Shown: positions 1-64,000 of the stretch, piece after piece | Layout: each line of letters begins with the position of its first letter | How positions within the stretch are numbered: the stretch's first letter is position 1 | From: an uncultured Chromatiaceae bacterium | Lineage (GTDB): Bacteria > Pseudomonadota > Gammaproteobacteria > Steroidobacterales > GCA-2729495 | Assembly (NCBI GenBank): GCA_964613615.1 | Contig: CAZTIB010000133.1 | Span: 4,046-68,045 of the forward strand | Direction: 5' to 3' | DNA: 64,000 nucleotides | The notes under the pieces: generated by a model | Database searches by the model: none | Told to the model about the DNA's origin: nothing | The model's input: only the letters and a program-made list of their open reading frames with translations | Made by a program: the position numbers and the translations under genes

Positions 1-375
1 GACCTCGTCCGCGCGGCCCCGGGCCGCAATCGCATCGCGCTGGGACAGCAACACTTCGGCCTTCAGATCCTCGTTCCAGAGTTCCACCAGCACCTGGTCC
101 CGGGTCACCGCGTCGCCTTCGGTGACATTGAGGGTGGCCATCTGGCCTCCCAGCGCGGGTGACAGACCGGCGCGCCGGCAAGCATCTACGGTGCCCGCCC
201 GCGTGTTGGCAACCGTTGCCCGCACCTCGCCACGCTCCGCCATAACGACCGCAACCTGCAACGGCCGTGGCTGAAGCCACCAGGCCACGGCGGCGCCGAT
301 GCCCGCCAGCACCAGCAGTCCGATCAGCAGCTTCTTGTTCAACAAACGGACCCGCCAGGCAAAAACAGCGGGCAA
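1..375 (-). CDS. Efflux transporter periplasmic adaptor (HlyD/membrane-fusion family), N-terminal part; gene continues beyond the left edge of the window
   Basis: My reverse-strand translation reads ..RLLNKKLLIGLLVLAGIGAAVAWWLQPRPLQVAVVMAERGEVRATVANTRAGTVDACRRAGLSP..GQMATLNVTEGDAVTRDQVLVELWNEDLKAEV. That is a membrane anchor followed by a biotinyl/lipoyl-like hairpin, typical of MFP adaptors. No ATG is present; the start is TTG at 375 or 345. Confidence 0.6.
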   Translation of the reverse strand, partial: MPAVFAWRVRLLNKKLLIGLLVLAGIGAAVAWWLQPRPLQVAVVMAERGEVRATVANTRAGTVDACRRAGLSPALGGQMATLNVTEGDAVTRDQVLVELWNEDLKAEVLLSQRDAIAARGRADEV

Positions 376-528
376 TTATAGCGGCCGGGGACGCCCAGCC
401 TGATACATAGCTTCCGGTGCCATGGATGCAGATCGATCTCCGCCGGCGCGGCCAGGACCTTGGCCGTGCTGATTAGCAGGATCCTGAAGGCTTGGGACAG
501 TGCCAAAGGCGAGTGACGTCGGCCGACA

Positions 529-1272
529 TTACTGCCCGACCGTGCGGGCCACCAGCCGAAACTTCAGTTCCAGTTCATCGCGCACAGACAGGGCGCCCAG
601 GCCCACACTGAAGGGCTGCAACCCGAGATCCGTCTGGCGCACGGTGACCGCACCCGCTGCCACCAGTTGCCCCGGACTCGAAGTGACGGTGACCGGGATT
701 TCTACCAGCGTGACCTGGTCCCGGACCTTAACTTCCATCAGCAATTGCAGTGCCGGCAACTCACCCCGCACCTCGCGGTTGCGCAGACTCACCTCCGGGA
801 AATTCGCCGCATCGAGCAACTTCTCACCCAACATGTTCGCCCGCGTGCCGTCGATCGCAGACTGATCGAGTTCCGTCGCAAAGTCTGCACCTTCTTCAGC
901 ACGCTGGGCCGGAATATCGACCTTGAGGGATTGCACCGGGAATGCCAGGCGGACGGTGGAGCGGCTGACTGGCGACGCCAGCGCGAGCGTGCCGTCGATG
1001 TCCGTTGTGCTGATCACATGATTGTGGCCCAGCGAAGCCAGCGGCCCGTCGCGGTAGGCCAGGATCCGAATCTCCGACTCACCCGGCACGAGGCGGTACT
1101 CGACGGCATCGGCCGGCACCACCGACGGCAGTTCATCTACCGGGGCGCGGGAGACGGGCGGGCGAGGTGCGCAGCCGGCAACAAAGAGCGCGAGGGCGAT
1201 ACAGGCGGTGCGGCGTAGAAAGGTGTTGTTAGTGATGATGGCGGAACGCCCTCCTCGTGCGCCTCGAAACAC
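529..1272 (-). CDS. YceI-family periplasmic (lipo)protein
   Basis: YceI-like core (YRLVPGESEIRILAYRDGPLASLGHNHVIS...LELKFRLVA). Lipobox-like LFVAGC lies near the N-terminus. The upstream part of the 303-aa ORF is Gly/Pro/Arg junk, so I chose the GTG at 1272; the start is uncertain. Confidence 0.75.
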   Translation of the reverse strand: MFRGARGGRSAIITNNTFLRRTACIALALFVAGCAPRPPVSRAPVDELPSVVPADAVEYRLVPGESEIRILAYRDGPLASLGHNHVISTTDIDGTLALASPVSRSTVRLAFPVQSLKVDIPAQRAEEGADFATELDQSAIDGTRANMLGEKLLDAANFPEVSLRNREVRGELPALQLLMEVKVRDQVTLVEIPVTVTSSPGQLVAAGAVTVRQTDLGLQPFSVGLGALSVRDELELKFRLVARTVGQ

Positions 1273-1394
1273 GACGGACCCCGGACGACATGCAGATCCG
1301 CCGCCAACGGCAGCGCCGGGGTTGCCAGGAAACTCCAAGATACACGGCTCGGGCCCCGGAAAAATAGCGGGGCCGGGAGCGAGGAACTGCGCCG

Positions 1395-2690
1395 CTAGAT
1401 GGTGGCGTCTGCCGCGGCCGGCTTGACCGGGACCACCCATTCGCTCGCGAATCGAGCGGCGGGTGCCGGGCGGGCAAAATGATAGCCCTGCCCGACATCG
1501 CAGCCCATATCCTGGAGCACCCGCACCGCTTCAGGCTCTTCGATGCCCTCGGCCACGACCTTCATGTTGACCGCGTGGGCCAGCTGGATGACGGACGCGA
1601 CGATGCGCCGGTCGCGTTCGCTGCTGAGCATCGGGTCGATGAAGCTGCGATCGATTTTCAGCTCATCGGCAGGCAGGTCGCGCAGGTACGCGAGGCTGGC
1701 GTGGCCGGTGCCGAAGTCATCAATGGCCAGGCGCACGCCGAGTTCGTGTAGTGCCTGGAGCCTGGCCGCACTCGCGCGCGGGTCGCGCATCAACGCGGTC
1801 TCGGTGATCTCCAGCACCAGGCGGTCGGCCTCGAGGTTCCAGACCCCGAGCGAGCCGACGATCGTTTCGATCAGATCCGGATCTTCCAGGTTACCTGGGG
1901 ACATGTTCACCGCCATCGCGAAATCCGGTACCCGCTGGCACCACTCGCACGCATGGCGCAGCGATGCATTCAACGAGAACCCGAACAGCGCGTGAATTCC
2001 GCGGCCGCGTTCCACGCCGGGCAGAAAGGCCGCGGGCGGCAGGACACCATCGTTGGGACTGTTCCAGCGAATCAGTGCCTCGGCTCCGGACAGTTTCCCG
2101 GACCCCAGGTCTACCTTGGGCTGGAAGTACATCTCCAGTGCAGCTTTGTCGAGGGCCTCGTAGATGTCGAAGTCCGCCCGCGCGTGCGCGTTGCCCAACG
2201 CAGCCAGGCCATCGGTATATACCGTGTAAGGCTCATCGCGCTCGCGGGAATCTTCAAGCGCCAGCTCGCACTGGCGGAGCAGTTCTTCCGTACCACCCGC
2301 CGGGCCGGGCAGCAACGAGACACCCATGTGCGCATGCAGGCGGGCCCGCCGGGTCCCGAGTATCACCGGCTCGCGGACCTCGCGGGTAATGCGCTCCGCG
2401 CCGAGCACCGCGTGGCCTTCGTTCGACGGGTTGTGGATCAGCAGGGCGAAACTGGCACTGCCGACGCGGAATACGCGATCGCGCTGGCGCGCCACGGTCA
2501 GCAGGCGTTGCTCAAACTCCTCCAGAGCACGGTCGCCACCGATGTAACCAAAGTTGGCGTTCACCGCGTCCACCCCGGTCAGGCGAATCAGGATCATGCC
2601 GACGGACTGGCAATTGTCGGCGGCGCGCATATCATCGATCTCGCGCAGCAGGAGGGCGTAACGAAAGCGCGGTGTGCCTGCCAGATCCAT
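1395..2690 (-). CDS. Degenerate GGDEF domain plus EAL-domain c-di-GMP phosphodiesterase
   Basis: EAL signature residues are present (EALIRW, LVLEITE, DDFGTGHASLAYL, LKIDRSF, VVAEGIE). The N-terminal GGDEF-like fold has RVGSASFALL where R-GGDEF is expected. Confidence 0.85.
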   Translation of the reverse strand: MDLAGTPRFRYALLLREIDDMRAADNCQSVGMILIRLTGVDAVNANFGYIGGDRALEEFEQRLLTVARQRDRVFRVGSASFALLIHNPSNEGHAVLGAERITREVREPVILGTRRARLHAHMGVSLLPGPAGGTEELLRQCELALEDSRERDEPYTVYTDGLAALGNAHARADFDIYEALDKAALEMYFQPKVDLGSGKLSGAEALIRWNSPNDGVLPPAAFLPGVERGRGIHALFGFSLNASLRHACEWCQRVPDFAMAVNMSPGNLEDPDLIETIVGSLGVWNLEADRLVLEITETALMRDPRASAARLQALHELGVRLAIDDFGTGHASLAYLRDLPADELKIDRSFIDPMLSSERDRRIVASVIQLAHAVNMKVVAEGIEEPEAVRVLQDMGCDVGQGYHFARPAPAARFASEWVVPVKPAAADATI

Positions 2691-2704
2691 CGCGCCGCCT
2701 TGAC

Positions 2705-4039
2705 TCAGTGGAAGTAGTCTTCCGGGTCCAGGCCAAAGGCGCCTGACTCGAAACCCTTCACAATCCAGCGCGCGCGTCGCTGATTCTCGTCGCTGGGCAG
2801 CGACTTCAGGTCTATTACCTTGCTCGAGCCAAGTGGCTCGTGGCGCCTGTCCAGCACCAGCATGATCTTGGGTCGCAGCCGGCGGATACGATTCTGTTCG
2901 ATCACGATACCTACCTCACCGGTATTCATCTCTACGACCGTGCCTGTCGGGAACATGCCCAGCGCCTGGACGAACTGTTCGATGAGTTCGCGCTGAAACT
3001 CGTTACCGGCCAGCGTGTTCAGCTCGCGCACCGCGTCGTAGGAAGATTTCGGCTCGGCCCACGGCCGCCGTGAAATCATCGCGTCATAGCAGTCCACCAG
3101 TCCGGCGATCCGCCCATAGACCGGGATATCGCTGCCGGCTATGCCGTTGGGGTAACCGGAGCCGTCGTGCCGCTCGTGATGGCTGCGAATCATTTCCAGC
3201 ACTTCTTCGCTGATGCCGGGCGTCTTTTTCGCCAGCCGTTCCCCATAGTGCACATGGGCCTGCATGATCTCCGCTTCGTCCTCCGTCAGCGGCCCTTCCT
3301 TGTTGGTGATGGATTCAGGAATCGCGACTTTGCCGATGTCCAGCAGGATTCCACCCATGGCCAGTACTTGCAGCCCGTTGCGGTCAAAGCCAAGGTGGCG
3401 GCCCAGCACCAGCGCCCACACAGAGGTGGCGATGGAATGGTTGTAGGCGTATTCGTCACGCTTGCGCAGTGTGACCAGCCACGCCATTGCATCCTGGTTG
3501 CGCAGCACGCTGTCGATCATCGGCGAGACCGCATCTTTGATCTTGTCGACCTGGATGCCGCCGCCCTTGCGCAGGTCATGGATCACCTCGTTCATGGCGT
3601 CCACAGCAAGGCCATAGGCGTGGGCGGCAGCCGGCGCCTCTTCCTGCGTAGATACCTTGTTGTCGTAGTGCCTTGCGCCGTTGACCTTCTCGGCCAGCCG
3701 GCCGGTGGGATCCATGCGGCTCAGGGACCTGAGCAGGCGCGTTTTCAGCGTGATGGGCTTATTGCCGTTCACGCGCCCATTCAGCGGGCTCGCGAATGGG
3801 TCCCGGCTCTGGCCCGCGATGCTGTGGGCTTCCATGATGCGCTTTTCCGGCACGGAGCTACGTTTCAGATCGACGTAGACATGCTTGCAGAACTTGCGCA
3901 GCAGGCCGATCTCGCTGTCCTCACGGATCTCGAAACCCTGGAACAGGAAGGGCGTCTCCAGCCACGGCCGGTCGAGCAGGGCTACGAACATGCCCTTCTC
4001 GAGGTTCATGGTGTCTACCTTGACGCGCTTGGAGAGCAT
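2705..4039 (-). CDS. HD-GYP domain c-di-GMP phosphodiesterase with DUF3391-like N-terminus
   Basis: HHERHDGSGYPNG motif, HD motif (LLDIGK), and N-terminal VKVDTMNLEKGMFVALLDRPWLETPF. Confidence 0.9.
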   Translation of the reverse strand: MLSKRVKVDTMNLEKGMFVALLDRPWLETPFLFQGFEIREDSEIGLLRKFCKHVYVDLKRSSVPEKRIMEAHSIAGQSRDPFASPLNGRVNGNKPITLKTRLLRSLSRMDPTGRLAEKVNGARHYDNKVSTQEEAPAAAHAYGLAVDAMNEVIHDLRKGGGIQVDKIKDAVSPMIDSVLRNQDAMAWLVTLRKRDEYAYNHSIATSVWALVLGRHLGFDRNGLQVLAMGGILLDIGKVAIPESITNKEGPLTEDEAEIMQAHVHYGERLAKKTPGISEEVLEMIRSHHERHDGSGYPNGIAGSDIPVYGRIAGLVDCYDAMISRRPWAEPKSSYDAVRELNTLAGNEFQRELIEQFVQALGMFPTGTVVEMNTGEVGIVIEQNRIRRLRPKIMLVLDRRHEPLGSSKVIDLKSLPSDENQRRARWIVKGFESGAFGLDPEDYFH

Positions 4040-4196
4040 TTAATGATCCGCCACGGGCCTCTTGGGCCCAGCTTTGCATAATAGCGACAGCGCCGATGAT
4101 GGCCGTGGCGGGCATCACATTTCCGCACAAAGGCCCGGTCAACCCTGGCCCGGGAGCCGCGTTACACTCACTGTGGAATGTCTCTGGAGCCCGTGC

Positions 4197-4544
4197 ATGG
4201 ATCACACTAGAGTTGCCGCCCTGGCGCTCTGTCTCGCTGGCTGCGCTGCCAACCCCGACCCCATCGTCGATATGCGGGGCGTTGACCCGGTGCTCTACGA
4301 GCAGGATCTGGCCGACTGCAGGACCTATACCCGCGAGATTCAGACGGAAGTCGGTGTCGCGAAAGGCGCCGCGGGCGGTGCCGCGGTGGGCGGCGCCATC
4401 GGCGCCATTGGTGGCGAGACGGGCCGGGGTGCAGGGATCGGGGCCGTGGCAGGCGGTGCCAAGTCAGCCCAGCTCAACGAGCGCGAAAAACAGCGCGTGG
4501 TGAAAAACTGTATGCGCGGCCGGGGCTACCGCGTTCTCAACTGA
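4197..4544 (+). CDS. Glycine-zipper outer-membrane lipoprotein
   Basis: Lipobox LAGC, then a Gly/Ala zipper ([17 protein letters not shown]...[11 protein letters not shown]). Internal ATG at 4197 chosen; the upstream part of the ORF is non-protein-like. Confidence 0.65.
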
Positions 4545-5181
4545 CGCTGACCGGGCACGCCACGCCGGTCCCGCCCAGGCCACAGTAGCCGCCCGGGTTC
4601 TTCGCAAGATACTGCTGGTGGTAATTCTCGGCAAAGTAGAACGGGGGCGCTGCCAGGATTTCCGTCGTAATCGTGCCACGCCCGGCGCCGCGCAATGCGT
4701 CCTGGTAGCGCTCGCAGGATTCGCTGGCCGCCGCTTCCTGTCCCGGTGAGTAGTAGTAGATTCCCGACCGGTACTGGGTGCCGGCATCATTGCCCTGGCG
4801 CATGCCCTGTGTAGGGTCATGGCTTTCCCAGAAAACCTGCAACAGCTCTTCGTAGGTGACTGATGACGGATCGAAGACCACCCTGACGACCTCGTTATGG
4901 CCCGTCATGCCCGAGCAGACTTCTTCGTAGGTCGGATTTGGCGTATGACCGGCGGCATAGCCAACGGCCGTGGTATAGACGCCCGGCTGCTCCCAGAATC
5001 GCCGCTCCGCGCCCCAGAAGCAGCCGAGGCCGAACATGGCCTGCTCGAGGTGCGCGGGCAGCTCTCCGGCCAGCGGGTTGTCGTTGACAAAGTGACGCTC
5101 GGCCACGGGCATAGGGGTGCCGCGTCCGGGCAGCGCTGCGCCCGCGTCGGGCAGGGATAAATTTTTCTTCCGCAGGAACAT
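4537..5181 (-). CDS. msrA: Peptide-methionine (S)-S-oxide reductase
   Basis: GCFWGAE active-site motif and conserved HDPTQ..RQGND.GTQYRS and ENYHQQYL blocks. The ATG at 5181 gives a typical 214 aa. Confidence 0.92.
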
Positions 5182-5308
5182 GTCCAATGCTTCGACAATT
5201 GCCGGGCGGCGGATGTTCCCCGGCAGCATCGCGGCAGCGCTTCGCGCTGGATCCGACGAAGCTGCTACATTAGCACCCGCCAGTACCAAGCGCTGCAAGA
5301 CGTTCAGG

Positions 5309-6868
5309 ATGACAAAACAAGCGCTCACACTCATAGCGATGACCTGCCTGGCCGGCCCGGCCCTCGCCCAGAACCCGGCGCCCAAGGCCACCCGGCCGGC
5401 GACAATTGAGGTCACCGAGGCGGCCGTGGTGCCCCTCGACACCGCATCTCCTGCCGCCGACACGCCGACCCCGGACTCACCGGGAGCGGCTAGCGCAGCC
5501 ATTGGCCCGGAAGCCCAGGAGGCGCAGGAAGCGCAGGCGGCAACTCCGGAGAACGCTGGCGCGGGTGATCCGCCGGCCGCCGCCGGGTCGGGCGTTCGCA
5601 CCGCTGCTTATGAGCGCATGTTGTCGCTGATGGAAGAGCAGCGCTACGGCGAGGCGGCGGAGGCCGCCCGCGCCGTGGTGCAGCTAACGGAGCAAGAGTT
5701 CGGTGCCGACAGCATCGAGCTCGCCGCGCCCCTGGACAATCTCGGCACCACGATGATGCTCGGCGGAAATCTCTTCGATGCCGAGCAAAGCTACTTGCGC
5801 AGCATCGAGATTATCAAGCAGCACGAAGGGCAACTGTCCCCGCGACTTATGAACCCCTACGTCGGCCTCGGAGCAACCTACAATCGTGGCGGCTCCTATG
5901 AGAAAGCCGAAGAAGCCTTCAGTACGGCCTTGCGGCTGAACAACGTCAACGAGGGTTTCTACAACGTCGACCAGATGAAGATTCGCGACGGTCTTACGGA
6001 AACCTATATCGGCCTGGAAGAGCTAGAGGACGCCAATTTCCACCAGGAGGTGCAACTGGAGATTTTCCAGCGGCGCCTGGGCGCAACCAATCCGGAAACT
6101 GCGCCGGCTATCTACAAGCTCGCCCGGTGGTATGAGCGCGTGGGCCTGTTTGACGACGCGCGCATCAAGTATCAGCAGGCCCAGCAGATGATTCGCAAGA
6201 CCTACGGCAAAGATTCGATGGAAATGGTAGCGGCCCTGGAAGGCCTGGCGGCCAATTTCGATCGCCAGGGCCTCCTGTCTCCGAGCGCGTCAAACTTGAA
6301 GAAAGCCCTGGCAATTGTCGAGGCGCAGCCGGAGGTCGACCGAGAAAAACAGGCCGAAATCCTGGTAAAGCTCGGCGATCTGTACGGCGGCTCCGGCCGC
6401 CCCGATACCGCCAATGCGTATTACGAGCGCGGCTGGCAGGCCTTGTCGCTGGACGACGGTCTGGAGGGGCTGCGCGACGCACTGTTCCGCGAGCCGGTGC
6501 GTGTTACCGGGCTCGGCTGGCAAAACCTGCGCTACGCGCCCGGTGACGTGAGCGACTGGCGCCTGCTGAGTGACGGCTACGTGCTGGTGCGCTACGACGT
6601 GAATGAGAAAGGCCGGGTGGATGATGTGGTCGTCATCGAATCCGAACCCGCCGATCTGATGGACCGCCGGGTAGCAGAAGCCCTGCGGCGGTCCTATTTC
6701 CGCCCGCGCTTCGCCGACGGCGTTGCCGTCGAGTCGGATGGCCTCCTGTACCGGCACGATTTCCGTTACCTGCCCAAGGACCCGGGCCGCAGCGAAGAGG
6801 CCGGCCAGCCTGTCGAAGCCCCCGACGGTGGCGGCCGCCTCGAATACCCCGATGCCAGCGGCGGCTGA
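5309..6868 (+). CDS. Secreted TPR-repeat protein with TonB C-terminal-like domain
   Basis: Signal peptide [21 protein letters not shown], a low-complexity Ala/Pro/Glu linker, TPR-like repeats, and a C-terminal block [24 protein letters not shown]...[13 protein letters not shown] resembling TonB_C. Confidence 0.7.
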
Positions 6869-6887
6869 GGCCGGCAACCCCGGCCAG

Positions 6888-7874
6888 ATGCGGGCCATGG
6901 TCTGCCCGGGGCCGGGGCAACCACTGGTCATGGAACAGCGGTCCCTGCCCCAGCCTGGACCGGGACAATTGCAGGTTCGCGTGCTGGCCTGCGCGGTCTG
7001 CCGCACCGACCTGCACGTGCAGGACAATGAGCTCGACGACATCCCTTACCCAGTAGTACCCGGCCACCAGGTCGTTGGCGAGGTCAGCGCCCGCGGCGCC
7101 GGGGTCGACACCGCAATCGGCCAGCGCGTCGGCATCGCCTGGCTGGCCTGGGCCTGCGGCGAATGCCCCTACTGCGAAGACGGCCGGGAGAACCTTTGCG
7201 ACCGCGCGCTGTTCAACGGCTACCAGCGCGATGGCGGCTACGCGGAATATCTGGTGGCCGACGCCGCTTTCGCCATTCCGCTTGATACGGACCTCGATCC
7301 GGCCCGGACCACGCCGCTGCTGTGCGGGGGACTGATCGGCTATCGCACGCTGCGCATGGCTGGCGACGCCCGGCGGCTGGGTATCTATGGATTCGGTTCC
7401 GCTGCACACATGATCGCTCAGCTGGCGCGGCACGAAGGGCGCGAGGTCTACGCGTTTACCAGTCCGGGCGACACGGCTGCCCAGCAGTTCGCGCGCGATG
7501 TTGGCGCGGCCTGGGCCGGCGGTTCCGACGAAGCGTCGCCGCAACTTCTCGACGGCGCGCTGATCTTCGCACCGGTCGGGGCGCTGGTACCGAAAGCGCT
7601 CAAAGACGTACGCAAGGGTGGCCGGGTCGTGTGCGGTGGGATTCACATGAGTGACATCCCGACGTTCCCTTATGCAGACCTGTGGGGTGAGCGCCAGATT
7701 CGTTCGGTGGCCAATCTCACTCGCCGGGACGCGACGGAATTCATGGCCATCGCCGCACTACATCCCATCGACACGCAAATTACCCGCTACTCATTAACGC
7801 AGGCCAACGAGGCCCTCGACGCACTGCGCGCGGGCCAGATCAACGGCACCGCGGTACTGGAAATTGCGCACTAA
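6888..7874 (+). CDS. Zinc-dependent alcohol dehydrogenase family oxidoreductase
   Basis: VLACAVCRTDLHV, PGHQVVG, structural-zinc cluster CGECPYCEDGRENLC, and GxGxxA nucleotide fold (IYGFGSAAH). Confidence 0.85.
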   Translation: MRAMVCPGPGQPLVMEQRSLPQPGPGQLQVRVLACAVCRTDLHVQDNELDDIPYPVVPGHQVVGEVSARGAGVDTAIGQRVGIAWLAWACGECPYCEDGRENLCDRALFNGYQRDGGYAEYLVADAAFAIPLDTDLDPARTTPLLCGGLIGYRTLRMAGDARRLGIYGFGSAAHMIAQLARHEGREVYAFTSPGDTAAQQFARDVGAAWAGGSDEASPQLLDGALIFAPVGALVPKALKDVRKGGRVVCGGIHMSDIPTFPYADLWGERQIRSVANLTRRDATEFMAIAALHPIDTQITRYSLTQANEALDALRAGQINGTAVLEIAH

Positions 7875-8914
7875 CCACCGCCGCGTTGCGCAGCGAATTC
7901 CGCTTTGCCCTTCAGGATGATCGCGTAGATTTCCCGCGACCGGCCACCGATATCCTGGAGCAGCTGCTCGGCCACACCGCTGGTGGCCTGTTGCCATTCG
8001 ACCCGTTGCCCGGGTGTCAGCGCCTGCCAGCGGATGCCGAGTTCCGGGTCGGCCAGGTCGGCGACGTCCTGCGCGCGGGTAGCGGCCCGGGATTGGTCGA
8101 TAGACGGAAAGTTGTCCGTCAGCACCTGTTGTGTTGCTTCGCCCTGCTGCTGCCACCACCGCAGATCTGCAACGATGACGGACATACCAAACACATGCCG
8201 GGTCAAAGTCAGGTACGGCGCTTCGGCGGAGATCCCCGTGCGCGCGTAGAGACTGATGGAATTCTCACCGGCATCAATCAGGCCCGTCTGCAGCGACGGC
8301 ACGATTTCTCCATATCCCAGCGGAATCTTGTCGGCGCCGATAGCATCGGCAAACAGCCGCGCGTTGAGGCTCGCCGACACGCGAAAGCGCCGGCCCCTGG
8401 CATCTGCAGGCGTCAGCATTCGTTCCCGGCCGTACACGGAGTGGAAGCCGATCTCATACCAGGTCACCAGGTGCAAGCCCACCTCGGCAAGCAGCTCGCG
8501 GAAGATGTCCGTGAGGAACCGATCGTAGACATAGTCGGCCTCGTCTTCGTCTTCAAAAAGATACGGCGTGTACAGGAGCGATAGTTCGGGCACCAGCGTG
8601 GACGTCACCTGTGCCGACAGGTTGGCGAACTGAATGCGCCCGCGACGCAGGCCAGACAGAAGCTGCTCTTCGGAACCCAGCTGGCCGTAAATCAGCGGCC
8701 GCAGCTCCAGCGCGCCCCCCGACGCCGCTTCAGCGTCGTTCTTGAACTGCAGCCACATGTCGGCGCCTGGGGTGTTGGGCGTGGAAGTGCCGCCGATGGT
8801 GATGGCCTGGCCAACCGCACCGGTGCCCCCTGATTCTGCGGGCGGCTGCTCGCCGCCACCGCAGGCACCAAGCAGCGCGGCGGCAAGAAAAATCGCTGGG
8901 CGGGAAACTTTCAT
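7871..8914 (-). CDS. TRAP-type transporter solute-binding protein (DctP family), with no adjacent membrane subunits
   Basis: Lipoprotein signal (LLGACGG) and DctP-like blocks (LYTPYLFED.., PSLQTGLIDAGENS, LTLTRHVF). ATG at 8914. Confidence 0.75.
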   Translation of the reverse strand: MKVSRPAIFLAAALLGACGGGEQPPAESGGTGAVGQAITIGGTSTPNTPGADMWLQFKNDAEAASGGALELRPLIYGQLGSEEQLLSGLRRGRIQFANLSAQVTSTLVPELSLLYTPYLFEDEDEADYVYDRFLTDIFRELLAEVGLHLVTWYEIGFHSVYGRERMLTPADARGRRFRVSASLNARLFADAIGADKIPLGYGEIVPSLQTGLIDAGENSISLYARTGISAEAPYLTLTRHVFGMSVIVADLRWWQQQGEATQQVLTDNFPSIDQSRAATRAQDVADLADPELGIRWQALTPGQRVEWQQATSGVAEQLLQDIGGRSREIYAIILKGKAEFAAQRGGG

Positions 8915-9041
8915 TCCCGAATGTTGCCTCAAAGCGTGGCGGGCAAGCCAGAAGCGGCTGCGAAAACCCCTGTAAACTGCGGGCCAGCCGGGATCAGCGG
9001 ACACCGCCAGCGCTGAGCGAGTACTGAAGACAAGGATTTCG

Positions 9042-9803
9042 ATGACCAAGACTTCACCTGCCCAAGTCCCAGGCTGGCGAGCCTTTGTGGCCGTTTTTGC
9101 GTGCCTGGCCACGTCCCCGCTCCTTGCCCAGCCGGACTATTCCATGCTGGACGACCTGTTGCTGTCCCACGTGCAGGACGGATTTGTCGACTACGACGGC
9201 ATCGCGCTGGACCCGCGACTGGATGATTTTATCGGCCAGCTTGCGAACACGGCGCCCACAGCCCTCGCCTCGACCGCCGAACAGAAAGCCTTTTACATCA
9301 ATGCCTACAATGCCATTGCGATACGTGGAATTCTGGACGGCCAGTCGCCGGATTCGTTCTTCGGCCGCTCCCGCTTTTTCAAGCACATGCGCGTTGACGT
9401 GCTCGGTGAATCCCTCAGTCTGGAAGACATCGAACACGGGCGGCTGCGCCCGATGGGCGATCCACGAATTCACTTTGCAATCGTCTGCGCGTCCCTTTCA
9501 TGCCCCAGATTGGCGAGCCGCGCCTACCTGCCTGCAACCCTCGACGCACAACTCGAGGCAGCGACAGAACAATTTCTCAGTGACCCGACCAGGAACGTGT
9601 TCGATTCGAACCGCCGGGTGGCCTATGTATCGAAGATTTTCGACTGGTTCGAGGAAGACTTCGTCGCCAACGCGGGCTCATTGCAAAACTACCTGGCCCG
9701 CTATGTCACAGATCAGACCAGCGCACGCTTGCTGCGGGCCGATAGTTTCGACGTGAACTATCGCGACTATGACTGGAGCCTGAACGGGCGGCTCACAAAG
9801 TGA
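9042..9803 (+). CDS. DUF547 domain protein (secreted)
   Basis: Signal peptide plus AFYINAYNAIAIRGIL and HFAIVCASLSCPRL blocks characteristic of DUF547. Confidence 0.75.
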   Translation: MTKTSPAQVPGWRAFVAVFACLATSPLLAQPDYSMLDDLLLSHVQDGFVDYDGIALDPRLDDFIGQLANTAPTALASTAEQKAFYINAYNAIAIRGILDGQSPDSFFGRSRFFKHMRVDVLGESLSLEDIEHGRLRPMGDPRIHFAIVCASLSCPRLASRAYLPATLDAQLEAATEQFLSDPTRNVFDSNRRVAYVSKIFDWFEEDFVANAGSLQNYLARYVTDQTSARLLRADSFDVNYRDYDWSLNGRLTK

Positions 9804-9810
9804 ATAAAAT

Positions 9811-9886
9811 CCTTGTGGGAGCGGCCTCAGGCGCCACCATTGGCATCAGCATGCTCAAATCTCGCGGCTGAAGCCGCTCCTGAAGG
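9811..9886. repeat. Inverted pair of REP-like elements (GTGGGAGCGGCYTCAGSCGC type)
   Basis: CCTTGTGGGAGCGGCCTCAGGCGCC at 9811-9835 and its inverted relative TCGCGGCTGAAGCCGCTCCTGAAGG at 9862-9886. Each has an internal GCGGC-loop-GCCGC hairpin. Lies in the intergenic region between the DUF547 gene and msrP. Confidence 0.6.
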
Positions 9887-9949
9887 CGGCTCGGTAAACC
9901 GAGCATGCGCCGCAGCCGAATACACAGCCAGGACAACAGGAACTCAACG

Positions 9950-10921
9950 ATGATTATTCGCCAGGCACCTGACATTCGACCCTCAGAAATCACCCCGGAA
10001 GAGGTTTTCCGCGGTCGTCGCCAGTTTTTGCGCCAGGCGGGTGTGGCCGGCGTGGGCCTGCTGGCCAGCACCGGCTGTGCCGCCGACGAAGAGCCGGCAG
10101 GCAACCCGACTGACCTGCGCAAGCTCGACGTTGCCAGCGGCAGCGCGTATAGCACGGATGCAGAGCCGAACTCGATGGAAGACATCATGAGTTACTGCAA
10201 CTTTTATGAGTTCGGCCTCGACAAGCGTGACCCGGCAAAGCTGTCCGGCGACTTCAAGCCGCGGCCATGGACCGTCACCGTAGACGGTGAAGCCGAGGTG
10301 ACCGGCACCTTCGACCTCGACGATTTCATCGCTCCGCACCCCATCGAAGAACGGGTCTATCGGTTGCGGTGCGTAGAAGCGTGGTCGATGGTCGTACCCT
10401 GGAACGGTATTGCCCTGGGCGACGTGCTGAAACGCTTCAAACCCACCTCGAAAGCCAAGTACGTGGCCTTCGAAACTGTCGTGCGCCCGGAAGAGATGCC
10501 GGGCCAGCGCCGCGGCGTGCTCGACTTCCCCTATGTCGAAGGGCTGACCATCGCCGAGGCCATGAACCCGCTGGCGATCCTGTCCGTCGGCGTCTACGGG
10601 GTGACGCTGCCCAACCAGAACGGTGCGCCCGTTCGGCTCGTCGTACCCTGGAAGTACGGCTTCAAGAGTATCAAATCCATCGTGCGCATCAGCTTCACAG
10701 AGACCGAACCACCCACCACGTGGAACCTCGCCGCGCCACGGGAATACGGCTTCTACGCCAACGTAAACCCGGAAGTTGACCACCCGCGCTGGAGCCAGGC
10801 CAGTGAGCGGCGCGTAGGCACCGGCTTTTTCGGTGATCGCCAGCCCACCGTGATGTTCAACGGTTACGGCGAACAGGTTGCGAGCCTCTACGACGGCCTC
10901 GACCTGCGCAAGAATTTCTGA
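9950..10921 (+). CDS. msrP: Protein-methionine-sulfoxide reductase catalytic (molybdopterin) subunit
   Basis: Tat signal [16 protein letters not shown], and YedY-type blocks (YNNFYEFG-like [34 protein letters not shown]). Confidence 0.9.
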
Positions 10922-10951
10922 CCGGGCGAGCTGACCGCAACCCTCCGGGCC

Positions 10952-11602
10952 ATGCCCACTACCCGGCAAATTCGCTTCGTTCTGAAGCCACTGGTTTTCG
11001 CAGCCTGCCTGGCGCCGCTGGGCTTCATCGCGCTCCGCATCGCCGGCATCGGTCCATCCCTCGGCCCGAATCCGGTGGAGGTGTTGCAGGACGAATTCGG
11101 CGAATGGGCCCTGCGACTGTTGCTAGCGACCCTCGCCGTCACGCCGCTGCGCCTGGCCCTCGGTAAACCCTGGCCCCTGCGCTTTCGCCGCATGCTCGGG
11201 CTCTTTGCGTTCACCTATGCGACCCTCCACTTCTTGAACTACCTGGTGCTGGACCAGGAATTCGACTGGCCGGTGATCGTGGAAGACATCCTGGACCGGC
11301 CCTTCATTACCGTCGGGTTCAGCGCCTTGCTGACCCTGCTGCCGCTGGCCGTGACCTCAACCCAGGGCTGGCAACGCCGCCTCGGTGCACGGTGGGGCCG
11401 TTTGCACCGACTTGTTTACCTCGCGGCGATACTGGTCTGCTGGCACTTCTGGTGGCAGGTTAAAAAAGACGTCACGGAGCCCGCTATTTATGCGGGCATC
11501 CTCGCTGTGCTGCTGGGGATCCGGCTGTGGCGCGAACTCAAACAGCGGCGACGCCGGAAACTGGCCGCGGCGACGGCCGTGGCCTCGAATACGCGGGGTT
11601 GA
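10952..11602 (+). CDS. msrQ: Protein-methionine-sulfoxide reductase heme-binding membrane subunit
   Basis: Six-TM ferric-reductase-like protein immediately downstream of msrP, with conserved His in TM helices (TLHFLNY, RLHRLVY). Confidence 0.85.
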   Translation: MPTTRQIRFVLKPLVFAACLAPLGFIALRIAGIGPSLGPNPVEVLQDEFGEWALRLLLATLAVTPLRLALGKPWPLRFRRMLGLFAFTYATLHFLNYLVLDQEFDWPVIVEDILDRPFITVGFSALLTLLPLAVTSTQGWQRRLGARWGRLHRLVYLAAILVCWHFWWQVKKDVTEPAIYAGILAVLLGIRLWRELKQRRRRKLAAATAVASNTRG

Positions 11603-11621
11603 GGCGCGGCGTCGCCAATTC

Positions 11622-11648
11622 GGGGACATTCTGCTGCAGAATGTCCCC
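11622..11648. repeat. GGGGACATT-armed palindromic hairpin (REP-like)
   Basis: GGGGACATTCTGCTGCAGAATGTCCCC, an almost perfect palindrome, in the convergent gap between the msrQ and amtB stop codons. Confidence 0.6.
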
Positions 11649-11667
11649 AGGGCCGCCCCAAGGCTTC

Positions 11668-12966
11668 CTATAAGTTGTAGCCGCGCTCTTCGTGCTGGGC
11701 GATGTCGAGACCTTGGGTCTCTTGATCCCTGTCCACCCGCAGACCCACCATCGCACCCACGATCTTCAGAATCACGAAGGTCGCAACGCCGCACCAGGCC
11801 AGCGTCGCCAGCGCGCCCAATAACTGAACGCCGATCTGACCCGCAATGGTCCTGCCTTCGGCGAGCCCCAGGCCGCTGAATGCGCCGAGGCCGTCGCTGG
11901 CGAATACCGCGGTCAGCAATATGCCGAGAAAGCCGCCGACACCGTGCACCGGAAATACGTCGAGAGAGTCATCGATATGCAGCTTGCGCTTGATGATCTG
12001 GGTCGCCCAAAAGCAGACCACGCCGGCTGACAAGCCGATGACCAGCGCGCCGCCGGGGCCGACAAAACCCGATGCCGGGGTAATCGTGCCGAGCCCGGCC
12101 ACCATGCCGGTGACAATACCCAGCACGCTCGGCTTGCCGAACTTGATCCATTCCTGCGTCATCCAGGCCAGCGATCCGGCGGCTGCACCGACGTGGGTGA
12201 CGAGCATCGCCATGCCGGCGGCCCCGTCGGCAGCCAGCGCGCTGCCGGCATTGAAGCCGAACCAGCCGACCCACAGCATGCACGCCCCAGTCACGGTCAG
12301 GGGGAGACTGTGCGGCGGCATGGGCGTGGTCGGAAAACCCTGTCGCTTACCCATGACCAGGGCCGCGACAACGGCCGCCACGCCGGCATTGATGTGCACC
12401 ACCGCACCACCGGCGAAATCCATAAAGCCGCGTTCGGCCAGCCAGCCACCGCCCCACACCCAGTGGGCCACCGGGAGATAGACGACAAATAGCCACAGCG
12501 CCGAAAACCACAGCATCGCACTGAAGCGCATGCGTTCTGCAAAACCGCCCACGATCAGCGCCGGCGTGATGATCGCGAAGGTCATCTGGAACATCACGAA
12601 AACGGTTTCCGGCATGGTGCCTTCGACGGAATCGGTGCCAATACCGGCCAGGAGAAATTTGCCCGTACCGCCGATCAGGCTTTGCAGGCCGCCGCCATTC
12701 GTCGCGAACAGGCTGTAACCGGCGAGCACCCAGAGCACGGAAACCATGCACGCGATCGAGAAGCACTGCATTAGCACCGACAGCACGTTGCGGCTGCGCA
12801 CCAGCCCGCCGTAGAACAGGGCCAGGCCCGGCAGTGTCATGAACAGCACCAGAGCCGTGGCAGTGAGCATCCACGCCGTATCGCCGGAGTCCACGGAATC
12901 GCCCGCGGCGGTGCCCGTCAGCAGGCAGAGAAGCAGCACGATGGCTGCCCGATTCAGCAACTTCAT
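11668..12966 (-). CDS. amtB: Ammonium transporter
   Basis: Canonical Amt blocks (FFYGGLVR-like LFYGGLVR, DFAGGAVVHINAG, GFNAGSA, VHGVGG). ATG at 12966 is preceded by GGGGGAG. Confidence 0.93.
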   Translation of the reverse strand: MKLLNRAAIVLLLCLLTGTAAGDSVDSGDTAWMLTATALVLFMTLPGLALFYGGLVRSRNVLSVLMQCFSIACMVSVLWVLAGYSLFATNGGGLQSLIGGTGKFLLAGIGTDSVEGTMPETVFVMFQMTFAIITPALIVGGFAERMRFSAMLWFSALWLFVVYLPVAHWVWGGGWLAERGFMDFAGGAVVHINAGVAAVVAALVMGKRQGFPTTPMPPHSLPLTVTGACMLWVGWFGFNAGSALAADGAAGMAMLVTHVGAAAGSLAWMTQEWIKFGKPSVLGIVTGMVAGLGTITPASGFVGPGGALVIGLSAGVVCFWATQIIKRKLHIDDSLDVFPVHGVGGFLGILLTAVFASDGLGAFSGLGLAEGRTIAGQIGVQLLGALATLAWCGVATFVILKIVGAMVGLRVDRDQETQGLDIAQHEERGYNL

Positions 12967-12979
12967 GTACTCCCCCCTA

Positions 12980-13007
12980 GGGGACACTCTGCGGACAGAA
13001 TGTCCCC
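12980..13007. repeat. GGGGACA-armed hairpin between glnK and amtB
   Basis: GGGGACACTCTGCGGACAGAATGTCCCC, with the same arm sequence as the 11622 and 58104 elements. It abuts the amtB ribosome-binding site. Confidence 0.6.
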
Positions 13008-13020
13008 GCGCCCCCGCGCC

Positions 13021-13407
<387 letters not shown>

Positions 13408-13432
13408 CTAGCCCGAAAATCCCGACCGCCGG

Positions 13433-14026
13433 TCAGTAAATACGGAACCCGCCGTGGCGGCTGCGGCTGCGGAAATCGAACCAGCGCCAGGCGAGGAAGA
13501 CCCCGAACAGCAGCGCGCCGGTGACCCCGGTCCACAGCCAGGACCGTGGCACGCCGCTGCGTAGAGCGGCCAGATCGTCGCGCAGGCCGCTATTTTCTGC
13601 ATTCAGGCGAGCCACTTCATCATTGGCGGCCTGGGCCTGCTCGGCGGCTTCCCGCGCCGCAGTTTCCAGCCGCTGGCGTTCCTTGGCTCCATCCCTGGCC
13701 TGCAGCGTTTCGAGCTCGGCCGCCAGCCGGTCCCGCTCGGCTTCCACACCCGCAATGCGTCTGAGAGCCGGCTCCTCGGTTTGCAGGAAGGACCCGCGGA
13801 CCCAGCCCGAGCGCTGATCTTCCAGCTGCACCAGCGTCAATGCGCCGTCCCGCTCGAGCAATTCGGCCCGGTCGCCGCTTTTCAGGAACGCAAAGGCCCG
13901 GCCGCTGGTGTCGCGCGTCAGGTGCACCCCCAGGCGCAGCTCATCGGTCACGTACACGGTCTCCGCGGTCAGCGGGAGGCCGATCAGCAGCAGGATGATA
14001 AACGGAATAGTTCGCGTATAACTCAT
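13433..14026 (-). CDS. SH3-domain protein with coiled coil and C-terminal TM (TIGR04211/YgiM-like)
   Basis: Signal peptide, a bacterial SH3-like block (YVTDELRLGVHLTRD...GWVRGSFL), a coiled-coil segment and a C-terminal TM. Its start overlaps the dacB stop (ATGA). Confidence 0.7.
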   Translation of the reverse strand: MSYTRTIPFIILLLIGLPLTAETVYVTDELRLGVHLTRDTSGRAFAFLKSGDRAELLERDGALTLVQLEDQRSGWVRGSFLQTEEPALRRIAGVEAERDRLAAELETLQARDGAKERQRLETAAREAAEQAQAANDEVARLNAENSGLRDDLAALRSGVPRSWLWTGVTGALLFGVFLAWRWFDFRSRSRHGGFRIY

Positions 14027-15474
14027 TGTGCATAAACCCAGCGCAACAAAGCGGTGTGAGCTTCTTCACCCGGACCCCGATGGGCGTCCGGGTGATTCTG
14101 CATGGCGACCACGACAAATTCCCGGCCCGACGCCGCGCGCAGATAACCGGCCATGGCAAATACGCCGTTCAGCCGGCCGGTCTTGATGTGCATCTGTCCG
14201 GTGAGCTGGTCGTCACGAAACCGCCGCCGCATTGTGCCATCGAGGCCGGCGAGGGCCAGGGACGACTCGAACTCCGACCGGTAAGGGCTGTCGTGACCGG
14301 CCAGCAGCAGGCGGGCAAGATTTCGGGTGGATATCTGTGTGTCGCGGGACAGCCCGGCACCGTTGTCGAGACGCAGCTCAGGAAAATCGAGACCCCGCTC
14401 GGCCAGTGCGGCAGCCGCTGCGTCACGGGCCTTGTCCACGGTGCCAGGCGCGCCGTAACGCTCGGCGCCCATGGTCAGGAACACCTGCCGGCTCATTACG
14501 TTGTTGCTCCACTTGTTCACGCGGCGAATCACTTCAGATACGGGCGGCGAGTCGAAGTCGTAAAACGTCTCCCAGGCCTCGTCCACCATGGCGCTACGGC
14601 CTGCACCGCCGATTGTGCCGCCACTTTCCTCCCAAAGACTGCGAACTACGCCATAGTTGAACTCGCGCGCACTCATGACCGACCGCGACAGCCGGTATTC
14701 CGGGCAATCGCGGCCGAAGCGCCCGGAGAAAGTCACCACCCCGCCAACATTGGCCTCGCCGGGCGCGACCCGGATGCCGCCCTGGTAGCCGCCGCAACGG
14801 CCATCGCGTATCTGCAACTGGTTGCGGATCTCGAGATTGGCGGGCGCCGGGTCAGCGATGATCTGCACGCTCTGTTCATCCGGATCAGGCCTGAAGATGA
14901 AATTGACGGCGCGAAAATTTATCAGGAAGGCTTGGGGCGTCACGTTGTAAACGCGATAGGGCTGGCCGTCGAAGGCGCCGGAATCCTCGGGCGCCACCAC
15001 AAAAAAGCTGTTGTCGATGACCAGGTCGCCGTCGATGTCCCGCAGGCCACGCTGGCGCAGGCCTCGCAACAACAACCAGACTCGCTCGGTAACCAGGAAA
15101 GGGTCACCGTAGCCTTTCAGGTACAGGTCGCCGTCCAGCCTTCCGTCCTTCAGCTGGCCGTCCAGGTAAACCTCGGTGCGCCAGGTGTAGGCCGGCCCGA
15201 GGTCCTCCAGCGCGAGAAAAGTTGTCAGCAATTTGATGGTAGATGCGGGATTGCGCGCCACGTCGGCGTTGACCGCGAGTAAGGGTGAGTCGACGTCTAC
15301 GTCCTGGACCCAGACGCTGTAGCTGCCCGAATCCATCTGGTAGGCGTCAAGCACCCTCTTTACCCGCGACGGCAGCTCGTGCCGCGTCTCCGCAGCAGCC
15401 AGGCCACCGCTCAACAGCGGCACGATGATTGCGGCCGTCAGCACGGGCGCGAGAATTGATCGAATTACGTTCAC
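14023..15474 (-). CDS. dacB: D-alanyl-D-alanine carboxypeptidase/endopeptidase (PBP4)
   Basis: PBP4 blocks: PASTIKLLT (SxxK), WSNNVMSRQ (SxN) and IKTGRL (KTG). GTG at 15474 chosen because the upstream ORF part overlaps the activator gene. Confidence 0.85.
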   Translation of the reverse strand: MNVIRSILAPVLTAAIIVPLLSGGLAAAETRHELPSRVKRVLDAYQMDSGSYSVWVQDVDVDSPLLAVNADVARNPASTIKLLTTFLALEDLGPAYTWRTEVYLDGQLKDGRLDGDLYLKGYGDPFLVTERVWLLLRGLRQRGLRDIDGDLVIDNSFFVVAPEDSGAFDGQPYRVYNVTPQAFLINFRAVNFIFRPDPDEQSVQIIADPAPANLEIRNQLQIRDGRCGGYQGGIRVAPGEANVGGVVTFSGRFGRDCPEYRLSRSVMSAREFNYGVVRSLWEESGGTIGGAGRSAMVDEAWETFYDFDSPPVSEVIRRVNKWSNNVMSRQVFLTMGAERYGAPGTVDKARDAAAAALAERGLDFPELRLDNGAGLSRDTQISTRNLARLLLAGHDSPYRSEFESSLALAGLDGTMRRRFRDDQLTGQMHIKTGRLNGVFAMAGYLRAASGREFVVVAMQNHPDAHRGPGEEAHTALLRWVYAQ

Positions 15475-15484
15475 GGTGCCCGCG

Positions 15485-17296
15485 TCAGTGTTTCCGGGGC
15501 CGGCTGATGCCCATCGCCCGCATCCGATCGGACAGCGTGCTGGGCTTGATGCCGAGGAGCTCCGCTGCGCCCCCTGCGCCCGACACGCGCCAGTCGGCGG
15601 CATCCAGCGCCGCCACCAGGTTGTCTTTTTGCCGCAACTTCATCTCCGCTTCGGTGAGAAACTCCCGCTCCACGTAACCATAGGCCGCCGCCGCGTTGGC
15701 CATGGGTCCGGATGCCACTCCCTCCGGGGTCGCAAGATCGAGGCGCAAGGTACCGCCCTGCGACAGGATGACCGCTCGCTCGATGACATTTTTCAGTTCC
15801 CGCACATTGCCGGGCCAATCATAGGCCCGCAGCTGCTCTACCTGGCCCTGGGTCAGCGTGGGCATGTCCCGGCCGAAATCACGGCTGGTCTGCTCCAGGT
15901 AGTGCAAAGCCAGCATCACAACGTCATCACCGCGCTTGCGCAGCGGTGGCACCTGCACCGGGAACACGCTCAGCCGGTAGTAGAGGTCTTCGCGAAACTC
16001 GCCTGCCTCCACGGCCTGCTCGAGATCCTTGTTGGTGGCCGCGATGACTCGCACATCAACCGTGATTGATTGCTCCTCGCCCACCCGCTCAAATTCCCGC
16101 TCCTGCAGCACGCGCAGCAGTTTGCCCTGCAAGGACAGCGGAATCTCGCCCACCTCGTCCAGAAAGATGGTACCGCCGTCGGCCAGCTCGAAGCGTCCGA
16201 CCCGGTCACGATGTGCGCCGGTGAACGAGCCTTTAACGTGCCCGAAAAATTCACTCTCGAACAGTTCTTCCGGAATGGATGCGCAGTTCACCTTGACCAG
16301 CGGCCCGTCGGCCCGGCCGCTGCGGGCATGAATTGCCGTTGCTACCAGTTCCTTGCCGGTGCCAGTCTCACCCATGATCAGGACGCTGGCCGGGGTATCC
16401 GCCACGGCTTCGATGCGTGCCAGCATGGCTTTCAGCGCCGGACTCTCACCAATGATATGGCCGAAGTTCATCGCCACGCCAACTTCTTCGCGCAGGTAGT
16501 CGCGTTCCTGCTCCAGCTCTTCCTTCAGGTGGGCTATCTGCTCGTAAGCCTCCCGCAGGCGCGCTTCCGCCCGGTTACGTTCGGTCACGTCCTTGCTCGC
16601 GACCCGCAACGTGAGTTCGCCATCGACAACGTTCTGTTCGGCTCGCGTGGACATCAGAACCTCCACCACTTCACCGCTGCGCGTGACCATCTGCCGGGGC
16701 ACATTATTCAGGTCTCCCCCGGCGATCACTTCCTCCACTGTCAGCTGCATGGCTGAACGCTTCGACTCGTCGGTCAGGAAGTCTGTGACGGGCCGGCCAA
16801 CTACCTCGTCGCGCGTGTAACCCAGCTTCTCGAGCCAGTGATCACTGACGGCGAGGATCCGCCCTTCGCCATTCACCGTGTGGAGCAGGGCGGGTGTCGA
16901 CTGATACAGGTCGCGGTACTGCCGTTCGAGGTGCGCATGGTCGCCGAGCTCGGTGAACGCGGACACGGTGTCGAGGTAGCCGCCATCGGGGGCACGATTC
17001 CCGACCGTGGTGGCCAGTAATGACACCCGCGCACCGGCATGGTCGCGAAAGGCCAACGGTACGTTGTCCAGGTGGCCGGTGCGACGAAACAGCGGCAAGT
17101 GCTCTTCCCGGATCCGCTTCGCACTCGCCTCGGTGGCCAGCTCCTCCGGCAGTTTGCCCACCAGCTCGTCACGAGTCCGCCCCAGCCGGGTCAGCAGCGC
17201 ATCCGTCGCATCCTGAATGCGGCCCTGGGCATCCATGCGGCAGGCCAGCACGGGCAGGATTCGGAACAGGCGCTCATATCGGTCAACCGTGATCAT
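15485..17296 (-). CDS. Sigma-54-dependent transcriptional activator with two PAS domains
   Basis: AAA+ sigma-54 interaction domain (GETGTGKE, ESEFFGH, GSFTGA, TIFLDEVGEIP) and C-terminal Fis-type HTH (AAELLGIKPSTLSDRMRAMGI). ATG at 17296; the upstream 199 codons of the ORF are not protein-like. Confidence 0.9.
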   Translation of the reverse strand: MITVDRYERLFRILPVLACRMDAQGRIQDATDALLTRLGRTRDELVGKLPEELATEASAKRIREEHLPLFRRTGHLDNVPLAFRDHAGARVSLLATTVGNRAPDGGYLDTVSAFTELGDHAHLERQYRDLYQSTPALLHTVNGEGRILAVSDHWLEKLGYTRDEVVGRPVTDFLTDESKRSAMQLTVEEVIAGGDLNNVPRQMVTRSGEVVEVLMSTRAEQNVVDGELTLRVASKDVTERNRAEARLREAYEQIAHLKEELEQERDYLREEVGVAMNFGHIIGESPALKAMLARIEAVADTPASVLIMGETGTGKELVATAIHARSGRADGPLVKVNCASIPEELFESEFFGHVKGSFTGAHRDRVGRFELADGGTIFLDEVGEIPLSLQGKLLRVLQEREFERVGEEQSITVDVRVIAATNKDLEQAVEAGEFREDLYYRLSVFPVQVPPLRKRGDDVVMLALHYLEQTSRDFGRDMPTLTQGQVEQLRAYDWPGNVRELKNVIERAVILSQGGTLRLDLATPEGVASGPMANAAAAYGYVEREFLTEAEMKLRQKDNLVAALDAADWRVSGAGGAAELLGIKPSTLSDRMRAMGISRPRKH

Positions 17297-17311
17297 GGTC
17301 ACAGATTCTAT

Positions 17312-17360
17312 CCGGATTTCCGTAAAATAGGTACCGGATTCTCGTGTTTCACGGGATTTC
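17312..17360 (+). promoter_or_regulatory. Three direct copies of C(C/G)GGATTYC; candidate activator-binding (UAS) sites
   Basis: CCGGATTTC at 17312, CCGGATTCT at 17334 and CGGGATTTC at 17352, lying 50-100 bp upstream of the -24/-12 element and followed by an AT-rich tract. Confidence 0.3.
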
Positions 17361-17408
17361 GATACCCCATTTTCCCCATAACCCGTTGTTTTTATTGAAA
17401 TACGATGT

Positions 17409-17424
17409 TGGCACGCTTCCTGCA
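17409..17424 (+). promoter_or_regulatory. Sigma-54 (-24/-12) promoter
   Basis: TGGCACGCTTCCTGCA versus consensus TGGCACG-N4-TTGCW. GG and GC are correctly spaced, with one mismatch. It is divergent from the sigma-54 activator gene and about 60 nt upstream of the ATG at 17486. Confidence 0.6.
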
Positions 17425-17485
17425 ATAAGAACAGCGAGTCAGGAGACTCTTGAAAGTAACTTTTTACACAGACGAGGCAGAAATC

Positions 17486-17806
17486 ATGGAACGACTGACG
17501 AGAAATCGCAAGCTGCGATGGCTGTCGCTGCCCTACGCTGTGCTCTTGCTGACAGTTGCTGTCGGCTACGGTTTTGGATCGGTTGGGCAAGCTGGGGAAG
17601 TGATGGAAGAGCTGGTAGTGACGGCTCCCCGACTTGCAAATACCGAAGCGCAGGAAGTGCGCGCGCAGATCGAAGACACGGCTGAGGACGCCGCATGGCG
17701 CACCCGGATCAGCGTGGCGACGAGACTGAGCGCCAGGCTCAACGTCCAGCACCGCCCGTACAGGCTTGCTAGCCGGGGCGACAGCCGCTGGAGAAACGCC
17801 GGCTGA
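17486..17806 (+). CDS. Small hypothetical membrane-anchored/exported protein
   Basis: GAGG lies 8 nt upstream of the ATG. N-terminal RKLRWLSLPYAVLLLTVAVGYGF is signal/anchor-like. EELVVTAPRL resembles the start of TonB-dependent receptor plugs, but no receptor follows. The C-terminal half is Arg-rich, so coding is uncertain. Confidence 0.4.
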   Translation: MERLTRNRKLRWLSLPYAVLLLTVAVGYGFGSVGQAGEVMEELVVTAPRLANTEAQEVRAQIEDTAEDAAWRTRISVATRLSARLNVQHRPYRLASRGDSRWRNAG

Positions 17807-18076
17807 AGCCGGTCCCGTGCACGGGTCCCGCCGCCAGGAAATTCCAACCCCCACGGCGCCGGGACCCGGGGTGGCTCGCAACGAGGCACCCAAAAAGGCG
17901 CCGGGCTCGTCCCCCTCGAGCCCGGCGCACCCCCAGCGGGGGCGAGATGGCCAGTAACAGTCTGCGTGTCAGGGCTGTATTTCCCCCACTGCCATCCGCC
18001 CCCGCGCTCTATTCAGAGAGGCTCCCGAGTTCGGCGGTTGCTAGAATCGCCCGCTGCCCTAAGATCGCCGTGCATT

Positions 18077-18577
18077 GTGAAAACTGGATTCCCCACCGCT
18101 GTTGTCATGCTTAGCGTTGCTGCCTGCGCCGCCGGGGCCGCAGCCGGCCCTCCGCAACTGCAACTGGGCCAGGAACTCTTGCCCCCGGACAGCGGCGAAC
18201 TGCCCGCAGAAGGTGATCGCGCCGGCCTGAAGCTGCGCCTGCAGGCGCGCTTCGACTGCGGCATACCCGATGCGCAAGCCAGCCTGTTCGTTTCCGTGGC
18301 AGATACGGCCGTGCAGACGAACGCGGCCAAGTCGCCGCAGCCAGTGCTGCTGAACCTGCCGGAACGTCAGCTGCGCGGGGTGCGTGAATCCCTGGCCTGC
18401 CCCGGCATCGGCCCACACTTGTTTCGCGCGCAGCTCACGGCCTACGCAACGCTGATTTGCCGTGCAACGGACGGCACGGAGAAATTGACGACGGTGTACC
18501 GGCCGGTAGACCTGTGGGTGAACTGTGCCGAGCCGGAAGAGGACCCGGAAGACAACGAACAGCCGCTATCTGAATAG
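18077..18577 (+). CDS. Hypothetical lipoprotein with acidic C-terminus
   Basis: GTG start, lipobox-like SVAAC, four further Cys residues and an acidic tail EPEEDPEDNEQ. Protein-like composition, unlike the antisense ORFs. Confidence 0.5.
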   Translation: MKTGFPTAVVMLSVAACAAGAAAGPPQLQLGQELLPPDSGELPAEGDRAGLKLRLQARFDCGIPDAQASLFVSVADTAVQTNAAKSPQPVLLNLPERQLRGVRESLACPGIGPHLFRAQLTAYATLICRATDGTEKLTTVYRPVDLWVNCAEPEEDPEDNEQPLSE

Positions 18578-18605
18578 CCCGCAGCGCGCCGGGCTGGGGA
18601 AAAAA

Positions 18606-19460
18606 CTACTCAGCCTGCTGCAGGTGCCGGGCAAAGAAGATGGTGGTCCGGCCCCAGGCGTCGGTTGCCGCTGCCGCGTTGTAAGTGGTGCCGGACGGAT
18701 TGGAAAAGGCATGTTGCGCGTTCGGGTAGATTTTCACGTCTACGTCTTTGTCGAGTTCGCGCAGCGTCTGCTCGAAAGTTGCGATGTCGTCCAGCGGAAT
18801 CAACGGATCCGCTTCACCGAAGTTGCCGAGTATCGGCATCTGCAGGGTCGCCAGCTCGTCGCGGTCGGTGACCAGGCTGCCGTAGTAGATCACCGCGGCG
18901 TCTACCTGGTCGGGCAACAGCAGCGCGGTGCGCAGCGACCAGTGCCCGCCCCGGCACCAGCCGATGACGCCAATGCGAGGGGCTTGCTGCGCGGCCAGGT
19001 AGTCATAGGCCTGGCGGAGGTTGTCGTTGGCCTGTTCCGCCTGCTGCTGCAGACCACGGCTGAGCTTCATGGCCGTTTTTGGATCTTCAGCCAATTCACC
19101 GCGATACAGGTCAACCGCCAGGGCCCGGTAGCCCTCGCCTGCCAGGCGTTCAGTCACGCCGCGAATGTTGTCGTTCAGGCCCCACCATTCGTGAATCACG
19201 ATGATGCCCGGCGCGGTGTCGGCGCCCCGTTCCGGAACGGCCAGGTAACCTGTGAGGGGCGTGCCATCGATGGCGCCGTAGTCCACCGGCGCGCCGAGTA
19301 TCGGCTGCGCCGGCGACAAGGTAGCGACCGGCGTCGCCACAGGTTCGTCGTCGGCGTGGGCTTGGGCCATAGCATCCACCGTGTCTTCTGCCGCCGCCGA
19401 CCATGAAGCGAAACCAACCAGCAGAATCGGCAACAATCGAATCGTGTCCAAAATATTCAC
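18606..19460 (-). CDS. Dienelactone hydrolase family protein (secreted)
   Basis: Signal peptide plus DLH blocks ([28 protein letters not shown]). Confidence 0.85.
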
Positions 19461-19777
19461 CCCAACTTCACCGCAGTCCCGCTGATGCTGACCATCAGCA
19501 TGCCGTTCGAGCCTCCCAGCACCTCGTAGTCGAGGTCGACGCCCACGACAGCGTCTGCGCCCAGTTCGCTGGCGGCTTCTTCCAGTTCCTGCATGGCCAC
19601 TTCACGCGCCTTGCGCAATTCCTTTTCATAGGCGCCGGAACGCCCCCCGACGATATCGCGCAGGCCGGCGAACATGTCGCGAAACACGTTGGCACCCATG
19701 ATCGCTTCGCCGGTCACGATGCCGAGGTAGTCGCGAATCACGCGCCCGCTAATTTCCGGCGTTGTGGTGACGATCAT
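19457..19777 (-). CDS. YbjQ/UPF0145 family protein
   Basis: [26 protein letters not shown]...[11 protein letters not shown]...[13 protein letters not shown], characteristic of YbjQ. ATG at 19777. Confidence 0.85.
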
Positions 19778-19785
19778 GATTGGCG

Positions 19786-20841
19786 CTAGCGGAACCGATC
19801 CTGCAGCTCGGCCAGGCGCTTGTTGCCCGGACACAGGCGCTTGTAGTCCAGATTCAGCAGCGGGTCGCCGGTTTGCTGGTTGACCTCATGCATCTCCGGC
19901 TTGCTTTCGTCGATATACAGTACGCCGGTCATGATCTCGCTCGCGGCCTGGGATTCCTGCAGCATGGCCAGCGCCGTGGCCCGATTGGTGGGATCGTACT
20001 TCTCGTCCGCCTTGCGCAGCACGATGGTGCTGCCGTCGTGGAGCACCACCGGCATGACCGAGCCCTCTTCGTATTCCGCCAGGATCTCCTCGCTGGGTGG
20101 CACGAAGTCGGCATGAATGGCCGGGTGATAGTGATCGCGCGTGAACTGGTAGCTCTTGGTGGAGCCCTCGTGGTCGTTAAAGGTCACGCAGGGTGAAATC
20201 ACATCGATCAGCGCAAACCCCCGATGGGCCAGGCCCGCCTTGATCATCGGCACCAGCTGTTCCTTGTCGCCGGAGAAACTGCGCGCCACGAAGCTGCCGC
20301 CCTGCGCGATTACCGTCTGGCAAGGGTCTATAGGCGGCTGCACATTTTCCTCGCCCTTCTTGGCGCGGCTGCCCACGTCGGCGGAGGCCGAGAACTGGCC
20401 CTTGGTGAGCCCGTACACGCCATTGTTCTCGATCACGTAGAGCATGTTCACGTTGCGGCGCACCGCGTGCATGAACTGCCCCAGGCCGATAGACAGGGTA
20501 TCGCCGTCACCAGATACGCCAACGTAGTAAAGGTCACCGTTGACCGCATTGGCGCCGGTGGCCACCGACGGCATGCGCCCGTGCACCGAATTAAAACCGT
20601 GTGACTGGCGCAGGAAGTAGGCGGGCGTCTTCGAAGAGCAACCGATGCCGCTCAGCTTCGCCATCTGGTGCGGCGGAATGCTGAGCTCGAAAGCGGCCTG
20701 CACCAGCGCGCCGGTCACCGAATCGTGGCCGCAGCCGGCGCAGAGTGTGGACATGCCACCCTCGTAATCGCGGACCGTAAGCCCCAGCGCATTCCGCGCC
20801 AGGCCCCGGTGGATGATCTGGGGTTTGCGGATATAACTCAT
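19786..20841 (-). CDS. korB: 2-oxoacid:ferredoxin oxidoreductase, beta (TPP-binding) subunit
   Basis: [15 protein letters not shown] and GDGD..SIG TPP-binding blocks. Start overlaps the korA stop. Confidence 0.9.
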
Positions 20842-22649
20842 GCCGCCACCACCTTCTCAAGGTCTTTGTTGATCTGGTCGAGAACGCCGACTGCATCGAT
20901 GGGCAGGCCATTGTAGTGCAGGACCGGAATCAGCTTGTCTTGTGATACGCGGGTTTCCATCAGCAGCAGGCTGCGCAGCTGTGCGTCGCGATTCTGCTCC
21001 ACGACGTATATCCGGTCGTGGGCGTCCAGGAAGCGCTGTACTTCATCAGTGAACGGGAACCCGCGCACGCGCAGGTAATTCACCCCGACGCCCGAATCTT
21101 TCAGCCGGGCGCGAGCCTCGCGCACGGCGCCATCGGAACTGCCGTAGGCGATGATCCCGGTGCGGTATTTCTCGGAGTATTCGACCTCAGCTTCGGGTAT
21201 GTAGGTCTTCGCCGTTTCCCACTTGCGCCGCAGCCGATCCACCACTTCCTGGTATTCGTTGGCGTCCTCGGTATAGGTCCCGTACATGTTGTGGCCGGAA
21301 CCCCGGGTGAAATACGCGCCCTTGGGATGCACGCCCGGCAAGGTCCGATACGGAATACCGTCGCCGTCCCGGTCGAAGTAGCGGTGAAAGGCCTCAATTT
21401 CTTCGAGCTCCTTCGCGTTCAGCACCTTCCCCCGGTCCGGCTCGTAATTGTCGTCCCACTCAAGGTCAGGACACATCCAGTCGTTCATGCCGATGTCGAG
21501 ATCCGTCAGCATGATCACCGGTGTCTGCAGTCGTTCGGCCAGATCAAAAGCCTGCACGGCGAAATAGAAACATTCCTCCGGATTTGCCGGGAACAACAGC
21601 ACGTGACGCGTGTCGCCATGGGAAGCGTAGGCGGTGGAAATGACGTCGGCCTGTTGCGTGCGCGTGGGCATGCCGGTGGACGGGCCGCAGCGCTGCACGT
21701 TAATGAATACCGCCGGAATTTCGGTGAAATAGCCGTAACCCAGGAACTCGCTCATCAGGGAGATGCCGGGGCCGCTGGTGGGGGTAAAGGCTCGCGCCCC
21801 GTTCCACCCTGCGCCAAGGACCATGCCCGCCGCAGCCAGTTCGTCTTCGGCCTGGATGATTGCGTAGTCGCGCTTGCCGGTCTTCTTGTCGACGCGGTAT
21901 ATCTCGCAGAAGCGCTTGAACGCATCCATCACGGATGTGGATGGCGTAATCGGATACCAGGCACCGAGAGTCGCGCCGGCATACAGGCAGCCGAGGGCCG
22001 CTGCGCTGTTGCCGTCAATCATGATATGCCCGGCGGTCTTGTCGGCCGTCTTGGCCCGGAACGGCAGCGGGCAATCGTAGTGCTCGCGCGCATACTGGTA
22101 GCCGAGATCGATGGCCTGCTGGTTCGCCTCGGCGAGATGCTTCTTGGCCGCGAAGGTCTTCTTCAGCGACTCACGGATCACCTGCAGATCGAGATCCAGC
22201 AGCGCCGCCAGTGCACCGACGTAGGCAACATTTTTCATCAGTACCCGCGAACGCGCCGTGTCGAAGTGCTCATTGCACATTTTCGCCAGCGGAATGCCGA
22301 TCACCGTGATGTCGTCCCGGTGCAGCATCTGTCGCCGCGGCCACGTAGAGTCATAGAGCAGGAAGCCACCGGGGGCCACCTCGGCGAGATCCTTCGCATA
22401 GGTCTCGGCGTTCATGGCCACCATCAGGTCCAGGCGCCCGGAACGCGCGAGATGCCGTTCGTCGTTGACCCGGATCTCATACCACGTGGGCAGGCCCTGG
22501 ATGTTGGACGGGAAGTAGTTCTTACCCACCACCGGGATGCCCATCCGGAAAAAGGTTTTCATCAGCAACGCGTTGGCACTGGCTGACCCCGTGCCGTTGA
22601 CGTTGGCGATCTTGATGGTGAAGTCGTTGTTTTTTGGTCCGGTATTCAT
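20838..22649 (-). CDS. korA: 2-oxoacid:ferredoxin oxidoreductase, alpha subunit
   Basis: Fused gamma/alpha-type domains (GTGSASAN, YPITPST, GPGISLM). Confidence 0.9.
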   Translation of the reverse strand: MNTGPKNNDFTIKIANVNGTGSASANALLMKTFFRMGIPVVGKNYFPSNIQGLPTWYEIRVNDERHLARSGRLDLMVAMNAETYAKDLAEVAPGGFLLYDSTWPRRQMLHRDDITVIGIPLAKMCNEHFDTARSRVLMKNVAYVGALAALLDLDLQVIRESLKKTFAAKKHLAEANQQAIDLGYQYAREHYDCPLPFRAKTADKTAGHIMIDGNSAAALGCLYAGATLGAWYPITPSTSVMDAFKRFCEIYRVDKKTGKRDYAIIQAEDELAAAGMVLGAGWNGARAFTPTSGPGISLMSEFLGYGYFTEIPAVFINVQRCGPSTGMPTRTQQADVISTAYASHGDTRHVLLFPANPEECFYFAVQAFDLAERLQTPVIMLTDLDIGMNDWMCPDLEWDDNYEPDRGKVLNAKELEEIEAFHRYFDRDGDGIPYRTLPGVHPKGAYFTRGSGHNMYGTYTEDANEYQEVVDRLRRKWETAKTYIPEAEVEYSEKYRTGIIAYGSSDGAVREARARLKDSGVGVNYLRVRGFPFTDEVQRFLDAHDRIYVVEQNRDAQLRSLLLMETRVSQDKLIPVLHYNGLPIDAVGVLDQINKDLEKVVAA

Positions 22650-22743
22650 GCCGGGTCTTTAGTTGTCATGTAGCTGGAAATAAAGAATTTGCTGGGAAAA
22701 GCCGACCTGAACGATCAAGTAGCGATTTTGGTCGTTGTTACGT

Positions 22744-24561
22744 TCAGGTACCAAACTTGCGCACTTCCTGCGCGGTATCGGGCTCCACTTCGTGGGACAC
22801 GTGGGGGTGCAGCAGGCTAAATTCCTGCATATCCCAGGCCGCCGTGGGGCAGCGCTCGGCACACAGGCCGCAGTGCACGCAGAGGTCTTCATCCTTGACC
22901 ATTACCCGCTGCGTCTGCGGCAGTTCGGCCGACACATACAGGCCTTGCTCGAGGTTCTCGGCCGGGGCGCTGAGATTCCTGCGCAGCTGTTCTTCGGTGC
23001 CGTTTTGCGTGATCGTCAGGCAGTTCACCGGGCAGATGTCGATGCAGGCATCGCACTCGATACAAAGCTTCTCGAAGAACACCGTCTGGATATCGCAGTT
23101 CAGGCAGCGCTCCACCTCTTCGGCTGCCTGTTCTGCCGAAAAACCCAGCTCTACCTCGATGTTCAGCTCGCGGAAACGCGTGGCAAGGTCCACGTGCGGC
23201 ACGAGCCGGCGTTCCGACGGGTCGTAGTCGTTGCTGTAGCTCCACTCGTGCATGCCCATTTTCGTGCTGGCGAGGTTCATGCCGTCGGGCAGCCGGTCGG
23301 CCACATCTTCACCCTGACAATGCTTGTGAATGGAGATAGCGGACTGGTGCGCGTGCTCCACGGCCCAGATAATGTTCTCTGGACCGAAGGCCGCGTCGCC
23401 GCCGAAGAATACGCCCTTGCGCGTGGATTCGTGGGTAGTGCGGTCTACTACCGGCACGTCCCACTTGTCGAACTCCATGCCGAGGTCTCTTTCCACCCAC
23501 GGGAACGCATTCTCCTGGCCAATGGCCAGCACCACGTCGTCGGCCGGGAAAAACTGCTCGCCGGCTGTTCGCGTGTCTGTGATGCGACCGGATGCGTCGA
23601 TATCGTATTCCATGATGTCAAACAGCATCCCGGCGAGCTTGCCGTTTTCTACCACAAAGGCCTTCGGCTGGTGATTGACCACGATCTCCACGTTCTCTTC
23701 TTCGGCGTCCTCCAACTCCCAATCCGACGCCTTGAAGAAATCGCGCGGCTTGCGCGCCATAACCTTGACGTCCTTGGCACCCAGTCGCAACGACGTGCGG
23801 CAGCAGTCCATCGCCGTGTTGCCCACACCGATGATCAGTACATTCTCACCAATCTTCTCAATGTGGCCGAAGGCGACAGATTCCAGCCAGTTAATGCCGA
23901 TGTGTACATGGTCCGGGTCGTCGTAGCGGCCCGGAACGTCGAGGTTCTTGCCCTTCGGCGCACCGCTGCCGACAAAGACCGCGTCGTAACCCTCTTCCAG
24001 CAATGCGGCCATGCTCTCGATCGGCGTATTCAGGCGCAGGTCCACGCCCATGTCGAGAATCATGTTGATCTCTTCGTCGAGCACGGGCACTGGCAGGCGG
24101 AAAGCCGGGATGTTCGTGCGCATCAGTCCGCCGGGTTTATCCAGCGCTTCGTACATCACGATGTCGTAGCCCAGCGGAATTAAATCGTTGGCCACAGCCA
24201 GCGATGCGCAACCGGCACCGACACAGGCCACGCGCTTGCCGTTCTTCTGCGCCGGCGCAGTGGGCAGGAGTTCGCTGACGTCGTCGCGGTTATCCGCCGC
24301 CACCCGCTTTAGCCGGCAGATGGCCACGGGTTTGTCTTCCACCCGGACGCGTCGGCACGCCGGTTCGCACGGACGATCGCAGACCCGACCGAGGATCGAC
24401 GGGAACACGTTCGACTTGCGGTTCAGCATGTAGGCATCCGTAAATCGCCCCTGGGCGATCAGGCGGATGTAGCCGGGCACGTCGGTGTGGGCGGGACAGG
24501 CCCACTGGCAATCGACGACCTTGTGAAAGTAATCCGGGTTACCGGTATCGGTGGGTTTCAT
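22744..24561 (-). CDS. GltD-like NAD(P)H-dependent FAD/Fe-S oxidoreductase fused to a 2x[4Fe-4S] ferredoxin domain
   Basis: N-terminal CxxC Fe-S region (CQWACPAHTD, CDRPCEPAC), dinucleotide folds (VACVGAGCASL, VLIIGVGNTAMD), and C-terminal CLNCDIQ..CIECDACIDICP and CVHCGLCAERCP. ATG at 24561. Confidence 0.8.
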   Translation of the reverse strand: MKPTDTGNPDYFHKVVDCQWACPAHTDVPGYIRLIAQGRFTDAYMLNRKSNVFPSILGRVCDRPCEPACRRVRVEDKPVAICRLKRVAADNRDDVSELLPTAPAQKNGKRVACVGAGCASLAVANDLIPLGYDIVMYEALDKPGGLMRTNIPAFRLPVPVLDEEINMILDMGVDLRLNTPIESMAALLEEGYDAVFVGSGAPKGKNLDVPGRYDDPDHVHIGINWLESVAFGHIEKIGENVLIIGVGNTAMDCCRTSLRLGAKDVKVMARKPRDFFKASDWELEDAEEENVEIVVNHQPKAFVVENGKLAGMLFDIMEYDIDASGRITDTRTAGEQFFPADDVVLAIGQENAFPWVERDLGMEFDKWDVPVVDRTTHESTRKGVFFGGDAAFGPENIIWAVEHAHQSAISIHKHCQGEDVADRLPDGMNLASTKMGMHEWSYSNDYDPSERRLVPHVDLATRFRELNIEVELGFSAEQAAEEVERCLNCDIQTVFFEKLCIECDACIDICPVNCLTITQNGTEEQLRRNLSAPAENLEQGLYVSAELPQTQRVMVKDEDLCVHCGLCAERCPTAAWDMQEFSLLHPHVSHEVEPDTAQEVRKFGT

Positions 24562-24705
24562 CGGTGCTTGCTGCTGCTCCAGCCCTTGCGGTACAGCGGG
24601 TGTTGTGTCCACATTCGGGCCTAAGCGCTTGATTATACATACGGCGAACTCCAGTTGAATTGTGGAATTCAGGTTGACAGCCGACTGCCGCAACGGCAAA
24701 GAATC

Positions 24706-25797
24706 ATGACGAAACCGCTAAGGAACCAGACTATGACGGACGCAGCCCCCGCCAGTTACGCCGCCCTCGCCCTGCAATTGAAGACCCACTGCGTGAACGC
24801 CTGCCCCGACCGCGAGGCTGCCCGGGCGCGCATGGCCGAAAACATCGCCAGGGTCCGCCGCGCCGTGGCGGGCAGCAAGGCCTTCATCCGTCAGTACAGC
24901 GGCGAAACCGCGCGCCTGGTGGTGCTGCCCGAGTACTTCCTGACCGGCTTCCCGATGGGAGACACGGTACCCGGCTGGCGAGACAAGGCGGCATTGGACA
25001 TAAAAGGCCCGGAGTACGCCGCGCTGGGCGCCATCGCCGCCGACTTCGACGTCTACCTGGCCGGCAACGCCTACGAGGTGGACCCGAATTTCCCGGAGCT
25101 GTATTTCCAGTGCTGCTTTGTCATCGGCCCGGGCGGCGATGTGGTGCTGCGCTACCGCAGGATGATCTCGCTGAGCGGGCCCACGCCCTACGACGTCTGG
25201 GACCGGTACCTGGAGATCTACGGGCTCGACGGCGTATTCCCGGTGGCGGACACCCCCATAGGCCGCATCGCAGCCATCGCATCGGAAGAGATCCTGTACC
25301 CGGAAATCGCCCGCTGCCACGCAATGCGCGGTGCAGAGATTTTCGTCCACTCGACGAGCGAGGCCGGCATGCCCCAGGACTCCATCAAGGAAATCGCGCG
25401 CCGCGCCCGGGCGCTGGAGAACCTGGCCTACGTGGTCTCGGCCAATTCCGCCGCGCTGCTGGACAACGCGGTGCCGGCGGAGTCCACCACCGGCATGAGC
25501 AAGGTGGTGGACTTTCACGGCCACGTGATGGCGGAGGCGATGCCCAGCGGCGAATCGATGGTGGCAAACGCGACGATCGACCTGGCGGCGTTGCGGGAAG
25601 CGCGGCGGCGGACGGGTCTGATCAACATGCTGTCGAGGCAGCCGTTTCAGGCTTATGCAGAGAGTTATGCGAAGGCGGAGTTTCGGGGGGCTAATGCGTT
25701 GCTGGAAGACGGGGCGGTGCGGGTGCCGGAGAGGGAGGCGTTTGTGGAGGGGCAGAGGGCGGATATTGAGCGGTTGGCTAAGGCTGGGCTTATCTAG
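24706..25797 (+). CDS. Carbon-nitrogen hydrolase (nitrilase/aliphatic-amidase-like) family protein with non-canonical active-site residues
   Basis: LVVLPEYFL (Glu block), VLRYRRMISL (Lys block reads R) and RIAAIASEEILYPEI (Cys block reads S). Overall similarity to the AmiE-type amidase layout. Confidence 0.8.
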   Translation: MTKPLRNQTMTDAAPASYAALALQLKTHCVNACPDREAARARMAENIARVRRAVAGSKAFIRQYSGETARLVVLPEYFLTGFPMGDTVPGWRDKAALDIKGPEYAALGAIAADFDVYLAGNAYEVDPNFPELYFQCCFVIGPGGDVVLRYRRMISLSGPTPYDVWDRYLEIYGLDGVFPVADTPIGRIAAIASEEILYPEIARCHAMRGAEIFVHSTSEAGMPQDSIKEIARRARALENLAYVVSANSAALLDNAVPAESTTGMSKVVDFHGHVMAEAMPSGESMVANATIDLAALREARRRTGLINMLSRQPFQAYAESYAKAEFRGANALLEDGAVRVPEREAFVEGQRADIERLAKAGLI

Positions 25798-25838
25798 GTT
25801 TTAGCGCTTAAAGAAAGGGGTAATCCGGCGGCGTGCAG

Positions 25839-25911
25839 AGCCGGGTTGAGGATGTCTTCCTTCCCTCCGGTTTTGTAGTCGGTCAGGAAGACATCCCCAA
25901 CCCGGCTTTTT
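25839..25911 (+). terminator. Long hairpin plus T-tract; candidate rho-independent terminator of the nitrilase-family gene
   Basis: AGCCGGGTTGAGGATGTCTTCC, a 25-nt loop, then GGAAGACATCCCCAACCCGGCT (22-bp stem, one mismatch) followed by TTTTT. Starts 42 nt after the stop codon. Confidence 0.5.
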
Positions 25912-26081
25912 CGATTCGTGGCGGTTTTCTTCACGGGCAGAGTGGGACATCTAACGAAGGTGGCTAGACCTGCACCGCCTTTGGGGGTGGGGGCGATGGG
26001 GGAAGTGTTGTTGGCGTGCCGCTGTCGCGACGTGTCGACGCGGTTTCTTCACGCGATTACCGAGCCACAGTGAATTGCCTG

Positions 26082-26300
26082 CCGCGGCGTGGGGCGGGCG
26101 GTCTGGCCGGCACAGTCAGCCGGCTTGCCGAGCAGCGGAGCGAGCGAGGGAATAGCCCGAAGGGGCCGCGCAGGGATGCGCGGCTCCCGGAGCCGGGGCC
26201 AGGGATGGCCCCGTGTCCGGGACCCCGATGCGAGTGAGCAGCGCAGGGCACCCGAAGGGCAAGCCGGCGTGCCGGACAGACCGCCCGCCCCGCGCCGCGG
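26082..26300. repeat. 219-bp structured element bounded by about 45-bp imperfect inverted repeats (MITE-like)
   Basis: Left arm is CCGCGGCGTGGGGCGGGCGGTCTGGCCGGCAC(agtca)GCCGGCTTGCC. Right arm is GGCAAGCCGGCGTGCCGGACAGACCGCCCGCCCCGCGCCGCGG. The interior holds the direct repeat GAGCAGCG..CCCGAAGGG twice, plus hairpins GCCGCGCAgggaTGCGCGGC and GGGGCCAgggaTGGCCCC. ATTGCC occurs just outside both ends. Confidence 0.6.
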
Positions 26301-26353
26301 TATTGCCACCGACCTGCAACAGGCCTTGTCTGTTCCTGGCATCTCACAAGGAA

Positions 26354-26427
26354 TCGCGGCTGGCCGCTCCCGCACATCCATGTGCTTCGCGGCATCAGGT
26401 CGTCCTGACCAAGTAAGCCGCTCCTAC
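26354..26427. repeat. Two degenerate copies of the GGAGCGGC REP family
   Basis: TCGCGGCTGGCCGCTCCCGCAC (26354-26375) and AAGCCGCTCCTAC (26415-26427) match the reverse orientation of the REP at 9862-9886. Confidence 0.45.
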
Positions 26428-26462
26428 GAAGAGTTCGTTTTGTACCGGGAACGGGTGACCGG

Positions 26463-27809
26463 TTAGCGCGCTGCGTTGCAGTTCAGGCGTTGGCCGGGGA
26501 TGGCGCCGGTTAGCTGGCCGTCTTGCCAGGCGAGCTGGCCGTTGACGAGGGTGGCGGCGATGGTGGAGCGGAAGTTCACGCCATCGAAGGGGGTCCAGCC
26601 GCACTTGTACAAGGCGGTGGCGTCAGTCACGAGGGTGGGCTGGTCGAGGTCCAGCAGCACCAGGTCGGCCCAGTAGCCCTCGCGGAGGAAGCCGCGGTCG
26701 GCAATGCCGAACAGTTCGGCCGGGGCATGGCTGGCTTTGCGGACGATCAGTTCCAGCGGCAGCACGCCGTCGTGGTAATGCTCCAGCAGGCTCAGCAGCG
26801 CGTGCTGAACCAGCGGCAGGCCGGCCGGTGATTGGAAGTAGCTGCGGGCCTTTTCTTCCGCAAGGTGCGGGGCGTGGTCCGTGGCGACGACGTCGATGCG
26901 GTCGTCCCGCAGCGCGGCCAGCAGGGACTGCCGGTCGGCCGCGGTCTTCACGGCAGGGTTGCACTTGATGAGTGCACCGAGCCGCTCGTAGTCGTCGGCA
27001 GAAAAGTACAGGTGATGGACGCAGACCTCGGCGGTGATGCGCTTGGTCTCCAGCGGCCCCGACCGGAAGAGTTCCATTTCCCGGGCCGTGGTCAGGTGCA
27101 GCACGTGCAGGCGTGCGTCGTGGCGCCGGGCCAGATCCACGGCCAGCGACGACGAGCGGAAACAGGCCTGCTCGGAGCGAATCAGCGGGTGCTCGCTCAT
27201 CGGTACGTCGTCGCCGTATTTCTTGCGGGCTGCGTCTTCGTTCGCCTGGATCATCGGCGTGTCTTCACAGTGCGTCGCAATCAACAGTGGCGCGTCGGCG
27301 AACAGTTGCTCGAGTACCTCCGCGTCGTTCACCAGCATGTTGCCGGTAGATGCGCCCATGAACACCTTGATACCGCAGGCCTCCGCGGGCGTCACCGCGC
27401 GCAACTCGTCGAGATTGTCGTTCGTGGCGCCAAGATAGAAAGCGAAATTGGCGCGTGCGCGCCCCGCGGCACGCTCGTACTTGTCGGCCACCGCGGCACG
27501 ATTCGTTGTGGGCGGCTTCACATTCGGCATTTCCATGAAGCTAGTGATACCGCCGGCCACAGCTGCGGCCGACTCCGTCGCCATGTCGCCCTTCTGGGTC
27601 AGGCCGGGCTCACGGAAATGCACCTGGTCGTCGATGAAGCCGGGCGCCAGGTACCTGCCGGCAGCGTCCAGCACAGCTTCGCCGCTGGCAGCGCTGAGCG
27701 ACGGAGCAATGGCCGCAATTCGCCCGTTTCGCACGCGCAGGTCGCCTTCGGTGACATGGCCCTCGTTGACGAGCCGGGCGTTGGTGATCAGCAGGGAATC
27801 TTTGGCCAC
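26463..27809 (-). CDS. pyrC: Dihydroorotase (long cyclic-amidohydrolase type)
   Basis: 448 aa. Blocks GFIDDQVHFREPG, FMEMPN, HCED and ATDHAPH are typical of this amidohydrolase class. Allantoinase or hydantoinase cannot be excluded by eye. Confidence 0.8.
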   Translation of the reverse strand: MAKDSLLITNARLVNEGHVTEGDLRVRNGRIAAIAPSLSAASGEAVLDAAGRYLAPGFIDDQVHFREPGLTQKGDMATESAAAVAGGITSFMEMPNVKPPTTNRAAVADKYERAAGRARANFAFYLGATNDNLDELRAVTPAEACGIKVFMGASTGNMLVNDAEVLEQLFADAPLLIATHCEDTPMIQANEDAARKKYGDDVPMSEHPLIRSEQACFRSSSLAVDLARRHDARLHVLHLTTAREMELFRSGPLETKRITAEVCVHHLYFSADDYERLGALIKCNPAVKTAADRQSLLAALRDDRIDVVATDHAPHLAEEKARSYFQSPAGLPLVQHALLSLLEHYHDGVLPLELIVRKASHAPAELFGIADRGFLREGYWADLVLLDLDQPTLVTDATALYKCGWTPFDGVNFRSTIAATLVNGQLAWQDGQLTGAIPGQRLNCNAAR

Positions 27810-27903
27810 GGGTGGGATCCAAGCGGGTCTGGTAGAACGAAATCGATTTCAGGGGCCAGTATACTCAACCGCCGCCGATGCTCCGCCCCAATCGAGGTTA
27901 TTG

Positions 27904-30663
27904 ATGTTGCGCAGTTTTTCTTTTCCTGGCCGCTGGGTTGCCGGCCTGTTGCTGGCCTGCAGCCTGCCACCGGCGGCGGCCGACGTGGATATTCCGTACC
28001 AGATGAAAGTGCTGGACAACGGGCTGACCGTGATCGTGCACGAAGACCGCAAGGCGCCGGTGGTCGCAGTCAACATCTGGTACCACGTGGGCTCGAAAAA
28101 CGAGCCGGCGGGCAAGACCGGGTTTGCGCACCTGTTCGAACACCTGATGTTCCAGGGCACGGAAAACTTCGACGAGGAGTACCTGTCTTACCTGCAGGAG
28201 ATTGGCGCCACCGACCTGAATGCAACCACCTGGTTCGACCGCACCAACTACTTCCAGACGGTGCCGAGAAATGCGCTGGACACCGTGCTGTGGCTCGAAT
28301 CCGATCGCATGGGGCACTTTGCCGGCGCGATCACGCAGGCGAAGCTCGACGAACAGCGCGGCGTCGTCCAGAACGAAAAGCGGCAAGGCGAAAACCAGCC
28401 CTACGGCAAGGTCTTCGAACAACTGCTGCCGCAGGTGTTTACGGACGGCCACCCGTATTCCTGGGAGACCATCGGGTCCATGGCAGATCTCGAGGCGGCC
28501 AGCCTCGACGACGTCCGGGACTGGTTCAAGACCTGGTATGGCCCGAATAATGCGGTGCTGGTGGTGGCTGGTGACATCGATGCCGCCGATGCTTTCGCGC
28601 GCGTGGAGAAATTCTTCGGCGATATTCCGCCCGGCCCGCCGCTCACGCGGCCGAGCAAGTGGATTCCGCAGCACGTAGCCGAGCGGCGCATGGAAATGAC
28701 CGACCGGGTGCCCCAGCCGCGCGTGTACATGGCCTGGAGCGGGCCCGAGTGGGGCTCGCGCGACGCACACCTGCTGGTGCTGGCCGCGGACATCATCGGC
28801 GGCGGCAAGAACTCGCGGCTGTTCGAACGGCTGGTATATCAAGACCAGATCGCGACCGACGCCGCGCTGGCGCCGCTGCCACTGGAAATCTCCGGCATCA
28901 CCTACCTGGTGGCATCGGCGCAGCCGGGCACGGACCTGGCAGCCGTTGAAGCGGCGGCGCGGGAAGAACTCGCCCGTTTCATTGCCGAGGGTCCCACCGA
29001 GCGCGAACTCGAGCGCGCACGCACGCAGTACCGCGCGAGCTTTCTGCGCGGTTTGGAAAGAATCGGCGGCTTCGGCGGCAAGTCTGGGGTCCTGGCTCAG
29101 AGCACCGTATACGGCGGCAGCCCGAACGCCTGGCAGCAGGAACTTGCCGACATCGACGGCGCCACCATAGAAGACCTGCAGAAGGTCGCCGAGCGCTGGC
29201 TGGGACCAGGTGCCTTCGTGCTGTCGGTGCAACCCGAGGGACAACTCCAGGCCGATGCCGGTGGCGCCGACCGCAGCGCAGGACCGCCGGCGCCCGGGGC
29301 TTTCCCCGACGTGCGCTTCCCGGCGTTCACCCGGCGCACGCTGGACAACGGGCTGGAGGTCGTCCTGTCGCCGCGACCGAATCAGCCGCTGGTGGAAATG
29401 TCCCTGCAGATCGATGCCGGCTATGCCGCCGACCAGTTCGCGCGGCCGGGTACCTCCGCAATGACCATGGCCATGCTCGACGAAGGCACCGAGAAACGTT
29501 CGGCCCTGGAGATAGCGGAGGCCCTCGCGCTGCAAGGCGCGTCCTTGGGCGCGAACTCGGGGCTCGACACCTCCACCGTGCGACTGTCTGCGCTGGCCGA
29601 AAACCTCGAGCCATCGATGGCAATCTACGCCGACGTGATCCTGGACCCGGTGTTCCCGCAGGCCGAGCTGGAACGGCTGCGCAAGAGCACTATCGCGCGT
29701 ATCCAGCAGGAGAAGACGCGGCCGAACTCAATGGCGCTGCGCGTGCTGCCCCGCCTTCTGTACGGCGAGGGTCATCCCTACGCACAGCCCCTGACCGGCT
29801 CTGGCACCGAAGCCACCGTGGCTGCCCTGACCCGCGCCGATCTCGAGAGTTTTCACGGCACCTGGTTCAAACCCAATCACGCCACGCTCATCGTCGTGGG
29901 CAATTTCGACCCGGACCAGCTGATGAAGCAGCTCGACAAGCTGTTCGGCCGCTGGAAAGCCGGCGATACGCCGGAGAAACAGCTCGCCGGTGCGCAGGGC
30001 GGCAATGGCAAGACGCTGTACGTCGTCGACAAGCCCGGCGCCGATCAGTCGGTAATTTTCGTCGGCCAGCTGATCCCGCCCAGGGCGAATCCCGACGAGA
30101 TTGCGATCCGGGCAGTCAACGACATCCTTGGCGGCAAATCCACCGCGCGCATCAACATGAACCTGCGCGAAGACAAGGGCTGGTCTTACGGCGCTTACAG
30201 CACGATTCTGAATGCGCGCGGTCAGCGACCGCTGCTGGCCTACGCACCGGTGCAGACGGACAAGACCCGCGAGTCGGTGATCGAATTGCAACGCGAGCTG
30301 GCTGCGATTCGCGGCGACGAGCCGCCCACGGCCCAAGAACTGCAGGTCGTCGTGGACAGCAACACCCTGTCGCTGCCTGGCCGCTGGGAGACCTCCAGCG
30401 CCGTGCTGGGTTCCATCGGCGAAGTGGTGCGCTTCGGGCTGCCGGACGATTACTGGTCGAGCTACGCCGCCAGCGTCCGGGCCCTGCAGCTGGCCGAAGT
30501 CGATAGCATCGCGCAGACGCTGATCAATCCTCAGGAGCTGGCCTGGGTCGTGGTGGGCGACCGTGCACGCATCGAGGCAGACCTCCAGGACCTCGGCTTC
30601 GACGAGATACTCGAAGTGGACGCAGATGGTCTGCCCGTCGTGGGTCAACTTGCCGGCGACTGA
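27904..30663 (+). CDS. M16 (pitrilysin/insulinase) family zinc peptidase, fused active and inactive halves
   Basis: Signal peptide, HLFEHLMFQGT (HxxEH) with a downstream E, and a second M16-like half from about residue 480. ATG at 27904; the upstream 152 codons of the ORF overlap pyrC antisense. Confidence 0.9.
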   Translation: MLRSFSFPGRWVAGLLLACSLPPAAADVDIPYQMKVLDNGLTVIVHEDRKAPVVAVNIWYHVGSKNEPAGKTGFAHLFEHLMFQGTENFDEEYLSYLQEIGATDLNATTWFDRTNYFQTVPRNALDTVLWLESDRMGHFAGAITQAKLDEQRGVVQNEKRQGENQPYGKVFEQLLPQVFTDGHPYSWETIGSMADLEAASLDDVRDWFKTWYGPNNAVLVVAGDIDAADAFARVEKFFGDIPPGPPLTRPSKWIPQHVAERRMEMTDRVPQPRVYMAWSGPEWGSRDAHLLVLAADIIGGGKNSRLFERLVYQDQIATDAALAPLPLEISGITYLVASAQPGTDLAAVEAAAREELARFIAEGPTERELERARTQYRASFLRGLERIGGFGGKSGVLAQSTVYGGSPNAWQQELADIDGATIEDLQKVAERWLGPGAFVLSVQPEGQLQADAGGADRSAGPPAPGAFPDVRFPAFTRRTLDNGLEVVLSPRPNQPLVEMSLQIDAGYAADQFARPGTSAMTMAMLDEGTEKRSALEIAEALALQGASLGANSGLDTSTVRLSALAENLEPSMAIYADVILDPVFPQAELERLRKSTIARIQQEKTRPNSMALRVLPRLLYGEGHPYAQPLTGSGTEATVAALTRADLESFHGTWFKPNHATLIVVGNFDPDQLMKQLDKLFGRWKAGDTPEKQLAGAQGGNGKTLYVVDKPGADQSVIFVGQLIPPRANPDEIAIRAVNDILGGKSTARINMNLREDKGWSYGAYSTILNARGQRPLLAYAPVQTDKTRESVIELQRELAAIRGDEPPTAQELQVVVDSNTLSLPGRWETSSAVLGSIGEVVRFGLPDDYWSSYAASVRALQLAEVDSIAQTLINPQELAWVVVGDRARIEADLQDLGFDEILEVDADGLPVVGQLAGD

Positions 30664-31936
30664 CCTCAAGGCCCCGGGCAAACCCCGCCAGGGCCGATTT
30701 TACGGCTGGTACGTCGCGGCGACTTCCGTCGCGATCTATTTCTTCACGAACGGCATGACGCTGTTCGTGCCCCAGAATCTCTTCCCACGGTTCATCGAGA
30801 CCTTCGATGTCACCGCCGCGCAGGTCAGCCTCACCACCGCAACGTCACTGGGCCTGGCCGCACTGATGGCGCCCTTCATCGGCGCAATTGTCGACCGTGC
30901 CGGCGTGCTGCGGGTGATTCGTACGGGGCTTGCGGTCATGGCCGTGTGCTTTTGCCTGTACCCCTTCGCCCGCAGCATTACCGAGCTTTATATCCTGCAC
31001 GCGTTCCTGGCGCTGGGCCTCGCATTGTCCGGGCTGCTGGTGAACGTGGTGCTGCTGTCGAACTGGTTCAACGCCCGGCGCGGTTTCGTGATCGGCATGC
31101 TCGTAGCCGGCTCCAGCCTGGCCGGCGCGCTGCTGCCGGTGGCCATTTCGCCGCTGGTGAATTCGCCGGACTATGGCTGGCGCTGGGGCGTCGGCCTGCT
31201 TGCCGTCGGTTTCATCCTGTTTGCGGTTGTGCCCGGTTACACGGTGCTGCGTGAAAAGCCGAGCCTGCTGGGACTCTACCCGGACGGCGCAGCGAAACCG
31301 CCCCCCGCGGAACAGGCAGCGACCAGCGGCGTCGACCTGCCCACGGCGCTGCGCTCCGGGCCATTCTGGTGCCTGGCGTTCGGCTCTGCCGCGCTGTGGT
31401 ATTCGATTCAGGCTATGAACAGCCAGGTGACCATCTACTTCGAGCAGGAGGGCGGGCTCACGCCAGCCCGCGCCACGCTGCTGTACTCCGTGATCTTCTG
31501 GTGCAGCTTCGCCGGCAAGTTCCTGTTCGGGGCCCTCAGCGACCGAATCCCGAAACGCCGGGTCATGCTGGTCACCAGCCTCATTTTGCTGGCCGGCTGC
31601 CTGCTGCTGTTCGAAGGCGGGCGGGACGGGCTGCGGTTGACGGCCGATCTGCCGCGGCTGGTGAGTTTCGCCGTGGTCTTCGGGCTTGGCTTTGGCGGCA
31701 GTTTCACGATGATCCAGCTCGTGGCCGTTGAAACCTTCGGGCAACGGTCACTGGGCAAGATTCTCGGCTGCATCACACTGGTGGATGCCCTGGGCGCCAC
31801 GCTGGGCACCATTCTCACCGGGCAACTGAAGACCGCCACCGGCGGCTATCTGCTGCCATTTGGCGTGATTACCGCGGTGGCTTTCTTCGCTGTGGTTAAC
31901 GTATTACTGATTCGGCCGTTGCCCGCCCGGAAGTAA
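30626..31936 (+). CDS. MFS transporter
   Basis: About 12 predicted TM helices and an MFS loop motif (DRAGVLRVIR). Start is ATG 30626 (overlaps the M16 gene end) or TTG 30650. Confidence 0.8.
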   Translation: MVCPSWVNLPATDLKAPGKPRQGRFYGWYVAATSVAIYFFTNGMTLFVPQNLFPRFIETFDVTAAQVSLTTATSLGLAALMAPFIGAIVDRAGVLRVIRTGLAVMAVCFCLYPFARSITELYILHAFLALGLALSGLLVNVVLLSNWFNARRGFVIGMLVAGSSLAGALLPVAISPLVNSPDYGWRWGVGLLAVGFILFAVVPGYTVLREKPSLLGLYPDGAAKPPPAEQAATSGVDLPTALRSGPFWCLAFGSAALWYSIQAMNSQVTIYFEQEGGLTPARATLLYSVIFWCSFAGKFLFGALSDRIPKRRVMLVTSLILLAGCLLLFEGGRDGLRLTADLPRLVSFAVVFGLGFGGSFTMIQLVAVETFGQRSLGKILGCITLVDALGATLGTILTGQLKTATGGYLLPFGVITAVAFFAVVNVLLIRPLPARK

Positions 31937-32038
31937 CTTCCGCGATACGCCTTGCGCGGGTCATCAAGCTGTGGAAAATACGCGCCTCGCAGGGCCCGGG
32001 CGCAGTCTCGCCCACGGCAGTCACAGCGAGGACATCCG

Positions 32039-32974
32039 ATGATCAAAGCCGAGGGTCTGACCAAGCAGTACGGCGCGCTGACGGCCGTGGATCAGATTTC
32101 CTTCAAAGTGGAGCCCGGCGAAGTGCTCGGCTTCCTCGGGCCGAACGGCGCCGGCAAGTCCACCACGATGCGCATGTTTGCCGGCTTTGTGCCGCCCACG
32201 GCCGGGTCTGCAGAAATTTGCGGGCATTCGGTGATTACCGACGCGCTGGCGGCGAAGGCAAAGCTGGGCTACCTGCCGGAAGGCGCCCCGGCCTACGGCG
32301 AGATGCGGCCGCGGGAATTCCTGGAATTTGCCGCCGCCATACGCGGCTTCAGCGGCGACGAACAGCGCACGCGCGTGGGCGACGCCCTGGAGCGGCTGAA
32401 TCTCACCAAGGTGCAGAACCAGAGCATCGAAACCCTGTCGAAGGGCTTCAAGCGGCGCGTTGGCCTGGCCCAGGCCATCCTGCACGACCCGCCGGTGCTG
32501 ATTCTCGACGAACCCACGGACGGACTGGACCCGAACCAGAAACACGAGGTGCGCCAGCTGATCGCCGACATGTCGGCGAACAAGATCATCGTGATCTCCA
32601 CCCACATCCTCGAAGAAGTGGATGCCGTGTGTAACCGCGCCATCATCATTGCCAATGGGCGCATCCTGGCGGATGAAACCCCGGAAACGCTGATCTACCG
32701 CTCCCGCTATCACAATGCCGTCACGCTGCGACTGTCCCGCGACGGCGACCTGGCGGCCGTGGCCGCCGACATTCGCGCGGTGCCGAGTGTCGACCATGTA
32801 GAGATCGCCAATGACGGCCGGTCACTGACGGCCTTCCCCGATGACAACGAGATGATCCTGACCCAGATCGGCGACCTGGCGGGTGCAAAGAACTGGCCGC
32901 TGGAACAGCTGCAGCTGGAGTCCGGCCGTCTCGATGAGGTGTTTCGCACCATCACCTCCGCGGAGGCCGCCTGA
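32039..32974 (+). CDS. ABC transporter ATP-binding protein (ABC-2/GldA-like)
   Basis: Walker A GPNGAGKST, signature LSKGFKRRV and Walker B LILDEPTDGLD. Confidence 0.9.
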   Translation: MIKAEGLTKQYGALTAVDQISFKVEPGEVLGFLGPNGAGKSTTMRMFAGFVPPTAGSAEICGHSVITDALAAKAKLGYLPEGAPAYGEMRPREFLEFAAAIRGFSGDEQRTRVGDALERLNLTKVQNQSIETLSKGFKRRVGLAQAILHDPPVLILDEPTDGLDPNQKHEVRQLIADMSANKIIVISTHILEEVDAVCNRAIIIANGRILADETPETLIYRSRYHNAVTLRLSRDGDLAAVAADIRAVPSVDHVEIANDGRSLTAFPDDNEMILTQIGDLAGAKNWPLEQLQLESGRLDEVFRTITSAEAA

Positions 32975-33705
32975 TGAGCGCCATCGGCATCATCGCGTCG
33001 CGCGAATTGCGCGCCTACTTCGCCACGCCGGTGGCCTTCGTGTTTATCGTGATTTTCCTGGCGCTCAGCGGCTGGTTCACGTTCTATCTGGGCGGCTTCT
33101 ACGAACGGGGTCAGGCTGACCTGCAGCCTTTCTTCACTTTCCACCCGTGGTTGTACCTGTTCCTGGTACCGGCGATTTCCATGCGCCTGTGGGCCGAGGA
33201 GCGCAAATCCGGCAGCATCGAAATGCTGATGACCCTGCCCGTATCCATCTGGGACGCGGTGCTGGGCAAATTCCTGGCGGCCTGGGCCTTCACGGCCGTG
33301 GCGCTGGCCCTCACGTTCCCGATCTGGATTACGGTGAACTACCTCGGCGACCCGGACAACGGCGTCATTGTGACGGCCTATCTCGGCAGCCTGCTGATGG
33401 CCGGCGCCTTTCTCGCCATCGGCTCGTGCATTTCAGCGGCGAACCGCAACCAGGTGGTGGCATTCATCATCACGGTGGTGATTTGCTTTTTATTCCTGCT
33501 GAGTGGTTTCCCGCTGGTGCTCGACTTCTTCGCCGGTGCACCGCAAACCATCGTCGACACCATCGCGGGCCTGAGTTTCCTGACGCATTTCAACGCACTG
33601 AGCAAGGGCGTGATCGACCTGCGTGACGTGGTGTATTTCCTGCTGGTGATCACCGCGTGGCTGTATGCCACCAGCATCGTGCTGGAAATGAAAAAGGCTG
33701 ACTGA
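32974..33705 (+). CDS. ABC-2 type transporter permease (GldF-like)
   Basis: Six TM helices. Start overlaps the ATPase stop (ATGA). Confidence 0.85.
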   Translation: MSAIGIIASRELRAYFATPVAFVFIVIFLALSGWFTFYLGGFYERGQADLQPFFTFHPWLYLFLVPAISMRLWAEERKSGSIEMLMTLPVSIWDAVLGKFLAAWAFTAVALALTFPIWITVNYLGDPDNGVIVTAYLGSLLMAGAFLAIGSCISAANRNQVVAFIITVVICFLFLLSGFPLVLDFFAGAPQTIVDTIAGLSFLTHFNALSKGVIDLRDVVYFLLVITAWLYATSIVLEMKKAD

Positions 33706-33706
33706 C

Positions 33707-35578
33707 ATGAGCGCACGCGAGACAAGGGGCCGTTTCGGGCTGCTGATCCTGGCCGCACTGTTCATCGTGGCCGTGGTGGCTGCCAACGCCGCGCTGCGCG
33801 GCATACGCCTCGACCTGACAGAGAATCGCCTCTACACGCTGTCCGAGGGCACCTACGCGATCCTCGAAGACATCCCGGAGACGGTGAACCTGTACTTCTT
33901 CTTCTCGGACAGGGCCACGGCAGACATCCCGCAGCTGCGCACCTACGCCAGCCGCGTGCGCGAGATGCTCGAAGAGTTCGAGCAAAACGCCGACGGGCGC
34001 GTGAATATCCGCTTCATCGACCCGCTGCCGTTCTCGGAAGAAGAAGATCGCGCGTCGGAATTCGGCCTGCAGAGCGTGGAGCTGGCGATGGGTTCCGACC
34101 CGGTCTTCATGGGAATCGCCGGCACCAACAGCATCGGCGACCAGGAAATCATCGGCTTCCTCGACCCCACGAATGAGGCCTTCCTGGAATACGAACTCGC
34201 CAAACTCGTGCAGACATTGTCCGTAGTCAGCAAGCCGGTAATCGGCCTGCTGACGCCGTTGCAGATGACGGCCGGCTTCGACCAGGCCACGCAGCAGCTG
34301 CGCCAGCCCTGGGTCATTACTCAGCAGGTGCAGCAGTTATTCGAGCTGCGCACGCTGCCGGCGGGCACGGACAGCATCGATGCAGACATCGACGTGCTGA
34401 TGATCGTGCACCCGAAAGACCTGGGTGACAGCACGCTGTATGCCATCGACCAGTTCATTATGCGCGGCGGCCGCGCGTTGCTGTTCGTCGACCCCTACGC
34501 CCAGGCCGACTCGCAACCGCCGCCGGTGCCCGGCATGAGCCAGCCGGGTGGCGGCGCATCCGATCTGAATCGCCTGCTGACGCCGTGGGGCGTGTCGATT
34601 CCGCCCGGCCTGGTCGTCGGTGACGACCGCTACGCGCTGACGGTCACCGGCCTCGGCAACCGTCCGGTGCGCTACCTTCCCTTGCTTGGCATCGATCAGA
34701 ACGGTATCGATCCGGATGACGTGGTTACCGCCGGGATACGCAACCTGAACCTGGGCTTTCCCGGCTACATTGAGGTCAGCGAAGACGCGAGCGTTGCCGT
34801 AACGCCGCTCATCGAATCCAGTGACCTGGCCGGCACGCTGCAGGCCGAAGAACTGGCCTTTGTGCAGGACCCGGAGATCCTGCGGACAAATTTCCAGCCC
34901 ACCGGCGAACCTTACCTGCTCGCCGCACGGCTACAGGGCGAGGTCCCGAGCGCTTTCCCCGACGGCCCGCCGCCGCTGCCGGAGAGCGGCACGACGGTGG
35001 ATACCGGCGCGCATCTCGCGCAATCGGACGGTCCTATCAACGTGGTGCTGGTGGCCGATACAGACCTGCTGACAGACCGGCTGTGGGTGCAGCAGCGAAA
35101 CTTTCTCGGCCAGCCGCTGACCACGGCCTTTGCCGGCAACGGCGACTTCACGGTCAACGCGCTGGACAACCTGACCGGCAGCAACGACCTGATCAGCATC
35201 CGCGGCCGGGCCACCTATACCCGGCCCTTCACGCGGGTGCAGGACCTGCGCCGCGACGCCGAAGCGCGGCTGCGCATTACCGAGCAGCAACTGACCCAGG
35301 AGCTGAGCGCGCTGGAAGGGAAGCTAGCCGAGCTGCAGGCCGAGCGCCAGGACGGCAGCAACCTGTTGCTGAGCCCGGAACAGCAGGCGGAGATCGACCG
35401 TTTCCAGGACGAACGGCTGCGCATCCGCAAGGAGCTGCGCCAGGTGCAGCGCGACCTGGACCAGAGCATCGAAGATCTCGGCATGCGGCTGAAGGTCACC
35501 AACATATTCCTCGTACCCGCCCTGATCGCGCTGCTCGGCCTGGCCCTGCTGGTGCTGCGCCGCCAGCGGCACGCCTGA
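33707..35578 (+). CDS. GldG-family ABC transporter auxiliary protein
   Basis: N- and C-terminal TM anchors flank a large periplasmic domain, followed by a coiled coil. Position after the GldA/F-like genes is typical. Confidence 0.8.
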   Translation: MSARETRGRFGLLILAALFIVAVVAANAALRGIRLDLTENRLYTLSEGTYAILEDIPETVNLYFFFSDRATADIPQLRTYASRVREMLEEFEQNADGRVNIRFIDPLPFSEEEDRASEFGLQSVELAMGSDPVFMGIAGTNSIGDQEIIGFLDPTNEAFLEYELAKLVQTLSVVSKPVIGLLTPLQMTAGFDQATQQLRQPWVITQQVQQLFELRTLPAGTDSIDADIDVLMIVHPKDLGDSTLYAIDQFIMRGGRALLFVDPYAQADSQPPPVPGMSQPGGGASDLNRLLTPWGVSIPPGLVVGDDRYALTVTGLGNRPVRYLPLLGIDQNGIDPDDVVTAGIRNLNLGFPGYIEVSEDASVAVTPLIESSDLAGTLQAEELAFVQDPEILRTNFQPTGEPYLLAARLQGEVPSAFPDGPPPLPESGTTVDTGAHLAQSDGPINVVLVADTDLLTDRLWVQQRNFLGQPLTTAFAGNGDFTVNALDNLTGSNDLISIRGRATYTRPFTRVQDLRRDAEARLRITEQQLTQELSALEGKLAELQAERQDGSNLLLSPEQQAEIDRFQDERLRIRKELRQVQRDLDQSIEDLGMRLKVTNIFLVPALIALLGLALLVLRRQRHA

Positions 35579-35591
35579 GGAGGCACCCGGC

Positions 35592-36692
35592 ATGAACCAG
35601 CGCAACCTGCTGATCCTGTTTGTGGCCCTTGGCCTGGCGGCACTCACCGCTTGGCTGCTCAGCCAGGAGGACCCGGCCAGCCTGGGCGAAGGCGACCCGT
35701 TGATGCCCGGGTTGGCCACAGCACTGAACAGTGTCACCAGCGTGACGGTGCGGCGTGCCGGCAACGACACCGTGGCAAGTTTGCGCAGGAACGATTCCGG
35801 TTGGGTCGTGACCGACCGTGACGATTACCCCGCCGATTTTGCGCGTGTTCGCCAGAACCTGCTGGGCCTGGCCGAGGCGCAGATTTTCGAGGCCAAGACC
35901 GCCAACGCGGAGTTCTACGAGCGCCTCGGCGTGCGTGACATCGCCGACGCGGAGGCCACGGGCACGGAACTCGACATCCAGGCACCTGAATACAATGCCC
36001 GGATCATTGTTGGCCGCACCGACGAGGGCGGCGGCAGCCTCGCCTATGTGCGCCGGGCCGGTGAGGCGCAGGGCTATCTCGTGACCGCCAGCCTCGACCC
36101 GGGCAGCAGCGCAGCAGACTGGCTCGACACGAAGATTATCGACCTGCCGTCCACGCGGGTTCGCTCGGTACAGATTCGCCATCCCGGCGGCGAGATTCTC
36201 GCCATTGCGAAGCCGCGCAGCGAATCTACGAATTACACCGTGGCCGACGTGCCGGACGGCCGCAGCCTGACCTACGAGGGTGCCGCCAATGCCATCGGCG
36301 CCGCGCTGGCCGGACTGAATCTCGACGATGTGGAACCTGCCCAGGGTTTCGACGCTGGCGGCAACGAACCCACCGTCGCCAGCTACGAAACTTTCGACGG
36401 CCTGATCGTGGAAGTGCGCACATGGCAGCTCGAGGACCGCAGCGTTCAAGCGTTCTCGGCCGCGGTGACGGTCCCGGATCCTGAGGCCGACGCGGCGAGA
36501 GACGACGCTGACCAGGGCGATGACGACGCCACTGACGCCGACGGCCCGACCGATGCCGAAGCGCTGGCCCGGTTGCAAGAAGAAGCAGACACCATCAATG
36601 CGCGCCTGAACGGCTGGATCTACGTATTGCCCAGCTTCAAGGCCGAACAGTTCACGCGCCGCATGGACGACCTGCTCGCGGCCCCTGAATAG
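35592..36692 (+). CDS. DUF4340 domain protein
   Basis: N-terminal anchor, repeated beta-rich domain and an acidic insert (DDADQGDDDATDADGPTD). Conserved position after GldG-like genes. Confidence 0.7.
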   Translation: MNQRNLLILFVALGLAALTAWLLSQEDPASLGEGDPLMPGLATALNSVTSVTVRRAGNDTVASLRRNDSGWVVTDRDDYPADFARVRQNLLGLAEAQIFEAKTANAEFYERLGVRDIADAEATGTELDIQAPEYNARIIVGRTDEGGGSLAYVRRAGEAQGYLVTASLDPGSSAADWLDTKIIDLPSTRVRSVQIRHPGGEILAIAKPRSESTNYTVADVPDGRSLTYEGAANAIGAALAGLNLDDVEPAQGFDAGGNEPTVASYETFDGLIVEVRTWQLEDRSVQAFSAAVTVPDPEADAARDDADQGDDDATDADGPTDAEALARLQEEADTINARLNGWIYVLPSFKAEQFTRRMDDLLAAPE

Positions 36693-36807
36693 TCAGGGGC
36701 TCAGGCGCCGCTCACTGCGGCCTGCTGTATTGCGGCAACTGGTCCGGACAAGGCATCCGGCCCGGCTGGCCAGTTTGTTTCACTTCTGTTAGCGTTTCCA
36801 AGATGAC

Positions 36808-36842
36808 GCTGCAACCGGGTTAGCCGGGGCGGCGTTTTTTTT
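36808..36842 (+). terminator. Weak hairpin followed by T8; candidate terminator of the ABC/DUF4340 operon
   Basis: CGCTGCAACCGGGTTAGCCGGGGCGGCG then TTTTTTTT. The stem is imperfect. Confidence 0.35.
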
Positions 36843-37052
36843 GGCCGACAGGTCCCGGATCATGCATGCGGGACCGCCTTGCAAGTTGGGTGCACGTCGC
36901 CGATGTCACGGCCGTTAAATAGCCCCACGCCGCAGCGCGTCCTGCACTGTTTGCACCGGTCTGCCAATTCCTTGCGGCCACTTCCTGTAAGCCCTCGTCT
37001 GCCGGGTGCCCGCCGTGCCGAAAAACTCAACAAAAAAATCAGAGGTGTCGCC

Positions 37053-37901
37053 ATGAACACGCCAGGCTATTCAAACGTTTCTGCCAGTCACCTGTTCAGA
37101 ATCTCTGTTGCCGCCGGCATATTGCTGCTGGCGTTGGCCAGCCCCGCTCACGCGGTGATTGTCGGCGGTGGGGGTACGGGTGGGCCACCGACCGGCATGT
37201 CCAGCGTGCCGATAGACACCCGTGTCGGCGATTTCTGGAACTGGGGGGCAAGCCTGCCGCCAGCGCCGAACGCCCTGGAGGACCCCACCGGGGAATTTCT
37301 CAGTGTCAGTCAGGGCCCCGGCATTTTTTACGTGACGACAGTATTCCAGCCGATGGGTTCAGGACAGCTGAACCGGGCCTATACCGTGCCGGCGTTTACC
37401 CCGATATTTGCGTCACTGATTTCCCTCGTATACGTCAATTCCGACCTCCCGGGCACGCCTGAGGATGACCGTTTGCCTGCCAGCGAGGTGGAACAATTCG
37501 TCCACGAAAACATCGACCTGGTCAGCCTGGACAGCACCTTCGTGCAGCTGATCGGTGGGGGCAGCACCACGACACTCGACGACCCATCTGAAACTGCGCT
37601 ACTGCGAAAGGGGTCCGGAAATTTTACGGTCATCGTTCCAGCGGGCGGAAACGGCCTCGGGCCAGAGGATGAATTTCCGCCGGGCAGCTTCCCCAATTCT
37701 TTTGCGGAAGGCTATTTCTACTCGCTTGATGACGGCCTGCCACCCGGCGAATACACCCTGCAACTGTTCCAGACCCTCCCGGACTTTGGCCTGGAAATCA
37801 GCAGCCTCGACACCATCACGGTCGTGCCAATCCCGACCGCGATGTGGTTGTTCGGATCTGCACTGGCACTGCTGGGCTGGGTGAGGCGCAAGGCCGCCTG
37901 A
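37053..37901 (+). CDS. Secreted protein with PEP-CTERM/VPLPA-CTERM-like sorting signal
   Basis: Signal peptide (ALASPAHA) and C-terminal VVPIPTAMWLFGSALALLGWVRRKAA (motif, TM helix, basic tail). AGAGG RBS before the ATG at 37053. Confidence 0.65.
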   Translation: MNTPGYSNVSASHLFRISVAAGILLLALASPAHAVIVGGGGTGGPPTGMSSVPIDTRVGDFWNWGASLPPAPNALEDPTGEFLSVSQGPGIFYVTTVFQPMGSGQLNRAYTVPAFTPIFASLISLVYVNSDLPGTPEDDRLPASEVEQFVHENIDLVSLDSTFVQLIGGGSTTTLDDPSETALLRKGSGNFTVIVPAGGNGLGPEDEFPPGSFPNSFAEGYFYSLDDGLPPGEYTLQLFQTLPDFGLEISSLDTITVVPIPTAMWLFGSALALLGWVRRKAA

Positions 37902-38013
37902 ATCCATTCCGCTAGGTAATCTGCTACAACCTCCAGCATGTGGGGGTTCCTGCTGCTGTTGCTGGTCCAGGTCGTTCACGCAGGCCACCCGCACACCGCC
38001 GGTAACTTGTCGT

Positions 38014-39858
38014 ATGGTTATGCCTTCCGCAAACGCATACCAACGACAAGGCAGGCAGGTGTCAGGTAGCCACGACATCATCCGGATCGACTACGACCGC
38101 AACCTGGTAGAGCTGTTGCTCGGGCGACTGGCGCGGGATCCCGACGACGTGGCCTATCGCCAGTATGAAAAAGCGGCCCGCGACTGGGTGCCGTGGACCT
38201 GGCGGCAGTTCGCCAACCGGGTCAGCTGCTGGCAACAGGCCCTGGCCGCAGAAGGCCTGAAGGCCGGTGACCGCGTCGCCGTGATGCTGCAGAACGGCCG
38301 CGACTGGGCCGCCTTCGACATGGCCTCCCAGGGGTTGGGGCTGGTGGTCGTGCCGCTGTATGTGAACGACCGGCCCGACAACATGGCGTTGATCCTGCAG
38401 GATTGCGGCGCTCGCTTCCTGCTGGTGGGTAACAACGAGCAATGGCAGCCGCTGGCCGGGGCGGAGGCCATGCTGGCACAGCTGCACCGGGTGGTCAGCC
38501 TGGAGCCCGCTGCTGCACTGCCCGGCGGACTGCAGCCCGTGGCGGCCGACGACTGGTTGCCGACAGTGGCCGGTGACGTGCAGGTAGAGGCCCCCGGCGG
38601 TGCGGCACTGGCGTCTATCGTCTACACCTCTGGCACGACGGGCCGACCGAAGGGCGTCATGCTGAGTCACCGCAACATCCTGGCGAACGTGCTCGGCGTG
38701 CTGGAGAGAGTGCAGGCCTACCCGAACGACCTGTTCCTGTCTTTCCTGCCCCTGTCCCACATGCTGGAACGCACTGGTGGCCTGTACCTGCCCATCGCCT
38801 CCGGTGCCACCGTGGCCTTCGCACGCTCGGCGAAATTTCTTGCCAAGGACTTCGAGTTGGTCAAGCCGACGGTGATTATCAGCGTGCCGCGTATCTTCGA
38901 TCGCATCTACGCCAAGGTGCAGGAGCAGGTGGCCAAGCAGTCTTCCCTGAAGCGTGCCATTGTCTCGCAGGCCATCAAGACCGGCTGGGATAACTTTCTC
39001 TATGAACAGGGCCGCGGCCGCTGGAAGCCTGCGCTGACCTTGCGGAAGCAACTGGACCGAGTGATCGGCCCGAAGGTGCGCCAGGCCTTTGGCGGCAACC
39101 TGCGCTGCGCAGTGGCCGGCGGTGCGGCCATTGCCCCGGAGGTTACGAAGTTTTTCATCGGTTCCGGAATCACGATTCTGCAGGGTTACGGCTCTACCGA
39201 GACCTCACCCGTGGTAGCCGTCAACTCTTTTGAAGCAAATATTCCGGAAAGCGTGGGTCAACCGCTGGCGGATGTCGAAGTCAAGATCGCCGACAAGGAC
39301 GAACTGCTGACGCGCGGACCCAGCGTGATGGTGGGCTACTGGAATAACCCGGAAGCCACTGCTCAGTGCATCGACGATCAAGGCTGGTTTCACACCGGCG
39401 ACTGCGCTCGCATCGACGAGGACCATGTCTTCATTACCGGGCGCATCAAGGAAATCATCGTGCTGGGCAACGGCGAAAAAGTGCCTCCCGGCGATATGGA
39501 ATTGGCCATCGGCACGGACGAGTTGTTCCACCAGGTGCTGGTCATCGGCGAAGGCAGGCCGAACCTTGGCGCCCTGGTCGTGCTCGAGCCGGAGGAATAC
39601 GAGAAACTGGCCAGGGCGGAAGGCCTGGCTGAGCTGAGCGCCGAGAAGGACAGCCCGCGCCTGAAGAAGATCCTGTGCGCGCGTATTGGCGCCAAGCTGA
39701 AAGACTTCCCCGGCTACGCGAGGATTCCCCGCCTGGCCGTGCTGGAGGAACCCTGGACTGTGGAATCCGGCCTGTTGACGCCGACGCTGAAACCGAAGCG
39801 GGCAAAAATTCTCGAGGCCTGTGACACCGAAGTCCGCCAGCTGTATGGCGAGGACTGA
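38014..39858 (+). CDS. Long-chain acyl-CoA synthetase (AMP-forming)
   Basis: AMP-binding motif IVYTSGTTGRPKGVMLSH, plus GYGSTE, TGD and TPTLKPKR. Exact start uncertain. Confidence 0.88.
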   Translation: MVMPSANAYQRQGRQVSGSHDIIRIDYDRNLVELLLGRLARDPDDVAYRQYEKAARDWVPWTWRQFANRVSCWQQALAAEGLKAGDRVAVMLQNGRDWAAFDMASQGLGLVVVPLYVNDRPDNMALILQDCGARFLLVGNNEQWQPLAGAEAMLAQLHRVVSLEPAAALPGGLQPVAADDWLPTVAGDVQVEAPGGAALASIVYTSGTTGRPKGVMLSHRNILANVLGVLERVQAYPNDLFLSFLPLSHMLERTGGLYLPIASGATVAFARSAKFLAKDFELVKPTVIISVPRIFDRIYAKVQEQVAKQSSLKRAIVSQAIKTGWDNFLYEQGRGRWKPALTLRKQLDRVIGPKVRQAFGGNLRCAVAGGAAIAPEVTKFFIGSGITILQGYGSTETSPVVAVNSFEANIPESVGQPLADVEVKIADKDELLTRGPSVMVGYWNNPEATAQCIDDQGWFHTGDCARIDEDHVFITGRIKEIIVLGNGEKVPPGDMELAIGTDELFHQVLVIGEGRPNLGALVVLEPEEYEKLARAEGLAELSAEKDSPRLKKILCARIGAKLKDFPGYARIPRLAVLEEPWTVESGLLTPTLKPKRAKILEACDTEVRQLYGED

Positions 39859-39982
39859 GTCCAGGCGCGCGGCATTCACCTCACCCGGCCGGGGCCGAAT
39901 TGACCCCGGCAACTGCACTCACCCGCCGTGGGTGTATGCTGACTGTCAGATCTCGCAGCCCCGTCAAGCTGAGCCACCGGAA

Positions 39983-40831
39983 ATGGCGATTTCTGACCAC
40001 TACCAGCTCGGTCTGCCCGCCTGGGGTTTCCCCGGCTGGCGGGACCGATATTTTGCCGCGAAGCCGTCGCAACTGGCCGGCTATGCGCGCGTGTTCAACA
40101 CGGTGGAGGGCAACACCAGCTTCTACCGCGTGCCTGACCGGGGCCAGGTGTCGCGATGGCACGCCGATGTTGCCGGCACGGATTTTCAGTTCTGCTTCAA
40201 ACTGCCGCGCGAAGTCACTCACGAACGCCGACCCGATGCCGATGTCCTGGGCGCCTTTCTGCGTGCCGTCGAGCCCTTGGGCGACAACCTGGGGCCCTTG
40301 CTGGTGCAGTTTCCGGCCACCGTGGGACCCTCCCAGTTGCCCCAGGTTCGCGAGCTGTTGTCCCACCTGCCGGCCGCGTTTCGATTCGCCCTGGAAGTTC
40401 GCCACCCGGCCTTTTTCGAGCAACCGGAGCTGCTGGAGGATCTGCTGGACGAGCACAATGCCGGCCGTGTGGTGATGGACACGCGGCCGCTCTACCTGGG
40501 CGACCGCAGCCACCCGGAAGTGCTGGCAGCCCTTCACAAGAAGCCGGATCTGCCCGTGCTGACCGAGGTGTGCAACGGCCTGGCCTTCGTCCGGCTGATC
40601 CTGCACCCGGATTTCTCCGCCAATGACGAATACCTGGATGAATGGGCAACCAGAACCGCTGCCTGGCTCGATGCGGGCCACGATGTCTTCATGATGATTC
40701 ATTGCCCGAACAACCTGCACTGCCCGGAACTCGCCGAGGAGTTTCACCGCACTTTGCAGGCGCAACCGGGCATGGCAGAGCTCCCTCCACTCTCGCCGTG
40801 GCCGGTGCCGCAGCAGGCCCAGCTGCTGTGA
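39983..40831 (+). CDS. DUF72 domain protein
   Basis: GLPAWGFPGWRDRYF..., TVEGNTSFYRVP, FQFCFKLPREVTH and LGPLLVQFP blocks. ATG at 39983. Confidence 0.85.
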   Translation: MAISDHYQLGLPAWGFPGWRDRYFAAKPSQLAGYARVFNTVEGNTSFYRVPDRGQVSRWHADVAGTDFQFCFKLPREVTHERRPDADVLGAFLRAVEPLGDNLGPLLVQFPATVGPSQLPQVRELLSHLPAAFRFALEVRHPAFFEQPELLEDLLDEHNAGRVVMDTRPLYLGDRSHPEVLAALHKKPDLPVLTEVCNGLAFVRLILHPDFSANDEYLDEWATRTAAWLDAGHDVFMMIHCPNNLHCPELAEEFHRTLQAQPGMAELPPLSPWPVPQQAQLL

Positions 40832-40843
40832 GCTGAAGCCAGA

Positions 40844-41482
40844 TCATCCGTTTGGTCCCTTCTGCGTCAGGACCAGGCCTTTAGTCACAGAAAGCATGTC
40901 CCGGATCTGGCGATCATGTAAGCGCCCCAGCAGAGCTAATGCCGCTACGGCGCCCACTAGCGCGTACGCCATGTCCGACTGGGTGTCCCACACATAACCC
41001 TGGGTTCCCAGGAACGCCTCGGCCGCGGTATCAGAAACGACGGCTGCCGCCCACTCGATAAGCTCGTACAAAGCGCTAAAGGCAAGACAAAAACAGACAA
41101 TGAAGAAGTTGCGCCATGCTGTCGACGCCACGATAGCTTTCCTGATCAGTATTTCTCTCGCGACGAGGGCCGGAACGAAGCCCTGCAGGAAATGACCCAG
41201 CTTGTCGAAATTATTTCTTTCGAAACCCAGCCCTGAGTCGGAGGGCTCGAACAGCGGCACGTCAGCGTAGGTATAGTGCCCGCCCACCATCAGGACGATG
41301 CAGTGAACAAGAATTAGCGCATAGAGAATTGGTGTGAGTGGAAACCTGCGGTAAGTCACAGCCAGGACGATAAAGGCAATGACTGCGGGCGAAACCTCCA
41401 GGGCCCAGGTCAGGTAATCCTTCGGATTTACGCCAGACCATACGAGGGTAGTAAGAAAAATGGTGATCCAGGCGACCCTCAA
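40844..41482 (-). CDS. DUF2238 (YjdF-like) membrane protein
   Basis: Six-TM protein with NNFDKLGHFLQGFVPA and YELIEW blocks. GC content is noticeably lower than in the neighbours. Confidence 0.75.
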   Translation of the reverse strand: MRVAWITIFLTTLVWSGVNPKDYLTWALEVSPAVIAFIVLAVTYRRFPLTPILYALILVHCIVLMVGGHYTYADVPLFEPSDSGLGFERNNFDKLGHFLQGFVPALVAREILIRKAIVASTAWRNFFIVCFCLAFSALYELIEWAAAVVSDTAAEAFLGTQGYVWDTQSDMAYALVGAVAALALLGRLHDRQIRDMLSVTKGLVLTQKGPNG

Positions 41483-41629
41483 TTCCCGAACCTGACCGAA
41501 ACAATACTACCCAGACCGTTGTGGACGGATCCCTTTATCACAGGCATTCTGCGCCGACCCGCCCCGTCCGTGAAAGTGTGCCCTGGATCCCCAGCGTTCA
41601 ATCGGCCCGCCGGTTTGATCGCACGCATC

Positions 41630-41746
41630 TCATTGATGCTGAGACTTTCTGGCTTCCTTTTTGGACTTCTTCGCCGCCTTCCGTTCTTTTGGAGTCATCG
41701 CGGGTGGCTTTTTGCCTTCCCTGCTTGTCCTGTGTTCTTTGGACAT
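41630..41746 (-). CDS. 38-aa lysine-rich small protein (hypothetical)
   Basis: My translation is MSKEHRTSREGKKPPAMTPKERKAAKKSKKEARKSQHQ*, preceded by AAGGAG 8 nt upstream of the ATG. Below the ORF-track length cut-off. Confidence 0.35.
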   Translation of the reverse strand: MSKEHRTSREGKKPPAMTPKERKAAKKSKKEARKSQHQ

Positions 41747-41976
41747 GACCTTCGCTCCTTATAGCTAATCATCCAGACCCATTATGCAGCGGATTCGTCA
41801 ACAACTGCATCGTTTTGTCTGCCCACCTTCAATCCGGGGCTGGTCCTGATTGAGCCGAAATACCTGTCATAGGCGGGTGGACTCGCATGTCTCCGGTCCG
41901 CGCCGGATATCTCCGGCTGGATTACACTGGGCACCGTTCAGCTTACCCATCGGTCCGAAATACCTTCATCGCGCGA

Positions 41977-42339
41977 ATGACCAAGCCATCGCATCAACTA
42001 GCCAGATTCACCTGTCCCGGCTGCAAGGCGCTGGCGGACCAGGCCTGGTTCAACTGTTATGCGGATCAAATCAGCAACGCGGCGGGCGTACCGCTGCGTA
42101 TCCAGGGTGAGGACCTTGAGCGCCTGAGTCAGAACCCCCAGTTCCCCCCGTCAGTGCGGGAGCAAAAGGTGGCTTACTGGAACAAGGTGAACAACGGCGA
42201 GGTGTTTCTCGACCGCTGGGCGCCGATCCAGTCGGACGTGTTTGTTGCGGGCATGGAACTCAGCGTCTGCCACGCGTGCATGCAAGTGGCGATATGGCTG
42301 GGGGGCAAAATGATCTATCCGGCCGAGGCAACGGTATAG
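41977..42339 (+). CDS. Hypothetical double zinc-ribbon protein; possibly the N-terminal remnant of a DUF4145-type protein
   Basis: FTCPGCKALADQAWF ... SVCHACMQVAIWLGGKMIYP, then a stop. From memory, this layout matches the N-terminal module of DUF4145 proteins, whose C-terminal helical domain is absent here. Start uncertain (41887 or 41977) and no clear RBS. Confidence 0.4.
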   Translation: MTKPSHQLARFTCPGCKALADQAWFNCYADQISNAAGVPLRIQGEDLERLSQNPQFPPSVREQKVAYWNKVNNGEVFLDRWAPIQSDVFVAGMELSVCHACMQVAIWLGGKMIYPAEATV

Positions 42340-42443
42340 TCATGCAAGGGCCCGCGGCGTAGGCGGCGGCCAATGATGAAAAGTGGTCGCTGAAGCCCTG
42401 ATCTGTCACGGATCCCGAATACCGCGGCGTCTCGATCCAATTG

Positions 42444-43274
42444 TCAGAATACCGTGTTTCTCGGCGGCGAGTGACCGGCCCTGAGGTACGGATCGTGCGC
42501 CGGGTCTGGCGAAATGTAGCCACCACCGCGCGCCAGGCCCAATATGAATGGGTGATGGCGGGCCGGTGGCGCCGCATCCGTCGACCACCACGGCGGCAGC
42601 CGCATGAAGATGGCCGCCGCCAGCAGCGCAATCGTCTGCAGGCCGATCAGGATCCACACGTTGCCGAAGATGGTCAGGTACAGCGTACATAGCGATGTCT
42701 GCGGGATGTGTAGCAGTGCGGTCTTCAGCACGATGGAAAAGGGCGTGTCGTGTTCCGGCGCAACATACAGGTCCCAGTAGAAGTCATGGAACCACCAGTG
42801 CCAGCTGCCGGCGATGAACCAGGTGGCGATCCAGACCTGCCAGTCGGGCCACGCCGGGCCGATGGTTTTACAGACGTGCCAGACGGTCAGAATGACCTGG
42901 GCGGCACTCGCACCCCAGACCAGGCCGAAGGGAAGCTGCGTCGCCAGGTGCAGGCGCCGGTCGAAGCGCAGCGTATAACGTCCCCAAACACCCCAGTAAG
43001 CGATGAAGATCAGCAGCGTGATACCAACGGTCGCCGCGATCCACGCCGGGTCGCCCAACTGTGCCGGGGTGGCAAACGGGCTCTGCAGGATCATGGCCTG
43101 CGTACCCGTGAGCCAGCACAAAAGGAAACAGCAGCAGAAATAGATGCCCGCGCGGGTCCATGACGCCGCGGGTACGTAAACCTCAGGGTCCTCGCCGCGA
43201 AAGCGCACCCAGTACAAAACGACCAGGGTGGCCAGCAGCACGGCCACGCCCGCGTTGAACAGATTCAGCAACAT
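42444..43274 (-). CDS. Hypothetical Trp-rich integral membrane protein
   Basis: About 7 predicted TM helices, with aromatic blocks (WFIAGSWHWWFHDFYWDLY). No family recognised. Confidence 0.6.
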   Translation of the reverse strand: MLLNLFNAGVAVLLATLVVLYWVRFRGEDPEVYVPAASWTRAGIYFCCCFLLCWLTGTQAMILQSPFATPAQLGDPAWIAATVGITLLIFIAYWGVWGRYTLRFDRRLHLATQLPFGLVWGASAAQVILTVWHVCKTIGPAWPDWQVWIATWFIAGSWHWWFHDFYWDLYVAPEHDTPFSIVLKTALLHIPQTSLCTLYLTIFGNVWILIGLQTIALLAAAIFMRLPPWWSTDAAPPARHHPFILGLARGGGYISPDPAHDPYLRAGHSPPRNTVF

Positions 43275-43315
43275 GGTGCCCGATGGCGCAGGCGGAAATC
43301 GCCCTCAGCGCCGGC

Positions 43316-43888
43316 TTACCACAGGGTGACCTTCCAGCCACCGGGCGCGTTTGTGCCTACGCGGCGCCGCTCGCGCATCTGGTGATGCAGCAGCGCCCGC
43401 TGGTCCGCCAGCCAGTCTTCCTTGGTCACCGTTTCGGTGCTGCCGTGTTCCGCCCGGCGCTCCTTCTCTGCGGTCCGGAAACCGCAGAACTTGTGGTAAG
43501 CCGTCAACTCGGGCTCGAAGTCCTGCAGCGTCAACTCCACCATCACGGCGTCATCCAGGAAGCCCAGCACGGGTACCCGATCAGGAATGATGTCTGCCGC
43601 TTCGGCAAAATAGAACAGCGCACCCTGCACGCGGGTCAGATCTTCACCTTCCAGTTGCCACTCCTCATCCTCGATCATATCGGCGAGCTGTTCGAGGCGC
43701 TCGATGCGTTCGAGGATAAAGCCGGGACATTGGCCGGAACTGCGCGCGCCTGCGAGCTTCACCCGCACCAGCTCGGCGAGCGTCCTGGGGTCCGCATCGG
43801 GTGGCATCTTGGACTTCACCCGCTGAGCCATCGCGGCGAATCGCTCCAGATCCGCGTCTGGTACCTCGAAGGCAATCTCCATTGGCAT
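43316..43888 (-). CDS. DUF1232 (YkvA-like) domain protein
   Basis: IIPDRVPVLGFLDDAVMVEL motif. Confidence 0.7.
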   Translation of the reverse strand: MPMEIAFEVPDADLERFAAMAQRVKSKMPPDADPRTLAELVRVKLAGARSSGQCPGFILERIERLEQLADMIEDEEWQLEGEDLTRVQGALFYFAEAADIIPDRVPVLGFLDDAVMVELTLQDFEPELTAYHKFCGFRTAEKERRAEHGSTETVTKEDWLADQRALLHHQMRERRRVGTNAPGGWKVTLW

Positions 43889-44075
43889 GCTGATTCTCCT
43901 GTAGTGATCCCGCTGTCACGGCCAATCGCCGCGACTCGGGCCAGCTGCACAGCTACGTTTTTAGGCATCCTGTCCCGCAGCATATATACGGGCATCTACC
44001 TACCGGCCGCAGGCCGGGCCGGCCAATGGCTGCGGACAGCGGGCGCCGGCGCCCGAACCACATGATAATTGGCCC

Positions 44076-45383
44076 GTGACCGGTGCAAGATCAGACGGCA
44101 ATTCACAGGTACTGGGGTACTTCTCAGCAACCTCCATCGTGGTTGCCAACATGGTGGGCACCGGGGCGTTTACGACGCTGGGCCTGCAGGCCGAACTGGT
44201 GCCGGACCCCGCCTGGCTCCTCGGCATATGGCTGGCGGGCGGCCTGATCGCCTTCTGTGGTGCACTTTGCTATGCGGAACTGGGTGCCGCCCTGCCGCGC
44301 TCCGGCGGCGAATACCATTTTCTTGGCCGCATTTATCACCCGGTGCTCGGCCTGGCCGCCGGGCTGGTTTCCGTGACGGTGGGTTTCGCCGCGCCGATGG
44401 CCCTGGCCGCGATGGCCCTGGGCCGCTATGCGGCCACCATTTTCCCCGTCAGCCCGGCCTGGACCGGGGCAGCGGCGCTGTTAGTCATCACGCTGTTTCA
44501 CCTGGTCGACGTGCGTATTGGTCAGCGTTTCCAGGTAATCAGCACGGCGCTGAAACTAGCGCTGATTACAGTGTTTATCGTGGCCGGCCTGTCGGCACCG
44601 CCGCTTCCCGCCGGCGTAACCGGCGCGGCAGCAGCTGCGCCCTCCGGCCCTGCGCTGTCGCTGGCACTGGTCTTTGTGTTCTACGCGTATTCCGGCTGGA
44701 ATGCCGCAGCCTACGTGGCCAGTGAAATACGCCGGCCGCAGCGCGTGCTGCCACTGGCACTGCTGCACGGCACGGCTATCGTGACCGTGGCCTACCTGTT
44801 GCTGAACTACGTGTTTTTGCGCACCGTGCCGCTGCAGGCTCTCGCGGGAACCGTGGAGATCGGTGCGTTATCCGCCGCGCGCATATTCGGGGCCACGGGT
44901 GGGGCCGTGATGAGCGGCATGCTGTGCCTGTTGCTGGTTTCCACGATCAGCGCCATGGTGCTCGCCGGGCCGCGCGTGCTGCAGACGGCCGGCGAGGACA
45001 TCCCGTTGCTGCGGCCGCTGGCGCAGCCGACCTCGCGCGGCGCGCCGGCCCGCGCGATATTGCTGCAAGTCGCGATCGCGCTGATTTTCCTGGCCACCGG
45101 GTCTTTCGAAGCGGTGCTGACCTTCGCCGGTTTCACGCTCACGCTGTTTGCCGGGCTCACCGCCGCTGGCGTCATCGTGCTGCGGGTCACCGAGCCCGGC
45201 TTGTCTCGCCCGTGGCGCACCTGGGCCTACCCGTTGCCGCCGCTTCTATTTTCTGGCGTTAGTGGCGCGGTGCTGGTCCTGGCGCTGCGGGAAAGACCGC
45301 AGGCCGCTGTTGCGGCCATCGCGCTGACAGGCCTGGCGGTCGCGGCCTCAGCCTGGCAGCTCAGACGGCGGAAAGTGGGCTGA
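44076..45383 (+). CDS. APC-family amino acid/polyamine permease
   Basis: 12 TM helices, with N-terminal MVGTGAFT and AELGAALPRSGGEY blocks. Confidence 0.85.
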   Translation: MTGARSDGNSQVLGYFSATSIVVANMVGTGAFTTLGLQAELVPDPAWLLGIWLAGGLIAFCGALCYAELGAALPRSGGEYHFLGRIYHPVLGLAAGLVSVTVGFAAPMALAAMALGRYAATIFPVSPAWTGAAALLVITLFHLVDVRIGQRFQVISTALKLALITVFIVAGLSAPPLPAGVTGAAAAAPSGPALSLALVFVFYAYSGWNAAAYVASEIRRPQRVLPLALLHGTAIVTVAYLLLNYVFLRTVPLQALAGTVEIGALSAARIFGATGGAVMSGMLCLLLVSTISAMVLAGPRVLQTAGEDIPLLRPLAQPTSRGAPARAILLQVAIALIFLATGSFEAVLTFAGFTLTLFAGLTAAGVIVLRVTEPGLSRPWRTWAYPLPPLLFSGVSGAVLVLALRERPQAAVAAIALTGLAVAASAWQLRRRKVG

Positions 45384-45386
45384 CCG

Positions 45387-46235
45387 TCAGTGTCGGTCGC
45401 GGGTGAACGGCACGAACCGAACCGGAAAAATGGACCGCTCGGCCAGGGAACCGTCGGCGTTCTTCCGGATGACCACCAGCTCTTCGTAGCCTGATTCCCG
45501 GCGCAGCGGAATCACCATCCGCCCACCCGGGTGAAGCTGCTCCACCAGCGGCGGCGGCGGCACATCGACAGCCGCCGTCACGATTATCCCGTCAAAGGGC
45601 CCATGCTCCGGCCAGCCGGCGAAGCCGTCACCGATGCGCACGTGCACGTTGTCATAGCCCTGGTCTGCCAGGGTCTCGCGCGCCTGCCGGCCCAGTTCAT
45701 CGACGATCTCGATGCTGTACACATCGGTACAGAACTCAGCCAGCACGGCTGCCTGGTAGCCAGATCCGGTGCCGACCTCCAGCACTTTGCAGTCTTTGGG
45801 CAGCTCCAGCAGATCCGTCATCATCGCCACCAGGGACGGCTGCGAGATGGTCTGGCCCTGGCCGATGGGCAGCGGTCGATTCTCGTAGGCTGCAAAGCGC
45901 AGGTCTTCCGGTACGAACTCTTGCCGTGGCACCGCAGCCATGGCCGCCATCACCCGCGGGTCCAACTCGCTCTTGCGCAGGTATACGCGGGCTTCCAGAA
46001 CCCGGTTCTCGATGACCCGGACCAGTTCTTCGCGTGCTTCCCGATACTGGGCCTCTTCGGCGGCAACCGCCTGAAGTACACCAATCGGGGCCGCCGATCC
46101 ACCAAATGTAGCGGCCATAACAATTAATCCCCTCAACATATCGCGCCGGGGCAACCCAACCCCGTATTGAATTCCATTAGATACATTATTGCTAACATGG
46201 TTCCGCAGCGGCATTCGTAAAAGTACGCAAACCAA
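45387..46235 (-). CDS. pcm: Protein-L-isoaspartate O-methyltransferase with N-terminal Tat-like signal
   Basis: TISQPSLVAMM and LEVGTGSGYQAAVLA SAM motif. N-terminal extension is GLPRRDMLRGLIVMAATFGGSAAPIGVLQAVAA. Start M1 (46235) or M8 (46214). Confidence 0.85.
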   Translation of the reverse strand: MVCVLLRMPLRNHVSNNVSNGIQYGVGLPRRDMLRGLIVMAATFGGSAAPIGVLQAVAAEEAQYREAREELVRVIENRVLEARVYLRKSELDPRVMAAMAAVPRQEFVPEDLRFAAYENRPLPIGQGQTISQPSLVAMMTDLLELPKDCKVLEVGTGSGYQAAVLAEFCTDVYSIEIVDELGRQARETLADQGYDNVHVRIGDGFAGWPEHGPFDGIIVTAAVDVPPPPLVEQLHPGGRMVIPLRRESGYEELVVIRKNADGSLAERSIFPVRFVPFTRDRH

Positions 46236-46285
46236 TCACCACTCATTAGCGGATGCGCGTATCCCGCTTCGAGTCCCCGCAGCAC

Positions 46286-47047
46286 TCATCCACCCAGGAT
46301 GCGGTCCACCGCCGCCGCTAGGTCTCCCGCGACCTGCCCACCACAATCCGCAAGCCGGTCCTCGTCACCGGCCCGGTATTTGCCGGTCTGCACCAGCCAG
46401 GCCCCAAGGCCATTGTCTCTCGCGCCGACCACGTCCGCCTCCACATCGTCGCCAACCATGACCGCGTCGGCGGCGGCGGTGCCGAGATCGTCGAGCACGG
46501 CCCGAAAAAAGGCTGGTGAAGGCTTGCCAGCCACAATGGCCTGCTGGCCGGACGCGTATTCCAGCGCGGCGACGAAGGCGCCGGCGTCGAGGTGCAGTTG
46601 GCCGCCCTCGCGGAAGTAGCGATTCCTGCCCACGGCGATCAGCGGCGCGCCGTCACTCATCAGGCCAAAGGCCTGATCCAGCGCCGCGTAGCCGCAATAC
46701 TCGGCTGCATCCGCGAGAAACACCGCATTCGGGTCGCGGGTCTCCAGCCCGGCGAAATCCGGTGCCAAGTCAGGGTGGATGATGAGCAGCGGCCGCAGGC
46801 CCGCTTGCTCGAGGTACGCCCGCGCGGCCAGGGGTGCGGTGAAAACCTGCTCCGCCGTCACGGCGAAACCCATGCTGCAAAGGCGCTCCACGGTGCTCGC
46901 GCGAGTCCGGCGGCTGGTGTTGGTGACGAATCGCAACTGGATGCCCGCCGTCGCCAGGCGTTCGATGGCGTCTATCGCGCCCGCGTACGGGACGCGCCCG
47001 TCGTGGAGCACTCCGGCAATGTCGAGAAGGACGGCATTGACACCCAT
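46286..47047 (-). CDS. HAD-superfamily hydrolase, subfamily IIA
   Basis: LLDIAGVL (DxxG variant of motif I), FVTNTS and GDDVEADVVGA (motif IV). Confidence 0.8.
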   Translation of the reverse strand: MGVNAVLLDIAGVLHDGRVPYAGAIDAIERLATAGIQLRFVTNTSRRTRASTVERLCSMGFAVTAEQVFTAPLAARAYLEQAGLRPLLIIHPDLAPDFAGLETRDPNAVFLADAAEYCGYAALDQAFGLMSDGAPLIAVGRNRYFREGGQLHLDAGAFVAALEYASGQQAIVAGKPSPAFFRAVLDDLGTAAADAVMVGDDVEADVVGARDNGLGAWLVQTGKYRAGDEDRLADCGGQVAGDLAAAVDRILGG

Positions 47048-47134
47048 GATGCTGCCCAGCGAAACGCTGTGCGCCGGCGAGGTGACCGCCGGGGCGATGA
47101 ATAACCAACACGCCGCGGCGTCGGCGACGGACGT

Positions 47135-47458
47135 TCAGTCGGCGGTTTTACCCAGCAACAAATCGACCTCGCGCTCCGCATCGAGCCAATCCGCAACCGG
47201 GTCGCCCCCTTCAAAGCCTCGACTCATAGCCCGAAAATAGGCCGCTTCAGCGATCTGCTGACGGCGCTGCTCGACAGAGATCGGGCGGGCAGCCTGCTTG
47301 AGTTGGGCTGCAGCGCCAGTCCCTTTGGCGCGGGCACCAGTGGGCTTAACGCTGATCTCCGAAAGCTTTGGTTCACTTTGCGGTTTTCTGGCCGTCGTCG
47401 CGGCCTTGGCGGCCTTGGCGGCCTTGGCGGCCTGCTTAGCAGTCTCTTCCACGTCCAC
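47135..47458 (-). CDS. DUF2934 domain protein
   Basis: C-terminal IAEAAYFRAMSRGFEGGDPVADWLDAE and N-terminal AKAAKAAKAA low complexity. Confidence 0.75.
   Translation of the reverse strand: MDVEETAKQAAKAAKAAKAATTARKPQSEPKLSEISVKPTGARAKGTGAAAQLKQAARPISVEQRRQQIAEAAYFRAMSRGFEGGDPVADWLDAEREVDLLLGKTAD
47400..47433. repeat. Tandem 9-bp repeat (CGGCCTTGG, about 3.6 copies) inside the DUF2934 gene
   Basis: Direct reading of 47400-47433; encodes (AKA)n on the minus strand. Confidence 0.7.
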
Positions 47459-47652
47459 GGTAGATTACCTCCTTTCATCAGAGATACGCGGGGCCAACAA
47501 CGAACCACCCGCGTGAGGACGTCAAATACTCTACCGCACTGCGCGGGAGCATGCGACAGATATTGGCGGTGGATTGTGCCTACCGATCCTAGAGCCCTGC
47601 AGCAGAACGGAACGGCCCGGTTTCCGCACCAACAGGCCTTGTGGCCCTCCCG

Positions 47653-48549
47653 TCAGGCGGCGGGCTTCCTGAACTTCAGCGTGAAGCGGTCGCTCTCGCC
47701 GATGGCCAGGTACTTGTCGCGGTCTTCGTCCTTCTTGCGCAGTGTGGGCGGTAGCGTCCAGACACCGGTATCGTAGTCCTTGGTATCTGCCGGGTTCGCA
47801 TTGACCTCCGATTTCCCCTCCAGCTCGAAGCCCGCGGCTTCCGCCAGCTGAATTGCATAGGCCTCGTTCACGTAGCCGGAGGCCGCTTTCGGGTCCTGTT
47901 CCACATCCGCATTACCGCGGTGTTCCACCACGCCGAGCACGCCGCCCGGTTTCAGTATCTTGTAGAACTGCGCGAACATGTCTTCGGTGTAGCCGCGCGG
48001 CAGCCAGTTATGAATGTTGCGAAAGGTCACGATCATGTCCACGGACGCTGCCGGCGCAAAGTCCCACTTCTCCGGTGGCATCAGCACGCCCATTTCGACG
48101 TTGCCATAGAGGTCTGGTCGTGCCACCAGTTTGTCGGTGAAACCCTTGACCCCGTTACGCACAAATTCCCGTTCGTCTTCCGGGTCCCAGTGCGCGGCGA
48201 TATATTTGCCCTGGTCATTCACGTACGGGGCGATGACTTCGGTGTACCAGCCACCGCTGGGCCAGATTTCCACCACCGTCATGTCCGGTTCCAGGCCGAA
48301 GAACTCCAGCGTTTCCACCGGGTGACGGGAAACGTTACGAGCGCGGTTTTCTTCGCTGCGATGCTCGCCGGCCGCTATGTCCCTCAGCCTCGGCCCGGCG
48401 ACTTCAGGCTCGGCGACAATCACCGGTGCGGCCGGTGGCGCAGCGGTTTCGGCGGGGGCACTCGCTTGCTCCGGTCCACCGCAAGCAGCAACGGCGACGG
48501 TCAGAAAAACGGCAAAGAACGGACGGCGAAGGCCCATGGGTTTCTCCAC
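47653..48549 (-). CDS. Class I SAM-dependent methyltransferase with lipoprotein-type signal peptide
   Basis: FFAVFLTVAVAACGG lipobox and a methyltransferase fold (VVEIWPSGGWYTEV, LKPGGVLGVVEH). Confidence 0.8.
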   Translation of the reverse strand: MEKPMGLRRPFFAVFLTVAVAACGGPEQASAPAETAAPPAAPVIVAEPEVAGPRLRDIAAGEHRSEENRARNVSRHPVETLEFFGLEPDMTVVEIWPSGGWYTEVIAPYVNDQGKYIAAHWDPEDEREFVRNGVKGFTDKLVARPDLYGNVEMGVLMPPEKWDFAPAASVDMIVTFRNIHNWLPRGYTEDMFAQFYKILKPGGVLGVVEHRGNADVEQDPKAASGYVNEAYAIQLAEAAGFELEGKSEVNANPADTKDYDTGVWTLPPTLRKKDEDRDKYLAIGESDRFTLKFRKPAA

Positions 48550-48619
48550 TGGTAGAGGTGTTTTTGAGAGGGGCCAGACTGTAGAACATCATCCGTGGCA
48601 TTGCCACGGGCAGCCGGGC

Positions 48620-49273
48620 TCAGGCGTAGGCGGCGCTGTGAATGTGGCTCAGCTTGGCCGGCTGGGACAGGCGATAGAAATCGCGCAGTTCCTGCAGCAT
48701 TTCGCCGCCGGGCAACCCGCACGCATACCGGGCTTCCAGGCTGCGACAATACCAGCCGGCAAAACGCGCAGCGTACGAGTAGCGCTCGTGTTCTGCTGCC
48801 GACAGCGTGGCGTGAAAACGCGGTGATTCGAACAGCACGGCGAAGAGCGTAGCCTCGAGTTCCGGGCGCGCCTGATGGGTCGCGAGGGTGCGCGCACCCA
48901 TGTACTTGTCGATTTCTGCCTGCAGTTCGAGTTCCAGCAGCGTGACCCGGCGGTCTGCGCTGGCATTCCAGGTCAGGTAGTTGAAGTGACTGAGCCCTTC
49001 AACCACCTTGCAGAAATCCTCGAAATTGTCGGCATCCAGGTATTCGAAAGGATCCCGCGAGGCCAGGCGGTCGAGGAGTTCGGCGTCAAGGTATAACGCC
49101 AGGTGCAGTTCGTCCTTGTCTTCCGCAACCAGCAGCTTTTCATCGGTTTCGCGGCTACCCTCGCCCTCCAGGGCCCTGGCCTGGCGAGCATCCGTGATCA
49201 GGTAGTCGCGAACGTCGGCCGGCGGCTCGATTCGGTAGAGCTGGGCTAGAAGTGTCTGCAGATTGCGGAGCAT
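48620..49273 (-). CDS. Hypothetical protein (acidic, helical)
   Basis: ATG at 49273 lies 10 nt after the stop of the upstream gene. Protein-like composition; no family recognised. Confidence 0.6.
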   Translation of the reverse strand: MLRNLQTLLAQLYRIEPPADVRDYLITDARQARALEGEGSRETDEKLLVAEDKDELHLALYLDAELLDRLASRDPFEYLDADNFEDFCKVVEGLSHFNYLTWNASADRRVTLLELELQAEIDKYMGARTLATHQARPELEATLFAVLFESPRFHATLSAAEHERYSYAARFAGWYCRSLEARYACGLPGGEMLQELRDFYRLSQPAKLSHIHSAAYA

Positions 49274-49283
49274 GATGGGCTCA

Positions 49284-49925
49284 TCAATGCTCGTGCCGGT
49301 TGCGCGCTGATTCCAGCGGTTCGATACCCAGCTCGCGAAGCAAGCGCGCAGCGCGCGGGCTGCCGGTGCGCACCCACGCTTCATACCAGCGCAACGCGTC
49401 TTCCACATCGTGGCCGCGCGCCGAATCACGAACCTCGTTGAGCACATCCACCATGTTGGTGAACTTGGCGCCGAGTTCCTCGAATACGTCGCTCATCACC
49501 CGGCCGCGCAAGGTGCCTTTTATGCTGCCTGCCAATGTGCTGTACGCGCCACCGCCCATCTTCACGTAGTAGCCCACATCCACCGGCGCATGCCGCAGGA
49601 AGTCGTCGAAAAAGCCGGCTACGAACAGCGCCACGTCACCGACGCGCTGCAGGGCGAAGTGATGCTCTTCCTCCGTGCGGGCTTCAACCGCGTCGGCCAG
49701 CATGAGCGCCAGGGGCCGCAGCTCCGGCCCTTCCGGGCCTGCATCGTAGAAATCTTCGGAGCGTGCAAACAGTGTCAGGAGATTGACAACGTAGTGCGAA
49801 GCCTGGGTGTCGAGCACCACATGATTCGCAGCCATGGCTGCATCTACGGAGTCGCGGAAGAACTCCGTGAGGCTGGCGACGGGCTGGAGCCCGTCCGCTG
49901 TCGCGTAATCGGCGCTCATAGTCAT
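49284..49925 (-). CDS. Hypothetical protein
   Basis: 213-aa ORF with protein-like composition. No family recognised. Confidence 0.65.
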   Translation of the reverse strand: MTMSADYATADGLQPVASLTEFFRDSVDAAMAANHVVLDTQASHYVVNLLTLFARSEDFYDAGPEGPELRPLALMLADAVEARTEEEHHFALQRVGDVALFVAGFFDDFLRHAPVDVGYYVKMGGGAYSTLAGSIKGTLRGRVMSDVFEELGAKFTNMVDVLNEVRDSARGHDVEDALRWYEAWVRTGSPRAARLLRELGIEPLESARNRHEH

Positions 49926-50035
49926 TAACTTAATAACCTATTAGCGGCCGGTTCACGTGTGATCTGTGTCACGCAACCGATCATGCAACGACGGGCGACC
50001 ACAGGGCGGATATTACAGACGGCATGGGCTAGCGG

Positions 50036-50536
50036 TTAAGGCCGACACAGCAGGGCGTTCTCGCGCCGCGCCCGCTCAGCATCACTGTCGGCAATGGCTG
50101 CAACACGCTGCAACTGGGCGACATAGTGGGCCGGCAATCCGTGATGGGCGGCGCCGTGCAAGAGAAAATCCAGGTACCAGTTGAATGGCTGGAGGTCGTC
50201 AGCGATTGCTCCGGCCCGCGCCCGGTAGGAGAAAGCAGAAACATTCTCGCCGCTGACCGGGTGACATACCTGCAACTCCGTGCGCGCGTACCCCGGCCCT
50301 TCGATGGCATCCAGAACTGCCGCATGGGCAACGCTGACGGAGTAGATAACGCCCCAGACCTCAATGGCTGGCACGGGAACGATGTTGGCCTTGCCGGAAC
50401 CATCTGCGCCGCGTTTATGGAACAACAGCCCATGTTCCGGCAACCGGGCCACGCCCAGCGGCACGGCGGAATGAACGCGGGCGCGAAGGCGCCCGGTGTG
50501 CATGTTCGACCCGTAGGCGAAGTACAGCAGCGTCAT
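50036..50536 (-). CDS. Gamma-glutamylcyclotransferase (AIG2/GGCT-like) family protein
   Basis: N-terminal LYFAYGSNM motif and a conserved downstream Glu-containing core. Confidence 0.8.
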   Translation of the reverse strand: MTLLYFAYGSNMHTGRLRARVHSAVPLGVARLPEHGLLFHKRGADGSGKANIVPVPAIEVWGVIYSVSVAHAAVLDAIEGPGYARTELQVCHPVSGENVSAFSYRARAGAIADDLQPFNWYLDFLLHGAAHHGLPAHYVAQLQRVAAIADSDAERARRENALLCRP

Positions 50537-50551
50537 GCTGCTAACCCCGCG

Positions 50552-52075
50552 TCAGATCGCGACTGCCAGTGTCGGCTGCCAGCCAAGCTCGCGGACATCC
50601 GCTTCGCTGCCGTGCTGAATCACCCGGAAATGCAGAAACTCACCCGGGCGCCTTAGCGCGATACCGAACTCGATTTCCAGTTCGTCGCCGCGGATCCTGG
50701 GCGTGTGCAGAAACCAGCCTTCCCTGGCGCTGACACCCGCCAGCGCACCGTTAGCCTGCAACGCGTTGAGAAAAGCCTCAAGCTGGGCCCGCAAGTCAGC
50801 AATTCCGGAGGCCGCCTCACGGCGAAACAACATCCAGCGGCAGTTCTGCACCATGCCCGACACCACGAACAGCGCGGTGCGGCGCCAGCGCAGCGCGCAC
50901 CATTCCGGCGCCAGCCCGGAGCCGCGGGCCGTGGTCACGCCACCGTGCAGATCCACCCAACCCGGGGCCGCGGCGGTCAGGGGGTTCACACCGGCACGTA
51001 TCAGCGCCGAAATCTCTCTGGGTGAAAGCTCCAGGTGCGCGCGCCAGTGACAGCGCAGGCGCAACGGCGCAGACGCCGGCAGCGACCACGCGCCGTGGTC
51101 CTGATCCCGGGCTGCCAGGGCCCCGGCGAGGGCGCCCAGCACGCTGCTGTCTCCGGGCAACGGGAAACACGTCACCACGTTCGGACTCGCAAACTGGCCG
51201 CGTTGTCTGTCCGCGATCACGTCGCGGGCCAGCTGCCAGTGGCCGGGCGGCTCGACCAGCAGCAAGGCCTGGCGGCGGCGACAATAACGCTCGGCCGCGA
51301 AACGGGCCACCGGGCCGAGGCTCAGGCCGGGCGCGGGCGGCAGGATGCATAGCAGGTCCAGGCGCGCGATCTGCTCCAGCGCGTAGAGACCCGTGCTTTC
51401 TCGCGGCGAACCGATCAGGTCGTAGTCGGACAACATCTCCGCCGGCAGTCGCGTGCCGTCCGCATAGACGTAGTCGGGGTTCATCAACGCGCCGGGACCC
51501 ACCGTGGGGAGCGGACGCTGATGTGTGCCGTTATCGCGCAGGCGCACCAATGCAGAGCGCTGGAGGGCGTCGCCCACGTAGTCCGGATCGCTGGCGTGGG
51601 CAGACACCTCCTGATAAATCTCCTGCTCCACGACGGCTGCCTTGTTGCCGCCGTCGAGACGGTGCACCGTCAGGTTGAAGTGCGCGCCCGCGTCGGCGGG
51701 AATGCCATCGTAGTCAACAGACGCCCGCAGGTACTCCAGCGGCCCGGGGTGCAGTGCTTCCAACACGAACGTGCTACCGCTGGCGGGCAGGTGAATCTGG
51801 TTACGGCGCGAGGAATGGCAGACCCGGACGACAATGGCCATCGTGCCGCCGTTGCCGAAATAGCGCTCGAGATAATGCTGGAGACGACTGTCTTTATCAG
51901 GCGATCCGAAACGCTTCAGATATTCGGCGACACTGCGCACCGCCACCGGCATGTCCACTGGCCCGCGAGGCGCGGGACCAATGAAGGCGGCGACAGTTTC
52001 CCGGCCCAGCAACGTGGGAACGTCCGAGGACGCATCCTCAACTACCAATATACCGCTCGATGCAGTGTCCGACAT
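50552..52075 (-). CDS. Phage/contractile-injection tail sheath family protein (orphan)
   Basis: N-terminus is GILVVED..TVAAFIGPAPRGPVDMPVAVRSVAEYLKRFG...YFGNGGTMAIVVRV. C-terminus is GVNPLT..W..LRWRRTALFV..FLNALQANGALAG..EGWF..EIEFGIALRRPGEFLHFRVIQ. Both match sheath N- and C-terminal domain patterns as I remember them. Confidence 0.7.
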   Translation of the reverse strand: MSDTASSGILVVEDASSDVPTLLGRETVAAFIGPAPRGPVDMPVAVRSVAEYLKRFGSPDKDSRLQHYLERYFGNGGTMAIVVRVCHSSRRNQIHLPASGSTFVLEALHPGPLEYLRASVDYDGIPADAGAHFNLTVHRLDGGNKAAVVEQEIYQEVSAHASDPDYVGDALQRSALVRLRDNGTHQRPLPTVGPGALMNPDYVYADGTRLPAEMLSDYDLIGSPRESTGLYALEQIARLDLLCILPPAPGLSLGPVARFAAERYCRRRQALLLVEPPGHWQLARDVIADRQRGQFASPNVVTCFPLPGDSSVLGALAGALAARDQDHGAWSLPASAPLRLRCHWRAHLELSPREISALIRAGVNPLTAAAPGWVDLHGGVTTARGSGLAPEWCALRWRRTALFVVSGMVQNCRWMLFRREAASGIADLRAQLEAFLNALQANGALAGVSAREGWFLHTPRIRGDELEIEFGIALRRPGEFLHFRVIQHGSEADVRELGWQPTLAVAI

Positions 52076-52157
52076 TTCGGCCCACCGCCAACAACAACCC
52101 TGAGGAAATTCTAGCAGGCTAAGCGCCGCGGAGTGAGGATTCTCGCGAAGACATGCT

Positions 52158-53252
52158 TCAGTCGGAGGCGGTGTCGGCGACTTGTTCCACGGGATCGTGC
52201 AGGATCACATTCTCGACTCGCCGCGCCTGGGCCAGCGCCGCTGCAAGGCCATCATCACCGGCCAGTATCGACACGGGGAACCCGCGATGGTCCTCTGCAA
52301 TCACAACCAGCCGGGATTGATCGACATCAGCGGCGCCATTGGGCATCTCGCTGGCCCGGGTCGCCGCCCGCTGCTCGAGTGCAGCCAGCCAGTCGCGCTC
52401 GTCTTCGGCCAGCGCCGGATGGGCCTCGAGCAACAGGTCATTGCCGTTGCGTCCCAACAGCAGCGGCTGATTCACGATATTGACCGGCGTCCCCACGGGA
52501 ACCCGGTCGTAAAGGAATTCAATGTCTTCCGGGTAGAGCCGCACACAACCGTGGCTCACCCGCATGCCGACGCCGGCGGGCTTGTTCGTGCCGTGAATCA
52601 GGTAGCCCGGCAAACCCAGCTGCAGTACCCGGCTGCCCAGGGGATTGTCCGGGCCGGGCGGCACCTGGGCCGGCAGCGGGTCGCCCATCTCTGCATGTTC
52701 CCTGCGGATGGATGCCGGTACAAACCACACCGGGTCGCGGGTGCGCGCAACCACTGTCGTGGCCCCGGTCGGTGTCGCCCAGTCTTCCCGGCCGATGCCG
52801 ATGGGGTAAGTCTCCACCACCCTGGGTTCACCGTCGACGGCGGGCGGGTAGTAGAACAGGCGCTTCGCGGCAACGTTCAACACGATGCCTTCGCGCGGCG
52901 CGTCGGGCAGCACGAAACGGGTGGGCAGCACGACGGGCGTCCCCTCACCCAGCATCCACGGATCGACGCCCGGGTTCGCATCTCGCAACTCGTCAAAACC
53001 CAGGTCATAGGTGCGGGCAAATTCGACGAAGGTGTCTTCGGCACGGGCCAGCGCAATCTGCAACTCGCCCACCGTACCTTCACCGTCCACGAGCACGAAA
53101 CGATTCGCGTCCAGCGGCGGCTGCGGAGTGAACTCGACGCTTGGCGGCGCGCCAGCGCCCGCACTCTCCGGTGGCTTGAACACAGCGTCGACGAGGCTGC
53201 AGCCTGCCAGCAGGGTCACTGACGTCAGCAGTAAGGGCGCCCGGAAAGACAT
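52158..53252 (-). CDS. L,D-transpeptidase (YkuD domain) lipoprotein
   Basis: Lipobox LLAGCS and catalytic block IHGTNKPAGVGMRVSHGCVRLYPEDI. Confidence 0.85.
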   Translation of the reverse strand: MSFRAPLLLTSVTLLAGCSLVDAVFKPPESAGAGAPPSVEFTPQPPLDANRFVLVDGEGTVGELQIALARAEDTFVEFARTYDLGFDELRDANPGVDPWMLGEGTPVVLPTRFVLPDAPREGIVLNVAAKRLFYYPPAVDGEPRVVETYPIGIGREDWATPTGATTVVARTRDPVWFVPASIRREHAEMGDPLPAQVPPGPDNPLGSRVLQLGLPGYLIHGTNKPAGVGMRVSHGCVRLYPEDIEFLYDRVPVGTPVNIVNQPLLLGRNGNDLLLEAHPALAEDERDWLAALEQRAATRASEMPNGAADVDQSRLVVIAEDHRGFPVSILAGDDGLAAALAQARRVENVILHDPVEQVADTASD

Positions 53253-53256
53253 GCTG

Positions 53257-54021
53257 TCAGCGCCGGCAGGCCGGGCGCTTGCCTTCGGCCCGCGCTCCAT
53301 TGAACTCGTCGAGGGCCTCCGGCAGCTGGGCGATCAGGCCGGAGATGCGGGTGGTCGACGACGGGTGTGTGGACAGGAATTGCGGCGGCGACGCGCCGCC
53401 CTTGGCATCCATGTTTTTCCACAGCTGCACGCTGGCCCGCGGATCGAAACCGGCCTCCGCCATGAAGCGCAGACCGACGACATCGGCCTCACTTTCCGCG
53501 CGGCGGCCATAGGGCAGCGTAAGGCCGATCTGCGCCCCCATCGACAGCAGGTCGTAAGTGGTCTGGCCTCCGCCGAGCACCGCGGCACCCGCAACGACCG
53601 CGCCCTGCGTGGTGTACTGCCGGTTCACCTGCTCGTAAGAATGGCGCTCGGTCACATGGGCAACTTCGTGGCCGATCACCGCCGCGAGCTGGTCCTGGTT
53701 CTCCGCCACCTTCAGCAAGCCGGTGAACACCCCGATGTGGCCGCCGGGCAGCGCAAATGCGTTGACGGCCTCGTCGTCGAAAACCACGACTTCCCAGTCC
53801 AGGCTTGCGTAAGGCTCGTTCACCTCGGCAAGGATCGCGTCCGACACGCACTGCACATAGCCGCGCACGCGGGCATCGCGCGACTCCACCATCTGTGTGC
53901 GCATCTTCTGGAACTCGGCGTCCGACTGGATCTGGAGCTCGCGCTCACTGACGATGGGCACGGTGCACCCGCTGACCGCGAGTACGCTCAGCAACAGTCC
54001 AATGCGATATAGCCGAACCAT
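53257..54021 (-). CDS. M48-family zinc metallopeptidase lipoprotein
   Basis: Lipobox AVSGC, HEVAHV (HExxH) and a downstream E...D block. Confidence 0.85.
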   Translation of the reverse strand: MVRLYRIGLLLSVLAVSGCTVPIVSERELQIQSDAEFQKMRTQMVESRDARVRGYVQCVSDAILAEVNEPYASLDWEVVVFDDEAVNAFALPGGHIGVFTGLLKVAENQDQLAAVIGHEVAHVTERHSYEQVNRQYTTQGAVVAGAAVLGGGQTTYDLLSMGAQIGLTLPYGRRAESEADVVGLRFMAEAGFDPRASVQLWKNMDAKGGASPPQFLSTHPSSTTRISGLIAQLPEALDEFNGARAEGKRPACRR

Positions 54022-54075
54022 GGCACCTTCCGTATTCACAGTGAAAACCCGATTATAAATGCAAGCCGCTGCTGC

Positions 54076-55095
54076 TCAGCGAAACCACGTGCGGTCCCAG
54101 CGGGCACGCCCGAAAGCCTCGGCAGCCGCGTCCATCGCGTGCATGATGCGCTCCTGCAGGCTTTGTTTGCCCTTCCAGCGCACGCGGTATACGTCACCGT
54201 CCTGCACCGCGTTCAGCAGATAGTCGTCGCTCGCGCCCAGTTCATCGATCAGACCCAGTTCCAGGGCCCGGGTTCCGTACCAGTGCTCGCCGGTCGCGAC
54301 CTGGTCGATGTTCATGGCCGGCCGGTGCTCGGCTACCAGCTCCTTGAACAGGCGGTGCACCTCTTCCAGCTCTTCGCGAAGCTTTTCGCGGTCGGCCTCG
54401 GTGTTCGACCCGAACATGGTCACAGTGCGCTTGTACTGTCCGGCTGTGACTTCTTCCCACTCCACGCCGCGATCTTTCAGCGCGCGGTTGAAGTTGGGCA
54501 ATTGTGCCAACACACCGATAGAACCGATCACCGCAAAGGGCGCCGCAATCACGCGATCGGCGATGCAGGCCATCATGTAACCGCCGCTGGCCGCCACCTT
54601 GTCGACGATTGCCGTCAGCGGAATGCCCCGGCTCTTCAGCCGCTGCAGCTGCGAAGCGGCCAGGCCGTGCTCGTGCACCGCCCCGCCCGCATTCTCCAGC
54701 CTCAGCACCACTTCGTCATTGCCGGTGGCCACACTGACCACGGCGCTGATTTCCTCGCGCAGGTGGCTCACCGCAGTGGCGCGGATATCACCCTTGAAGT
54801 CGAGCACGAAGTAGCGCTTGCGGTGGTGATCGTCGCCCGCAGCCTTCTTTTCCTGCTTGCGCGCCTGCTTGTCGGCCTTTTCCTGCTTCTTGAACGCCGC
54901 CTTGCTCAGTGCGGCGCGGCGCACCGCGCGGCCAAGTTCCCGAAAGCGGTCGTTGAGCTTGTCCACCCGAATGCCGGTGGCAGACCCGCCGCGGCGCGAC
55001 GCGCCGGCAATCAGGGCCAGGGCCACGCCCAGGGCGGCCAGCAGCGTCACGGTCTTGGCCAGGAACAGTCCGTATTCGGCCAGCAGTTCCATCAT
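54076..55095 (-). CDS. sohB: Inner-membrane S49 peptidase SohB
   Basis: N-terminal TM, a Lys-rich linker and the S49 block [11 protein letters not shown]. Confidence 0.85.
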
Positions 55096-56102
55096 CCTGT
55101 TGTTCCGGTGGCAATGCCCAGGCCGGCATTGTTCCGTTCAAGCGCCTGCTCTGCACGATAGCTGGAACGCACCAGGGGCCCCGACACCACCTCGACGAAA
55201 CCCCGCTGCAAACCCAGCTCGCGGTAGCGCAGAAACTCCGCCGGGGTGACGAAGCGCTGCACCGGCAGGTGGTTCACGGTGGGCCGCAGGTATTGGCCGA
55301 AGGTGAGTATGTCCACGCCTGCGGCCCGCAGATCATCCATGGCCGTGAGGACTTCAGCCTCCGTCTCGCCAAGGCCCAGCATCAGGCTGCTCTTGGTCAA
55401 CAGGTCGGTGCGCACCGTCTTCGCCTCTCGCAGCACCGCCAGCGACTGGTCGTAGCCGGCGCGGGGATCGCGAACTTCGGGCGTCAGCCGACGCACCGTT
55501 TCCAGGTTGTGTGCGAACACGGCCAGCGGCGTGGAAGCCACGACGCGGACCGCGTCGACATTGCCGCGAAAGTCGGGCGTCAGGGCTTCTACGGCGGTGC
55601 CCGGGTTGCGCACCCTGATAGCTACTACGGCCGCGGCATAGTGCTCGGCGCCGCCATCGGCCAGATCGTCGCGATCCACCGACGTGAGCACCACGTAGCT
55701 CAGGCCCATGAGTTCCACCGAGCGTGCGGCCTGCTCCGGTTCTTCGGTATCCAGCCAGCCAGCCGGGTTGCCCGTGTCCACGGCGCAGAAGCGGCAGGCC
55801 CGGGTGCAGACACTGCCCATGAGCATCAGGGTGGCGGTACCGGCGTTCCAGCATTCGCCGATATTGGGACAAATGGACTCTTCGCACACCGTGCTGAGCT
55901 GGTGCTCGCGCACGTTGCGCCGCACGGTGTCGAAGCCAGCCCCCGTGGGCAGCTTCGCCCGCAGCCAGTCGGGCTTGCGCTGAACCGGGACATCTTCCCA
56001 GCCCCGGCGCCGGTTCACGCCGTTTTTTACCGCCGAGAAGCCCTTCCCGGTCTGGTACTTATCGCCGCTGCGGACGATGGGTATACCTTTGAAGTCGCTC
56101 AC
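55092..56102 (-). CDS. lipA: Lipoyl synthase
   Basis: [13 protein letters not shown] and radical-SAM [10 protein letters not shown] cluster motifs. GTG at 56102 gives about 336 aa. Stop overlaps the sohB start. Confidence 0.93.
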
Positions 56103-56269
56103 AAACTGTCCGGATGTCGTAGCACAGGGGCTATTCTCGCACGGGGGATTCCGGGGGTGAAAGCGGCGGTTGGCGGGCACCAGGGCTGCAGGCAAAAAAA
56201 CGCCCGGCACTAAGGCCGGGCAAGTACAGGGGGAAGCCTTTAGTCAGCCTTGCATCGACATCCTGTCAA

Positions 56270-56467
56270 TCAGTGGACGCGCGACCAGTTGAGTAATTCA
56301 ACGTCGTCTGCGTCCCGCTCAAAATTCTTCGCCAGCAGGGTCTCGATCTCGATCGGGTCCAGCACCTGGTTGGCCGGTGCGCTCACTTCGACCACACCGC
56401 TATACTCGTCCGCAAATCCGTCATCGGCGGAGCGCAACAGAAAACGGGTGTAGAACTTTTTGCGCAT
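56270..56467 (-). CDS. Hypothetical 65-aa acidic protein
   Basis: Protein-like ORF upstream of lipA. No family recognised, and it does not resemble YbeD. Confidence 0.45.
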   Translation of the reverse strand: MRKKFYTRFLLRSADDGFADEYSGVVEVSAPANQVLDPIEIETLLAKNFERDADDVELLNWSRVH

Positions 56468-56531
56468 GGACCAACCCTATTGGCATAACGTCAGAAATAC
56501 TGTGAGCGCATCCACAATATCTGCGCCGCAA

Positions 56532-58031
56532 ATGCGCTGTGACGTGGTTCACAAACGCGCTGGCGGCCGCGCCAGCACTGGCTGTGCAGAGCGGGTATCG
56601 GAAAAGGCTCGCCCGAGGCGCCTGCAGGTAGTCGTGCTTTCGAGCCTGTTGTTTTTGCAAGTCATGCCGCTCGATGCGGCGACGCTGCAGGAAGCCGAAG
56701 CCCGTCAGACGGAGGCCGAAGCCTCGCAGGCCGCGCTGTTGTCGCCCACCAGTTACTTGCGCGGAACTGAGGCCCTGCAACAGGCGCGCGAGACCGCCGG
56801 TGGCACAAGTCGCCAACAGTCCATCGATGCAGCGCTCAGCGCTTTCGATGCAGCACTCAATACTGCGGCGACCGCCCGCGAAGTGCTCGGCGGAGCCCTG
56901 GCAAGCCGCGGCGCGGCCAACGAGGCCGAGGCCTTCCGACTCGCAGCCACTGGCTGGGCGCGTGCTGAAAAATCTTTCAACGACGCCGTCAGGGCCCTGG
57001 AACGCGGCAAAGTGCCTGCGGCACAGCAGCGGGGCGGCCGCGCCATGGAGCTGTACCAGGTGGCAGAGCTGAGCGCCCTGAAGGCTCGATACCTCGGCGC
57101 CGCACGCAACGCGATACTGGATGCCGAACGGGTGAAGGCCGACCGCCTCGCACCACGCAGTTTCCTGCGGGCCCAGGAGTTGCTGGCGAAAGCGGAAACC
57201 GCGCTGGACAACAATCGCGATAGGACGGCAGAACCAGCCGCGCTGGCCAACGACGCTGCCTATCAAGCTCGCCTTGCCATCTACATCGCTGGACAGGCAC
57301 AACGTATTCGCGCCAAAGATGCGAGCGTCGAAGACCTGATCCTCGAAAACCAGGCGGTCATCGGACGACTGGCCGAGACCGCGGGCACGAGTGACGACTT
57401 CAGCGCAGGTTATGCCACCGCAGAGACACAACTGCGCGACCAACTGGAACGTCTGCCGGTACTCGAGTCCGAACTCGAACAGAGCCGGCGCCAGGTAGCA
57501 GGCCTGGAAGATGAGATTCGCGAACTCGACCAGCGACTCGGCAGCACCAGTGCCGAACGGCGCGACCTGATGCGGCAGGTAGAAGCCAACGCCCGCGTCC
57601 GCGAACAATTCGCCGTGGTCGAAACCCTGTTTACCCCCGAAGAGGCCGTAGTCCTGCGCAATGGCGACGACCTGATACTGCGCATGGTCGGCCTGCGCTT
57701 CCCGAGCGGCTCTGCCCGCCTGGACGACCAGGCCAGGGCCCTGCTCAGCAGACTCGAGAGCGCCATCGACATATTCCCGCGCTGCCAGGTGCGGGTGGAA
57801 GGCCACACCGATTCATCCGGCCGACCTCAACACAACCAGACGCTGTCGCAGAAACGCGCCAAGGCAGTAGCCGACTACCTGGTCGAGACCACCGGCATCC
57901 AGGAATTCCGCGTCCAGGCCGCCGGCTACGGCGACAGCCGCCCCGTCACCAGCAACCGCACCAGGGAAGGCCGCGCCCAAAACCGCCGCATCGACGTAGT
58001 CATCGTCCCAAAACTAAACGAAGGCGCTTAG
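56532..58031 (+). CDS. OmpA-family protein with long coiled-coil N-terminal region
   Basis: C-terminal OmpA_C block VRVEGHTDSSGRPQHNQTLSQKRAKAVADYL..GYGDSRPV..NRRIDVVI. Start uncertain. Confidence 0.8.
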   Translation: MRCDVVHKRAGGRASTGCAERVSEKARPRRLQVVVLSSLLFLQVMPLDAATLQEAEARQTEAEASQAALLSPTSYLRGTEALQQARETAGGTSRQQSIDAALSAFDAALNTAATAREVLGGALASRGAANEAEAFRLAATGWARAEKSFNDAVRALERGKVPAAQQRGGRAMELYQVAELSALKARYLGAARNAILDAERVKADRLAPRSFLRAQELLAKAETALDNNRDRTAEPAALANDAAYQARLAIYIAGQAQRIRAKDASVEDLILENQAVIGRLAETAGTSDDFSAGYATAETQLRDQLERLPVLESELEQSRRQVAGLEDEIRELDQRLGSTSAERRDLMRQVEANARVREQFAVVETLFTPEEAVVLRNGDDLILRMVGLRFPSGSARLDDQARALLSRLESAIDIFPRCQVRVEGHTDSSGRPQHNQTLSQKRAKAVADYLVETTGIQEFRVQAAGYGDSRPVTSNRTREGRAQNRRIDVVIVPKLNEGA

Positions 58032-58103
58032 ACCGGGATTTTCCAAGCCCCTTCCCAAGAGGCCCGCCGTTCGTATTCTTCGACAGCAGCGACGATAAAC
58101 GCC

Positions 58104-58187
58104 GGCGTGTGGTCGCCGGGGACATTCCCCCGCGCTCAGGTTCAGAAAGAGATTCGCTTGGGGAAATGTCCCCGGCGACCACACGCC
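58104..58187. repeat. Long hairpin element (27-bp stem) of the GGGGACATT family
   Basis: GGCGTGTGGTCGCCGGGGACATTCCCC, loop CGCGCTCAGGTTCAGAAAGAGATTCGCTT, then GGGGAAATGTCCCCGGCGACCACACGCC. Followed by CTTTTCT, so it may also terminate the OmpA-family gene. Confidence 0.7.
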
Positions 58188-58231
58188 CTTTTCTGAAAGG
58201 TTCTCCAGAACAACTACGCTGGTGCCAACCC

Positions 58232-58313
58232 GCGCAGCGCCGCCGGAGCGACTCCCCCGCGCGAATCTCTTTCCGCACCTGAGCGCGGGGGAGTCGCTCC
58301 GGCGGCGCTGCGC
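58232..58313. repeat. Perfect 31-bp-stem hairpin, an inverted paralogue of the 58104 element
   Basis: GCGCAGCGCCGCCGGAGCGACTCCCCCGCGC, loop GAATCTCTTTCCGCACCTGA, then GCGCGGGGGAGTCGCTCCGGCGGCGCTGCGC. The loop is the reverse complement of the 58104 loop, with 2-3 differences. Confidence 0.75.
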
Positions 58314-58344
58314 GCGAAACACCCCCTACGCCAGAAAACGAGTC

Positions 58345-59250
58345 TCACTCTCCCCGCCACCAACGCGCAATCCCCGCCGCCACCTGCGGATTAATCATGT
58401 ACCCGTAACACTTGTGAACATTCAGCCCGTGTGGCCCCCGAAAATAATTCTGCAGGTCCACCTCGTCGACAATCTCCTCCACCAACCCCAACTCCAGCAT
58501 CTGCCGATAGTCATTAGCCATACGTTGTTGCAACGGGATCAGGTCGCCCACCGCGGCCAGGTTGTGCCAACGGCGGATGTTGTCGGGATAGCACTCAGCG
58601 CCGGAAGCATGACGCCCCAGCAAGCGATGACGCATGAAATTCAGCCCCAGCGGGCTCGCCAGGCTCATAAAAGTATCTACGCGCAGCGGGCTGTGCTGCT
58701 GCCGACTCAGTTCCCACAGCACGTCGAAGGCAATCACCGACCCCATGCTGTGCGCAATGACGAGAACTCGCCGGCCCTCACCCCACGCGTCACGCAAGGC
58801 GCCCCGCACGAATTCCCGCACGCGCGATGCGATCCCCCCTTCGTTGCGCAGGTAAATGAGACTGTCGTGCATGGCTTCCTTGATGCCCGGATTCAGAATC
58901 CAGTCGATCAGGAACGGAAATGCGTCGGTGAGCAGATAACCGAAGCGCTGCACCGATTTGTGCCAATGGCGGGCCTCTTCCAGGTCCCGCGCTTCCGGGC
59001 CGGGCAGGCTCAACAGACGTTCCAGGCCGGGCTCATCGGGCCGCGGATCGCTCGGCGCCGGGTAAAACAGGTGCGGCCACGGCGCTATCTGGAGGCAGTC
59101 CGGATCGGCAGCCAGCTCAGCTGCTACATTCGGACTTGCCCGCCGGAGACCTTCGTGCAGGCAGCGCCACAGGTTTTCCCGATGCACGGAGGCCGGCGGC
59201 TTCGGCTTGATGCCGGGTATATAGAGAATGGTTCTTTCGCCGCCGTTCAC
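58345..59250 (-). CDS. Alpha/beta hydrolase (lipase/esterase-like)
   Basis: Nucleophile elbow VIAHSMGS with downstream Asp/His candidates. No closer family recognised. Confidence 0.65.
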   Translation of the reverse strand: MNGGERTILYIPGIKPKPPASVHRENLWRCLHEGLRRASPNVAAELAADPDCLQIAPWPHLFYPAPSDPRPDEPGLERLLSLPGPEARDLEEARHWHKSVQRFGYLLTDAFPFLIDWILNPGIKEAMHDSLIYLRNEGGIASRVREFVRGALRDAWGEGRRVLVIAHSMGSVIAFDVLWELSRQQHSPLRVDTFMSLASPLGLNFMRHRLLGRHASGAECYPDNIRRWHNLAAVGDLIPLQQRMANDYRQMLELGLVEEIVDEVDLQNYFRGPHGLNVHKCYGYMINPQVAAGIARWWRGE

Positions 59251-59368
59251 GGGCCGACCCCGGGGTAAAGCATTAACGCGACTTGAGGTGCCATGAACAG
59301 CACGTTAGGTTTAGTGACTACGTAATTCAAGAAGGGCGCGCGAGAGCGCCCCAGGCAGAGGTCAGCCA

Positions 59369-59788
59369 ATGAAATATCTGCATACGATGGTCCGGGTTAT
59401 AGACCTTGAGGCATCCATCGACTTCTACTGCAACAAACTCGGGCTGCGCGAACTGCGGCGTTGGGACGACGAAGGCGGCCGATACACCCTGATGTTTCTC
59501 GCCGCCCCCGGTGATGAATCTGCGTGCATAGAGCTGACCCACAACTGGGATCCGGAGGAGTATGGCGAAGGGCGAAACTTCGGGCATATCGCCTACCAGG
59601 TGGAAGACATCTACGCCACCTGCAAGCGGCTCATGGACCATGGCGTCACGATCAACCGCCCGCCGCGCGATGGACGGATGGCCTTCGTTCGTTCACCGGA
59701 CAATATTTCTGTTGAACTACTGCAGGCTGGTTCAGCGCTGGATCCGGCCGAGCCATGGGCATCGATGCCGAATACCGGGCATTGGTAA
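59369..59788 (+). CDS. gloA: Lactoylglutathione lyase (glyoxalase I)
   Basis: MKYLHTMVRVIDLEASIDFY..., ELTHNW, GHIAY and PDNISVELLQ. Confidence 0.92.
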   Translation: MKYLHTMVRVIDLEASIDFYCNKLGLRELRRWDDEGGRYTLMFLAAPGDESACIELTHNWDPEEYGEGRNFGHIAYQVEDIYATCKRLMDHGVTINRPPRDGRMAFVRSPDNISVELLQAGSALDPAEPWASMPNTGHW

Positions 59789-59795
59789 GTATTGA

Positions 59796-61001
59796 TCAGG
59801 CGCTGAGCCGGTTCTGAACGCGGAAGCGCCCGGTCTGCACCGTAGCGTTAGGGGAATCACGCACAACCGTGCGGTTGCGACCTTCTTCCTTCGCCTGGTA
59901 CAGGGCCTCGTCAGCCATCTGAATGGCGCCTTCCAGGCTGCGGTCCGTGTCTGGCATCACATTCGCGACGCCGATGCTGACAGTGAGATAAGGCCCGGTT
60001 GCAGAGCGCTGGTGCGGTATCTTCAGCGCCATGGCCGACTCCCGCAAAGTTTCCGGCAACGTACGGCCGTATTCCGTGTCGGGACCGTAGAGCACCAGGG
60101 CGAATTCCTCGCCGCCGAAACGGGCTACGAAGTCCAGCGGCCGGTTCGCGGCCTGGCTGATCACCGCGGCCACGCGCTTCAGGGCATCATCACCAGCCTG
60201 GTGACCGTATAGATCGTTATAGGCCTTGAAGTTATCGATGTCGATCAGCATCAGGGTGAGCTGGTTGTGCTCGCGCCGGGACTGGCGCCAGAGGCGATGC
60301 AGGTGCTGGTCGTAGCTGCGCCGGTTATACAGGCCCGTCAGGCCGTCGCGCTCGGCGAGTTCGCTGAGCACCTTGGATTCGAGAAATGACAGTCGCAACG
60401 CGTGCTCGAGCTGATAGCAACACACGGCACCGATCAGGTTGACGAAGCCGAGCGCGGTGGTGGCGAAAAACCGCTCCGTGGGATCGATGTTCCAGTGGAA
60501 CAAACCCCAGGTATAGGTGGCCGAAATGAGCACGGCAGTGACCGCCGCGTGCCGGAACGGCAACCCACAGGTCACCCAGACGATGAAGATCCACGCGATC
60601 GTCGACGCGAAATAGAAAGACATGCCGTGCATCGATGCCCGCGTGACGATGGAATTGATCATCAACCCGAGCAGCAGAAGGGTACCCGCCAGCAGGTAGA
60701 AGTAGAGCTGGTGACGGCCCGGGAGCATGGATACGTACAGCGTGGCGAGCAGCGTCGGCACGACCACCAACACCTCGAAGGCGATCATGAAACCAACCGC
60801 TTCAGGTTGCGCGAGCCGGGCGCCTATCAGCACGAGCACGGTGGCCAGCGCGAGGGCCACCAGCAATCGAGCGCGACCCGCCGTTTCACGCGCATAAGTG
60901 TGGAGGAATTCTTCCTCGACGAACGGCGTGAATCTGAGCCAGTTAAAGCCCTGCTGGCGCTGTTCGCCGAAAGGCGAGTTGAACTGTGTGCCGCTGACCA
61001 T
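59796..61001 (-). CDS. Membrane-anchored diguanylate cyclase (GGDEF) with I-site
   Basis: About 6 N-terminal TM helices. GGEEF active site in RFGGEEFALVL, with RPLD (RxxD) five residues upstream. Confidence 0.88.
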   Translation of the reverse strand: MVSGTQFNSPFGEQRQQGFNWLRFTPFVEEEFLHTYARETAGRARLLVALALATVLVLIGARLAQPEAVGFMIAFEVLVVVPTLLATLYVSMLPGRHQLYFYLLAGTLLLLGLMINSIVTRASMHGMSFYFASTIAWIFIVWVTCGLPFRHAAVTAVLISATYTWGLFHWNIDPTERFFATTALGFVNLIGAVCCYQLEHALRLSFLESKVLSELAERDGLTGLYNRRSYDQHLHRLWRQSRREHNQLTLMLIDIDNFKAYNDLYGHQAGDDALKRVAAVISQAANRPLDFVARFGGEEFALVLYGPDTEYGRTLPETLRESAMALKIPHQRSATGPYLTVSIGVANVMPDTDRSLEGAIQMADEALYQAKEEGRNRTVVRDSPNATVQTGRFRVQNRLSA

Positions 61002-61158
61002 GCCTACCCGAATCCCCTGCGCAGCCGAAACCGCCCAACGCGGTGGCAGAGACTGTCGAACATAGGCTGGGCTGCCGCGATGCGGCTGCGTCAGCTTTCA
61101 CAGTTTTGACGAAATAACGAAGAATTGACCCTATATGGTCGAAAATGCTCAAACGGGG

Positions 61159-61662
61159 TCAGGCCGGACTCGCGGCCTCCCAGTCCAGCAATGCCGCTTT
61201 CCGCTGCGGGCCCCAGCGGTAGCCGCCAGCCCCGCCGGCCGCCGGCAATATCCGATGGCATGGCACCACCACGGCAATGGGGTTACTGGCTACCGCCCGG
61301 CCAACGGCGCGCGCGGCGCCCGGGCGACCGATTGCCGTCGCCAGCTCCCCGTAGGAGCAGGTCGCACCGCGAGGAATCCTGCGCAGCGCCTGCCACACCT
61401 GCTGCTGAAACGGCGTGCCGCCCGCATCAACGGGCAGCTCTGCCGCGTGGCTGGCACCAAAGACCTGCGCGGCCAGCTTCGCCATCGGCATGCGATGCAG
61501 CTCAGCATCAGGCTGCGCGGCCCGCAGACGGGCTACCGCAGCCTCCCGATCATTGTCCGTAAACTCGATACGGCACAGGCCGCGGGGAGTCCGTGCGAAC
61601 AGACACTCACCAAAGCGCGTGGCGCAAAAGTCATACTCGACGATCGTGGTTTTCGCGAACAT
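61159..61662 (-). CDS. ogt: Methylated-DNA-protein-cysteine methyltransferase
   Basis: VVPCHRIL active site with upstream TPFQQQVW and SYGELA blocks. Confidence 0.9.
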   Translation of the reverse strand: MFAKTTIVEYDFCATRFGECLFARTPRGLCRIEFTDNDREAAVARLRAAQPDAELHRMPMAKLAAQVFGASHAAELPVDAGGTPFQQQVWQALRRIPRGATCSYGELATAIGRPGAARAVGRAVASNPIAVVVPCHRILPAAGGAGGYRWGPQRKAALLDWEAASPA

Positions 61663-61793
61663 GCTGCTCTCCAGCCCACCGTGAATGTAGCAGCGATCAT
61701 CCGCCTGCCAAGCGTCGCCTGCAAGTCATTACGCAGCGCGCGTTGGCTGCGCTATTCTCGCGCCCTTCTGGTGCCTTTCCGAATGCGCAACTC

Positions 61794-62384
61794 ATGAACG
61801 ACGGTTCCTCGCCCGCCTGGCTGCACGTGCCTGCCGAAGTGCTGTCCGTGCTCGTCGCCGTTGGCCTCGCTGTGCTGGTGGGGCGGGCAGAACTGCCGGC
61901 GCCGCCGGCGCGCAGCGACACCGCGCTGCAGCCGCCGGCTTTCGAGCCCTGCGGCACCGGCGGTTACCTGCGGGGGCAACTGCACGGCGACATGCAACAG
62001 GCCATCGACTGGGCCGACGACGGCATGCGCTGCGACGGCATGCTGCGCCCGGACGACTCGGGACTGCGACTGATTTTCGCGCCGGCTGAAGGCGCGGACG
62101 GACCGTTGCTGGTGATCGGCCTGGACGGTCAGCCGGACGGTGCCGCAGGCCGCGAGCTGGTGGCTAACGTCACGATCGTGGACGAGGGTAACGGCCGCTT
62201 TTTCAATTCGGGTCCCGGCGAACGTTGCTGGGCCCAGGCATCGCAGCTGGAACCCGAGACGGGGGGGTACAGGGTGGCCGGCCGCCTGTACTGCGCGGGG
62301 GCCCTGGCCGAGGTCAACGGCCCCGGCAGCGTCACACCCGGCGAATTCGAGTTCGCCGGGCGCATTCCGGCGCACGACGAATGA
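61794..62384 (+). CDS. Hypothetical membrane-anchored protein
   Basis: ATG at 61794 with an N-terminal TM (VLSVLVAVGLAVLV). Stop overlaps the next gene's start (ATGA). Confidence 0.5.
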   Translation: MNDGSSPAWLHVPAEVLSVLVAVGLAVLVGRAELPAPPARSDTALQPPAFEPCGTGGYLRGQLHGDMQQAIDWADDGMRCDGMLRPDDSGLRLIFAPAEGADGPLLVIGLDGQPDGAAGRELVANVTIVDEGNGRFFNSGPGERCWAQASQLEPETGGYRVAGRLYCAGALAEVNGPGSVTPGEFEFAGRIPAHDE

Positions 62385-62851
62385 CGCGGGCCTGGGGGTG
62401 GCCCTGGCTGCTGGCCGCTGTCTTGCTACCGGCAAGCGTGGCCCTGGCGCTGCAGCCGGCGGAGCGAGTCGCCGACTTTCCGGCCGGTACGGTGGTGCTC
62501 GAAACATCCAGCGACCGCTGCGTGCGCATCAACGTGCGCTTTGCCGACACGCCGAAGCGCCAGTCGCAGGGGCTGATGTTCATCGAACAGATGGACGAGT
62601 TCGAGGGCATGTATTTTCGCTACTCACCTCCGGGCGAGATCAACATGTGGATGAAAAACACCTACATCTCGCTGGACATGGTCTTCATTCGCGCCGACCA
62701 GCGCATTGCGCGAATTGCGTTCAACACGCAACCGTTCTCGGAGACAAGAATCAGCAGCGGTGGGCCGGTAACCGGCGTGCTCGAACTGAACGGCGGTTTC
62801 GCCAGCCGGTGGCGGTTGCGGGCCGGCAACCGCTTGTTGCTCGTCGACTGA
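62381..62851 (+). CDS. DUF192 domain protein (secreted)
   Basis: Signal peptide plus GLMF...MWMKNTYISLDMVF and LELNGG blocks. Confidence 0.8.
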   Translation: MTRAWGWPWLLAAVLLPASVALALQPAERVADFPAGTVVLETSSDRCVRINVRFADTPKRQSQGLMFIEQMDEFEGMYFRYSPPGEINMWMKNTYISLDMVFIRADQRIARIAFNTQPFSETRISSGGPVTGVLELNGGFASRWRLRAGNRLLLVD

Positions 62852-62863
62852 CCCGCATCGGGC

Positions 62864-63217
62864 TCAGCCGCTCGCCGCGGCCACCTGGCAGGCGACTTCG
62901 TAGCGCAGGTCGTAGCGCCCCGCGTTCATCTCCTCGAAACGGAACGGACGACGATTGACGATCTCGAAGCCGTTCGGGCACAGGCTCTTCAAGTCCAGCC
63001 AGGTCTGCAGCCACTCCATGCGCTTTTCTTCGGCCACCGGGTTGGCGTCCGGGTTGGTGGGCGACAGCTTGACGTCGAAGTACACCACGTCATCCCGGTC
63101 GTACGGCACCGTCAAGCGGCTCTCGTTGTGCCGCTCGAAATCCGCCGACTTGTGGATGTCTGCGCAACCGGCAACTGCCAGTGCCAGCACTGCAAAAAGG
63201 CTTCGCCCTGCAATCAT
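62864..63217 (-). CDS. Hypothetical lipoprotein
   Basis: AGGGAGG RBS, ATG at 63217 and lipobox AVAGC. The longer 271-aa ORF is an antisense/overlap artefact. Confidence 0.55.
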   Translation of the reverse strand: MIAGRSLFAVLALAVAGCADIHKSADFERHNESRLTVPYDRDDVVYFDVKLSPTNPDANPVAEEKRMEWLQTWLDLKSLCPNGFEIVNRRPFRFEEMNAGRYDLRYEVACQVAAASG

Positions 63218-63228
63218 GATCGACCTCC

Positions 63229-64000
63229 CTACCCGACTGATTCGCGCGCCCGACGGTCGCGCCGCCCGAAGCGGCCGGCCCACCACCACGCGGCAAGCGT
63301 ACCTGCGAATACCGCCAGAAGCATTAATGTGGCCAGCGCATTGATCTTCGGACTGACGCCCAGGCGCACGCTGGAAAACACTACGATCGGGAGCGTCGAT
63401 GCGCCGGGCCCGGTGACAAAGCTGGTGATGACCAGGTCGTCCAGCGACAGCGTGAAGGCCAGCAGCCAGGCCGAGACGAGGGCGGGGGCGATGGCCGGCA
63501 GCGTAATGGCGAAGAACACCCGCGCCGGGGTTGCACCCAGGTCCATCGCGGCTTCTTCGACGGCCGTGTCGAGTTCGCCAAGCCGCGCGGTAATGACCAC
63601 CGTGGCGTAGGCCGTGCAGAAGGTCACGTGCGCAATCCAGATGGTCAGCGTGCCGCGCTGCGCGGGCCAGCCGAACCACTGGCCCAGGGCCACGAACAGC
63701 AGCAACAGCGACAACCCGGTGATGACTTCGGGCATCACCAGCGGCGCAGCAATCATCGCGCCGAACGCCCCGCGGCCGCGGAACGCGCCGAAACGCGCAA
63801 GGGTCAGCCCGGCGAGGGTCCCCAGCGCGGTGGCGGCCGTGGCGGCCAGCACCGCGATCTTCAGGCTCAGCCAGATCGCCGCGATAATCTGCCGGTCACG
63901 CAGCAACTCTCCGTACCACTTGGTGGAGAAGCCGGCCCAGACCGTCACCAGTCGCGACTCGTTGAACGAGTAGATCACCAGCACCAGCATCGGCAGATAC
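63229..64000 (-). CDS. ABC transporter permease (PotC/PotI-like polyamine type); N-terminus lies beyond the right edge of the window
   Basis: EAA-loop block EEAAMDLGATPARVFFAITLP and six TM helices. Typical PotC proteins have an additional N-terminal TM before the first Met seen here. Confidence 0.85.
   Translation of the reverse strand, partial: YLPMLVLVIYSFNESRLVTVWAGFSTKWYGELLRDRQIIAAIWLSLKIAVLAATAATALGTLAGLTLARFGAFRGRGAFGAMIAAPLVMPEVITGLSLLLLFVALGQWFGWPAQRGTLTIWIAHVTFCTAYATVVITARLGELDTAVEEAAMDLGATPARVFFAITLPAIAPALVSAWLLAFTLSLDDLVITSFVTGPGASTLPIVVFSSVRLGVSPKINALATLMLLAVFAGTLAAWWWAGRFGRRDRRARESVG

Follow-up and report, generated by a model that had tools for sequence, protein, structure and literature searches.

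A stand-alone contractile-tail sheath homolog in uncultured Gammaproteobacteria

Results

The stretch of DNA analyzed here (64 kb, hereafter the window) carries on its minus strand an open reading frame for a 507-aa protein (positions 52075 to 50552) and, beyond it, a second one for a 166-aa protein (50536 to 50036). Only 15 nt, including a GGGG Shine-Dalgarno-like run, separate the stop codon of the former from the ATG of the latter. Both the positions and this spacing agree with the original prediction, which had described the pair as an orphan contractile-tail sheath homolog coupled to a gamma-glutamylcyclotransferase (GGCT)-like gene. Upstream, at a distance of 82 nt, lies the gene for a 380-aa YkuD L,D-transpeptidase lipoprotein (52158 to 53300, minus strand; YkuD, 4.8e-22). 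The prediction had also placed the pair among envelope housekeeping genes with native-looking GC content, and annotation bears this out: the neighbors include YkuD, M48, S49/SohB and radical-SAM LipA proteins, and the GC fraction of the sheath/GGCT region is 0.65-0.68 compared with 0.61-0.69 nearby. Searching the entire window for Rfam families and tRNAs returned nothing, and a promoter and terminator scan from 47.0 to 56.6 kb gave counts equal to those of shuffled controls, which is uninformative on operon limits.

Sequence and structure comparisons both place the 507-aa protein (gene at 50552 to 52075, minus strand) in the sheath family. The PHROG 'tail sheath' profile (phrog_23) matches residues 3-449 at 2.5e-19, and phmmer searches of the PDB recovered 9ezm (2.9e-18) and 8bky (7e-16). 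A profile built from the family reached 8bky at 1.9e-51, 9ezm at 1.3e-49, Pvc2 at 2.8e-22 and gp18 at 1.3e-4. An AlphaFold2 (AF2) monomer model (pLDDT 86.8, pTM 0.87) was compared with the PDB using Foldseek, giving 96 matches at E<=1e-3 with TM scores up to 0.72; the 50 of these 96 that are listed are sheath-bearing entries, headed by 9ezm_A (1.6e-23; 21% identity over 527 columns). The proposed sheath homology thus lies far above chance by PHROG, by the family profile and by Foldseek. Among the HMM libraries, PHROG recognized a sheath, whereas Phage_sheath_1C, the sole Pfam model to match, scored below its cut-off (22.1 versus 26.9 bits). Given this sub-threshold score and the lack of any match among NCBIfam models, databases name the relatives 'hypothetical protein' and only rarely 'phage tail sheath protein FI'. 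We conclude that the protein is a true three-domain sheath homolog, with wall domains 1 and 2 and a surface domain.

Several parts of the protein set the family apart from canonical sheaths or tie it to them. The N-terminal arm and linker (codons 1-25; 52001 to 52075, minus strand), with 'SGILVVED' where canonical sheaths have 'PGVYVEE', have low confidence in the AF2 monomer (pLDDT 33-38). This segment aligns to the canonical arm without gaps, so that the linker length is kept, and V11, E13, I21 and R25 are at least 90% conserved within the family; its mean conservation is 0.53, below that of the core, and in some distant members the arm has degenerated. The wall-forming motifs FFxNGG..VVRV, YCxxRxALLLxDPP, GVNxL and EW..L..RR are all present, and 31 columns are invariant across 101 sequences of 40-86% identity. 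An inserted beta-rich domain (codons 91-212; 51440 to 51805, minus strand) is unusually conserved for a sheath, with a mean of 0.61 compared with 0.53-0.71 for other core segments and with E114, R117, D121, N134, R139 and Q151 invariant; in canonical relatives, this region is poorly conserved. At codons 311-350 (51026 to 51145, minus strand), 'HGAWSLPASAP' stands where the canonical eCIS-type lineage has RGVWKAPAG, a motif (searched as [RHK]G[VIL]W[KTQ][AP][PA]A[GN]) found in 71 of 78 canonical-grade sheaths and in 0 of 85 family members. Finally, the C-terminus is remodeled. Counting from the alignment column of F480 in the window protein (PGEF/KPAEF motif), family members carry 25-102 further residues (median 27), whereas canonical sheaths carry 11-15 (median 14) after KPAEF, making the family C-terminus at least 11 residues longer. 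In the window protein, this family-specific extension spans codons 489-507 ('...VRELGWQPTLAVAI'; 50555 to 50611, minus strand), and AF2 adds a strand at residues 491-500 that, in the model, turns back and pairs with the final strand of the core. Judged from the alignments, loss of RGVWKAPAG, the C-terminal extension and the strongly conserved inserted domain are derived characters common to the family.

The original prediction held that the window contains no other part of a contractile injection system (CIS), and three lines of evidence agree with it. Pfam annotation of the called genes in the window gave only housekeeping families and no CIS part, as did annotation of a 98%-identical locus (L008). 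In addition, 26 proteins of two canonical CIS clusters were compared by phmmer with six-frame ORFs of at least 50 aa from the window and from 90 related loci (1.36 Mb), and the sheath alone was matched. Within this same set, five tube queries had no match, and gp25, baseplate J, gpV/VgrG, T4_baseplate, Pvc16_N/DUF4255 and AAA ATPase genes were all absent; Pfam likewise identified none of the baseplate and spike families among the neighbors. As a positive control, the same queries detected tube genes in 67 of 80 canonical loci, T4_baseplate in 54, Pvc16_N in 36 and AAA in 32. Every recurrent neighbor family with a Pfam name in 84 clustered loci was a housekeeping family; the neighbors without a Pfam match were two genes that we call unkA and unkB and some small ORFs. 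The possibility that the gene is the mere edge of a CIS or prophage cluster, which the prediction had raised against itself, was excluded by the neighbors and by the phmmer search, as the gene never borders such a cluster in the 90 related loci. The sheath gene is therefore an orphan in every locus examined, over flanks of 8-10 kb at the family loci and over the 64-kb window.

This orphan gene is under strong purifying selection. Its dN/dS is 0.039 (71 synonymous and 9 non-synonymous differences; 98.6% amino-acid identity), on par with the 0.042 of sohB, and the ORF was intact in 85 of 85 loci examined. Gene order around it is kept in more than 80 genomes, among relatives of 33-99% identity. 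Searches of species-representative genomes confirmed at least 512 relatives out of 598 matched stretches, and the family forms approximately 70 clusters at 50% identity. The best 80 of these relatives are all from proteobacterial metagenome-assembled genomes and represent 80 distinct loci, each from a differently named genome record. Complete chromosomes that bear the gene include OZ244979.1, OY970328.1 and CP070833.1. No relative was found among IMG/VR viral contigs with the family profile, indicating that the family is not viral.

In a neighbor-joining tree, the family was nested within a grade of metagenomic eCIS-type sheaths. One related sequence, P0326 (3.5e-39), sits inside a full sheath-tube-baseplate-Pvc16-AAA cluster, and another, P0303, which falls beside the family, is flanked by two further sheath genes. 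By the placement of these sequences, the family belongs to the eCIS-type lineage. Isolated sheath genes also occur sporadically elsewhere (L093, L108 and L116).

To characterize the genomic context, we examined the neighboring genes across the family. The downstream 166-aa gene (50036 to 50536, minus strand) passes two Pfam models, AIG2_2 (1.2e-12; 48.5 bits, cut-off 27) and GGACT (2.6e-9; 38.1 bits, cut-off 22.8), which confirms its proposed GGCT identity. The N-terminal YGSN motif and an LDAIEG glutamate are kept in this putative gamma-glutamyl cyclotransferase. Co-transcription with the sheath gene is probable in the window, but the proposal of a conserved sheath-GGCT unit did not hold. Among 76 loci whose sequence extends far enough downstream to show it, GGCT follows the sheath gene in just 12. 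The same orthologue recurs 11-300 nt after the sheath gene in three well-separated clades (L002/8/9/11, L025/32/34 and L058-60/71/86); in distant relatives (L064, L066 and L067) it lies about 7 kb away, beside the gene for a 1220-aa 5-oxoprolinase, which is a logical metabolic partner of GGCT. It also evolves faster than its neighbors (dN/dS 0.23; 85.5% amino-acid identity). We know of no description of a GGCT gene as a CIS component, and the full-text literature searched contained none; the GGCT family is also known from phages (phrog_2520).

The most persistent neighbor is instead the L,D-transpeptidase gene, which lies upstream, in the same orientation and no more than 3.5 kb away, in 58 of 66 loci, including those of 33-36%-identity relatives whose other neighbors differ. 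This link may reflect inherited gene order without functional meaning. In about 20 loci a gene for a rhomboid, an M1 peptidase or a Rieske protein intervenes. As the intervening gene encodes a rhomboid in 10 loci, a rhombosortase/GlyGly-CTERM link was considered, and it was dropped because the C-terminal extension falls short of the length required and lacks a transmembrane segment. The two downstream genes unkA and unkB, which the prediction had suggested might belong to a sheath unit, form a separate pair. The unkA family, with 4585 matches, is far larger than the sheath family, and the pair occurs in L089 without a sheath gene within 8 kb; we therefore rejected them as sheath partners. Profiles of unkA and unkB had no match in the PDB, and the AF2 model of unkA is all-alpha (pLDDT 83), with no Foldseek match (best E 0.99). 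PADLOC models had no match to the sheath or GGCT proteins at E<=0.1; two marginal, non-significant matches fell on neighboring proteins only.

Discussion

To our knowledge, every sheath protein described so far belongs to an injection or ejection machine in which a tube and a baseplate are also required, and our full-text literature searches yielded no description of a stand-alone sheath family. The closest solved relative by family profile is Cis2, the sheath of the cytoplasmic CIS of Streptomyces coelicolor (8bky, 8bl4; PMC10066040), with which the family shares a length of approximately 510-540 aa, the three-domain layout, the spacing of N-terminal arm and linker, the wall-forming motifs and a cytoplasmic setting. 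Unlike the window gene, however, the Cis2 gene belongs to a cluster that also encodes the tube, baseplate, spike and DUF4255/ATPase proteins (a related Kitasatospora cluster, L091, has the same make-up). It contracts around its tube, whereas the window protein has no such partners nearby, lacks RGVWKAPAG and has a longer C-terminus. The best structural match, the CIS/T6SS sheath of Halogeometricum borinquense (9ezm, TM 0.65/0.67; PMC11566945), is part of a complete contact-dependent killing machine, whereas the window gene is solitary. The nearest relatives outside the family, at approximately 30-33% identity, lie in metagenomic eCIS-type clusters encoding sheath, gp19 tube, T4_baseplate, Pvc16_N and AAA proteins (L092, L095-L174), and a tube gene is found in 67 of 80 such loci but in none of the 90 family loci.

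Together, these observations appear to suggest that a sheath of CIS ancestry was exapted as a stand-alone, vertically inherited chromosomal gene whose product likely self-assembles into a tube-less cytoplasmic polymer. We hold this reading tentatively, with a probability of roughly 0.45. Because the partners are missing at every locus examined, yet strong selection persists in hundreds of genomes, the protein probably has a new role other than injection. Of the two options in the original prediction, a sheath fold domesticated for a new function agrees with the orphan status, the housekeeping and cell-envelope setting and the low dN/dS.

In known systems, domains 1 and 2 build the sheath wall and domain 3 is exposed at the surface; contraction is controlled by the N-terminal linker (PMC10066040). 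Since the wall-forming core and the arm and linker are kept with unchanged spacing, the family protein most likely retains self-assembly by inter-subunit strand exchange through its terminal arms. In the cytoplasm, the product would be a static tubule or oligomer of contracted type ('polysheath'-like), as neither tube nor baseplate is present to keep it extended. On its outer face, the conserved inserted domain would bind a partner. Recombinant T4 gp18 alone polymerizes into polysheaths (PMC9230969), a tube-less, contracted-type assembly that illustrates the behavior we propose for the window protein. Whereas polysheaths arise as by-products of a phage protein, selection would here act on the assembly itself, as the function of a host gene. 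Tube-less tubules of sheath subunits are also represented by the rhapidosome-like tubules of some bacteria. Expression of the gene is probably shared with the L,D-transpeptidase, M48 and SohB envelope genes that lie upstream and, in this lineage, also with GGCT. Such shared expression would suggest that the protein serves envelope or stress physiology and not injection. In a bolder version, which seems to us unlikely, the self-assembling cytoplasmic polymer, lacking tube and baseplate, would constitute a new cytoskeleton or scaffold of phage origin. Hundreds of Gammaproteobacteria would pass it on vertically, and its function would be linked to the locus that encodes the L,D-transpeptidase and the envelope proteases.

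Polymerization of the family protein, which we infer from sequence and a monomer model, has several features against it: the most conserved canonical motif, RGVWKAPAG, is lost, the extension may block the handshake site, and the N-terminal arm is less well conserved than the core and has degenerated in a few remote relatives. The main rival reading is an exapted sheath that acts as a soluble monomer or small oligomer, an adaptor in which the inserted domain is a binding or catalytic module and the extension fills the handshake site in cis. Absence of the motif from all 85 members, the extension found throughout the family and the unusual conservation of the inserted domain favor such an adaptor. 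A further point in its favor is the predicted strand at 491-500, whose pairing with the final strand of the core could close off the handshake site within the same molecule. Some prophage sheaths are also monomeric alone (3HXL, 3LML; PMC9230969). Against this, the arm and linker would be dispensable in a monomer, yet their canonical length and conserved residues are kept, as are all of the wall-forming motifs. Moreover, phage structural proteins that were exapted, including encapsulins, T6SS components and tailocins, keep the ability to assemble. We thus consider a non-polymerizing protein rather unlikely. A split locus, in which this is the sheath gene of a complete contractile injection system and the remaining genes are encoded in another part of the genome, is improbable. 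The retained arms and wall core would suit such a split locus, and the absence of CIS genes applies to the flanks of 8-10 kb and the window, but no CIS gene appeared in 1.36 Mb at 90 family loci when a tube gene was detected in 67 of 80 canonical loci, the family lacks a motif held by 71 of 78 canonical sheaths, and the best 80 genome matches were 80 distinct loci under differently named genome records. We know of no precedent for a split CIS locus that is stable across hundreds of species.

An obligate two-gene module, the other option in the original prediction, in which GGCT modifies the sheath protein (at gamma-glutamyl isopeptide links, for instance) or works together with it, might be read from the 15-nt gap with its ribosome-binding-like site and from the recurrence of the same orthologue in three well-separated clades. 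The pair is missing, however, from 64 of 76 loci with room for it, GGCT is under weaker constraint, and in L064, L066 and L067 it lies beside 5-oxoprolinase; the association with this AIG2-like enzyme is facultative, and an obligate module has a poor chance of being correct. A remnant left by the decay of a prophage tail, tailocin or CIS cluster, for which the isolated sheath genes found elsewhere provide some analogy, is excluded in our judgment because dN/dS is 0.039. The intact ORF in all 85 loci, the gene order kept across 33-99% identity, the native GC content, and the lack of nearby mobile-element genes and of relatives in viral contigs likewise leave decay scarcely credible. Phage derivation of the protein and the occurrence of the GGCT family in phages would also be compatible with a decoy or sensor in anti-phage defense, one that would bind or poison myophage tail proteins during infection. 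This is very improbable, as PADLOC gave no match, the locus is core-genome and syntenic instead of a variable defense island, and identity to phage sheaths is 9-15% among the Foldseek matches listed. The exapted, self-assembling sheath is thus the reading that we prefer.

A long-lived orphan family under strong selection implies that the sheath fold can serve something else, in parallel with the capsid proteins that gave rise to encapsulins. If the protein polymerizes, it would represent a new bacterial filament system, as well as a minimal sheath for studies of tube-less assembly. As the family scores below the Pfam cut-off and is remote from standard models, surveys of injection systems would miss or miscount it. 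These data also provide a testable lead for a 'hypothetical protein' that has gone unannotated. Its carriers, a large group of Gammaproteobacteria from sediments and soils, are uncultured, and some of their genomes are labeled Woeseiaceae or Steroidobacteraceae.

Identification of a solitary sheath homologue

The 507-aa protein encoded at 52075..50552 on the minus strand is a sheath homologue. It matches the PHROG 'tail sheath' profile over residues 3-449 (2.5e-19), and phmmer searches of PDB sequences recovered the contractile injection system (CIS) sheaths of Halogeometricum borinquense (9ezm, 2.9e-18) and Streptomyces (8bky, 7e-16), in alignments that take in both the N-terminal and the C-terminal signature regions. 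A profile built from 101 members of the family of stand-alone relatives matched 8bky (1.9e-51), 9ezm (1.3e-49), Pvc2 (2.8e-22) and the Anabaena sheath (8e-22) and, more remotely, T4 gp18 (1.3e-4) and the pyocin sheath (2.4e-4). The AF2 monomer model is confident (pLDDT 86.8, pTM 0.87), with disorder confined to residues 1-20 and 501-507. Foldseek comparison of this model with the PDB gave 96 matches at E<=1e-3; the best 50 of these, which were listed, are all sheath-bearing entries, headed by the contracted sheath of the H. borinquense CIS (1.6e-23, TM 0.65/0.67). The protein has a sheath fold with eCIS-type affinity, and both sequence profiles and structure prediction bear out the sheath homology claimed in the original prediction. 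Pfam, whose sheath models were recommended there, returned a single match, which at 22.1 bits falls short of the curated cut-off of 26.9, and an NCBIfam search with the protein returned none; these proteins are therefore named 'hypothetical' in databases.

The sheath is also solitary within its locus, as had been proposed. Pfam annotation of the genes called in the 64-kb window revealed only housekeeping functions, including signalling and regulation (EAL/GGDEF, HD-GYP, PII, sigma-54 activator), transport (TRAP, ammonium, an ABC-2 transporter set), a 2-oxoacid:ferredoxin oxidoreductase, an acyl-CoA synthetase and an M16 peptidase. We searched all six-frame ORFs of at least 50 aa from the window and 90 related loci (1.36 Mb) by phmmer with 26 CIS proteins from two canonical clusters, a Kitasatospora plasmid cluster (L091) and a metagenomic cluster (L092), and found matches to the two sheath queries only. 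As a positive control, the same queries were run on 80 metagenomic loci that hold canonical relatives, where they recovered tube (67), T4_baseplate (54), Pvc16_N (36) and AAA ATPase (32) genes; short contigs account for most of the genes missed.

Distribution, conservation and ancestry

Protein searches placed the sheath in a large family of 490-540 aa proteins from gammaproteobacterial MAGs, and a scan of species-representative genomes matched at least 598 stretches, at least 512 of them confirmed relatives. The best 80 of these 512 or more come from MAGs only, at 33-61% identity, and are labelled Gammaproteobacteria, Proteobacteria/Pseudomonadota, Chromatiales, Woeseiaceae or Steroidobacteraceae; no member was found in IMG/VR viral contigs. 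A 50%-identity representative library held 171 clusters at <=1e-30, and a rough NJ tree groups about 70 of these with the window protein in a single clade. Our literature search found no description of a stand-alone sheath family.

The gene is conserved. Between the window and L008, a 98%-identical locus, its dN/dS is 0.039 (71 synonymous and 9 non-synonymous differences), level with sohB (0.042) and unkA (0.040) and below ykuD (0.26) and the GGCT gene (0.23), which rules out the decay remnant considered in the original prediction.

Relatives directly outside the family clade are ordinary CIS sheaths. One, P0326 (3.5e-39), comes first in a cluster of sheath, gp19 tube, T4_baseplate, Pvc16_N, AAA and CIS_tube genes. 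The nearest non-orphan relative, P0303, is flanked by two more sheath genes (L175, 2-3586), and the three tandem paralogues visible on this 3.6-kb contig resemble the Afp2-4/Pvc2-4 sheath paralogues. One paralogue of such a multi-sheath CIS may be the source of the orphan family. Scores against a canonical sheath are far stronger for distant family members (2.4e-91) than for the window protein (3e-43), so the window lineage is a derived branch.

Family-specific changes and possible function

None of the 85 family sequences contains the motif [RHK]G[VIL]W[KTQ][AP][PA]A[GN], which 71 of 78 canonical-grade sheaths share. All 85 extend 25-102 residues past the PGEF/KPAEF motif (the column of window F480), as against 11-15 residues past KPAEF in canonical sheaths. 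The inserted domain at residues 91-212 is conserved on a par with the core, with several invariant charged residues, whereas its counterpart in canonical relatives is poorly conserved. The N-terminal arm and linker align without gaps to the canonical PGVYVEE arm and keep conserved residues, although they are disordered in the monomer model. The termini have been remodelled, and a surface domain has come under new constraint.

Exapted phage structural proteins generally keep assembling. Since the wall core and N-terminal arm are also kept, we favour self-assembly, in which the protein would form a static cytoplasmic tubule or ring resembling a polysheath, with the conserved surface domain as a putative docking site; T4 gp18 alone forms polysheaths (PMC9230969). 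The chief alternative is a monomeric adaptor in which the C-terminal extension would cap the handshake site, consistent with an extra strand predicted at residues 491-500 and with the failure of some sheaths to polymerise alone (PMC9230969), and it is against this reading that the retained core and arm weigh. A split CIS locus, with partner genes elsewhere in the genome, is unlikely because the canonical motif is lost and partner genes are uniformly absent around family loci.

Genomic context

ORF calling placed the sheath gene within nine minus-strand genes running from lipA to a lipoprotein gene. Upstream lie lipA (56210..55092), sohB (S49 peptidase, 55095..54076), an M48 peptidase gene (54039..53257) and ykuD, encoding a YkuD L,D-transpeptidase lipoprotein (53300..52158); downstream are a GGCT/AIG2-like gene (166 aa, 50536..50036), unkA (213 aa, 49925..49284), unkB (217 aa, 49273..48620) and the lipoprotein gene (298 aa, 48549..47653). 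YkuD, M48 and GGCT were assigned by Pfam, and annotation of L008 bears out the genes beyond these. The native GC content and envelope/housekeeping neighbours (YkuD, M48, sohB, lipA) noted originally were confirmed, as was the GGCT-like gene beginning 15 nt after the sheath stop, with a GGGG run in between; the gap from the ykuD stop to the sheath start is 82 nt.

ORF clustering in 84 loci revealed a co-directional ykuD within 3.5 kb upstream of the sheath in 58 of the 66 loci with room. It persists at 33-36% identity, among relatives in which lipA, sohB and M48 have given way to a peptidase, LemA and TPM genes, and in about 20 loci a rhomboid, M1 peptidase, Rieske protein or PLP enzyme gene is inserted between the two. 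GGCT follows the sheath in only 12 of 76 loci, which fall into three separate clades. The original prediction is partly borne out: its orphan, domesticated sheath stands, but its sheath-GGCT module does not.

GGCT produces the 5-oxoproline that oxoprolinase consumes in the gamma-glutamyl cycle. Distant loci (L058, L059, L064, L066, L067, L070, L074, L075, L082, L086, L088) carry a DUF4442 gene and a fused hydantoinase A/B (5-oxoprolinase) gene of about 1220 aa, no more than a few genes away from the sheath. GGCT directly adjoins oxoprolinase in L064, L066 and L067 and may therefore belong with it and not with the sheath. This arrangement suggests an ancestral gamma-glutamyl-cycle gene group. 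Between the window and L008, GGCT is only 85.5% identical, against 96-99% for flanking genes, and its dS is 0.39, against 0.07-0.29 for other genes, a pattern suggestive of a local hot spot or recombination patch.

The two downstream genes also fall outside the proposed unit. Among the clustered loci, unkA and unkB (gap 10 nt, dN/dS 0.04-0.06) occur together only in the window-type context; the pair is present without a sheath gene within 8 kb in L089, and the unkA family (4585 database matches) is much larger than that of the sheath. Neither matched Pfam, PHROG or NCBIfam. The AF2 model of unkA is all-alpha (pLDDT 83) and matched no PDB structure (best E 0.99).

The 298-aa protein would, oddly, combine a lipoprotein signal (lipobox AACGG) with a methyltransferase-like fold; its SAM-methyltransferase matches are weak (E about 3e-3), as is a DUF938 match of the L090 counterpart, and the gene is kept downstream in 33 related loci. 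The sole long ORF at 14026-15282 (about 1.25 kb; 418 aa, plus strand) lacks a Pfam match and shows weak codon bias (GC3 0.67), and the stretch yielded no convincing gene. Directly upstream of lipA, a 65-aa ORF (56270-56467, minus strand; families F18/F31) with no Pfam match on record is conserved in place across many related loci, and 65-aa genes are also called in L001, L002, L007 and L008.

Solitary sheath genes occur sporadically in other lineages, in unrelated housekeeping contexts: L093 (10001-11578, Planctomycete-like context), L108 (1591-3096, adjoining a Ser/Thr kinase-FGE fusion) and L116 (9610-11169, between glmM and xseA). All three pass the Pfam sheath models; the canonical motif is kept in L093 and L108 and partly degenerate in L116 (RGVWAAAAG). 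Orphan sheath genes may be a wider phenomenon.
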